Assembly (NCBI GenBank): GCA_964016885.1
Contig: OZ024744.1
Location: 68,510,001 to 68,574,000, forward strand
Length of the DNA: 64,000 nucleotides
Direction: 5' to 3'
From: Eledone cirrhosa
Lineage: Eukaryota
Every line of letters begins with the position of its first letter. Position 1 is the stretch's first letter. Shown here piece after piece: positions 1 through 64,000 of the stretch. The notes under the pieces were generated by a model. The model made no database searches. It was not told the DNA's origin and saw only the letters and a list, made by a program, of their open reading frames with translations. The position numbers and the translations under genes are program-made.

Positions 1-185
1 TAGGACGTCACATTTTATATATGAATATGTATGTCTGTGAATATATGTGTATTTGCGCGTTCATTAGTTACACAATGAATATTGTTTACCCTAAGGTACT
101 TCAAGATTAACAGATTTTCATTTACCTTTTACATACATACTGTTATATATATGAGGGGAATAGGACCCAAGACGGTGAACTTTGT

Positions 186-2394
186 TCAGGTGATGGGGTG
201 GTAGGTGAGAGGGAAAGGAACACGGGTGTTGGGAGGGCGGGGTTGAGGTGAGAGGGCTGTGGTGCGGTCTGTTTCACGGGCGCGGGTGAGAGCAGCTTGG
301 ATCAAGTTGGGGGGATATCCACACTGGATGATGAAGCAGGAAGCCATGCGAAGGGAATGGGTTTCGAAATCGTCGTCCTGGCTACAGAGTCGACGAAGAC
401 GGAGGAATTGGGAATAGGGTATGGAGTGTTTGGTGTGGGTTGGATGGGAGGAGGTGAAGTCGAGATAAGATTGGGAGTCTGTTGGTTTAATGAAGATGGA
501 AGTCGAGAGGGTGTGGTGAGAGTGATTAATAGATAGAGAGATATCTAGAAAGGTGACAGAAGAATCGGAGACGGAGGCGGTGAAATTGAGAGCAGGATGG
601 AAAGATTGAACAAAAGAAAGAAAATAGTCGAGCTGTTCTCTTGATAGAGAGGTGGCGCTGATACAGTCGTCGATATAACGACGGTATAGCTCAGGAGTCG
701 GTCCAGCGTACTCGGAGAAGATCTGGGCTTCGACGTAGACAACAAACAAGTTGGCATAGTTTGGACCCATTCTGGTTCCCATCGCTACCCCAGAGACCTG
801 CTGATAAAATTCACCCAAAAAGGAAAATCCATTGAGGGTGACAACAAGTTCAGCCAGACGGTGAAGAGGAGTAGTGCTGGGGTAAGGGGTAGGGCGTAAA
901 TCTGAAATATGCTGGAGAGCGCGGAGGCCGTCATCTTGAGGGATAACGGTATAGACAGGATGATGACCAGGGTAAAGAGAAGGTGAGAGGCACCAGGAAG
1001 GAAGGAGAAAGAGTTGAAGAGTCTAAGGGCATGATTTGTATCGTGGATGTGGGGGGGGGGGGAGATTGCCGACCAACAGGGCGAGGATGGTGTGTGAATA
1101 TTCAGATATTATCTCGGTGAGGCAGTGGCACGCAAAAACGATAGGGCGGCCAGGATTATTTTGTTTGTGTATTTTAGGGAGGATGTAGATGGTGGGTGTG
1201 CGAGGGGTGCGTACAATAAGGTTGGTGGGTGTGGGGGGTAGGTGAGAGGAGGAGATGAGCTCGTGGATGGTGGAGGACACGAGTTGTTGGTAGCTAGGAG
1301 TGGAGTCGGAGGATAAAGGGCGGTAAAAAAGGGTATGGTCAGCGCTCCAAACCACCACAGCGCCACAGTGGGTTTGATGACAATGTCATCGCGACGCCGA
1401 AGGTTGCGAAGAGCGGAGAGCTCAGTCCGTGTCATGTTAGAGCGACGAGAATGCTGGTGAAACGGAACCGATTGACAGTACGCTGGCAAATATCGACAAA
1501 GGAGTCGAGGGTGCTGAACTGGCCAGGGCACGGCGTCCAATGTGATTGCCGGCGACTGAGACGACTGATGTCATCCGTCTGTGTCGATGATGGCGTGTCG
1601 TGAAAAAAATCTTTCAGCTTTAATCAACGGAAGAACCCTTCAATGTCGGCACGTGTGCGGAACTCGTCGCAGGTAGATGTGGTTGGTATAAAACGCAAAC
1701 CACGGGTGAGGAGAGAGTGCTCAGCTTCGGAGAGTTGTAGGTCTTGGGGTATGGTGACTATAGCGCAGGGGCGTGAGGGAGTGAGAGAGGCGGAGGCGGA
1801 GGGGTCAAGGTGTTTGGGCAAATCGTGTGCAGATACAGTAGTAGGTGCGGGTTAGAGGGTTAGGGTTGGAGGCGATATGAGTATGGGTGGTGACGGCAGG
1901 CGGGGAGCGGAGAGAGTCGAGTTTATGATTTTTTACGGAAGTCAGGAAATTGAAAAGGAGGCCATTGAGGTAGGCCTTGGGGAGATCTCGGTCGAGAGAA
2001 CGGATTTGGGCGAGAGTTGATCGAATGGTCGCCCGCATGAGCTGGCGAGAGAACCGGGTAAGGATAGTCTCAGTGGTGGGAGAAGAGTAAGAGGTGGGGT
2101 GAAACTTGAGGTGGAAACCGCGGGGAATGAGGTGGTGGTGGAGACAGCGACTTAAAAATGTGATGTGACTGTTGTATCGTGTTTTGGTGAAGATGAGGTT
2201 GGAGAGATGCAGGGAGGATTGGATGTATATAGGGGGGGAGGCTCGAGGAAGCGCTTGAGAGTAGAATGGAGCTGGCGGAGAAAAGATTTGAGATTGGGCA
2301 TATTGAAGATACTAGGGTGGGAGTGAAAAAGAGACGGCTGAGAAGAATGTAGTAGAGGAAAAGTGGTAGAGAGTCGTGGAATATTTAAATGCAA
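186..2394 (-). mobile_element. Degraded Penelope-like element (Neptune-type RT), frameshifted, truncated before the GIY-YIG domain
   Basis: Collinear ORF pieces: LSEAEHSLLTRGLRF (1624-1821); ELSALRNLRRRDDIVIKP (1109-1540); ILPKIHKQNNPGRPIV (1023-1358); FYQQVSGVAMGTRMGPNYANLF..YRRYIDD..FLDI..KPTDSQSYLDFTSSHP..SIPYSQFLRLRRLCS (186-818). These are PLE RT and thumb motifs. Confidence 0.9.
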
Positions 2395-2838
2395 GAAGCA
2401 AAGAAAATTTCAAAGGTACGAAAGATTTCCTGATGGAAGTTCAAGTGTACTCCGGGTTGGTATCTAGTTTCGTGGTGAAAGTCCAAATAGAAAATCAGAC
2501 GAATTTTGGAGAGGTCCACGTTAGCGTTGATATATATTTATATATATGTAAAAGGTAAACAGAAATAACAACACAATCGGTACAGCATATGGAAGTTATA
2601 TATATATATAAATGTGTATATATATATATGTAAGAATATTTTTTGAAACAGCGAATTGGTTTGAAATTATTAGAAATGTAAGCTATCGCCGTATTTTGAC
2701 TAAAGAAATTAAAGAAATTATTGTACATCAATACTCATCTTTTTCCATTTCTCTGAGGGTTCTTAACCCCACTATCAGGCTAAATAATTTTTTTAATTTC
2801 TTTAGTAAAAATACGGCGATAGCTTACACACACACACA

Positions 2839-2917
<79 letters not shown>

Positions 2918-2968
2918 TAATAAAAATAATGAATAAAAACAAAGAAACAGTTCCTTATATTAAAAAAT

Positions 2969-3110
2969 TCATCATTTTACGATCGTTTCTAGGATATATA
3001 TATGTGTGTGTGTTGGTATGTGTATCATATAGATCTATGTAAAATGTTTACAAACTATCAGAGGGAATATGCATACCTACACATATATATGCTGTCTTCA
3101 GAAATAATGA
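2969..3110 (-). ncRNA. Type I hammerhead motif with ~105-nt stem II
   Basis: Minus strand: tcattattt CTGAAGA [cagcatatatatgtgt...acacatatatatatccta] GAA ACGATCGT A aaatgatga. Stem I is 9 bp and stem III is palindromic. Confidence 0.65.
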
Positions 3111-4032
3111 TATTTGTTTATTGAAAAAAACCAACAAAGATTTAATATAATAGGTCTGTTTGGGAACAGGTTTTGAATTGACCAATAGAAAGGTAGTAAG
3201 TGGTCAAGATGGTAGAATAGTAGTAATGGAACTTTAATTTAGGGGTAGAGGAAAGCAGATTTCAGTTTTGAATGGAAAGAGTATATTGAATGAAAAGATT
3301 ATTTTGGGGATGAAAATAGGTCAAGTCGGTAAAAGGTACACGAAAATTTGATGTTATAAAAGAATAATGCTAATGTAAATATCTAAGGAGAATAAAATTT
3401 TACGATAAATGTGTTAGTGAAAAATATCAATCTTATTTAAAACATAAGGAATTTACATCTATAAAAAGAAAATAAATTAATTAAATTGATAGGTATATTT
3501 ATATTGATAAATTTATATTAATTCATATAGATATGATAAATAAGAGATAGATGTAATTGAAGAATGCTGTTAAAAACGAAGGGAAACAAAAAAAAATATT
3601 AATTATTATTGGGGGGCGGGGGGGGGGGGGGTAAATGTATTAGTGAGAAATAACAAATTTATATAGATTATAAGGAATATAGATTCATAACCTGAAATTA
3701 AAATAGTTTATATGTATACTTATTGGTATAAATTTTAGGAAAAGATAGCTGTAAAAGGGAAATAAAATTATGCAGTTCATTAGTAGTAGAATATTAATTA
3801 TAGGTTAACTAATTTTTAAAAAAGTGTTATTATAATAATTTGTAAAGTGTATATTAATTAGGTTTATAATATTTAAAAGTTCTTCTCATTTTATGATTAC
3901 ATGATATAATTAATTCCTGTCTTATTAAATAAGCGAAAAAAATTTTCGAATACATATCTTTTCATGATATTCGGATTACATTGAGTTCTTCATACGGATT
4001 GGACACTACCGTACATTTTGGTAGATTTATCT

Positions 4033-5080
<1,048 letters not shown>

Positions 5081-5275
5081 TAGGTGTGTATATATAGTTA
5101 TCCACCTGTTTATGTAAGAACCGATAACGTCGTTAGAACTTAATGCGGCCTTCAAGAGGTGGTTTTAACGAGATTAGGCTGTGAATGTTATAGATTTTTC
5201 AGTAGGCTCTCATCTCATAAAGTTCCCTAAAAAGTCTACTCTAGCTACACCTTTATATATATATATATATATATA

Positions 5276-5480
5276 CTAGCAAATGACCCCCGTCCATTGG
5301 ACGGTGTCAGTTCTTGGTAGGGCTGCAATGTTAATGGTCAATTTCCGTGTTGTATGTTTAACTTGGAGAATAATTTTACCTGATCAACTCTTTCAATAAA
5401 AAAAATGAGACGGTATTCAAAAAGAGCAAGTTTTATTTACAGATATGTGTCATTAAAATGTGAACATAGAGAAATGTATC
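5276..5480 (-). mobile_element. Helitron 3' terminus (element may extend to ~7250)
   Basis: Minus strand: hairpin ccgtcc-aat-ggacgg, 11-nt spacer, then CTAG|T. Confidence 0.6.
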
Positions 5481-5799
5481 GTTAGCCGTGTCGGTTGAAC
5501 AATGTGTATTTTAAAACATCCATCATGTACACACACACACAAACACACACACACACAAACATACACACACAAACACACAAACACACACACACACACACAT
5601 ACGCACACAATCCCAAGACGTGACGTTGTGGAAGGGGGAGAGTTAAGAAGTGTAATAAATAAGTTAAAATTATAAACGCTGTATTTATCATATTCGCGTC
5701 ACACACACTCCTCTCTTTCTTTATTTTACTCTCTCTCTCTCTCACTCCTCTCTTTCTATCTCCCTCTCACACATCCTTCTCTCTCTGGCTGTTATGGAA

Positions 5800-5849
<50 letters not shown>

Positions 5850-6178
5850 CACGCACACATACACACACAAACACATACACACACATATACACATGCACAT
5901 ACACATACAATCCCATAATGTCGTGTTGTGGAAGGGGGAGAGTTAAGAAGTGTGTAAAAGGAACGCTCTCTCTCTTTATGGCCGTCATGGAATTTGTTAG
6001 TGCAAAAGTCTATAAGATTATAAAATCGAAGTTTGTGACTTCGAAATTAATCATTATGAAATAATTTTTTCTTCATGTTACAAACTGTAGCCTATTTTGG
6101 CTATGTGTTTAATTTGACAGAGATCGATGGAATATTTTCCAAGTGAAACTCTTTTACACACACACACAGAACGGGAAT

Positions 6179-7160
<982 letters not shown>

Positions 7161-7782
7161 TGAGTGTGTGTGTGTGGGGGGGGTCACAGAATTCAATTCG
7201 TGACCGAGTATAACAACTTTTAGACTCTAACATTCCTTCTTAATATATATTTTCTTGTCTCCGATGTCTTTTTTTTTTTGTTGACTCTACAGAAGCGGTA
7301 GTGACTTGCAGCACATACCACGTGTTTGGTATTTTAACTTATTTGGTCTGTTCATTGGCTTAATTTGGAATGGCATTTTAACCAATATTTTAACTATAGG
7401 AACCATACACTTTGTTACGTAAGCTACAAGCAAAATCAACTGGGATACTGCACTGGTTTTCAATATTCTGAAAAGTATGACCTCATTGATTAAGTCTATT
7501 TTTGAAATGGATTCATGATCATGGATTTTTTAATGCTAGGGACTGTTCCATGTTCTTTATTATATATATATATATATATATAAATGTATATATATATATG
7601 TAAGTATGTGTGTATACGTACATACATATATGTATACAGACGTACAGTAGCATGCATATATATATATATATATATACATACAGGTACACATACATATATG
7701 CACGTATCAGTTTAGCGGACGCTTATTATAACGCCGCTTTGTTCGTTTGTAAACAAACTGAACAGCCTGAAATATATATATA

Positions 7783-7904
<122 letters not shown>

Positions 7905-8038
7905 CCGAAGAGATTGTTTTTGTAAGAAGAGGAGCAAGCAGGAGATAGCTCTCAATATTCGTAGTTTGTAGTTACGATGGAGATTCAATATAATAAAAAC
8001 ATTAATAAAGATGCTGATGTTACATGAATCGTTCGTTG

Positions 8039-8228
8039 GGCGGTGGATTGGCAGTATCGGTAGAGGGTCGGACGCCATGCTTTGTAGCAAAGAGTTATGG
8101 CCCTTTATGATCTGAGTTCAAAATCCCACCGAGGTTAACTTTGCCTTTCATCCTTACGGGGTCGATAAAATAAAGTACCAGTAATGTACTTGGTATCTGC
8201 TGGCCTTGTGCCAGAAGTAGAAACAATT
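8039..8228 (+). mobile_element. tRNA-derived SINE (Nin-domain-like core)
   Basis: A box TGGCAGTATCGG, B box GAGTTCAAAATCC, core aactttgcctttcatccttacggggtcgataaaataaagtacc. At least 6 more copies occur in the window. Confidence 0.85.
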
Positions 8229-8526
8229 ATAATTATTTCAACGTTTCTTCCATGCAATCAAGATGTAATTCATGCATTTGTTGCGTTTATGAGAACGGTA
8301 TCCTTAGATGAAATTCGATTTTGTGATATGCCGCCGGCAGGAAAAACACGACCTTCTGCTCATATATTTATATGTGTGTGTGTCTATGTGTAAATACTGA
8401 GTATAATTTGGGTGTAAATATCAAAAGGTAACAGTTAATTAATATATATATATATTATTCAAAATATTAACAAATGAAGATATTCACATCAAGACCGTAG
8501 AGGTATGTCATATATCAAATCATATA

Positions 8527-8588
8527 TTTTATCTGACGAGGACGTACTGAAAAAACAACGCAGTACCTTCGAAATATATATAATAAAG
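8527..8588 (+). ncRNA. Type I minimal hammerhead ribozyme motif
   Basis: ttttat CTGACGA ggacgtactg-loop-cagtaccttc GAA ATATATAT A ataaag, lying inside inverted arms 8452-8489 and 8603-8640. Confidence 0.8.
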
Positions 8589-8733
8589 CATATATTTTGA
8601 CTATGTGAATATCTGCATTTGTTAATATTTTGAATAATATTAAAAACTCCAGGAAAATTTAACTGTTGAGTACTTTTAATCTATTGTAAAACTGTATTCA
8701 TTGAGTAATCAATGAACCATATTAATCTTTGGT

Positions 8734-8768
<35 letters not shown>

Positions 8769-8791
8769 ATAATTAGTTATCCAAATAAAGA

Positions 8792-8863
8792 TTTTTACCT
8801 GATGAACGGATTCAGACGCCTCTGTTAGAATCGTCTGACTCCGTGAAACCTTGGGTAATGGAA
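8792..8863 (+). ncRNA. Hammerhead motif with damaged stem I (same family as 12968 and 26887/26984)
   Basis: CTGATGA acggattcagacg..cgtctgactccgt GAAA cc ttg gg TA. The downstream flank is shared with the family. Confidence 0.6.
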
Positions 8864-8955
8864 TAATTGTATTGTGTTGTTTATTACATAATTAAATAGC
8901 TCTGTACTATATATAGAGCACTCTTCTTTCCTTTACCTTTTCCACGGAAGTACCT

Positions 8956-9046
<91 letters not shown>

Positions 9047-9232
9047 CGGGGTGCATTACACTTTTGTCTTAGTAATGACCTCTCTATTATGAATGCCCTT
9101 TCCCACTCCAATAGATGGTTGGTATAAGGGGAATGAAATCGATGACAGAGGTCAATCAGGAATAGAGGAGAGAGATAACGAGAAGAAAAGGTTGCTTTAT
9201 AAATATCGAGTGTACGATTCATAATATAAATA

Positions 9233-9312
9233 CAGGGAGTCCCAAAAAAATGTATTCACACTTTGATTAAAATGCTGTAGAAGTATGTATACATTTTTGG
9301 ATGGACATCCTG
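9233..9312. mobile_element. Tc1/mariner-type MITE (~80 bp)
   Basis: TA|cagggagtcccaaaaaaatgtattca ... tgtatacatttttggatggacatcctg|TA: imperfect TIRs with TA on both flanks. Confidence 0.6.
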
Positions 9313-9606
9313 TATATTATACTATTTCTTTGTTGTAACTCCTCAATTTCTCCTTTTATTTATCTCGTAAAGATACGGCTAGGCGAAGTCTTTACGGAAT
9401 GTCAATGTGTGATGAGAAATGTCTTTATTCTATGTCCAATATAAATGTTTGTTGAGAAGGATACGTGAATACAATTACATATCACCTATAGACACATTGT
9501 CTCTCTTCTCTAACTTTTATAGTTTGTTTATCTACTTTGTAGAATATAATCATTCCTCTTTGTTTCGACGGCGGGTGTGTGATGTGGGGGTCGGGGGGAT
9601 GGTTGA

Positions 9607-9956
9607 CTGCTCCTGTCCTGTATCACTCTCTTTTAGTACAATGTTACACGCTTTCTCCTGTCCTGTATCACTCTCTTTTAGTACAATGTTACATCCCTCC
9701 TCACCTTCTGGTGGGGGGGGGGGGACCCCTCCTGTCCTGTATCACTCTCTTTTAGTACAATGTTACATCCCTTCGCCTGTCCTGTATCACTCTCTTTTAG
9801 TACAATGTTACATCCCTCCTCCTGTCTTGTATCACTCTCTTTTAGTACAATGTTACATCCCTCCTCCTATCCTGTATCACTCTCTTTTAGTACAATGTTA
9901 CATCCCTCCTCACCTTCTGTATCACTCTCTTTTAGTACAATGTTAAATCCCTCCTC
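9607..9956. repeat. 45-bp minisatellite, 7 copies
   Basis: Unit cctgtatcactctcttttagtacaatgttacatccctcctcctgt, spaced 45 bp apart with one G-rich interruption at ~9705-9730. Confidence 0.95.
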
Positions 9957-10007
9957 TTCATTACTGCCACAAACAGAAAACAAACACACAAACTAAAGGT
10001 AGTTTTT

Positions 10008-10042
<35 letters not shown>

Positions 10043-11379
10043 TTTGTTTGTTTGTTTGTTAATATATTTATTTAGAAAGGACATATTCAGTCTCCTTTCA
10101 GAAGAGTTCTTCTTTCTACTGAGATGTTATCTCTGCCAGTATCCAACAAAGATATTTAACGTGCTGACAACTTAATTACATACAACGTGCATCCTATTAA
10201 TAAACCAAACTGTCAAGTTTTGCTACAGTTATGAAACTGACAATCGATAAGCGTAAGTAATTCTGTAAGAAACCGAACAGCAGGAGAACTAATTTTAAAA
10301 TCATTAGTCTTGTCTTACGCCAATTGAAAGAATTACGTAACTAAGCCGGAAGGATTATATTCATTATGAATATAGAACACACATAATTAATTATACGGAT
10401 ATATTAAAGCATTGAAATTAATTGCAGACATTCGATATACACTGATATACGTTAACATTATCATTAAATATATATCTATGCTATAAAGCTGACGGCCGTA
10501 TGTAGGTAACAAACTTTCCGCCAAATGGCTGCACCAAACACCACCAAATTTGCACCAAGTAAAAAAGTGAGGGTATTTTTGTCTACTGAATTTTGTTAAA
10601 AGATTAAAGACATTATTTAAATATTCACTTCTATAAAATTTCAAATGTCAACACTTCCGGTTATACGTCATTCCTCACTTTTTCTTATGACGTCGCACAA
10701 CATTCCCCTCTTTCTCTTAGTCTGTCTTATTAGATAGATACATAGCTATAACGTAGCAACCTTATAATATCTCTCTGTATGTCTGTTGTCTGCATTCGAT
10801 AACGTTTTTCGAAATATTTACTTCTGCGTTCACATACGGATTTTTTAAATTTCAGAAGATCTCGTTAAGGGTGAAAGCAGCGATTCTTTGCTCAAATTTT
10901 TAATATATATATTCGTGTACAGATATTTTTGCATACACAAAAACAAAAACCTATTTATTTGACGAAAGCGCAGACGGCTTATCGTCATTGTTACTTTCCA
11001 AGATCTGAGAACCATCAATGGCCATAAATGTTCTACTTACCGTTTGGCTTGCCAGATGCGTGGTATGTTACACGATGACAGCCATATATATATAACGAAG
11101 GAAATGTGGTAAGGAACCAGATGGACCATAACGCACATTGTTTCGACTTCCTCCCCCTCCCCCTCCCTAGTATACTTCTCTTGATCTTTTATCCTTAGAA
11201 TCTGCTGTAGTTGTCACTTTCAACGCATGACTGGGTTTCCTCCACTCCCTCTCCCTCTTTCTTCTACTGGCAAATTCAGCTACGCCTTCGTTCCACAAAA
11301 TGCCATGATAGAATTATGTGTCTCAACAACAAACTTTTGACCAATCCTTGTGACAATCACTTTTACCATATATGGAATT

Positions 11380-11474
11380 ACCCCTGAGAAGCTCGGCTAT
11401 TCATGTATCTGGATAAAAATTTTCATTTAGTCCAGTATTAGCCGTCGAAACGGCTTGAGCTCAGCCGTCGGGGT
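11380..11474 (+). ncRNA. Hammerhead motif, A8 core variant (same family as 28265)
   Basis: acccc TGAGAA gctcggcta..tagccgtc GAAA cggc ttgagctca gccg TC ggggt. Confidence 0.55.
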
Positions 11475-11485
11475 CCTACTCGTTG

Positions 11486-11553
<68 letters not shown>

Positions 11554-11713
11554 CAACTAGAAATTGATTAACATATAAATAAAGATATGAAACAATCACA
11601 GGAGATAATTTTTACAAGTGTGCAAGCACACACAGCTAGGTAGGTAACTAAATAAAGTTAACTAGAACTTCAAAAATAGATACCTTATAATATGATTAAT
11701 CTTCCCTGTATAT

Positions 11714-12050
11714 ATTCCATTAAAGAAATATATTTCACCAATTAATCGAATGGTAAACCACGGATGCCGATACATGGATTTTCAACAAGGAAGTCCGGCT
11801 GTCTGTGTCTACGCATTAAGTTCAAATCAGCGACTGGCCAGTAACACGTGTTGTATCTTTTAAAAATACACACATTATACCAGCTTCGTCCCAGTGGCGT
11901 TAATAGGGTTATCGACAACTAGAAATAGCAGTCAAGACCTTTCAAGTCCTTTCAACAGGACTTCTTCCTTGTTGAAAATCCAAGTATCGGCATCCGTGGT
12001 TTACCATTCGATTAATTGGTGAAATATATTTTATAATGGAATATATACAG
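11714..12050. repeat. Fold-back element with ~90-bp inverted arms
   Basis: 11714-11796 is the near-perfect reverse complement of 11958-12050. Confidence 0.85.
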
Positions 12051-12303
12051 CTCAAGAGTGACACAGAGGAGACTGAGGTTAGCTGGACATGCTCAGCGAC
12101 ATCCAGAGTTGACATTGCATTCAGTGCTTCTGTGGGAGCCCCTACATGGACACACTAGAAGAGGAAGACCAAGGTTAACGTATGTTGATGCCCTAAGGAC
12201 AGACACTGGACTGTTGGAGACGCAGGACATGGCAGCGATAATGAGGGACAGAGACCGCTGGAGAGAACTCGTCCATGGATCTCGGGAATTTTACCCGCCT
12301 TAG
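12051..12303 (+). mobile_element. 5'-truncated RTE LINE 3' end (same family as 40020-43330)
   Basis: Encodes [31 protein letters not shown], followed directly by microsatellite. Confidence 0.92.
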
Positions 12304-12501
12304 ATAGAGAGATAGATTTATATATATATATAAATGTATATATATGTGTGTGTGTGTGTGTGTGCATGTGTGTATGTTTTGTGTTTGTGTGTGTGTTTGT
12401 GAGTGTGTATTTGTGAGAGTGTGAGTGAGTGTTTGTATGTGCATACGTATGTATAGATATTTATGTATGAGTTTATATAAGCATGTATATATATACATAT
12501 A

Positions 12502-12541
<40 letters not shown>

Positions 12542-12555
12542 CACATACGCACATA

Positions 12556-12611
<56 letters not shown>

Positions 12612-12834
12612 TGTATATATATATATATATATAAATATATATATACATAATACATATATAAAAACTATTGGAACGAATCCAAGTACACCAATACTCTGTA
12701 CTGTGTTTCATGACACTGCTGGGTGTTGCAGAGAATTTCAATCGCAATTGTTTAAAATGCCACCAGCGTTATGATTTGTTTCAAGGATAGAAGTGTTAGT
12801 TAAGAAATTAACAACAACAGTAACCACAAGAATT

Positions 12835-12867
<33 letters not shown>

Positions 12868-12967
12868 AAATGAAGTAATTCCGTCGGAAAAGTCCAGGAA
12901 AAAAGAGTGCTCTATGTAGGTAACAGAGCTTAATAGTTATGTAATAAACAATATAAGGCAATTATTT

Positions 12968-13022
12968 CATTTACCAGTGGTTTCTTAAAAGCAAACAAAT
13001 TTTGCTTTCAATCATCAGAATG
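12968..13022 (-). ncRNA. Type I hammerhead ribozyme motif, intact core
   Basis: catt CTGATGA ttgaaagcaaa..tttgcttttaa GAAA cc act gg TA aatg. Confidence 0.8.
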
Positions 13023-13347
13023 TAAAAATCCTGGTGTATTTATTGGCGTTGGATTTTAAAAACAAAAATATAATCTATATGAAAGTGAGGCTGGAAAAGG
13101 AAGAAGGAAAGGAAAAATAAAAACACATATGCAAACACACACACACATACACAAATATATACATACACATATATATATACATACACACATACATACACAC
13201 ACACATATACACACATATATGTGTATATATATCCATACACATACATATACGCATACATATATACACACATAAATATCAACATATCCATACATACACATAC
13301 ATACAAATACACAAACGGGCATACACACACACACACACACATATACA

Positions 13348-13389
<42 letters not shown>

Positions 13390-13739
13390 AACATATATAT
13401 ACATACATACACACATATACATATATATACACACGCACACATATATACATATACATATACATACACATACATATACATACATATATACATACACATGCAT
13501 ACATACATACACACAATCATACGTATAAACACACGTACACACGTACATACATACACATGCACACATATATACACGTATACATACGCATGCACAAATATAG
13601 AAATATATACACACACCTACATACTCACAAACACAAATAAATATAAGAAAAAATATATAATAATAAAAATGAATATAAAGATTATTATAGTGTTGACGGC
13701 GATTTAACAACTATAATAGAAAACATTACAATAATTCCA

Positions 13740-15962
13740 AAAGCCAGAAAAGAAATAGAACTAGAAATATAATATGGTTCGCCCCCCCCCCCTTTCTCAC
13801 TAAATATTAAAACCCACATTGCTAAACTATTTTTTAATGCTCTTGACAAACGCTTCCCTAGAACACATAAATATCACTCAATTTTTAATAGACATACTAT
13901 AAAATTAACTTACTCGTCCACCAAAAACTTAGCACAAAATATTAACAGAATAAATAATAGGAATCTAAAACCTAGCCAAAATACCGATAATAGCCTAAAC
14001 AATATTCAATTAAACAACTGTAACTGTAGAAATAAATCTAAATGTCCGTTAAATAACAATTGCTTAGTTAAAAATATAACATACAATTGTAATGTTAAAA
14101 CTGACTTAAATTCTTTTAACTATGTTGGTTCCACCTCGACAGAATTTAAACTTCGCTATAATAATCATAAGAATTCTTTCACAGATCCAGGCAAAAAATC
14201 TTCAACTTCACTATCAGGCTTACTCTGGCAACTTAAACATGATAACGTTGGATATTCGTTGTTTTGGAATATAGTCTCAAGAGGGATTCCTTTTAATTCC
14301 TCATCTGAGACATGTGACCTCTGCGTGGAGGAGATATTCTTTATATTAAAATCTAAAAATTCCCTTAATCTAAGGAGCAATTTATTCAGTTGCTGCAGAC
14401 ATAGATTGCACTCAACGTTTAAATATAAATATAAATTTAAAATGTAGTATATTTAGTTAAGATATTTATTTAATTAATTATGAAACATGACGATAAATCT
14501 TTCGATTCCTTCAACTTTTTCTTTTTTAAACCTTCTTCATAAATATATACTAATGATGTAATTAAACTACCCTAAATTTTACGCTAGATAAACTTCTATA
14601 CTAAATATAAGAGAATCTGTAGAACAACAGGGTCTCCTAAATCTTTTAAATGATTTCTGCTAAATAAGTCTTGTTGAATAATTTTGGTTTTTTGTTTGCT
14701 TTTGATACTGATTGCTTCTAATGAACTTGGCAATATATTGTCAGATAAATTGGAAGGGTTGATTTCTGTGGTTGATATGGGGGGCATACTGTGTTTTTTT
14801 TTAAGGCCCTAGACACTCTAGGGAGTGATGAAAGTATTCTTAGCGTTTTGATATATTGATATCTGTTGTCTATTCTATACATGAACGATAATCATGTATG
14901 CGAGCGCAGGAATATTAATATTAATATATATTTTATATTTTTATGTATGTGTATGTATGTATATATATATATATATATAGTAAAATCTTTTATAACGCAA
15001 AGGAAAATTTGTTCATGTGAAATAAGAAATTACAGAGCTGATCACGTATGCTCACGTGTATATCTATAGTGTCAACTAGAACTTGAGATGACCTTCTCTT
15101 TTTCTCTTTCTTTCTTTTTCCGGAAAGTACATTTATACTTATGTATTTTGAAGTTTTATCTCAGGTTTTTGATATATCGACCTAAGAACTTTTAAACTAA
15201 ACATATGGTCATTATTTTTCACACATTATATATCTATGTCTCATTCATGAATATTGATATTTACAGTATAATACCCAATTCATATAAATTAATAATTCAA
15301 ATTGATAGGACATAACGTACAGTTGTAAATCTGTCATCCTTCTCTCTAGATATAGCTTTCTTCTCCTCCCTCTATACATGATGTAATCTATGTATCGCTG
15401 TTTTCTCTTTAGTTATTTTTTATTTTTCTCCGTCTCCTTAACACTATAACTAAATAAATAAATAAATAAATAATTACAGTACTCCCCCCCCCCTAAATCT
15501 CTCAATTTGCATGTTGAATTATTATTATTCATCTGTTACCTCAGCTGCCTCTCATTTTTCACCTCCTCACTATTTCTCTCTCCCATATCTCTCTCTATCT
15601 CTCTCTGTTTTTCTTTACATACATTTATTCCTTCTCTCCGTCTTTCTTTCTAACTGTACTTAACACTAAATATTTACAAACATTTCACTACCAAACCAAC
15701 TTTTTTAAATGGAAGTTGATCAATATTTTATGGTACGTCAAATTTATTTATAAAACTGCTTATATATTGTATTTTATCTGAAGAAGGCATGCCGTATTTT
15801 TAATATGGTATCCCTGAAATATGTATAATGAAATAAATATGGTTTTATAAATATAGTTTCCATTTGTTTAATATCGTATATCTACTCCAAAACTTGTTGA
15901 GTGCTTTATATCAGTTATAAAATATTTACTCGTTGTAACCCAACAATTTTAAATAAAACTTT

Positions 15963-15965
<3 letters not shown>
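13740..15965 (+). mobile_element. PLE 3' fragment: linker + GIY-YIG endonuclease, long 3' region and HHR-bearing pLTR
   Basis: Hand translation gives IFNRHTIKLTYS..CNCRNKSKCPLNNNCL..YVGSTSTEFKLRYNNH..CDLCVEE..CCRHR (to 14447). HHR at 15770. The element ends in (TA)n. Confidence 0.8.
15770..15835 (+). ncRNA. Type I hammerhead ribozyme motif, intact core
   Basis: tattttat CTGAAGA aggcatgccgtatt ttt aatatggtatccct GAA ATATGTAT A atgaaata. Confidence 0.82.
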
Positions 15966-16028
<63 letters not shown>

Positions 16029-16038
16029 TATATATATA

Positions 16039-17912
16039 TATGAAAAAGTTTGTCCTCATCAGTGGCCTTCCAACCGTCGTAGGCATTTCGTCGCATTAAA
16101 GGCCATATACCTCAGGTTGGTGCGAACAACGGCTAAAAAAGTCGTTGGGACACGTAAATAAAGGGGACGCTAGGGTAAACAAACAAAATGGTGAAGCAAC
16201 AGAAAGTGAGGAAGAAAGAGACAAGTCCCAGATTTCTATGAATATAAATTCGGTGGAATCGTGAACGAGAGAATAAAGACCATAAAACCTGGTTGAAATG
16301 TGAGCAAGGAAGGAATTTCGCACAGGTCTAACGGGAGGAAGAAGGGGTCTGGTCTGCGAATTCGGTAAACATAAGTTCTGTGAAGTCGCAGACGAGAGAG
16401 AGAGAAAAAAAAAATTCATACCGGCTTGGCCAAGTGCCCGCAAGAAAAGGATTACGGACAGGTCAAACGGGAAGAAAGGGGAGGAGGAGAGGTAGTGACA
16501 GAGAGTGAGTGAGTGAAAGGTGAGGAAGAGGCTAAGGCTAACAGAGAGAGAGAGAGACTGCTAGAAAGGGTAAAGACACAAAGAACGAAACAGACTGGTG
16601 GCAGCGGAGGAAAAAATATATGTGTAAATATGATAATAATGGAGCTGCGGCGCTGCAAATGGGTTACATATGAAAAAGTTTGTCCCCATCAGTGGCCTTC
16701 CAACCGTCGTAGGCATTTCGTCGCATTAAAGGCCATATACCCCAGGTTGGTGCGAGCAACGGCTAAAAAAAGTCGTTGGGACACGTAAATAAAGGGGACG
16801 CTAGGGTAAACAAACAAAATGGTGAAGCAACAGAAAGTGAGGAAGAAAGAGACAAGTCCCAGATTTCTATGAATTTAAATTCGGTGAAATCGTGAACGAG
16901 AGAATAAAGACCATCAAACCTGGTTGAAATGTGAGCAAAGAAGGAATTTCGCACGGGTCTAACGGGAGGAAGAAGGGGTCTGGTCTGCGAATTCGGTAAA
17001 CATAAGTGTAACTTAAATTGGGTGTGGTTGTCTTTTAGACTCCAGATATAAGCTGAAAGTGACGTCATATTCCTTCTTAGAGGGTAACGAAAAGAATGGG
17101 TATGCATGTAAAGATGCTGCTTGAATCTATTGGTGGTTAACCCTATGTAGGCCCTACGGGACGTGGGTATTTCAACCTTACATTTGTAGACAATGTTACT
17201 AGAGAGGCATTTCCCGGATAGGGGGCAATCAACTCGATTCCTACAATTACAGTTAGTACTAACTACAGGGTTGCACGTGTTCCTACGGCTAGGTAGTTTA
17301 GATAAATTTGAAGCTGTGATGTTATGTGCAAGGTTAGGAGTCGTAGAGTAAGAAATTTTAATAGTATTTCTATTGAAAATTTTACTATATTTATGTGTAG
17401 GGGGAAAATGCTTCGTAAAAAGGGAAAGAAAGATCATAGCTAATGGTGTGGCCACCTCTATATTATATGGTGGGTTATACCAACAAATGCGACGGGATCT
17501 ATTTCTTCTAGGTCTATTTTCGTACTCTGTATATGCTACCTTATCGACAAATCCACTCCGAGCAAGAGCTTCATTGTAATAAGTGGAATGGTCGTTGAAA
17601 ATATGCTCGTTAGTAGATAGACGGGAAAGCCTCAAAGAAATGTTTCTTACCAGGTTCTTGGTTATGATGGCAGGATGGTTGGATGCTTACTTATGTAATT
17701 AAGCGTATCATTCGGCTTTCTATACGGGTAATACAACCCATTCGATAAATTTAGGGTAACGTTGAGGTAATTAACGACCGAGAGATTGGCCTCAATCTGT
17801 ATAACGAGGTTGAAGCCTTTAAAAAAGGCTGTGAGTTCTTTTCTGAACCTGTCGCAAGCACAAGGTCCGCACTTAGTCATGGTCAAAATACCATCATCAC
17901 GGGACAAAGCGC
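16039..17912 (-). mobile_element. PLE fragment (RT C-terminus + GIY-YIG) with tandem pLTR-like repeats
   Basis: RDDG..YLNVTLNL..YRKPND..YISKH (17662-17907); RLSRLS..CNCRNRVDCPLSGKCL..IVYKC..YIGLT (16763-17635). Direct repeat 16039-16376 matches 16667-17006. Confidence 0.88.
16052..16120 (-). ncRNA. Rearranged hammerhead-like motif with kink-turn (second copy ~16682-16750 has A9 changed to G)
   Basis: ccaac c TGA ggtaT A tggcctt taatgcgac GAA Atgcc TAC GA c g gttgg aaggcca CTGATGA. It covaries with the copy at 59824-59891. Stem II is unresolved. Confidence 0.55.
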
Positions 17913-17968
17913 TTGTTATATACGTATTTATTTATTTATATACATTTATTTAATTATATATTTATTTG

Positions 17969-18142
<174 letters not shown>

Positions 18143-19026
18143 TTATATGTGCGTGGCTTTGGCAAGTGTTTTGCGTATGCTTGTGTATGTATGTATTTGC
18201 ATGCGTGTATGTATTTATTTAATTTCTGTTACCTCTGTATTTATTTACTTTATTCTTAACTCTGAAGCGGAGATTCATTCGGTTTCCTAGTTAGAATTTA
18301 GTCTACGACTTCAGCTATACCATTTACGCGGTTTTGTATTTGCGTGCAATTGTTCTCCACGGTCCACATATGACGTATTATCTTCGTTTTTTCCGTTCAT
18401 TGCCAGAGAACGTCTCTATGAACCACCTAAGAAAACATTAGTCTATGACTTCTTTTATACCATAAACGTGGTTCTGTCTTTGTGCGTAATTGTTTTTCAC
18501 CTCTCCTATTAATGAGTATTATATTAGTTTTTCACCAATCCAAATAATGAGTATTATATTCGTTTTTTCCCGTTCTTTGCCAGGGAACGTTTCCACGAAC
18601 CAAAGTATCGTCTTCCTGTCTTCCTCCGGTTGCAACGTTTTTTGAAATATCCACTTCTGCGTTTACAGATTGACTTTGTTAGTTTCAGAAGATCCCGTTA
18701 AGGGTTAAAGCACCGATTCTTTGCTTAAACTTTAATCTGTTATTTTAATAAATATTTGCTCTACGGTTCTTATATATTTGATATATATGTATCCTTATCG
18801 AGCCCTCTTTGGATTTTAGTCTTGAAATTTATTATTATTACTATATATATATATATATATTGTTATACTTGGGGAGGGTCATATTGGTGTAATATTGTCA
18901 GAATTAATAACAGAACACACTCACTGTTTGGTTGGTTTTCGCTTCTCGCTGTCTTTTATATCTGCGATCTAACTTACTCTATATATAGTAAAAAAGTGAA
19001 CGAGAACAAAACAGAGAGGCAGTACG

Positions 19027-19103
<77 letters not shown>

Positions 19104-19234
19104 TATATATATATGTGTATGTATATATATATATATATATATAAACATATATGCTTATATGCACTCATACACTCAATAATAATAATAATAACAATAATAA
19201 TAGTAACAACAACAACACCATTAATATTAATAAC

Positions 19235-19480
19235 AATAATATTATTGCTATAATTAGGGGGAGCCATGCTGCGAATAAAAACACACTCACCTGTTGTTTT
19301 TCACTTCAATTCATTATAAATTTCCGGTTTGTTAGTTTAATGACCGGGTGGTTGTTTATATCTTGTCGAAACTCTTTCGACACATATTCTGTGACCTCCT
19401 CAGTGACTGTTTTCTTATTTCGTGACCCTTCTTTGTTCTGCCCTACACTATCTTGTTTTTTTTTATTTCTTTACTGGCTA
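19235..19480 (-). mobile_element. Diverged Naiad-like pLTR remnant with HHR motif (19365-19407)
   Basis: Similar to 21770-22040. Minus strand: gtca CTGAGGA g gtcaca gaata tgtgtc GAAA gagt TT cgac. Confidence 0.65.
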
Positions 19481-19963
19481 CTTGTACCCTTGTACCAAAA
19501 CATGTAAAAAAGATATCAGATAACACTAAAGAATACAACTATAACAATAAAAATTCACCGATAGTGGGAGCTACCTCAAGGGTTTACTAGACTTCTCTAA
19601 TCATCAAGGTTCTCCTTCTCCACTCATCTGAATACTCTCTGGCCTGCACGCACAACATTGAAGTGGGCCCATCGACTGGGGCCATACTCGTTACATTTAC
19701 CCACCTTTTAACAGATGTACTGCGAGATATCATTTTCTTCTCCATTCTCACCTTCTTTTCCAAGTTGCTGAGAGCTTGGTCTAAGAGGAAAGTGTTTGTC
19801 TTCAGTCCTTACACACGCGTCTACCACACAGCCTAGACAAGAACACGTTAACAAACAATGAACTTACTCCTCCGATGTGTACCACATCCCGAAAGACTCT
19901 ACATCAACAATAACAACAAAATAACAACAAAATAACAACAACAAAAACAACAACAATAGTAAT

Positions 19964-20150
19964 AATTGTTTCTACTTTTGGCACAAGGCCAGCAATTAAC
20001 CAGTGTATTACTGGTACTTTATTTTATCGACCCCGTAAGGGTGAAAGGCAAAGTTAACCTCGGCAGGATTTGAACTCAGAATGGCAAGGGCCGTAACTCT
20101 CTGCGTCAAAGCATGGCGTCCGACCCTCTACCAATACTGCCAATCCACCA
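19964..20150 (-). mobile_element. tRNA-derived SINE (8039 family)
   Basis: Reverse-complement match to 8039-8228, with an (AAC/AAT)n tail. Confidence 0.85.
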
Positions 20151-20550
20151 ACAATAGTAATAATAATTTTCTTTATTTAACCACCTAAAATAATTACATC
20201 TCCATCCATAAATACAATTACTTGAAGTTCCAGAAAACGTGCTTGCAAAATGAGGATGTGAATCAGAGACGTTAAATACGATTGTGTGAAATAAGAACAT
20301 TTAATAATTAAAAGACTTAATATAAAACACACATTGGTTAAGGTGTTTAAAAGCCTATGACATGATTCATCATTCATGATTCATGGCTATTAAAGTGGAT
20401 AACAATGTCAGGCATTGCTGAGAATATTTCCAAAGTCAAGTCATAACATTTAGGATGTCCCATTGGAGGACAAAACCATATGCTGGTAATAAATATCTGG
20501 GATATGTAGAGGATAGCTTTAAGAAAATCTGTCCTTATCCGCCCAAACAG

Positions 20551-20667
<117 letters not shown>

Positions 20668-21467
20668 ATTTATATATATCTCGCTCTATATATATGTATG
20701 TATATATATATATGTGTGTGTGTGTATGTGTGTGTGTGTATTTGTATATATGTATGTGTGTATATATATATGTCTGCGTGTGTGTGTGTGTGTGTGTGTG
20801 CGTGTGCGTGTGCCTTCTTGTCTAGATTAAATATATTCGTGAAATTATAAAGACGCGGAATATAAATCCTGTGAAATTTCACTGGGATTTAGGTTTTCTA
20901 TTTTAACAACTTTTAAAGTACATCAACAATCATAGCCATTGCTGTATTTAGAGTAAACAGGTTATCATCAAGGATTGCATTTCAAGGAAGGAACATACTA
21001 ATAATTATGAAGAGAATTTGGATTAAAACTTTAAAAAAAAAAAGATATGCAAAATAGCAGTTAAATGCGGGAGACCCGAAATTAGAGATATTTTTATCAA
21101 ATTTTGATAAATTGAGATTTTACTGTCGCTGAAATATTTGATCCAAATCATTTCATTTGATAAAGCTCGTGTCTTTTTCTCGTACTAAATCAGCCTCTTT
21201 GCAGAAACACGAGAAATATATTCTTGGTATCAGAATGGACTCCTTACGATATTAGTGGGAAACAGTATGAATAAAATTCTGGCTGCATATAATCCAATTA
21301 TAGTAGATAACAGAAGCGACAACGAAAAGCAAAGACAAAATAAGTAGTATCTTACTCGAACCGTAACGGTTTCTAATGCACCACCTGTTGTACAGTTTGT
21401 TTGTGTGAACAATACAACCTAATTGAAGTTCACCCCAGTCATTGTTGTGTTAGAATTGCTTTATTCG

Positions 21468-21580
21468 TGTGGTCGAGTGCTTAGAGAATTAGATTCGCAA
21501 TCATGAGGCTGTGAGTTCGATTCCTGGACCGGGCGATGTGTTATGCCCTTGAGCAAGACACTTTGTTTCACGTTGCTCCT
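21468..21580 (+). mobile_element. tRNA-derived SINE head of a second family
   Basis: A box gtggtcgagtg, B box gagttcgattcc, then cccttgagcaagacactt. Confidence 0.65.
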
Positions 21581-21680
21581 TCTATCTGGAGTTGCGACCG
21601 ATAGATAGTACTAGTAATTGGAAAGACCAACGGAAACATTGTTTCCTTGGTCCGATTTGACGTAAGTCGATCGACTGGCG

Positions 21681-21712
<32 letters not shown>

Positions 21713-21714
<2 letters not shown>

Positions 21715-24700
21715 TTCGTTTCTGAATTTGTTTAGCAAGATTCTTTATCTGAAATCGTGTGTTGAAACCGATATTGTTATACTTAGGGAGGGTCATGTTG
21801 CCAATAAGAAACACACGCACCAGTTGCTTTCACTTCAATTTATTATAATAAATTTATAATAAATTTATAATAAATTTATAAATTTATAAATTTCTGGTTG
21901 GTTGGTTGGTTCCACAACCAGATAGTTGTTTATATATTGTCATAGTTCTTTCGTCACACACTCTGTGACCTCTTCAGTGACTGGGGATTCCTTTCTTTGT
22001 TTCTGTGCCTCTCCTTTGTTCTGTCCTACGCCATTTTGTTTCTGTGTGTGTGTTGTGTGCTCAGTCTGCGCATGCGCCACATCCGGGTGTCTGTGTGTGT
22101 TTATGTTCATTTATTTATTTGTTTATTTACATGTTACTGGTTGGTTGTTTCTTCTATGTGTGTGTGTGTTTTCATTTTGTCCTTAATTGTAAGTTGTGAT
22201 GTTGCTGTTCCACTCATATTTTCTATTTAATTTTGTTTGTAATTCTTTTATGTTTATTGCCTCTGTAATTTGTCTAAACATTGTGTCTTTTCTGTGTGTA
22301 GATTCTATTTTTATTTCTATGTTCTCTAATTTACCCTTGTGTTCTATTTTAGCATGTTGGTAGAGTACAGATGATTCTTTACTATCTTGAAGGTCTCGCC
22401 AGTGTTCATTTATCCGTTCTCCTATGCTACGAGCTGTCTCACCTATGTACACTATATTTTTGTCTCTACATTGTCCTTCAGTACATCTTATGCTATACAC
22501 TACATTTCTAGTTTTGCAGTTAATATGGGGGCTTATTTTACAGGTTATACATTTCTTATCTATACATGAGGGTCTTTGAAAAGGGTATGTCTTGCTAATA
22601 AGTGTTTTTATGGAGGTACCTGGTCTTTCTACTATCTTAATATTGAGTTTATGTTTGTTTAGGGCCCTTCTAAATTTGTAAGCTAATTCCCCTCTAGGGG
22701 TTGTATCGATGAACATTACACTCTGGTATTTATTGCTATCATACCATGAGTTTATTCTATTAGCCTTGTTCCTAGTTCTTTCTATTCTATTCCAAAATTT
22801 GCTCCTATACAAGGGGCAGGTCCCATTTATATCATTATTTACCATTTTTTCCCATTTGGTTCTGGCTCCTCTATACACTCTGATTTTATCTCTCTGATTG
22901 TAGCCAGAGAACTGCATACGGTTGATGAAGTGTTGTATGTGTCTCTCTAGTTCTTCGGGGTTGCACATGCGGGACACGTTTCTCATCACCCGTACCAAAT
23001 CCGCAATCAGTATGTTGATTTTGGTATGGTCCGAAACGGCCGAGTTTCGGTGAATCAGATGTTTGGAAGTCATGGGTTTGGCATAATGGGAATGGAGGAT
23101 TTGTTTTTTGTTGTTAATGGTATCTAACTAGAGCTCTGTGTCTAGTACAGGTAATCGATGGTTGGGGTGTTTACTTGGGTAGTCTATAATAACTCTAATG
23201 CTCTGGTGGATGGAGTTTGCTATTTGCTGGATGCTTTCCATTGTGTTTTTCTCTAGTTCCTGACTGTTCTCTAGTGGGGGTGTCTTAACTACGATATTTA
23301 TAACATCAACGTAGCGGGAGTACATTATCAGGGTTAAGGGTCTTCTAATTGTTCTTTAAGTTTAAGTTTAAGTCTACTGTCCCACCACACCATGAATAAG
23401 TTAGCTATGTCGCCTGCAATGCTAACACCAATGGCTGCTCCTTCCTCTTGGGCATATGTTTTTCCATTAAATTTGAACATATGTTCCTTAAGGGTTAGTT
23501 TTATGCTGGCCCCTACCGCATGTGCAATCATTTTCTTCAGTTCATCGTGGTTTTCGGGTGTCTGTATGGCTCTGGTCCACCCGTTCCATCTATCTGTGTG
23601 AGTTTTCTTGGCCATTGAGGTAATGGTAGGTGGTCTGCCTCTTGCTGGTCTAGTAGGGCACAGGTTGCTAAGGTCATATGTGTCTAGGTAATTATTACTA
23701 TAGGTAAGTTTAAGTAGGAGTCCCAGCTCACTGGTATCAATCCCACGGAACTCAACATTGCTCTCACTGATCATTTCTACGCATTTCTCCACAGCAAAAT
23801 GCACGTCAATAGATGGATACAGGGACACAACATCCATACTACCTATTATGCAGTTTGTTAGGTCCCTAGATCGGTTACCCACGCCGATTCTGCTGAGGAG
23901 GTCCTCCGTGCTGTCACATACATCTGGGGACATTTCAATGATGGGGCGTATGATCAGGGAGAGGAAGTAGGACAGTCTGTAGTTACTAGCAATGTTAGCT
24001 CCACAGACTGGCCGTGTTGGTGGTCCCGCGACAGGGTCACTGCCCGTTTTATGGTCTTTTCGAAGCCCATACAACGCCGGCACGTCATTGTTCCAGGCCT
24101 GGAAGTTGTTGGCAGTTCTTTTGTTGGGCTGCATTATATTCGTCCACATCACCATATGGGCATTGAGGGCTTTTTCTCTATCCTCATGCTCCTGTGGTGT
24201 TACCTCTCTTGTGTTAGTGATGTGGGGTTGCATTGCCTGGATGTAGTTTGGCAGGCTGTCAACCGACATTCTGCCAGACTTGTCTGTTGGAAAGCATGCT
24301 ATCTCTCCATTACGTGAGCGCTGCATGAGCTTACGCAAGCCATTTGCAGATTTTTCTCCCTGTTGCTGGGCCTCCATTCTATTATGCTTCTTGCTATACT
24401 GTTCTATAATATTTCAAAGTTCGGATCTAGCTATACTAAATTGTGCTTTTGTTTGTTCATCGACCTGCGACGGCAATTGCGTGCGTTTGTTAAATGGTAA
24501 AGTCGTGGCGTGGACTCGTCGCAGGTCGAACGATTTATCCGAGGGATTATGAAAGTAGAGTTCCAGGCTGCTGCTTTATGTGTACTAGTGCTATTGTTAT
24601 TGTTAGTTGTGTTGTTTCTATTTCTATTTCTACCAACAGCCTCATGGTTGTTTCTATGTCTCTCATAATTACTCCTGTCTCTTTCCACTGGCTCATTGTT

Positions 24701-26456
24701 GTTATCTACCCTATTTTGTGTGTCTGTGTGTTCGTCTTGGTTATTTTCTTTGTCCTTAGTCTCCCTTCTCCTTTTTATCCTATTACTTTCCCTTATTTCT
24801 GTGATTTCTGTGCTACTGTCATTACTTGTTTTCTGTGTCTGTGTGTTTGTTAAGATTGTGATGGTGGTGAGAGGCATTGAATGCGTGTGTGTTGTTGTTG
24901 TTGATGTGTGCTGTTGTTGATGTGTGTTGTTGTTGTCTCCGTGTGTGTTATTATTGTTGTGTGTGTTGTTATTGTTGTTTGTGTCTGCGTGTCTGTTGTT
25001 GTTGTTTCTGGGTATATTGTTATTGTTGTTGTTGTTGCTGGTGTGTGTGTTGTTGTTATTGTTGTTTGTGTCTGTGTGTCTGTTGTTGTTGTTGGGATGT
25101 GTGTTGTATATGTGCGTGCGTATATTGTTGCTTTTGTTTTTGTTTTTGAGGCTCCAGCGTAGTTTTGTAAATGATTTTTCGATTTCTGACAGACAACTAA
25201 TCATATTTACCTTCTTGAATGTCGCAAATTTCGGGTGTAAACATAACACAGATATCTCATCGTCATCTATTCTTGTGTTGCCGTATATATTTGTGTTGTT
25301 GTTGTTGTTGAACTCATCTGTTAATGAGGTGTCGGCCATATTTATACCGTCAATTATCTCGGGATATCTATTGGTATTCTCTATAGTATCCTGATTTAGC
25401 TTTATCTGCTTAAGCCACTTTAGTTTCTTGTTAAAGTGCTTATCACATTCTTGAGTAATGTACTGCTCTTCAGGATGTATAAGGCTTATAAATATTAGTT
25501 TCTCTCTTGGTGTGGTGATCCTAGCTATTTCTTGTATTAGGTTACGCTTATGTTTTTCTTGATGACTTAATTCTCTATAGATCTTCTTTTTTATGTTTAG
25601 AATTAATGTTCGTTTTAGCCTATCTGCTTGTTTTTTGGTGAGTTGTAATCTTCTTACGTCGGTGTTGATGGTGTTGGTGTAAACTCGGGACGTGGCACAT
25701 TCTTTTATGAAGTGTAGTTGTCGAGATGTTATGGTTTTTCGTAGACAACAGAACATGGTGGTTTTCAGTATCTTGTTAGCCTGGCTAAGGCTTACGATAT
25801 TTCGTTTCTGAATTTGTTTAGCAAGATTCTTTATCTGAAATCGTGTGTTGAAACCGATATTGTTATACTTAGGGAGGGTCATGTTGCCAATAAGAAACAC
25901 ACGCACCAGTTGCTTTCACTTCAATTTATTATAATAAATTTATAATAAATTTATAATAAATTTATAAATTTATAAATTTCTGGTTGGTTGGTTGGTTCCA
26001 CAACCAGATAGTTGTTTATATATTGTCATAGTTCTTTCGTCACACACTCTGTGACCTCTTCAGTGACTGGGGATTCCTTTCTTTGTTTCTGTGCCTCTCC
26101 TTTGTTCTGTCCTACGCCATTTTGTTTCTGTGTGTGTGTTGTGTGCTCAGTCTGCGCATGCGCCACATCCGGGTGTCTGTGTGTGTTTATGTTCATTTAT
26201 TTATTTGTTTATTTACATGTTACTGGTTGGTTGTTTGTTCTATGTGTGTGTGTGTTTTCATTTTGTCCTTAATTGTAAGTTGTGATGTTGCTGTTCCACT
26301 CATATTTTCTATTTAATTTTGGTTGTAATTCTTTTATGTTTATTGCCTCTGTAATTTGTCTAAACATTGCGTCTGTACTCTACCAACATGCTAAAATAGA
26401 ACACACGGGTAAATTTGAGAACATAGAAATAAAAATAGAATCTACACACAGAAAAG
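21713..26456 (-). mobile_element. Naiad-like PLE copy A (two frameshifts and a stop) with direct pLTRs and a 5' inversion
   Basis: Near-identical to 45607-50121. pLTR 21713-22283 repeats at +4086. 26373-26456 is an inverted copy of ~22285-22370. RT motif reads YVDV instead of YVDD. Confidence 0.92.
21939..21981 (-). ncRNA. Minimal HHR motif in Naiad pLTR (also 26025-26067, 45838-45880, 49914-49956)
   Basis: gtca CTGAAGA g gtcaca gagtg tgtgac GAA A gaac T A tgac. There is one extra nucleotide after A9. The architecture is kept in diverged relatives at 19365 and 38791. Confidence 0.7.
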
Positions 26457-26813
26457 ATATTCTTTCGTTGTTTCACTATATATATATCAGAAACTGTAGT
26501 TGTGAATATTCAGCGACGTATACGTGGATATTAGCTTTCCGGGGATAGCAGATATCACTCTGCCTCGAATGAATATTCACATCAATGCTAGATCGATTTC
26601 TAAGATGGTTATAACTCCGACACTGACTACGCAGAAGACTCTTTCTTGTATGGTCCACCTGGTATCTTGCCACACCTTCTCTGTTATATATATCTATATA
26701 TCTATATATCTATATATCTATATATATATATATATATAGGGGTGAATAATTTTATCTGTATATATTATCAATTCATTGAGATGTCTAAATATTAGAGACA
26801 AATAACTTTTTAA

Positions 26814-26860
<47 letters not shown>

Positions 26861-26861
26861 A

Positions 26862-27079
26862 AAGTGAACAACACAAAATATAACTACTCCATTACCAAAG
26901 GTTTCTGGATCACAGACGACAATAATATACGTCTGGATTGTTCGTCAGACAGAGATGTTATAGATATCTTTTATCTATAACATCTCTGTCTGACGACCGA
27001 TCAAGACGTATATTATTGTCGTCTGTGATCCAGAAACCTTTGGTAATGGAGTAGTTATATTTTGTGTTGTTCACTTTCC
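26862..27079. ncRNA. Palindromic element with two divergent HHR motifs (26887-26954 minus, 26984-27051 plus)
   Basis: ctctgt CTGACGA ..gacg/cgtc.. GAAA cc ttt gg TA atggag on both arms of a ~218-bp palindrome. Confidence 0.78.
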
Positions 27080-27156
27080 AATTAAATACTTCTGTTCTAT
27101 ACATAGAGCACTCTTATTTCATTTACTTTTCTTTGGAATTACCTAAAACACACACA

Positions 27157-27193
<37 letters not shown>

Positions 27194-27207
27194 ACATATA
27201 TATACAT

Positions 27208-27587
27208 ATGATCTACCAGTGCAACGTGAGGACGGACACCTCCAACAAAGCTTATATAGGATTAACCGCCTGTGACTTCAAAACCCGGCTCTACCAACAC
27301 CGACATGCTTTCCGAAACCCGGTCCGGCGACATGCCACTACACTTTAGGGCCACATCTGGGACCTCCAAGATAATAATACAACCTACAATCTCACTTGGA
27401 GCTTACTGTCCAGAGTTAACTCTTACACGGGAGGACGTGTAACTTATGCTCGGAAGAAAGATTAAAAATGGTGTTTTTGAAGGACCAACTCCTAAACAAG
27501 AAAGACGAACTGGTAACCGCATGCAAACACAGATTGCGTAGGACTTAGCTCGCCCTCAAGCCCCGGATGGGTAGACAAGGGCTGATA

Positions 27588-27618
<31 letters not shown>

Positions 27619-28452
27619 TGCCGAATAAGTTAGAGGAAACCCCAGCTTACTTAGGTAGATGTATCTCTTTTATTTTCCTCTTTGTCTTCTTCTTCCCCCT
27701 GCCTCATCCTATCACTTCCTTCCACTCCCTATTTTCTTCCTCGTCTTCTTTTCCCCTTTCGCCTACCCCGATGCAGCCCATCGGACCTCTGTAGCATCTG
27801 TTCCCCCACCCCTGTAATTTTAAGATAGAATTGGCCGAATACGTTTTACAAACTACTTATAGCAGACGTGTTAAACCCCTTTAATTTTGTATCAGTTCTG
27901 GTACTACTCAATTTCTACAAGTTTTTTCTATTCTCAACTTATTAATCTGTAATTGTAAGATAGCATTGTGAATTTTTTTATTCATTTCTCACTATATATT
28001 TTTTATTTTTTTCTATTATCTTTTATTGTCTCCTACTCTCATTCGATTTACCTATTCTGTAACCTCCCTCCTCCACTTCATACACTATCCTTAGAATCTG
28101 CTGTATACACATTCAACGCTTGACCGCTCCACTCACTCCCTATTGTTCTACAGGCAAGTTCAGCCACCCCTACCTCCCACCAAATGCCATGATAGACTTA
28201 TTTGTGTTTACAACGAATTTTAACCAATCCTCTTGACAACTACAATCTTCCCATATAAGGATGTACCCCCTTGACAAGTTCGGCTATTTATTCACCAGGC
28301 TAAAAATTCTAATTTAGTCCAGAAATAGCCGTCGAAACGGCTTTAGCTCTGCCGTCGGGGTCATACTTTTTCCTATTTCCCACACTACTACCCTAAGTAT
28401 TGAGTACTCTGGTGCGTTATGGTCCATCTGGTTCCTTACCACAATTCCTTTG

Positions 28453-28484
<32 letters not shown>

Positions 28485-28705
28485 CGAAGCAAGTGTGGTA
28501 AGGAAGCAGGTGAACCATAACAGACCAGAGTACTGGATACTTTGGGCAGTAGAGTGGGTAATAGGAAAAGAGTTAGGACCCCGACGACAGAGCTCAAGCC
28601 GTTTTGACAGCTATTTCTGGACTCTTGAACATAAGGAAATAAGTCCAGAAATAGCTGTCGAAACGGCTTGAGCTCTGCCATCGGGGTCCTGACTCTTTTC
28701 CTATA
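27208..28705 (+). mobile_element. PLE 3' fragment (GIY-YIG) with pLTR and inverted partial pLTR
   Basis: IYQCNVRT..AYIGLTACDFKTRLYQHRHAF..CNLCSEE..ACKHR. pLTR ~28090-28450 with an inverted copy at 28485-28625. Other pLTR pieces at 11095-11490, 30095-30450, 35395-35500 and 35758-35897. Confidence 0.8.
28265..28361 (+). ncRNA. Type I HHR motif with U3-A8 core variant and full stem III
   Basis: cccc TTGACAA gttcggctattt..aaatagccgtc GAAA cggc tttagctct gccg TC gggg. Confidence 0.65.
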
Positions 28706-28801
<96 letters not shown>

Positions 28802-29367
28802 TATATATATATTAATTAAAAAGTTATTTGTCTCTAATATTTAGACATCTTAATGAATCGATAAAATATACAGATAAAGTTTCACTCAGAGTTGTAATTT
28901 AACTTACGCCCAAATTTCAATTTAGGAAAGTAATTGTTACTTTTTTGCTGCTATTTCTACCGTCATTATAAGCCTGTCGTTTTGTCCTAATATATATATA
29001 TAGAGATCTAAATAATTTTGAAAACCATACAATGCACTAGAAAATTAAAATTGCTCAGATTTGTTTATTTAGTAGTTAAGCAATGCAACGTGTTGAACAC
29101 CATTTGGTTTCGACAACGAAATGGTTTGTATACTTTATAATCAATATTTCCTCTTGTTCTAAAGAATTTCTCCCCTGACGATAGAATAAGTTCTTCCAAC
29201 ATTGGTTATTCCAATAATTTGAAAGGGTTGGCATTGTTTCTTTTATTCTTGAAACCATAGTTAAATATGATTTAGACTAACTTATTTTACTCAGTCTCAC
29301 CTATACTCCCCTAAATTGAGATTTCAGAATAAGTTTAATATGTTTTACACACACACGCACACACACA

Positions 29368-29472
<105 letters not shown>

Positions 29473-29539
29473 TTATATATATATATATGTCTGTGTCATT
29501 CAGTTTGTTTATGCGATAAACAATAGTTTATTGTGTATT

Positions 29540-30051
29540 TCCATAGACTCCAGCTTAGGAACGAATCTCCCGTTTTTCAAGATTCTTTGATGTTCCACTG
29601 TTCAGAAATTGTTCCAATACCTTCATCTAGGTCCTGTGAGAGTTCTCAAACAGATGTGCGTGGGATTGCTTCCGCAAAAGCCTTAAATTAATCGTCGTCA
29701 ATGACAGAAAGAAGTCTGCGAATTTCCTTATCTTCAAGAGTGAGTTGACCTAGACGGAATTTCTAATGCTGACGTCGCACTCTGCATTCATTAATACTTC
29801 TTTGGTCCCAAACGTTATTGATGCTTGTAGCCGTCTGTGTTGCATTGCGGCCGAATTTAAGCTCAATAAATTTGGCAGTAATCCTGTTTTGACATATAAA
29901 CTTCAAAGATCTAAAACTCTGGAAAATTGATTCCATATTTTCTTTAATGATGCGTAATTTGACACACCTTGCGTGAGAATGTTTTTCTTTAAAAAACTTA
30001 AGACGAATCAAAAGCTAAATAAAACCTGCATTGATTTCTGAACAAGCTAAT
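29540..30051 (-). mobile_element. Mariner transposon 5' remnant (TIR + decayed HTH region)
   Basis: Minus strand starts tattagcttgttcagaaatcaatgcaggttttattt (mariner-like TIR). Peptide ELKFGRNATQTATSINNVW..SINECRVRR..KFR..LED. Confidence 0.7.
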
Positions 30052-30446
30052 AGATACACATTTATATGCATGTATGTTTGTATATATATATATGTCGAAA
30101 AGGCCGGATCTCAGCCGTTGGCGTCCTGACTCTTTTCATATTACCCACTCTACTACCCTAAGTATCGAGTACTCTGGTGGGTTATGGTCCACCTGGTATC
30201 TTACCGCACTTAGTTTGTTATATATACATACATATACATACATATATATATATGTATTTATACACTTAGGTGGATACAAGGTGGACCATAACGCACCAGA
30301 GTACTCAATACTTAGGGTAGTAGAGTGGGTAATAAAAAAATGTTCAAGACCCCGATGGCAGAGCTCAAACCGTTTCGACGGCTATTTCTGGACTAGAAAT
30401 AGCCGTCGAAACGGCTTGAGCTCTGCCATCGGGGTCTTGAACATTT

Positions 30447-30600
30447 TCCTGATCGTCTGATGTGTATTAATTTGGCAGAATACCTTCCATTCGGAATATT
30501 TATTGTGCACATGCACCCCAAGACATCACCTCATAAATGTGCACAATAAATATTCCGAATGGAAAGTATTCTGCCAAATTAATACACATCCGAAGATCAG
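30447..30600. repeat. Palindrome with ~60-bp arms
   Basis: gatgtgtattaatttggcagaata..gtgcacat / atgtgcac..tattctgccaaattaatacacatc. Confidence 0.85.
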
Positions 30601-30785
30601 TGGTTGTCAGGTTTTTCCAAACAATACCACCATGGCACTCACTCTGGAGATTGTGTGTATAGTGTGATACGAAAGTCGAGAGGAGGTCAGTTGGTACAGC
30701 CTTATTAATCTAGAGAGTTTTGAATTTGAAAGATACAACGGAAGTTTGTCGATATATCCAAGTAAATCGAAAATATAAAATAATA

Positions 30786-30948
30786 GTTTCTGATTTAGAT
30801 ACAAGGCCAACAATTTGAAGGAGAGGGAAAAGTCAATTAAATCGAATCCAGAGTGTTACTGGTACTTTATTTTATCGACTCCGTAAGGATGAAAGGCAAA
30901 GCTAATCTCGGCGGGATTTGAACTCAGAACGTAAGGGGCTGTAACTCT
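30786..30948 (-). mobile_element. SINE fragment (8039 family)
   Basis: B box and core are present in reverse complement. Confidence 0.75.
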
Positions 30949-31434
30949 AATATAAAATAAGGTAGTCAAAAAGGAAATGACAGATGAAAAAATATTGGGA
31001 CAAGTGAAAGCAAACAGAAAACGGCAATTTTGAGTGACAATAATCAGTAGATATTTATTAGTTCACAATAAAAGAAATATGCACTTAAAATTAATACACA
31101 CGCACTCAGAAGTATGTATAGATCTGGTACAGTTCAGGACGATAATATCATGGTTCTAACTTTTGAAATGCCATGCCCCGTACAGGAACCTAAAGCGTCA
31201 AATTTGTAACACTTGAGTGGAAGGGTGGAAATTTGTGAGGTTTCTAAAAGGTTATTCTAGAAAACAAATGTTAGGCAATAGTGTGTGAACCTCAGTATTC
31301 AAAGATGCATACTGTTCTGTGAAATCTAAGATTCACAGAACAGCGTGAGTTCTGATCCACAGCAGGATCTTTTCACATTTAAACATTACTTATGTGTCTT
31401 ACATGGCACTTATATATATATATAGCTACCTATT

Positions 31435-31580
31435 TCCTGGGTCGGGTCTCGTCATGGTGAGGAGGCTTGTGTGTTCCGTAAATCCGAGAGAGCATTACTG
31501 TCTGGAGCTTTGCTCCTGGTAAGGCTACCCTAGGCGGGCTGATCTCTTGGGAAGGTTCAAGACCAACAGTGACCTGCAGC
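31435..31580 (+). mobile_element. Isolated RTE/Expander-like 5' UTR fragment
   Basis: cgtcatggtgaggaggcttgtgtgttcc..ctcctggtaaggctaccctaggc..gaaggttcaagac resembles 5' leaders of RTE-clade LINEs (recalled similarity, not searched). Confidence 0.45.
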
Positions 31581-31945
31581 GTGTTGGCTCGTCCAACATG
31601 GCAGCTGCATCATCCGACAATTTCGCAGAGAACCAAAACCTGCCCAGAAGAACCATAGACCTATTACGAAACCGACTAGGGCAAAATCCTTTGACTTCTA
31701 CGACAGAATTTATGGTCTGAGAATAGAATGCAACTATATATCACTTTGATTATTTTAAACTCCACTTGTGACCAATAAATGATGATTTCAGGGGTGCTTG
31801 TTTTGACGATAACATTTGTTTTTCTACTAAAGCCTTAGCATACTCTGCAATAATTCTTATTCTCTATATCATTGTTTCATGTTACATCTTCCACTGAGAG
31901 AAGAAACTGGACAAAGGTCGCGGATTTTTTAGTTCAGAATTAAAA

Positions 31946-32116
31946 CGGTGGATTTGCAGTATCGGTAGAACGTCAACACCCTGCTTTGTGGCATAGAGTT
32001 ACGCTTTGCCTTTCATCGTTACAGAATCAATAAAATAAAGTACCAGTAACGCATTGAGGTCGATTTAATCACCTTTCCCTTCCCCAAAAAGGGCTTGAGC
32101 TTAAAGTAGAAACAAT
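31946..32116 (+). mobile_element. SINE, internally deleted (8039 family)
   Basis: A-box head plus core ttgcctttcatc..aataaaataaagtaccagt; the B box region is deleted. Confidence 0.75.
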
Positions 32117-32236
32117 TCTGTAAGAATTACGTTTTTGGTGAAGGGCAGCTGCACAGATTTGGATTGTTTCATTTTACAAAAAGAAAAAAAAGTTCTAGTC
32201 ACTTCAGCATGATCTTAAATTAGGGATGGACTAGAG

Positions 32237-33946
32237 CAAAGGTTCTCAACGGGGGGCATATGCACCCCCAGGGAGCGTTTCGGAAATCCAGGGGGCGTTT
32301 GGGAGCAAGGGGGTATTAGTGTCATTCATCGACAACACTTGGCTGTGAAGAAACTCAGCAAGCCTCTGAGCAATTCCTTGCAGGTGACACTTGATGTCTT
32401 CAATTTTATCAAACGGCATTCCCTCTATGAACGAATTTCCCGGCAACTGTGCCAAGATAATGACGAAGAATTCGTCAAGTTGCTCCTTCATAATGAAGTG
32501 AGGTGGCTTTCAAAGAGCAAGTGCCTTACTCACTTCTTTGAACTGTTTGACTCTATCATTGAGTTTCTGCAAGGACGCAACACAGAACTGTACAAGAAAA
32601 CCCTCGATGTGAGGCAAGACTGCGCCTACCTCACCGACATCGTCGACAAATGCAATAGCGTCATTTTGGCTTTGCTGGGGAAGAAGATCACCTTACTTAA
32701 AGCAAGGAATGCTGTGAAAACATTCCTGGCCAAATTGAATGTCATCGAAAGGAATCTTTGTTGACGTGAATTCTATAATTTTCCTAGTGTCGCCAATGTT
32801 CAAAACATTGTAAGCGATGACCAACTCCAAATTTATACCGCTCACCTCCGTGCGCTACAAGACAACATGAGAGAACGGGTTTTAGACCTTTTGCCGATGG
32901 ACATCGCAATGTGGGTAGCAGGCCCCTTCACAGCTAACGTCGATGATTTGGACGTTATATTTCAGGAGGAATTCATTGAACTTCAATCAGATGACATGAT
33001 AAAAATTAGATTTCCCAAAATAGGTGAACCCCTTTTTTGGATGCAAGAGGAAATTCAGCGTCGATTTCCACACCTACATGCAGAGACTAAGAGATTTGCT
33101 CTGCCTTTTCCAAGCTCATACTTAGTCAAGAGGAGGTTTGGTGCTGTTTTCAGACTGCACAGTAAGGCTCGCAACCGCTACAATGTAATTGCATGTGGAG
33201 ATCTCCGGCTACATCTTACGAAAAATACAGCCTGACGTCAAAGAGTTAGCTAGACTCCATAAAGTTCAAGGGTCCCATTGAAATGAGGTCAAAGTTAAAG
33301 TAAGTTGATTTATCCGAAAACTTAGATATGCTATTGTTACAAAACAAACTAGCAATTTTTTTTATTTGTAGTTGCAGTCTGACTGGACTGGAAACCATCT
33401 ACTACAATTCATTTACTCATTTGTTGTATATATTTTACCATTTACTAATAAATATACCCTCCCGCGTGGTCATGAAAACCCTCTTCCGTGGTCTCTAAGC
33501 TCACAAAGCAGAGGGAACATCAAGTTAGATATCAACATTTATTCTGTCTGTTTCATTAAAGGGAAAATTGGAAAGCTTTGAAATGATATAATTGCCACTT
33601 TCTTCCAGATAAGAGCACTCTTGGGATAGACAGAGTTGCTCTTGTATAAATGTTCAAAATAGTTGGTATCACCTGGTGGGAATACAACAAATTCAACTGG
33701 TCCTTATTCATAAAAAAGAACATTTATGTTCCTTTTTTTGAAATTTATATATTTCCTTTCAAGGAATGTATTTATACTCTCAGCTGCCTGCAATGGTATC
33801 TTTGGAATATTGTTAATCAATTTTTTAGTAATCTACTGATATCAAAATCAGTAGTATATTGAAAAATGGAAAATAGGGTAGGGGGGCGTTTCGTGATTTC
33901 GAGGGACAAAAGGGGGCGTTTGGCCTAAATGGGTTGAGAACCTGTG
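32237..33946 (+). mobile_element. hAT (Buster/Charlie-type) transposon, internally deleted
   Basis: 14-bp TIRs caaaggttctcaac / gttgagaacctgtg (1 mismatch). Perfect 8-bp TSD GACTAGAG at 32229-32236 and 33947-33954 (nnnTAnnn). Transposase C-terminal pieces LLLHNEVRWLS..AYLTDI and LPFPSSYLV..GDLRL. Confidence 0.93.
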
Positions 33947-34862
33947 GACTAGAGTTTATTTCCCAGTAGTCTACTTAGTTTAAGGCTATCAAGAGATTCT
34001 AGTTATGAATAAGTGGAATATATTTTAGCTGTTACATTTTTGAAGTTACAATCTAAAATGGATTTCTGAAAAGGTAAGGACTCCTTGGCCAACTGTATAC
34101 AAATAGGCAGCGTGTATCAAGATAGGATTTCATTTACGTCTGAGCGAAAATGTTTTCAACGTGGTAACATCATCGTTGTAGGTAGTTGATTTAAGGTTTT
34201 CGGTAGCATTCAGAGCTGGTGGAAGAATTTCTGAATTGGAGGAGGGTGGCGGCAAATTTAGTCAATTTAGTTGTAGTGATTCGTTTAGCTCTTTGTACTC
34301 AAAAATGGTCAGAAATCGTCGCTATGCTATAAACATAACATGTACATAAATTGTAGCGCATCTACAAATAGATACTGTATGTGTTTTGGTATTTTGGGGA
34401 GAAAAATATAATTGGTGAGTGGAGGCCATGGCCACCCTAATGCTCCACCACCTAAGTTCCATCGCCCCTAGCATTGGCTTCCCTTAGTATTGCTGGATAT
34501 GAGTCCCTAGTACCTTTGAGTATACCTTTATACGATAAAGACAAAGAACCAGTACTCAAAGTTGGTGTCAAGCCTCGGAAGCTGCAGATGACATATAGAA
34601 TCTTTCATGTCGTTGACCATATTCCATACTGATGATTGTAACATTCGGTGAATGTTATTGACACTTCTCTTGACAGTTGTGTCAACAGCTCACAAGATAT
34701 TTGTAGCAACAGAGCGCAGCCGCTGAAATAATCTCGTGTGAAATTCATTATTTCTATTGTTACAATAACATGAAAGTATTAATATAAAATGTAAGCGCGC
34801 CTGTGTGTGTTTGTGTGCGCGCGCGCGAACACACACAAACACACACATACATATATATATGA

Positions 34863-34930
<68 letters not shown>

Positions 34931-34938
<8 letters not shown>

Positions 34939-35251
34939 AGATTCGAAGGCATGGTATACATTTCCAATCATTTTAATCACGGCACATGTTTCAATAAGAG
35001 ATAGATCGATCGAGTAGCCATGATCGATTATCACTGATCTCGTCAGGTGAAAATGAATTGTCTTCAAATCCTTGATATGAGTGAACATCGGTAATTTTCT
35101 CCCTCATATCAAGGATTTGAAGACAATTCATTTTCACCTGACGAAATCAGTGATAATCGATCATGGCTACACAATCGATCTATCTCTTATTGAAACATGT
35201 GTCGTGATTAAAATGATTGGAAATTTATACCATGCCTTCGGGTCTTTATTT
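34931..35251. ncRNA. Palindromic element with two HHR motifs (plus 35128-35216 intact; minus arm has U16.1 changed to C)
   Basis: tcac CTGACGA aatcagtgata..tatctcttatt GAA ACATGTGT C gtga, within ~150-bp inverted arms. Confidence 0.78.
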
Positions 35252-35509
35252 TGATACAAATACTCCGTTTTACATCATCTAGCTGTTCCCATAAATGGAA
35301 TTGGAGATATACAAAAGCGTGGAGAACTTAATATTGCTAACAAAAGTGTATTGGACCGTTTGACACAACCAATAATACACCTTACTATATATATAACAAG
35401 GAGGGTTTGGCAAGATACCAGGTGGACCATAACGCAGTTCAGATTTAACTGTCGAAATGGCCGGAGCTCAGCCGTCGGGGTCCTGACTCATTTCCTATAT
35501 ATATATATA

Positions 35510-35653
35510 TACATGGACACACTGGAAGAGGAAGACCAAGTTTAACGTATGTTGATGCCCTAAGGACAGACGCAGGACATGGCAGCGATAATGAGGGACA
35601 GAGACCGCTAGAGAGAACTCGTCCATGGATCTCGGGAATTTTACCCGCCCTAG
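35510..35653 (+). mobile_element. Short RTE 3' fragment between (TA)n tracts
   Basis: Matches the last ~150 bp of the RTE ORF, with a small internal deletion. Confidence 0.85.
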
Positions 35654-35760
<107 letters not shown>

Positions 35761-36456
35761 AAATGAGTCAGGACCACGACGGCTGAGCTCCGGCCATTTC
35801 GACAGCTAGATCCGAACAGCTAGATAGCTGTCGAAACGGCCGGAGCTCAGCCGTCGGGGTCCTGACTTATTTCCTATTACCCACTCTACTACCCATACAT
35901 ATATAGATGGATTCAGGAAGGCGAGGCTGTGTGGTTATTGATAACGAGTGTTTAGAAGGTAAGGTGACACAAACAAGAGGTGGACAGTTTCCCTTTGTCA
36001 GCTGTTTACTTCGGATCATGGATGTTTCGGCACATTATAAACAGAACATCTATCCATAGCGCTCCCATAGCCTTTTATCTATCAAAAAGCCATGAGGGAA
36101 AGAAGTGATAGCGAAGAGAGAGAAAGAAAAAAAAGGAAAAAAAGAAGTAAACATACCGATAGAAGGGGGAACACAGGACAATGGCACATGTAAATGAGTA
36201 ACTGAAGAGAAAACAGATCAAGTTAAAAAAAAGCCGTTGGGTTTAAGCCCGGGGGCCATAATAACAGAAGAACTACGTGTATCCGTGGCTATTCTCAGTA
36301 GAGTTTGTGCAGAGAGAGAGAAAGACGCAGACATCGGAAGTTAGAGGGCGTACAAGGTAGAGGGGGTGAGTAAGAGGATAGAGAGAGAGGGGGGAGGTGT
36401 TAATCCAAAAGGGTGTACGGCACACGTGCAGCCGGGACCTGACAAACAACCCAATC

Positions 36457-36565
<109 letters not shown>

Positions 36566-36819
36566 GGAAGGGAGAAAGGAGGGAGTTGATCCCAAAGTCT
36601 GGCAGGAATCAAAGTCCGACCAGGAACAAGAAATCGAGCGAGATAGGTAGAGAGCATGGAGTGGAGGTCACAGCAGTAAATACAAAAGTATGGATTGAGA
36701 AAGGCGAGGTTGTGTGGTTACTGATAAATAGTGTTAGAAGGTAAGTCAGCACAAACAAGAGATGGACAGTTTCCCTTTGTCAGCTGAAAATGTACGAATA
36801 AAACAGACTCTCTCTCTCT

Positions 36820-36854
<35 letters not shown>

Positions 36855-36857
<3 letters not shown>

Positions 36858-38040
36858 TTTGACAACCATTCACGGTGTGGCTCAATGACGAATTAATTAA
36901 TTAAATAATCAACAATCAGAGCAATATATGAGAAAGTAAGTCCATAGAATCATTAGATAAAAATATATACAGTATTACCTCTCCCAATCAGCATAATAAA
37001 CCATACAAAAAATCATTTAAACGAGGCTATAAGTTTAAAATATACCTATGAAGAAATAATAGATAAATAAATGATAGCTATTTATCCGCGATTCACAGCC
37101 ACAGAAAATTTACCTAGTATTTCTAATAGCCCGTAGAAATTGACTAGACATACAGTTAATCATACACAATTAGGTACAAAATCAAAGTTAGAAGAAAAAG
37201 TGTACATAAACATACCAAAATCATCAAATATATCTCTACCCCCGTTTAAATGATTTTTTGTATGGTTGATTAAGCTGATTGGGAGAGGTAATACTGTATA
37301 TATTTTTATCTAATGATTCTATGGACTTACTTTCTCATATATTGCTCTGATTGTTGATTATTTAATTAATTAAGTCGTCATTGAGCCACACCGTGAATGG
37401 CTGCCAAAAACATATATATATATGGCTCTGTCTAGTTTATGTGTATGTAAACTTCTAAATTTTATATACTCCCGTAAGGCTGAGTAAAACTTTAGGCAGT
37501 ATTCGGCTGCGCTTTCTAGCAACCAGCCTACTCGCCGACAGGCACCAATCACAAGTTTTCTGACTTGACCACTAGCCACGTGACAATTCTTAGCCATTTT
37601 GAATTCGTTTCTGGTGGGGATCATTTAAGAAAAATCTTTGTCCAATTGAGTTTGTCTCCTGATGATTTCGAAACTCGTTGATTTATCCAAGATCGGATAT
37701 TTCCAAAAAGCGAATGAAACCTGGGGGTAGAGATATATTTGATGATTTGGGTTTGTTTATGTACACTTTTTCTTCTAACTTTGATTTTGTACCTAATTAT
37801 GTATGATTAACTGTATGTCTAGTCAATTTCTACAGGCTATCAGAAATACTAGGTAAATTTTCTGTGGCTGTGAATCGCGGATAAAAAGCTATCATTTATT
37901 TATCTATTATTTCTTCATAGGTATATTTTAAACTTATAGCCTCGTTTAAATGATTTTTTGTGTAGTTGATTGTGGTGATTGAAAGAAGAAATACTGTATA
38001 TATTTTATCTAATGATTCTATGGACTTACTTTCTCATATA
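36855..38040 (+). mobile_element. Non-coding pLTR-type element with inverted and direct repeats, HHR at 37654-37734
   Basis: 36855-37245 is inverted relative to 37245-37410 and 37725-38040. HHR: gtctc CTGATGA tttcg..cgaat GAAA cc tggg gg TA gagat. Confidence 0.72.
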
Positions 38041-38174
38041 TATATATATATATATTCATGGCTTTATGAATATATATATTCAAAGGCTATGGGCGCGCTA
38101 CGGATAGATGTTTAAAAAACAATCTGTTTATAATGCGCCAAAACATCCATGACTCGTAGTAAACACACACACAT

Positions 38175-38239
<65 letters not shown>

Positions 38240-38596
38240 AGAGAGAGAGAGAGACTGTTTTATTCGTACATTTTCATTTTTTATCAAATTCATTATACGT
38301 ATTTCAAAGATGCAAAGGTATTTTTGTAATAACCATTTCACACGTTTTCTTCAGATGAATCGAGTTGGGTATATCTATTCATTGATATGCTACTAGTTTA
38401 AAGCGCTGTTAACCTCGCTGTCCAGTATTTATATGAAGATGTACGAATAAAATCGTCTCTCTTATTTATTATACTAAAACTGTGGGCAATAACTTACGAG
38501 GAAAATCCTAAGGAATACAAACCGTTAAGTGCTTCGCGCTGTTTACGAAAATGTCGGCAGATCTTTGATCAACCAACTTTCATCAACTGCATACAA

Positions 38597-38664
<68 letters not shown>

Positions 38665-38668
<4 letters not shown>

Positions 38669-38919
38669 GTTATATTTTGGGAGGGTCATGTTGCCTATAA
38701 AAACACACGCACCTGTTAGTTTTAACTTCAATTTATTATAAATGTCCGGTCGGTTGGCTGGTTCGATAACTAGAAGGTTGTTTATATATTATCAAAGCTC
38801 TTTCGTCACATATTCTATGACCTCCTCAGTGACCAGGTTTTTATTTTGTGTGTCTCTCCTTTGTTCTGTCCTACAACAATATCTGTTTCAATACGCGTTT
38901 TCAGATAAGAAACTTTGAT

Positions 38920-38925
<6 letters not shown>
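38665..38925 (-). mobile_element. Diverged Naiad-like pLTR remnant with HHR motif (38791-38833)
   Basis: Encodes GNMTLPKYN. Minus strand: gtca CTGAGGA g gtcata gaata tgtgac GAAA gagc TT tgat. Confidence 0.7.
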
Positions 38926-38984
<59 letters not shown>

Positions 38985-39148
38985 CTGTATTTTTAACAGT
39001 TGGTCAATCAATGATAAACATTGATTGCCAGATGAATTAACTATAGAGATATAAAAGATACAGAAACTAAACAGAAGCAAACTAAACAGTGAGTGTGTTC
39101 TGTTATTATTTCTGGCAATATTATAACAATATGACCCTCGCCAAGTAT

Positions 39149-39214
<66 letters not shown>

Positions 39215-39682
39215 GAAATTAATATAGAGTTAGAAGTTTTTCAACGAACATATATAAAATTTATGTATTTTGACTCTTAAAAAAATTGTCTAACAAATTT
39301 GACGCAGCTGTAATTATTTCAAAATATTACAGATGTATATCAAAACTCAGAAAGACATAACGATAGACGAAGGAACGTGAACTTCAGCGGCAAGACATAA
39401 AAATAGATTAGACAGAATGAAATTTACGTCATTTTAAGAGGTAAGAAGAACTAGTGCACACGTACTAATAAACTAACAGTGTATATAGCATAAGTAAATT
39501 CAATACTCGAATAAATTAATAACTACTAGCAGAATGGCCCGGCGCAGCTCGGGATTTGCTCTAGGGTTCTTATATATTTGATATATATTTATCCTTATCG
39601 AGCCTCGTGCAATAAATACGTTTGTTTATATTTTGTTGTTCTGTATGCAAAATTATCTGTACACGAATATATAATTATATAT

Positions 39683-39738
<56 letters not shown>

Positions 39739-39773
39739 AAAAGGCAAATGTTTAAAATTTAGCTTCGTTTATT

Positions 39774-39828
39774 ACTGCTATATATATTTCAGTGACAGCC
39801 ATCTTTGGCTGTGACCTCTTCAGGCAGT
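39774..39828 (-). ncRNA. Type I HHR motif (same family as 61783, 61938, 50626)
   Basis: actgc CTGAAGA ggtcacagcca aaga tggctgtcact GAA ATATATAT A gcagt. Confidence 0.8.
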
Positions 39829-39938
39829 CCGAATTAGTGTGGTATAGACAAGTACATATGTTGTTGAGGTGCATTATTTTGTCAATACTCTGATATGCCC
39901 AGTTCCTGGTTGGGTTGTTATTTCACTGAGGAACTGGA

Positions 39939-40019
<81 letters not shown>

Positions 40020-40021
<2 letters not shown>

Positions 40022-43000
40022 AAGGCGGGTAAAATTCCCGAGATCCATGGACGAGTTCTCTCCAGCGGTCTCTGTCCCTCATTATCGCTGCCATATCCTG
40101 CATCTCCAACAGACCAGTGTCTGTCCTTAGGGCATCAACATACGTTAACCTTGGTCTTCCTCTTCTAGTGTGTCCATGTAGGGGCTCCCAAAGGTGCACT
40201 GAGTGCAATGTCAACTCTGGATGTCGGTGAGCATGTCCAGCCAACCTCAGTCTCCTCTGTGTCACTTTTGAGCAGACTTTTGGGATGCTCCCATACAGCT
40301 CTGAGTTTTTCATCCTCAGTGTATACTGATTAATGTTCAGAGCCACCCTCAGCATTCTCGTGTAGCACCCATCCACCATCTGAGTGAGTCTCTTGGTCAG
40401 TGTCCAAGTCTCAGACCCATACAGCAGCACAGACTCCACTACAGCAATGAAGAGGCGGATTTTCAGGTCTCTACGAAGGTCCGACTTCCACACCGATCTC
40501 AAGCTGTGACACGCCGCCCAGGCCTTGCTCTTCCTCTCAACCACATCATCTTCCGTATTCCCAATCTTTGCTCCCAAATACAGGAAGTCCTCAACCAATT
40601 CCAGCGGCTTCCCGCCTACATTAGTGATCCCCTCTGGCTTCTCAACATTCTCTACCAGATATTTTGTTTTAGTCTCATTCATTCTCAGCCCCACACTCAT
40701 CGACACAGTCTCAACCTCCCGCATCAAATCCTCTGCCTCCTTCACTGTATTTGTCACCAAAACTATGTCGTCGGCAAATTCAGCATCCGATACCTTTTTC
40801 GCCCCAACTCTCCTGCTCTGAGCCGGTGCTACAGTAAAGCCAGAGTCCTGGTGTTTCTCCAGTGCAAGGCGCATACAATAGTCCACTACGATGATAAAAA
40901 GGTAGGGAGCCAATGTATCTCCCTGGAGCACTCCAGCCAGTATCTCAAAGAACTCTGTCATCCCATCAGGTGTAATGACTTGGGCTTTGGTGTTGGTGTA
41001 GAGCAGTGATATCAGGTCCACTATCCTCTTGGGGATTCCATAAGCCTGTAAGATCATCAGGCAGTAACGGTCCACAGAATCAAAGGCCTTCCTAAACTCA
41101 ATGAAAACCATGACCGCAGGAAGGCACTTTGCTCTAGCTCCCTCTAATATCCTCCTCAGCATCAGGATGTGACTGGTGGTTGATCTACCCTCTCTGAAGC
41201 CGTTCTGGTTGTCCCTGAGCTTCTTCTCCATCTCAGGCTGGATCCTGTTAAGAATCATCCTGTTGAGGGTCTTTGCCACAAGTAACGTCAGTGAGATCCC
41301 CCGGTAGTTGTTGGTGTTAGAGAGATCTCCCTTCTTTGGCACTGGGACGATGTTACTGATCCTCCACTGATTCGGGGCAACTCCTTTCTCCAGTGCCCCG
41401 TTACAGAACCCCAGGATGATATCATCAAAATCACACCTCTTCATCACCTCTGATGCCACTCCATCTTCTCCATGAGCCTTGCCCTCCTTGATCTTCTTCT
41501 TGGCTCTCTGAAGCTCCTCTCTGGTGAAGGGCTCTGTCTCAACATCCAGTTCCTCAAATAGCCGCCTGATCTCCCCAGTGGTCTGGGCTGTGGAGGGTGG
41601 CTCTCCTAGTAGGGTCCTAAAATGGTCTAGCCATTTCCTCTTCCTATCCTCGGGCCCCGTTCCCTGGATCTGACTCGAACACCTTTTCTTCCTCCCTGTG
41701 ATCTCGTTGATGATCATCCAGCTCTCCTTACATCCAGATCTGTCAACCGCTCTCTCCACACTTCTGATCTTCTCTATCAGTGCCTCCTCTCTGACCTCAG
41801 TGTAAGCGGTACAGAGCTCTTCCCTCATCACCTCCACAGTCTCCATCCTCTCCTCCGTAGGATCAGCATAGAATTGGTCCCTGGCAGCTTTCAGGTGTTC
41901 TCTGGCTGCACACACTTTTGGGTTTGCAGAGCTGACGTGCTTCCCTTTGTTCTTTTTCCTCGGCACCAGGGTTTCACTTGCTTTCGCCACTGCATTGGTG
42001 AAGTGCCCGTACCTCCTCGTCACACTCTCCTCAGTCCATCCAATCTCTCTCTCCTCTGACTCTCCACACAGAGCACTAAACCTGTTTCTCACTTCCACTG
42101 TGAACCTCTCCTGTAGCTTATCATCTTCCTTGAAAGCTCCCCAGTCATAGATTGTTCTCCGGGGCTGAGCCTTGCTCTTTCTTAAGCTCACGCGGACCTC
42201 ACTCATAACAAGCCGGTGGTCACTACCCAGTGTACTGAAATAGCTGTATGGTTCCGTGTTCAGAACACTATTCCGCCACTTTTTCCTCACCAGAATGAAA
42301 TCAATCTGGGACTTGGACAGGTGCATATCTGAGATGTAGGTCCACATCTTCCCCAGATTCTTCCTAAACCTTAGGTTGGTCGCCATCAAGTTCGCCTCCA
42401 GCAGGGTGTCTCTCAGTAGTCTTCCATTTCGGTTGGTGTTGTTATGGAAGTACCAGCAAGGATCTTCACTGCCCTCCTTACTCAGATGTGCATTGAAGTC
42501 CCCCAAAACAAGCAGGATATTGTGTGCCTGAATGGTGTTGACAGCTCTACATACCTCCTCATGGAACTCCTCGGCATTCACATCACTGTCCCCCTCGGTT
42601 GGACTATAGGCTGAGATGACTGTCAGTCTTGGGTTTCCATTGAAGGTCACCCTCAACACTCGCGGGGAGATAGGCATTATTTCCCTCACCAACAGATTGG
42701 TTTTTGCACTGAACACAAAACCCACTCCTCCTACTGCAGCATTTGTTGTGTTCTTCACTGCCGATGTAGTGATGAGCTGGCTCTTCCTCCCGATCATCAC
42801 ACTCCTCACGGGCTCATCGTGTAGAATCCTGTGTTCTTGGATCGCAAGTATCTGTATACCACTCTCCTCGAACAGATGTCGCAACTCCTCTCTCTTCTCC
42901 AGCGTTCGAATAGTCCTCACATTCAAAGTGCCCATTTTGATGGCTCTTCTGCAGGACAAAACTGCATTCTTTATATTTGTCTCAGAGACAGCTGATCCAT

Positions 43001-43151
43001 CATCCACTGGCCCTCTCTGTGGCTCTAAGCCAGCAGAGTCATAACGACCAGGCTGCTCCTTGACAGTGTAATTAGGGGCTCTAACCCTAGTGCTGTTAGA
43101 TCGACTCTCCATATTTCTTTTCAATGGCTGACAATACCTTACCGGCGCCAC
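40020..43151 (-). CDS. RTE APE endonuclease / reverse transcriptase, ~1040 aa
   Basis: APE motifs GTLNVRT, AIQEHR, YSPT, GDFNA, IDF, SDH. RT motifs NYRGISL, QNGFR, KAFDSV, GVLQGD, FADD, YLG. The start codon is uncertain (ATG at MESRS is likely). Confidence 0.92.
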
Positions 43152-43323
43152 TCGAATAAGGTAGTTATTTAACCCATAAATGGAGTCCTAACAGGTACTA
43201 CCACCCCGGGCCAGGGCAGACCTGGGAGTCATGACAACTAAGGGGTAACTCCACATTCCCCACATCTCCTGAACTCCCGAACTGGAGCCTTGCCACTGGA
43301 TGTAGTTTAATGTCATACCCAGG

Positions 43324-43330
<7 letters not shown>
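40020..43330 (-). mobile_element. Full-length RTE-clade LINE
   Basis: Single ORF plus ~180-bp 5' leader, with (TA)n on both flanks. Confidence 0.92.
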
Positions 43331-43370
<40 letters not shown>

Positions 43371-43993
43371 TAACAGATTAAAGTTTCAGCAAAGAATCGC
43401 TGCTTTCATCCTTACGGGATCTTCGGAAACTAAAAAAAGTCAATCTGTGAACGCAGAAGTAAATATTTCGAAAAACGTTACACACTATATATTAATATAT
43501 ATATATATATATACACACACACTATATATACATATATACATATATATACACACACACATATAGAGTCATAATGTCGTAATGCAGACAGCCAGACATACAG
43601 ACAGGTATTATAAGGGCGCAATGTTATATCTATGTATCTATCTAAAAAGAAAGACTAAGAATTATAGAGATAGATCGGTAAATCGCCCAATGCGGTCCCT
43701 AGTGCATTGAAAATTTGAAATTTACTTTGCTCAAAATACTCACAGGACCATAAGTATTACATGTGTAAAGTTTGAAAACAATTGGTTGGGTGGTTCTCGA
43801 GTTTTAGGGAGTCAGACAGACAGACATTCTCTGTTTTAGATATATAGACTACCAGAATGACCGGGGGATGCTCGGGATTTGCTCTAGGGTTCTTATATAT
43901 TTGATATATATTTATCCTTATCGAGCCTCGTGAAATAAATAATTTTGTTTATATTTTGTTATTGTGTATGCAAAAATATCTGTACATGAATAT

Positions 43994-44079
<86 letters not shown>

Positions 44080-44208
44080 GTGAGGTTTTTTTTACAAAAT
44101 GAAAAATAACCGAGGTGTCCTACACGAGTGAAAGTATAACGAAAAAAAGATGAAATCGAAAATGCAACTGGAGTCTTATTTTTAAAAAAAATATACATAT
44201 TTATTTGG

Positions 44209-44250
44209 TTCCTTTACCGGTTTCGCAGTTCTTCTGCTTTTCAAACGTAG
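44209..44250 (-). ncRNA. Minimal HHR motif, U3-A8 variant, weak stem I
   Basis: acgt TTGAAAA gcag aagaa ctgc GAA ACCGGT A aagg. Confidence 0.5.
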
Positions 44251-44289
44251 AGTTGAGATGGAGGGTCTGTGGTTTTTATATATATATAT

Positions 44290-45570
44290 AGTGGTTGAAT
44301 ACTGGAAGGTAATATCCGTAGTGGTAGAGCATTCAGTCCATGGGACGAGTTAGGTAGAAGTGGTTACACAACAGTTAGTTCACCATACTGAGAACAATTG
44401 TTTCACCTTAGCGGATCTTCAGCTCGTAATGGGCATGGTTATACGGAACAGGAAGGACAACCGTACGAACGCGCATGTGCAGAAACCCGTCACTTCACAC
44501 AGGCAATACTAAAATGCGTGCGAGGGGTGTAAGGCAGATAACTGCGAAAGTCCAAAAAGTTTTTAGTTGATAAGAAAAAATATTGATGTTATTACAATAA
44601 TTCATTCAATCCGGAGCCGTGTAGTTATGCAATAGGTGTTTCGAGACGTGTGGACAACGTGTGAAAAATTCAATCCTCGTGTTTAGGCAATCACTATTGC
44701 ATAATCTCTTTAGAATATTTATTCGTTCGTCAATACACAGTCCACACGACGGATTTCCCCTTGCGTATGGCTTGGACTTAGTGATGGCTTTCCATTGAAT
44801 GGAGTAGTCTGTACTTGAGTCCTTGAGGGACCATACGTGGCTCGCGAGTTTCGTGGATGAACGTCTGTCCGGGTACCGAAAAGTCGACTGATGGTTCAGG
44901 AAACGTTCTTTAAATCGGCCCTCCGCCATGCTCACATAAGATTTGACCTCCTGTGGTTGGTTTGGTCGGTTGGAAGTGACCACAGCTTCATAAATTACAG
45001 CTGGTGTGTTGCATTGCTGTTGAAGGCGAAAAGCTTCGGGCTTACGGCAAGAGCACCCTGGTGGAGTGTTGCTCCTAGGTGATGTAGGCCTTCATGTTCT
45101 TAGCGCAGGAATATCCAAATTTTACTTTGTGTTGGTTAAAGATGGAGCGGTATTTATGACCTATGGGAAAGTATCTATCTAAGAGGGCTAGAAATGTTTT
45201 GCCTACATTGGTTTTAACGTTGAACTTTTTGCCTACATTGAAATTTTTTGCCTACATTGGTTTTAACGTTGAATTTTTCACACGTTGTCCACACGTCTCG
45301 AAACTAAAAGGCTCCGGATTGAATGAATTATTGTAACACCATCAATATTTTTTCTTATCAACTAAAAACTTTTCGGACTTTCGCAGTTATCTCCCTTACT
45401 CCTCTCGCACGCATTTTAGTATTGCCTGTGTGAAGTGATGGGTTTCTGTGCATGCGCGTTCGTACGGTTGTCCTTCCTGTTCCGTATAACCATGCCCATT
45501 ATGAGCTGAGGATCCGCTAAGGAGAAACAATTGTTCTCAGTCTGGTGAACTAACTGTTGTGTAACCACTT

Positions 45571-45572
<2 letters not shown>
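44290..45572 (-). mobile_element. PLE GIY-YIG fragment with inverted pLTR; HHRs at 44383-44432 (minus) and 45496-45545 (plus)
   Basis: KSYVSMAEGRFKERFLNH..CGLCIDE..RCPH. 45283-45572 inverts 44357-44665. HHR: gag CTGA(A/G)GA tcc gctaa gg(t/a) GAA ACAATTGT T ctc. Confidence 0.85.
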
Positions 45573-45606
<34 letters not shown>

Positions 45607-45607
<1 letters not shown>

Positions 45608-48600
45608 TTTCGTATCTGAATTTGTTTAGCAAGATTCTTTATCTGAAATCGTGTGTTGAAACCGATATTGTTATACTTTGGGAGGGTCATGTTGTCAATG
45701 AGAAACACACGCACCAGTGTCTTTCACTTCAATTTATTATAATAAATTTATAATAAACTTATAAATTTATAAATTTATAAATTTATAAATTTCTGGTTGC
45801 TTGGTTGGTTCCACAACCAGATAGTTGTTTATATATTGTCATAGTTCTTTCGTCACACACTCTGTGACCTCTTCAGTGACTGGGGATTCCTTTCTTTGTT
45901 TCTGTGCCTCTCCTTTGTTCTGTCCTACGCCATTTTGTTTCTGTGTGTGTGTTGTGTGCTCAGTCTGCGCATGCGCCACATCCGGGTGTCTGTGTGTGTT
46001 TATGTTCATTTATTTATTTGTTTATTTACATGTTATTGGTTGGTTGTTTGTTCTATGTGTGTGTGTGTTTTCATTTTGTCCTTAATTGTAAGTTGTGATG
46101 TTGCTGTTCCACTCATATTTTCTATTTAATTTTGGTTGTAATTCTTTTATGTTTATTGCCTCTGTGATTTGTCTAAACATTGCGTCTTTTCTGTGTGTAG
46201 ATTCTATTTTTATTTCTATGTTCTCTAATTTACCCGTGTGTTCTATTTTAGCATGTTGGTAGAGTACAGATGATTCTTTACTATCTTGAAGGTCTCGCCA
46301 GTCTTCATTTATCCGTTCCCCTACACTACGAGCTGTCTCACCTATGTACACTATATTTTTGTCTCTACATTGTCCTTCAGTACATCTTATGCTATACACT
46401 ACATTTCTAGTTTTACAGTTAATATGGGGGATTATTTTACAGGTTATACATTTCTTATCTATACATGAGGGTCTTTGAAAAGGGGATATCTTGCTAATAA
46501 GTGTTTTTACGGAGGTACCTGGTCTTTCTACTATCTTAATATTGAGTTTATGTTTATCTAGGGCCCTTCCAAATTTGTAAGCTAATTCACCTCTATGGGT
46601 TGTATCGATGAACATTACACTCTGGTATTTATTGCTATCATACGATGAGTTTATTCTATTAGACTTGTTCCTAGTTCTTTCTATTCTATTCCAAAATTTG
46701 ATCCTATACAAGGGGCAGGTCCCATTTATGTCATTATTTACCATTTTTTCCCATTTGGTTCTGGCTCCTCTATACACTCTGATTTTATCTCTCTGATTGT
46801 AGCCAGAGAACTGCATACGGTTGATGAAGTGTTGTATGTGTCTCTCTAGTTCTTCGGGGTTGCACATGCGGGACACGTTTCTCATCACCCGTACCAAATC
46901 CGCAATCAGTATGTTGATTTTGGTATGGTCCGAAACGGCCGAGTTTCGGTGGATCAGATGTTTGGAAATCATGGGTTTGGCATAATGGGAATGGAGGATT
47001 TGTTTTTTGTTATTAATGGTATGTAACCAGAGCTTTGTGTCTAGTACAGGTAATCGATGGTTGGGGTGTTTACTTGGGTAGTCTATAGTAACTCTAATGC
47101 TCTGGTGGATGGAGTTAGCTATTTGCTGGATGCTTTCCATTGTGTTTTTCTCTAGTTCCTGACTGTTCTCTAGTGGGGGTGTCTTAACTACGATGTTTAT
47201 ATCATCAACGTAGCGGGAGTACATTATCAGGGTTAAGGGGTATTCTAATTGTTCTTTAAGTTTAAGTTTAAGTCTACTGTCCCACCATACCATGAATAAG
47301 TTAGCTATGTCGCCTGCAATGCTAACACCAATGGCTGCTCCTTCCTCTTGGGCATATGTTTTTCCATTAAATTTGAACATATGTTCCTTAAGGGTTAGTT
47401 TTATGCTGGCCCCTACCGCATGTGCAATCATTTTCTTCAGTTCATCGTGGTTTTCGGGTGTCCGTATGGCTCTGGTCCACCCGTTCCATCTATCTGTGTG
47501 GGTTTTCTTGGCCATTGAAGTAATGGTAGGTGGTCTGCCTCTTGCTGGTCTTGTAGGGCACAGGTTGCTAAGGTCATATGTGTCTAGGTAATTATTACTA
47601 TAGGTAAGTTTAAGTAGGAGTCCCAGCTCACTGGTATCAATCCCACGGAACTCAACATTGCTCTCACTGATCATTTCTACGCATTTCTCCACAGCAAAAT
47701 CCACATCAATAGATGGATACAGGGACACAACATCCATACTACCTATTATGCAGTTTGTTGGGTCCCTAGATTGGTTACTCTCGCCGATTCTGCTGAGGAG
47801 GTCCTCCGTGCTGTCACATACATCTGGGGACATTTCAATGATGGGACGTATGATCAGGGAGAGGAAGTAGGACAGTCTGTAGTTACTAGCAATGTTAGTT
47901 CCACAGACTGGCCGTGTTGGTGGTCCCGCGACAGGGTCACTGCTCGTTTTATGGTCTTTTCGAAGCCCATACAACGCCGGCACGTCATTGTTCCAGGCCT
48001 GGAAGTTGTTGGCAGTCCTTTTGTTGGGCTGCATTATATTCGTCCTCATCACCATATGGGCATTGAGGGATTTTTCTCTATCCTCATGCTCCTGTGGTGT
48101 TACCTCTCTTGTGTTAGTGATGTGGGGTTGCATTGCCTGGATGTAGTTTGGCAGGCTGTCAACCGACATTCTGCCAGACTTGTCTGTTGGAAAGCATGCT
48201 ATCTCTCCATTACGCGAGCGCTGCATGAGCTTACACAAGCCATTTGCAGATTTTTCTCCCAGTTGCTGGGCCTCCATTCTATTATGCTTCTTGCTATACT
48301 GTTCTATAATATTTCTAAGTTCGGATCTAGCTATACTAAATTGTGCTTCTGTTTGTTCATCGACCTGCGACGGCAATTGCGTGCGTTTGTTAAATGGTAA
48401 AGTCGTGGCGTGGACTCGTCGCAGGTCGAACGATTTATCGGAGGGATTATAAAAACTAGAGTTCCAGGCTGCTGCTTTATGTGTACTAGTGCTATTGTTA
48501 TTGTTAGTTGTGTTGTTTCTATTTCTATTTCCACCAACAGCCTCATGGTTGTTTCTATGTCTCTCATAATTACTCCTGTCTCTTTCCACTGGTTCATTGT

Positions 48601-50121
48601 TGTTATCTACCCTATTTTGTGTGTCTGTGTGTTCGTCTTGGTTATTTTCTTTGTCCTTAGTCTCCCTTCTCCTTTTAATCCTATTACTTTCCCTTATTTC
48701 TGTGATTTCTGTGCTACTGTCATTACTTGTTTTCTGTGTCTGTGTGTTTGTTAAGATTGTGGTGGTGGTGAGAGGCATTGAATCTGTGTGTGTTGTTGTT
48801 GTTGATGTGTGCTGTTGTTGATGTGTGTTGTTGTTGTCTCCGTGTGTGTTATTATTGTTGTGTGTGTTGTTATTGTTGTTTGTGTCTGCGTGTCTATTGT
48901 TGTTGTTTCTGGGTATGTTATTATTGTTGTTGTTGTTGGTGTGTGTGTTGTTGTTATTGTTGTTTGTGTCTGTGTGTCTGTTGTTGTTGGGATGTGTGTT
49001 GTATATGTGTGTGCGTATATTGTTGCTTTTGTTTTTGAGGCTCCAGCGTAGTTTTCTAAATGATTTTTCTATTTCTGACAGACAACTAATCATATTTACC
49101 TTCTTGAATGTCGCAAATTTCGGGGGTAGACGTAATACAGATAACTCATCGTCATCTATTACTGTGTTGCCGTATATATTTGTGTTGTTGTTGTTGTTGA
49201 ACTCATCTGTTAATGAGGTGTCGGTCATATTTATACCGTCAATTTTGTCGGGATATCTATTGGTATTCTCTACAGTATCCTGATTTAGCTTTATCTGCTT
49301 AAGCCACTTTAGTTTCTTGTTAAAGTGCTTATCACATTCTTGAGTAATGTACTGTTCTTCAGGACGTATAAGGCTTCTAAATATTAGTTTCTCTCTTGGT
49401 GTGGTGATCCTAGCTATTTCTTGTATTAGGTTACGCTTATGTTTTTCTTGATGACTTAATTCTCTATTGATCTTCTTTTTTATGTTTAGAATTAGTGTTC
49501 GTTTTAGCCTATCTGCTTGTTTTTTGGTGAGTTGTAATCTTCTTACGTCGGTGTTGATGGTGTTGGTGTAAACTCGGGACGAGGCACATTCTTTTATGAA
49601 GTGTAGTTGTCGAGATGTTATGGTTTTTCGTAGACAACAGAACATGGTGGTTTTCAGTATCTTGTTAGCCTGGCTAAGGCTTACGATATTTCGTTTCTGA
49701 ATTTGTTTAGCAAGATTCTTTATCTGAAATCGTGTGTTGAAACCGATATTGTTATACTTAGGGAGGGTCATGTTGCCAATAAGAAACACACGCACCAGTT
49801 GCTTTCACTTCAATTTATTATAATAAATTTATAATAAATTTATAATAAATTTATAAATTTATAAATTTCTGGTTGGTTGGTTGGTTCCACAACCAGATAG
49901 TTGTTTATATATTGTCATAGTTCTTTCGTCACACACTCTGTGACCTCTTCAGTGACTGGGGATTCCTTTCTTTGTTTCTGTGCCTCTCCTTTGTTCTGTC
50001 CTACGCCATTTTGTTTCTGTGTGTGTGTTGTGTGTTCAGTCTGCGCATGCGCCACATCCGGGTGTCTGTGTGTGTTTATGTTCATTTATTTATTTGTTTA
50101 TTTACATGTTACTGGTTGGTT
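45607..50121 (-). mobile_element. Naiad-like PLE copy B, apparently full length, direct pLTRs
   Basis: pLTR 45607-46045 repeats at +4076. The ORF begins inside the 5' pLTR. The 3' end abuts (TA)n. Confidence 0.93.
46082..49795 (-). CDS. PLE polyprotein: N-terminal domain, Asn/Thr/His-rich linker, RT, C-terminal GIY-YIG
   Basis: TDKSG, RPVCG, MDVVSLYPSI, GAAIG, YSRYVDD, LPVLD, CxxxxCxxC, VVYSIRC..YIGETAR..RQITEA..LN. The likely start is the ATG of MTLPKY (~49771). Naiad assignment rests on recalled motif style. Confidence 0.92.
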   Translation of the reverse strand: MRVFLIGNMTLPKYNNIGFNTRFQIKNLAKQIQKRNIVSLSQANKILKTTMFCCLRKTITSRQLHFIKECASSRVYTNTINTDVRRLQLTKKQADRLKRTLILNIKKKINRELSHQEKHKRNLIQEIARITTPREKLIFRSLIRPEEQYITQECDKHFNKKLKWLKQIKLNQDTVENTNRYPDKIDGINMTDTSLTDEFNNNNNTNIYGNTVIDDDELSVLRLPPKFATFKKVNMISCLSEIEKSFRKLRWSLKNKSNNIRTHIYNTHPNNNRHTDTNNNNNNTHTNNNNNNNIPRNNNNRHADTNNNNNTHNNNNTHGDNNNTHQQQHTSTTTTHTDSMPLTTTTILTNTQTQKTSNDSSTEITEIRESNRIKRRRETKDKENNQDEHTDTQNRVDNNNEPVERDRSNYERHRNNHEAVGGNRNRNNTTNNNNSTSTHKAAAWNSSFYNPSDKSFDLRRVHATTLPFNKRTQLPSQVDEQTEAQFSIARSELRNIIEQYSKKHNRMEAQQLGEKSANGLCKLMQRSRNGEIACFPTDKSGRMSVDSLPNYIQAMQPHITNTREVTPQEHEDREKSLNAHMVMRTNIMQPNKRTANNFQAWNNDVPALYGLRKDHKTSSDPVAGPPTRPVCGTNIASNYRLSYFLSLIIRPIIEMSPDVCDSTEDLLSRIGESNQSRDPTNCIIGSMDVVSLYPSIDVDFAVEKCVEMISESNVEFRGIDTSELGLLLKLTYSNNYLDTYDLSNLCPTRPARGRPPTITSMAKKTHTDRWNGWTRAIRTPENHDELKKMIAHAVGASIKLTLKEHMFKFNGKTYAQEEGAAIGVSIAGDIANLFMVWWDSRLKLKLKEQLEYPLTLIMYSRYVDDINIVVKTPPLENSQELEKNTMESIQQIANSIHQSIRVTIDYPSKHPNHRLPVLDTKLWLHTINNKKQILHSHYAKPMISKHLIHRNSAVSDHTKINILIADLVRVMRNVSRMCNPEELERHIQHFINRMQFSGYNQRDKIRVYRGARTKWEKMVNNDINGTCPLYRIKFWNRIERTRNKSNRINSSYDSNKYQSVMFIDTTHRGELAYKFGRALDKHKLNIKIVERPGTSVKTLISKISPFQRPSCIDKKCITCKIIPHINCKTRNVVYSIRCTEGQCRDKNIVYIGETARSVGERINEDWRDLQDSKESSVLYQHAKIEHTGKLENIEIKIESTHRKDAMFRQITEAINIKELQPKLNRKYEWNSNITTYN

Positions 50122-50484
50122 GAATTCCAACTTTGTCTGATTTACTCGTTTTATTTACAATCCTTTAAAATTTATAATGGTATTAGAATGAAATAGTATG
50201 GTAGAATATTAAATGTTAAGTGTTAATTGAACAAGTACTTTCATGCTTTCGCAATCTTCAGGTTCACATTTTGTGGTGACAGTCAAGTTTGCAATTTTCA
50301 ACTGTTGAAAATTGCACACTTCACTGTCACCACACAATAGGAACCTGAAGATTGCGAAAGCATGAAAGTACTTGTTCAATTAACACTTAACATTTAATAT
50401 TCTACCATACTATTTCATTCTAATACCATTATAAATTTTAAATGATTGTAAATAAAACGAGTAAATCAGACAAAGTTGGAATTC
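50122..50484. ncRNA. 363-bp palindrome with two divergent minimal HHRs (50229-50265 minus, 50341-50377 plus)
   Basis: gaac CTGAAGA ttgc gaaa gcat GAA AGTACT T gttc, identical on both arms. Confidence 0.82.
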
Positions 50485-50547
50485 CTTTTATTAATATAAT
50501 CTTCTATACACAATCATACACACCCGTGTATATTTCTCTCCCCCCCC

Positions 50548-50580
<33 letters not shown>

Positions 50581-50625
50581 CTGACGAAACATAAGTCAAT
50601 TGCATGAACCCATAATCCTTTATTT

Positions 50626-50681
50626 ACTGGTATATATATTTCGATGATAGCCAAAGAATGGGCATGACCTCATCAGGCAGT
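50626..50681 (-). ncRNA. HHR motif, diverged relative of 39774
   Basis: actgc CTGATGA ggtcatgcc..ggctatcatc GAA ATATATAT A ccagt. Confidence 0.65.
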
Positions 50682-50776
50682 TAGTCAGTTCTTGTTTGCC
50701 AGCTCTGTGTTTAGGGTGTTGATGGTATCAGAGCCTTGGGACATATGTATATATATATACATATGTATATATATAT

Positions 50777-50848
<72 letters not shown>

Positions 50849-51556
50849 TAAAATAACAGATTAAAGTTTAAGCAAAGAATCGCTGCTTTCACCCTTAACG
50901 GGATCTTCTGAAACTAACAAAGTCAATCTGTAAACGCAGAACTGGATATTTCAAAAAACGTTGCAACTGGAGGAAGACAGGAAGACGATACTTTGGTTCG
51001 TGGAAACGTTCGCTGGCTAAGAACGGGAAAAAACGAATATAATACGTCATTAATAGGAGCGGTGAAAAACAATTACGCGCAAAGACAGAACCACGTTTAT
51101 GGTATAATAGAGGTCATAGACTAATGTTCTCTTAGGTGGTGCATAGAGACGTTCTCTGGCAATGAACGAAAAAACGAAGATAATAAGTCATATGTGGGGC
51201 GTGGAGAACAATAGCACGCAAAGACAAAACCACGTAAATGGTATAGCAGAAATCGTAGACTAAAATTCTAACTAGGAGAGACCAATAACACATATATACC
51301 CTAGAAACGATCGTTAAATAGTGAACTTTTTTTGTTTAATATAAGGAATTGTTTGTTCATTATTTGTTTAATATTTTATCTTGACTCTGTATACCGTTTA
51401 TCTTTCACCGAAATTGGATTTTCATTACATCTCTTCTTTCCATGATATCCGGAATACATTGAGTTCTTCATACGGATTGGACACTACCGTAAACTCTTGG
51501 TAGATTTATCTACATATATATATATATATATATGTACATATATATATATATATATA

Positions 51557-51662
<106 letters not shown>

Positions 51663-52019
51663 GTACATATATATATATATATATATACACTATATATATA
51701 TAGATAGCGACGTCATAATGTCGTAATGCAGATACCCAGATATACAGACAGATATTATAAGGGTGCAACGTTGTATCTATGTATCTATCTAAAAAGAAAG
51801 ACTAAGAATTATAGAGACATATCGCTAAATCGCCCAATGCGGACCCTAGGGCATTGAAAATTTATTTTGCTCAAAACACTCACAGGACCATAATTATCAC
51901 ATATGTAAAGTTTGAAAACAATCGGTTAGGTGGTTCTCGAGTTTTAGGGAGTCAGTCAGACAGACAGACATTCTCTGTTTTAGATATATAGATTACTACA
52001 TATCTAATAATAATAATAA

Positions 52020-52412
52020 TGTTTTCTGATTTCGGCACAAAGCCAACAATTATTTTTGCGGTGGGTGGGGAAGGAAAATTCAAATAAATTGCCCTCAGTG
52101 TATTACTATACTTTATTCTATCGACCCCATAAGGATCAAAGGCAAAGCTAACTTCGGCTGGATTTGAAATCAGAACGCAAAGGGCCGTAACACTATGTCA
52201 CTAAACATGTTGTCCGACGCTCTACCGATTCTGCTAATCCACCACCCATATCTAATATCTAATAATAAAAATAATGGTTTCTGATTTAGGCATAGGGCCA
52301 ACAATTTCTGGGAAGGGAAAATCAATTAAATCCACCCCAGTGCATTACTGGTACTATATTTCATCCATCACGTAAGAGGGAAAGGCACAGCTAAGTTCAG
52401 CGTGATTTAGAG
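52020..52412 (-). mobile_element. Two tandem SINE copies (8039 family)
   Basis: 52020-52246 is complete and 52275-52412 is truncated. Both have (AAT)n tails. Confidence 0.8.
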
Positions 52413-52414
52413 CA

Positions 52415-52451
<37 letters not shown>

Positions 52452-52459
52452 GTAATAAT

Positions 52460-55400
52460 AATAATAAAGAAATGAATGAGAATGAACTTGCCAACTTGAA
52501 GGATGAAATTATGATTGAATGGATGAAAATGAAAGAATCTGACATGGGGCAACGAGACACCCTCCCTAAGATCCAGAACTCCAAACAGAACCAAAAGATA
52601 ATACACAAGACTAACATAATTCTCAAAAACATTATCATCACAAACAAACTAAACATTACTGATTTAAATCATCTCTATTATGCATCGGCTAAAGTCACCA
52701 CTCACTTATGTGGAGTGAAGATGAAAAAACAAAGGAATTCCCACAAGAAATCTACTTGGCAAGAGAACATCAATCGCCAAATAAACCTTCTCCGATCTGA
52801 CAGAAATTTTAACAAACTACAAAGTAGGTGAACATGTTAAACAAACTAAACTTAGAAAATTGAAAAAAAAGTACAGTATATAATCAACATGTGACATAGA
52901 CATGCTGATAGAAATAATCAAGCAAAAAGTGTCGGCCAAAGCTGCTCGTATAAGGCGCTTTGAAAAACGATCTAGATTCTATAAGGACAATAATATGTTC
53001 AAAAACAACCAAAGAAACTTCTACAGAAAAATTGGTAAGTCAACAATAACTGCTAAATCAATACCACCCAAGGAGGAAGTGCAAGAATGCTGGGAAAAGA
53101 TCTGGGCCGAAGAAAAAGTTCATAACATACATGCCCCATGGATAGACAGACAAATGAAAGATACAGCTCACCTTGAGGAACAAATATGGGAAAATATAAC
53201 AGTTGAACAGTTGCGCTTGGCTCTAAGAAAAACCTGCAAATGGAAATCCCCAGGAAAAGACAAAATACAAAACTTTTGGATAAATACCTTCACAGAGTCT
53301 CATGAGCTGTTAGCCCAACTTTACAATGAAATAGTTAAGGAGCCAGAAAAGATACCATCATGGCTAGTTAACGGCATTACATTCCTGCTTCCGAAGAATG
53401 ATGAGACAAACAATCCCAAAAATTACAGACCGATAACTTGCTTGACCACAATGTATAAAATGTTAACATCAGTCCTAACTGAATATACATATGACCACCT
53501 TATAACAAATGACCTATTTCCCATTGAGTAGAAAGGGTGTAAACGAGGCTCATATGGCTGTAAGGATCAGCTTCTGGTTAACAAAATGATACTGGAAGAT
53601 TGTCATAATAGACACAAAAATCTATCGATTGCTTGGATAGATTATAAAAAAGCATTCGATAGTTTGCCACATAGTTGGATTGAAAAATGTTTAGAGATTT
53701 TCAAAATATCCCCCGTTGTCAGGAGGTTTTTGTCATTCAGTATGAAGACATGGAAAACGACACTCCTTTTGAATAGTGAAACAAAATCACTGGAAGCTGG
53801 AGAAGTTAATATTAATTGTGGAATTTTTCAGGGTGACTCTTTATCACCGCTTTTATTCTGCATCGCACTTATACCATTAAGTAAAATGCTCAATGAAACA
53901 AAAAATGGATATAAAGTCTATGACAAAACCATTAATCATCTGTTCTACATGGATGACCTGAAACTATTTGCAAAAAATGATGAACAATTGCAAGGGCTAT
54001 TATCCACTGTGAAGCAGTTCAGTGATGACATTAAAATGGAGTTTGGACTAGATAAATGCGCCAAAGCAACGTTCACCAGAGGAAAGCTGCTGAAGAGTTC
54101 AGACATTAATCTTGATCGGGGGAACGTGATGAGAGAACTTGATCAAGAAAAAACTTACAAATATCTAGGTGTTTGTGAAGGAGACGGAATCAAGCACTCG
54201 AGAATGAGGGAAAGGATAAGGAAGGAATGTTACCGCAGAGTAAGAGCAATCTTAAGAACGGAATTGAATGCAAGGAATAGGATCGATGCCATAAACACGC
54301 TTGCCATACCAGTAGTAACCTACAGTTACAATGTCATCCACTGGTCAAGCACAGAGATCCGTAGGCTCGATACAAAAATTCGAAAATTCTTAACCATGCA
54401 TAGAATGCATCACCCTAAGGCAGATATAGATAGAATATATCTCCCTAGGAAAGAAGGAGGACGTGGGTTAATCCAGTTAGACATTGCGTTGAAAACTGCA
54501 ACAATTGGATTATCTACATATCTAAGGGAATCACATGATTGGATGATCAAACTCGTTTTGAAACACGAAAGCATCAAAAGATCATATTCCATTACAAAAG
54601 ATGCACAAAGATACAGTAATGGACTACAAATTTCAGAAGTCCCATTTACTGCTGAAATGGAAAACACAGAAAAAGCAAAGCAGGTAAAAGTAACTGCAAA
54701 GAAAGAACTGCTACAGAAACTGGCTAAGAAATGGCAAGAAAAGCCTCTGTATGGAAAATACCCAGAGCGAGCTAACAATCCTGATGTTGACAAAACTTTA
54801 ACCCATCAGTGGTTGACATCCTCTGGACTGAAATCGGAGACTGAAGGACTGATTATATCAGCACAAGATCAGTGTCTGACCAACAAAAAATTACCAAGCC
54901 AACATAATAAAAAAATGGATGCAGCCCATTATGCCGTGTATGCAAAAAACAACCAGAGACCATTGACCATATAATTTCAATGTGCAGTCCTATAGCTCCA
55001 ACCGAATACCTAAACAGGCATGACAGAGCTGCACAATACATACATTGGATAATGTGTAAGCATTTTGACCTGCCCCATCAAAAGAATTGGTGGGAGCATC
55101 AACCACCTCCCATACTTGAAAAAGATCACATCTCAATCTTGTGGAACTTTAGCATCCAAACAGACCGAAAAATAGATGCAAATAGACCTGATATAATATT
55201 GAAGGACTTTAAAAAGAGGGTATGCCTGCTAATTGATATGTCCGTTCCAATAGACAAGAATGTATCTATAAAAACATTTGAAAAATTAAGCAAGTATAAG
55301 GACCTGGAGATAGAAATTGGAAAAATGTGGAAATTGAGAACTAAAACAATACCAGTGGTTGTAGGCGCTCTGGGAATGATACCTAAGGGGTCTAATGATT

Positions 55401-55661
55401 ACTTATCGCAGATCCCAGGAAACCCGCGTATAGGAGAAATACAAAAGATAGTACTCATGGGAACTGCCCATATACTAAGGAAGATTCTGTCAATATAAGT
55501 ACATCACAAGTCTAAACACTAAAGATGCATGTGTGAGTATGTATGTTCTTCCTTGAACATGGCGGACCTTGTTGTCTCTTGAGGTCACTGGTTGTGACTT
55601 GGTGATAACTCGTATGAACATAAAGCAAGATAAATGCAACTGTAATAATAATAATAATAAT
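52460..55661 (+). mobile_element. Dong/R4-clade non-LTR retrotransposon (RT + CCHC + restriction-like endonuclease), disrupted
   Basis: [66 protein letters not shown]. Flanked by (AAT)n. Confidence 0.92.
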
Positions 55662-57699
55662 CAGAACCGCATGTTCGACAACAACCAGAAGATGCTGTTT
55701 GGACAGCTTGAGGGGAAAGAAAGAGGCAACGACTTGATCCCTGAGGCGGAACAAACTAAAACATTCTGGAGTGGTAGAAAGGACCAGTTACTTATTGATA
55801 AGATGGTAATGGGGAATTGCAGTAGGAGACACACTGATCTTGCCATGGGATGGATAGACTACAGAAAGGCATTTGACATGGTGCCTCATTCTTGGATCAC
55901 CAAAAGCCTGGAGATCTTCAAGGTGGCAGATAACATCAGACAGTTGTTGGGCAAAAGTATGAGGTCCTGGGAAACAGAGTTGACATCAACTGGAGAGTCC
56001 TTGGGAAGCGTGAAGATCAAGAGAGGTATCTTTCAGGGAGATAGCCTGTCCCCTCTGCTGTTTGTCCTTGCCCTGATGCCCCTGACCAGTGTACTGCGAA
56101 AAGTGAGAGCAGGATACAGGTTGGGAAAGGGAGGGCTTACCATCAATCACCTCCTCTTCATGGACGATCTTAAGCTCTTCGGGAAAAGTGAGAAGGAGTT
56201 GGATGTGCTTGTTGACACTGTCCGTATTTTCAGCAGTGATATATGTATGCAGTTTGGTATTAGTAAGTGTGGAGTCATTGTGATGAGGAGGGTAGGTTGA
56301 GCAGAAGTAACGGAATCCAGATACCAACAGGTGAGATGATAAAGGAAATTGACTCTGAGGAAGGATACAAGTATTTGGGCGTTCTGGAGGCTGATGGCAT
56401 AAAGAACAAAAAAATGAAGGAATTGTTAAGAACTGAATACATTCGGAGAGTAATGAGCGTATTGAAGTCACATCTGAACAGCAGAAATTCCATAAGCGCA
56501 GTAAATTCCCGAGCTGTGTCTATTATTAGGTACAGTGCGGGAATTCTGAGATGGAATGTTGCTGAACAGAAAGAAATGGATAGGAAGACTAGGAAGCTAT
56601 TGACTATCTACAATATGTTCCACAAGAGGAGTGATGTCGATAGACTCTACTTAAGGAGATCTGAGGATGGAAGACGTCTTATCAGCATAGAGGACTGTGT
56701 TCAGATGGAGAAAAACAAGCTACACAAATACGTGACTGAGAGTAAGGAGCCAATGCTCAGAACTGTACTGAAGGAGGGGACAATAGGCCAGGGGATGTCC
56801 AAGGAGGAAATAACATCAAGGAGAAAGAGCAGCCTTCAGGAAAAATCCCTTCATAGTACCTTCTTTGAGAAAACTGAATTTAGAGATCCACAGACATGGA
56901 ACTGGTTGAGAAGAGGAGACCTTAAAAAGGCTACAGAAGGAATGTTAATGGCTGCGCAGAAGCAGGCCCTCAAAACGAAGTGGTTGAAACACCATATTTA
57001 TAAGGAGGAGGCTAGCCCACTGTGCAGGATCTGTGGAGAGAGAGAGAGAGGTGACTGTGGCTCACATTGTATCCGAGTGTAAACACCTAGCCCAGACCCA
57101 CTGTAAGGGCTGGAGACATGATGTGATGGGCAGGGTGATCCACTGGCACCTGTGCAAAGTAAACAATTTACCACATTCTGAGAAATGGTATGCGCATAAA
57201 CCAGAGGCGGTGATAGAAAACGATCAGGTGAAGGTGCTGTGGGATTTTAGGATACAGACGGACAAGAAACTGGAACACAATAGACCTGACCTGGTGGTTT
57301 TGGACAAAGAAAAAAGATCGTGCCTGATTGTGGATGTGGCCTGTCCATTCGACACGAGAGTGCAAGAGAAGGAGAGGGAGAAAATTAACCGATACCAAGA
57401 CTTAAAGTGGGAGGTAAAAAGGATTTGGAACTGCCATGAAGTCAAAGTGATCCCGATTGTCATAGGCGCACTAGGGACTATCTCAAAAAGTTTCCAGGGA
57501 TGGTGAAAGAAAATTGGCCCCTTCACGCTTTTTGGAACGCTTCAAAAGGCATGCTTGCTGGGAACAGCAAGAACCCTCCGATACGTCCTGAATATCTGAG
57601 GCTGCAGGTAGTGGCTTGATATTCATCTCAACAAACTTTCCAGTTAACTAACATCAATGACTGAGACTCAAAGAGTAATAACAATGATAATAATAATAA
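55662..57699 (+). mobile_element. Second Dong/R4 family, 5'-truncated and internally deleted
   Basis: [52 protein letters not shown]. (AAT)n tail. Confidence 0.9.
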
Positions 57700-57977
57700 T
57701 AAGGGGTCTAATGATTACTTATCGCAAATCACAGGAAACCCGCGTATAGGAGAAATACAAAAGATAGTACTCATGGGAACTGCCCATATACTAAGGAAGA
57801 TTCTGTCAATATAAGTACATCACAAGTCTAAACACTAAAGATGCATGTGTGTGTATGTATGTTCTTTCTTAAACATGGCGGACCTTCTTGTCTCTTGAGG
57901 TCACTGGTTGTGACTTGGTGATAACTCGTATGAACATAAAGCAAGATAAATGCAACTGTAATAATAATAATAATAAT
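57700..57977 (+). mobile_element. Short 3' end of the first Dong family
   Basis: Matches 55384-55661 with about 6 substitutions. Confidence 0.9.
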
Positions 57978-57996
57978 AACAACAACAATAATAATA

Positions 57997-58180
57997 ATTG
58001 TTTTTACTTTTGACACAAGGCCAGCAATTATTCTAGTGTATTACTGGTACTTTATTCCATACACCCCGTAAAGATGAAAGTTAACCTTGACGGGATTTGA
58101 ACTCAGACCGTAAGTGGGCATAACTCTATGCTACAAAGAACGGCGTCCTGCCCTTACCGAAACTGCCGATCTACCGCCCA
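57997..58180 (-). mobile_element. SINE (8039 family)
   Basis: Reverse-complement A box, B box and core. Confidence 0.8.
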
Positions 58181-58199
58181 ATAATAATAACAATAATGC

Positions 58200-58955
58200 T
58201 GTCTTTATTATAACATTAAGGACAGTACACGACAATACAGGGCGGTACAAATGGGCATTTCTGCGTATAAAAAAACAAAAACAGAGGATGTAACAAAAAA
58301 AAAAGCAAGGAAAAATACCCCAATAGCGGGGAGACTTACGAGAGTCGCTCGTGCAGAAAACCCATAAAAAAGCCACGATTACCCTGACCGCTAGAGCAAG
58401 TGCCCTCTTCCAGTTTTCCCCCTACAATACAACAGGCACACGCTCAGGGTAGGTCCATTCAATCGTGTCCACCACACGACCTCTTTCGCCATGGCCACCA
58501 GGCAGATAAAACTGCCTGCCCTTTCCAGCTAAAGGAATTCGGCGGGGCAATCCTCACGATGGACTCAACTGATAGCCGGATTCGTCCTACACGTGACAGC
58601 AGGTGTTCGACATAAACGCACAAGTCAGCAATGCTCGTACACTGGTCGAGTGCGTGCAGGACGGTTTCGTCGCCCTGCGCGCATCTCGAACAGGCCCAGC
58701 TGTCGGCACTTCCATGCCTGTAGAGTTTATCATGAACTGGAAAAGCTCCCTGCCAGGCCAGGGATTTCTGGAAGTTGTCCATGGGCCCCGACCCGAAAGT
58801 TATCCCGAATAGATTGGCTAGTTGATTTTCGTCGACGCCCAGTGTCTTCCCAAGGACGTCGTCGCTCTTTCCTTCCACTAACCCTCTATAGAACGCCAAG
58901 GTGGAGTTTCCACTGATCGCAGCGTCCGATTGTTCGACGGCTGTAAGCAGCTGAA
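58200..58955 (-). mobile_element. L1/Tx1-type LINE 3' fragment (zinc-knuckle region)
   Basis: SLAW..AFPVHDKL..ACSRC..DETVLHALDQC, followed by a T-rich 3' region. Confidence 0.7.
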
Positions 58956-59741
58956 GACATTCCAATCTCATAATAATTTTTATTGCAAATGGGACATACA
59001 GCATCAGCCTTTTTTCTCAGGAGGTGTGATCCTATAATACCTTGGCATATGGTTCAAATATTTAATTTTGTATTAGACATTTTATATTAAAAAAAGATAT
59101 ACAAATGGAAGAAAACCCCTCTGCGTAAACTAAATACAATAGCCAAATAACGGCAATTTCACGATCACCACCATCAATCCCAGCATAATGATAATTATTA
59201 TTATTGTATCTCAAAGTGTCTCAAACTGTTTAGTTCAAATATTAAGGAAGGGTGTCAACCTGTATATTAAATATAAGTAACAAACCACAAAGCTACTGAA
59301 CAGAACATAGACACAACATAGCTAACAAAAATATCAAACACAACAACATCACATTGTAATGGCTACAAAATTTAGTCAAGACAAACCAACAGCAACATCA
59401 ACGCCATCACTACAGCTCCATCGCCACCACCACTATTCACTTCTGTTAACTTAAGAAAAGACGACATAAAATTTGATGAGAAGGAGAGGGAAGGTAGCAG
59501 TAACAGTAGACAAGACTAGAAAGGAAGAATCTTCAGAAAGAATCTTCAAACCCGGTCAAAATGAAATTTGGAACATCTCAACAGTAACAGTTAGAATGAC
59601 ACCCATGTCCCCCACCGACAATAGAACACCCCCGCTCCCCACTAACAACACTTCAGAAATCTATTTTTAGACTAAAGTCAATAACCTTGCAACCTGCTAC
59701 CAAACTGCCTTACTGTGTTTAATGTGTGTAAGTATATAGAT

Positions 59742-60360
59742 ATAGGAATGAAAAATGGCGTGCTGCATTGTTGCGAATGTGATACATATGAATTAAAAAA
59801 ATAGAGCAAGAAACGAGGACTATCCGTCATCAGTGATCTTCTGGCCATCATCGGTATTTCTTCGCATTAAAGACCAGATACCTCAAGCCAGCGCGAAAAA
59901 TAACTAAAATAAGTTATTGGGATAAAAAGAATTGGGTGGAGAAAGAGAGACATGTAAACAAACAAAAATGGTAAGGCAACGTAAAGATAGGAAAATGATA
60001 CATGTGAACTTCAATTCTAGCAAATCATTGACGAGAAGACGAAGGACGCCTCCGAATCCTGCGAAATGTAAGCGGGAAAAGGATTTCACACATGTCAGAC
60101 GGGAGGAAGTGAGAGAGGGGGAGTAGCAGAGAGTGAGTGAGTGAAAGTGAGAGGAAGAAGCCAGCCGAGAGAGGGTGACCAGCAGAGGGGTGAATGAAAG
60201 TAAGAGGTACCAAGAGAGAGAAGGGTGAGAGAGAAAGAGGATAGCAGTAAGGGAATAGAAAAAGACAGGTCACAGCGAGGGGAAAAGTATAGGAATGAAA
60301 AATGGCGTGCTGCGTTGCTGTGAATGTGATACATATGAATTAAAAAATAGAGGAAGAAAC
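59742..60360 (-). mobile_element. Solo pLTR-type unit related to 16039-16760, with rearranged HHR-like motif at 59824-59891
   Basis: Terminal direct repeat 59742-59814 matches 60288-60360. Collinear similarity to the 16-kb repeat. Confidence 0.7.
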
Positions 60361-60363
60361 CAG

Positions 60364-61732
<1,369 letters not shown>

Positions 61733-61737
<5 letters not shown>

Positions 61738-62043
61738 AAGTTAAATAAAAAGTCAAATGTTTAAAATTTAGTTTCGTTTATTACTGCTATATATATTTCG
61801 GTGACAGCCATCTTTGGCTGTGACCTCTTCAGGCAGTTCGAATTATAACAACCCAACAAGGAACTGGGCATATCAGAGTATTGACAAAATTATACACCTC
61901 AACAACATATGTACTTGTCTATACCACACTAATTCGGACTGCCTGAAGAGGTCACAGCCAAAGATGGCTGTCACCGAAATATATATACCAGTAATAAACG
62001 AAGCTAAATTTTAAACATTTGACTTTTTATTTAACTTTATTTT
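61733..62043. ncRNA. Inverted-repeat element with two HHRs (61783-61837 minus, 61938-61992 plus)
   Basis: actgc CTGAAGA ggtcacagcca aaga tggctgtcacc GAA ATATATAT A (g/c)cagt. Confidence 0.82.
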
Positions 62044-62412
62044 ACATTACTCTGGAGTAACCAAACCAACCTGCGCACTTCGTCGAGTGCTCCAGCCTGC
62101 ATATTGAGGTGTTGGTATACAACCAACATATACTCAAAATCTATATATATATGTATATATCTCATAGATCGAGTTAGAAACTCAAAATAGTATTTTACAA
62201 TTAAATAGCTCAAAGAAGGAAATCTTTCCGAGCCGTGTAATATAATTGAATATATGAGAGAGATGAACAGATACAAGTGTACATGTGTTCCAATTGCAAA
62301 TGACCAAGTTAGCTAGGTTGAAAAAATACTAATTTAAAACAATATGGTTTGCCTGGCTCGAATTAAAGTAATAAATCAATAAAAATAACAAACCTATATC
62401 GGGCAACAGCCT

Positions 62413-62488
<76 letters not shown>

Positions 62489-62568
62489 TTATCCCGGGTT
62501 CAATCGGGGGTAACCACAGTATGTAAGGTACTCAATACAAAGCTGAGTATAAATGTTTAATATAGAAA

Positions 62569-62619
62569 AGCTTCTACAGGACTAGAATTGTTTCATTCGT
62601 GAGAAATCATCAGGAAGCT
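62569..62619 (-). ncRNA. Type I HHR motif
   Basis: agcttc CTGATGA tttc tcac gaat GAAA caa ttctagtc ctg TA gaagct. Confidence 0.72.
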
Positions 62620-63339
62620 GACTGTCCAAGTAACTATGGTGGTATTTATATATTTGCTGGTGGTAGGAGAGGGTGGGGATTGGGAGGGGTGGAGGCCATT
62701 GGTTGATGTGTTTAAAGAAAAGGGAATTCTTTAAAAGCTAATTCTTTAAAACTATAATTTATATTTAGAGTGACAAAGGCAGAAAGAATTCTATAAACAA
62801 GTTCAAATTGGAGTGCCACTCCTTATTTTTAAGTTTCTCTTAAGCTAACAATGCCTATATTTCAGGTGTCTACAATATATATATAGAAAACTATAAATTA
62901 CAATATAGAACATAACGTTGGGGAAGTAACTCCAATAAGCTACAATGTCACCCTCCCCACTACGACTCCTAGTATCCCCACCTCCAACACCACTCTTACT
63001 ACAGGAACAGTTGAGAAAATTCTCTTACACCTGTCACAGCTGCAACCATAACATCACCTCAATCAACAACTGTAACAGTCATAACTATACTGTTGTTATA
63101 ATGGTAATAATGATTTCACTGCTGGCCAACCAATGCACTACCCAAAGAGCCGGGCAACATTCCAAGGACTTCCGATTCCATGTGTAACGCAAGTATGTAT
63201 TGCGGGAAGAACAAATAAAAATGAATACAGAACACCAAATCGCTTGTCCTAAGGTTAATCAGAAAGCCTTGTCGCCTGGCACAAACTCTTCTCTGACTAT
63301 GTACCTGGATGGTCATTTGAACGAGGATTGCCCCAACTC

Positions 63340-64000
63340 GAGAAGGTAAGTAATGCCACTTGGATAGCAAGTGGCATTACTTACCTTCTACCAAAGAACA
63401 TTGAAACTAAAGATCCAAAAAACTATCGGCCCATAACCTGCTTGTCCACCATTTATAGGCTATTAATCTCTATTCTCATGGAGAAAGTATACGTGTTTTT
63501 GGAGGAGAACAATCTTTTCCCCATTGAACAAAAAATGTGCCGACGAGGTTCATATGGTTGTAAAGATCAACTCTTGATTAATCGTATGATCCTTGAGAAC
63601 TGTCATAGTAAACACAGAAATCTCAGTTCTGCATGGATCGACAATAAAAAATCTTTTGACAGCATACCGCACTCATGGATTTTTAAATCATTGGACATCT
63701 TCAAAATCTCAGCTGTGATTTCAAACTTTCTGAAACACAATGTCATTATGAAACACAAATATCCAATTATTTCATTCCAATGGAGTACTAAGTTCTAAGA
63801 ATATAAACACCAACTGTAGCATTTTCCAAGGTGACTCACATTCTCCCTTACTTTTTTGCATAGCTTTAATTCCCCTGACATCCAAACTTAATAGAATAGG
63901 GTATGGTTACAAAATTGAAAACAAGAAAATAAGCCACCTATTTTATATGGATCATTTAAAGTTATATTGCAAAGACAATAATGAGCTGGAAGGCCTTTTG
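63340..64000 (+). mobile_element. Dong/R4 RT fragment running off the window
   Basis: GITYLLPK..NYRPITCL..GCKDQLLIN..AWIDNKKSFDSIPHSW, with frameshifts. Confidence 0.88.

Follow-up and report, generated by a model that had tools for sequence, protein, structure and literature searches.

The locus and its repeat family

The window, the whole stretch of 64,000 nucleotides analysed here, corresponds to positions 68,510,001-68,574,000 of contig OZ024744.1 of Eledone cirrhosa, whose 3.0-Gb genome is rich in microsatellites. At 59742-60360 it contains a non-coding insertion on the minus strand, made of about 1.13 units of a tandem monomer of about 550-565 nt; in this copy the unit measures 546-547 nt, with several small deletions relative to another family copy (L004), and its nearest relatives are 92% alike. 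An earlier sequence-only reading had reported no open reading frame, and none of note is present, ATG-started frames reaching only 79, 52 and 36 amino acids. The 73-bp direct repeats that it described exist but are imperfect, aligning over 79 columns with 92.4% identity at an offset of 546-547 (59741-59819 versus 60288-60365). These repeats and the relatives of the insertion in the window are:

60288-60365, minus strand: 5' partial unit (first of the described direct repeats), beginning just 3' of where the ribozyme of an upstream unit would end
59741-59819, minus strand: second direct repeat, forming the 3' end or tail of the unit; 92% identical to 60288-60365 and one of the two preferred 3' ends of the family
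16048-16784, minus strand: family B, related and younger, with two copies of the fold (predicted cuts 16106 and 16736), the second with a changed CTGATGA
35985-36100, minus strand: third member, distant and decayed (predicted cut 36045), with GAAAC, a GUU triplet, one changed core base and most helices in other letters

Head-to-tail arrays occur with a period of 549-566 nt in the family of the 59742-60360 insertion (family A) and of 621-641 nt in family B, whose copies (represented by 16048-16154) are 92-96% alike and form long tandem arrays. Family copies sit in (TA)n, often with an inverted 5' piece, and have variable starts and two preferred 3' ends, which rules out LTR-like fixed terminal repeats; the terminal redundancy, presented earlier as a feature of the unit, is specific to this one copy. 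The earlier suggestion that the element was reverse-transcribed from a tandem or circular RNA is supported by the family arrays, the (TA)n targets and the 5' inversions, and circular and tandem linear templates both fit the 59742-60360 copy. The arrays, (TA)n sites, 5' inversions and variable starts therefore indicate that its terminal redundancy reflects about 1.13 rounds of copying, and it is an older copy, because its own two repeats have drifted 8% apart. In the accessible part of PMC8557442, Penelope-like elements are described as having (TA)n targets, partial tandems, 5' inversions and tails, and the family displays all of these Penelope-like (Naiad-derived) features.

The family is abundant. 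An exact pattern for GAAA followed by CTGAnGA has 17,158 matches across the 3.0-Gb genome, against one for the reversed control, an abundance that is not due to chance. With the 59742-60360 unit as query, 5,247 first-look candidates were obtained, of which 40 were scored, and the related unit 16040-16900 gave 4,177 first-look candidates. A generic scan of the window for the site-GAAA-CUGAnGA order returned five matches, namely four family members (59877, 36045, 16736 and 16106) and one low-complexity sequence, and a pattern search for variants lacking GAAAT yielded 31 scattered mutants of known subfamilies only.

According to the available parts of the sources, animal non-LTR retrozymes carry type I hammerheads in RNAs of 170-400 nt (PMC7229834; bioRxiv 10.64898/2026.07.22.740005). 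The present elements resemble them in being non-autonomous, non-coding and tandem, with one hammerhead per unit and a tie to Penelope-like elements: units are 549-641 nt long, without a long reading frame, and 59742-60360 comprises 1.13 of them. They differ from the retrozymes as described in the accessible portion of PMC7229834 in that the hammerhead is in scrambled rather than type I order and the units reach 546-641 nt instead of 170-400 nt.

Other mobile elements surround the insertion. Abutting it at 60364-61352 is a tandem repeat with a 543-nt period and an 83-bp inverted piece, in which ordinary-order (type I-like) hammerhead cores with a long stem II insert can be seen by eye at 60543 and 61086 on the plus strand, without a match in Rfam. 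An intact LINE-type reading frame of 1,055 amino acids and several broken LINE-type frames occupy 40020-43187 (minus strand) and 52884-57506 (plus strand). Repeat ends bearing CTGAnGA occur in inverted pairs (44422, 45506, 61576-61577, 39823, 61832-61943 and 50261-50345) and are apparently ordinary Penelope hammerheads.

A scrambled hammerhead core and its predicted fold

The AUC triplet (59879-59877), GAAA (59860-59857) and CTGATGA (59833-59827) named in the sequence-only reading are all present on the minus strand, as are both strands of its k-turn (bulged strand 59852-59847, opposite strand 59886-59883), so that the NUH, GAAA and CUGAnGA elements of a hammerhead core are complete. Read downward from 59924, the blocks follow the order site-GAAA-CUGAUGA (type SGC): site block, stem I strand, 3-nt linker, GAAA block, k-turn bulge, stem I partner and CTGATGA. 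This S-G-C order departs from the circular order C-G-S of hammerhead types I-III in Rfam, and an Rfam search of the window gave no match at the gathering score. The motif bounds given earlier (59824-59891) omit three helices, because the fold spans 59924-59821. Its predicted elements and the downstream ttcgca, in 5' to 3' order along the minus strand, are:

59920-59924, minus strand: Pa 5' strand, closing the fold with 59825-59821; covaries as ATCC/GGAT, GTCC/GGAC and TTCC/GGAA
59898-59919, minus strand: Pb hairpin, with a T at 59898 that breaks the basal pair
59892-59897, minus strand: Pc 5' strand, predicted partner of 59866-59861, standing in for the stem II 5' strand
59883-59891, minus strand: Pd 5' strand and non-bulged k-turn strand
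59877-59882, minus strand: block S, comprising the AUC triplet and the 3' strand of stem III; cleavage predicted between 59877 and 59876
59870-59876, minus strand: stem I 3' strand, pairing with 59840-59834 as a pseudoknot
59861-59869, minus strand: 3-nt linker followed by the 3' strand of Pc, to which position 11.1 (59861) belongs
59853-59860, minus strand: block G, GAAA and stem III 5' strand
59841-59852, minus strand: k-turn bulged strand and Pd 3' strand, with the 3-nt bulge, G.A, A.G and U.U
59826-59840, minus strand: block C, stem I 5' strand, CTGATGA and position 10.1 (C at 59826)
59821-59825, minus strand: Pa 3' strand
59777-59772, minus strand: ttcgca, the stem II partner proposed earlier, lying 50 nt beyond CTGATGA; an alternative pairing at best

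In 29 copies picked by whole-unit homology only, the catalytic nucleotides are the least variable columns: none of the 11 core columns has a variant common to at least three copies, as opposed to 69 of the 415 columns of the unit body, and the minor-base fraction is 0.019 in the core versus 0.075 in the body. Pairing was assessed in an alignment of 25 copies hand-picked from the 188 distinct motif copies in L001-L139 (16 of 24 cluster representatives and nine added rows, eight small clusters, mostly damaged or truncated, being dropped). Over the seven helices, 89.8% of 895 cells are paired and 22 of 36 pairs show two-sided change, values of which neither is reached by any of 500 shuffles, slid controls giving 29-47%; these counts are inflated, because the rows were hand-picked, the structure was drawn from the same rows and the copies are related. 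Further pair types are not above shuffles (114/500). The stems that flank the site are well paired (stem I 90.9%, with two-sided change in five of seven pairs; stem III 98.4%, in two of five), and the NUH rule holds in 23 of the 25 copies.

Standard kink-turns of the box C/D type have a 3-nt bulge followed by G.A and A.G pairs. The stem III arm of the fold carries the same succession with a closing C-G, the closing pair being present in all 25 rows, G.A in 24 and A.G in 21, with U.U at the third position in 14. The setting differs, the motif lying inside a ribozyme arm rather than in a snoRNA, and the 59742-60360 copy has TTGA, not the CTGA of a D box. In one subfamily (L015:922-1028, L070 and L072) the second k-turn pair is A.U and the bulge is shifted; two rows have the non-NUH triplet ACC.

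A contiguous stem II, with its strand directly 3' of CUGAnGA, is missing. The only such pair, 10.1-11.1, forms in 17 of the 25 copies, with four pair types, and is C.A in the 59742-60360 copy; the fold thus fails the contiguous-stem-II test for classical hammerheads and for the described SGC hammerheads alike. Counting either 10.1 or the upstream base as a partner, position 11.1 is paired in 20 of 25 copies and unpaired in five. Among 23 family-A copies, the upstream base alone is available in eight, 10.1 alone in seven, both in one and neither in seven, a split use that suggests branch migration at a four-way junction.

The sequence-only reading had built stem II from tgcgaa and the downstream ttcgca. 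That ttcgca is indeed a perfect 6-bp complement of 59866-59861 in this copy, and the final three of its bases are conserved in 16 of 18 aligned rows; it lies outside the motif as then delimited, many family copies end before reaching it, and it could not form a normal stem II because it is 50 nt past CTGATGA. In the 18-row alignment it is 70.4% paired, with two-sided change in none of its six pairs, below all 500 shuffles. The upstream strand Pc is 87.2% paired with two-sided change in two pairs in the 25-copy alignment (A1), and 73.6% paired with one two-sided pair in the 18-row alignment (A2), in which one row is misaligned. Within the Eledone cirrhosa genome, the comparison thus favours Pc only modestly. 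Stronger support comes from Naiad ends of other animals, in which the upstream strand pairs, by eye, over 5-6 bases with changed letters. The upstream strand is therefore the likelier partner on sequence comparison, and stem II formation with ttcgca is most improbable.

The closest described structures are the type-SGC hammerheads (HRIMA-1 and variants; Eckert et al. 2023, PMC10085705), for which the accessible part of the source gives in vitro cleavage at 0.007-0.19 per min and an origin in metatranscriptomes rather than in genomes of known organisms. As there described, they share with the present fold the site-GAAA-CUGAnGA order, all core bases, stems I and III as pseudoknots and a short linker, of about 3 nt, from stem I to the stem II strand (59869-59867 here). 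In those hammerheads an uninterrupted block C provides a regular stem II helix 3' of CUGAnGA, and there is an extra I-II helix; here, by contrast, 0-1 pair is followed by a four-way junction with the upstream strand (Pa, Pb and Pc), stem III bears a k-turn arm and the host is an animal retroelement. A stem II that is not contiguous with CUGAUGA also breaks the block rule stated in the available portion of that paper, whose accessible text and supplement contain neither "k-turn" nor "kink", and whose supplement does not contain "four-way". No published description of a scrambled hammerhead with k-turn and four-way junction was found in the literature covered, which lay mostly outside subscription journals and excluded bioRxiv supplements.

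Thermodynamic folding of the 59742-60360 copy with RNAfold recovered Pa, Pb, Pd and stem III; the nested fold is no more stable than shuffles (z -0.45), pseudoknots being outside the method. For family B (16048-16154), RNAfold favours a different, long hairpin (z -2.2), in which the core would be buried, possibly as an off state.

Predicted self-cleavage and alternative readings

The minus-strand RNA of this Penelope-like repeat probably folds, on the model above, into a scrambled-order hammerhead that would cut after 59877, and self-cleavage is the most likely function of the family, a lower expectation applying to the 59742-60360 copy itself. In such a ribozyme stem III would be extended through the kink-turn into helix Pd, bending back to the far end of stem I, while stem II, cut to 0-1 pair, would be continued by Pc with the upstream strand at a four-way junction (II/Pc, Pb and Pa). 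The resulting cage would be closed and would tie stems I and II to each other, much as a loop-loop contact does in ordinary hammerheads. Tandem transcripts would be cut to unit-length RNAs, perhaps circularised. A Penelope-like reverse transcriptase/endonuclease acting in trans would then copy these at (TA)n sites, from a point 3' of the ribozyme, and the 73-79-nt overlap seen here would result from copying about 1.13 units.

The 5' ends of genomic copies bear on this proposal. Patterns demanding a foreign flank, with true and false ends judged by eye, gave 43 matches for ends at the cut, 28 of the 30 inspected being true. At -6 there were ten matches (five true) and at -12 seven (three true, from fewer subfamilies), while at +2 there were 74, with 18 true among 30 inspected, 12 of these helped by (TA)n microhomology. 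The signal is thus a step at the cut, not a peak. It fits templates that begin there and is suggestive, given that diverged copies escape the longer upstream patterns and that the counts are confounded by microhomology. A wide-gap (TA)n junction pattern, swamped by overlapping matches and likewise confounded by microhomology, gave 24 distinct sites by eye among the first 100 matches listed: five at the cut, 17 in the next 12 nt, one upstream and one unrelated. No RNA dataset was listed for the family B unit, and four runs of unrecorded kind consist of contigs, which show neither RNA ends nor strand and count on neither side.

The missing peak counts in favour of a rival reading, in which the structure, though hammerhead-derived, is non-cleaving or protein-dependent and would be retained because the retroelement enzyme binds it or primes from it, its k-turn being bound by proteins of the L7Ae/15.5K type. 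In keeping with such a role, stem II is at best a single pair that some subfamilies lack altogether, and genomic copies run across the cut site to end 75-135 nt beyond it, which means that their templates were uncut or re-joined. What makes this reading unlikely is that the catalytic nucleotides are precisely the best-conserved columns, that the NUH rule is kept in all but two of the 25 copies, and that 5' ends rise from the cut onward. A strict need for trans or dimer cleavage, in which the blocks of two tandem units would join in ordinary order, is very unlikely. Minimal Penelope-associated hammerheads have been reported to cleave as dimers (accessible parts of PMC10085705 and PMC7229834) and the family does form tandem arrays, but neither repeating nor circularising a unit can turn a cyclic S-G-C order into C-G-S. 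Moreover, a span of 104 nt contains every partner strand, with Pa closing a single unit.

A self-cleaving family ribozyme could still be represented at this locus by a dead or weak relic, for which there is a substantial though lesser chance. The base at 59898 is T, where 26 of 29 relatives have G, and it opens the base of hairpin Pb; position 10.1 is C (as in 16 of 29) opposite A11.1; and the 8% divergence of the two repeats, together with nearest relatives only 92% alike, speaks of age. Against this, the core bases are all intact, as are both site-flanking stems, Pd and the k-turn, and the C at 10.1 leaves 11.1 to the upstream T (59897), with which it can pair, a state common to eight of the 23 family-A copies. 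The recommendation of this copy as the best single construct is accordingly not upheld, given the open Pb, the diverged repeats and quoted bounds that cut off the junction helices. Family B or the undamaged subfamily copy L002 is a better first construct, and 59742-60360 is suited to a cleavage test only with boundaries longer than those quoted.

Relation to Naiad elements and significance

In the accessible part of Craig et al. 2021 (PMC8557442), elements of the Naiad clade are described as lacking canonical hammerheads, eight being marked half-core, and both cephalopod "HHR_half_core" cases are listed as not fitted. By eye, in the portion of its supplement available, the 3' ends of Naiad_Obim and Naiad_Ovul show the S-G-C order and every helix of the fold, together with the k-turn and an 8-nt Pb loop that matches the one here. 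The S-G-C order with an upstream Pc is also visible in three near-identical and two single further Naiad consensus records, as seen by eye and without a census, whereas other Naiad consensus records there have ordinary hammerhead order. The 3' fold is thus common, by eye only and in these published consensus records, to the present family and to autonomous Naiads. To the extent that the source describes them, Naiads share with the family the (TA)n targets, partial tandems, 5' inversions and tails as well as this fold, and differ in that the 59742-60360 element is non-coding.

Within the Eledone cirrhosa genome, the Naiad_Obim end motif has no match. A Naiad reverse transcriptase motif has one, and the protein of that match led to 115 matches, stops being present in 28 of the top 30; the decayed reverse transcriptase resembles, by eye, the Octopus Naiad consensus in the available record. 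No same-strand fold lies near the Naiad reverse transcriptase in 30 loci with 1.5-kb flanks, one locus region having a family copy on the opposite strand, and none lies within 4.4 kb downstream in 40 extended loci, bar one AT-rich, chance-like match. No intact Naiad carrying the fold was found in the genome, where the one Naiad lineage searched is decayed.

Other Penelope-like sequences are present in the window. At 16763-17686 (minus strand), a fragment comprising the reverse transcriptase end and GIY-YIG part runs straight into family B units, possibly through a template switch; this reading frame was not taken as the parent of family B, because its endonuclease part is cut and the join is seen in only one of the loci L031-L090. 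An intact Penelope-like frame of 1,240 amino acids (46082-49804, minus strand) belongs to a partial tandem of about 4.08 kb, with a copy at 21829-25915 and ordinary-order hammerhead-like cores at 45876 and 49952. Pfam returned no family for five reading frames, this one among them. Its type is one candidate enzyme for the spread of the young family B.

Taken at its fullest, the interpretation is that an active hammerhead of undescribed architecture, with scrambled order, a strand-exchanging four-way junction in place of stem II and a k-turn folding stem III onto stem I, would be the "missing" Naiad ribozyme, driving retrozymes of about 550-640 nt with more than 17,000 copies in one genome. It is given about an even chance. 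Because the Naiads found here are decayed, present mobilisation may depend on the enzyme of another Penelope clade.

If true, this would explain why Naiads were scored as hammerhead-free and why descriptor and Rfam searches miss the fold. Non-circularly permuted hammerheads have so far come from environmental sequence and one bacterium, without a known role; here one would belong to a retroelement that an animal genome carries in very many copies, and natural covariation is available for every helix of the fold. The fold would also put directly to the test whether a hammerhead can do without a contiguous stem II.
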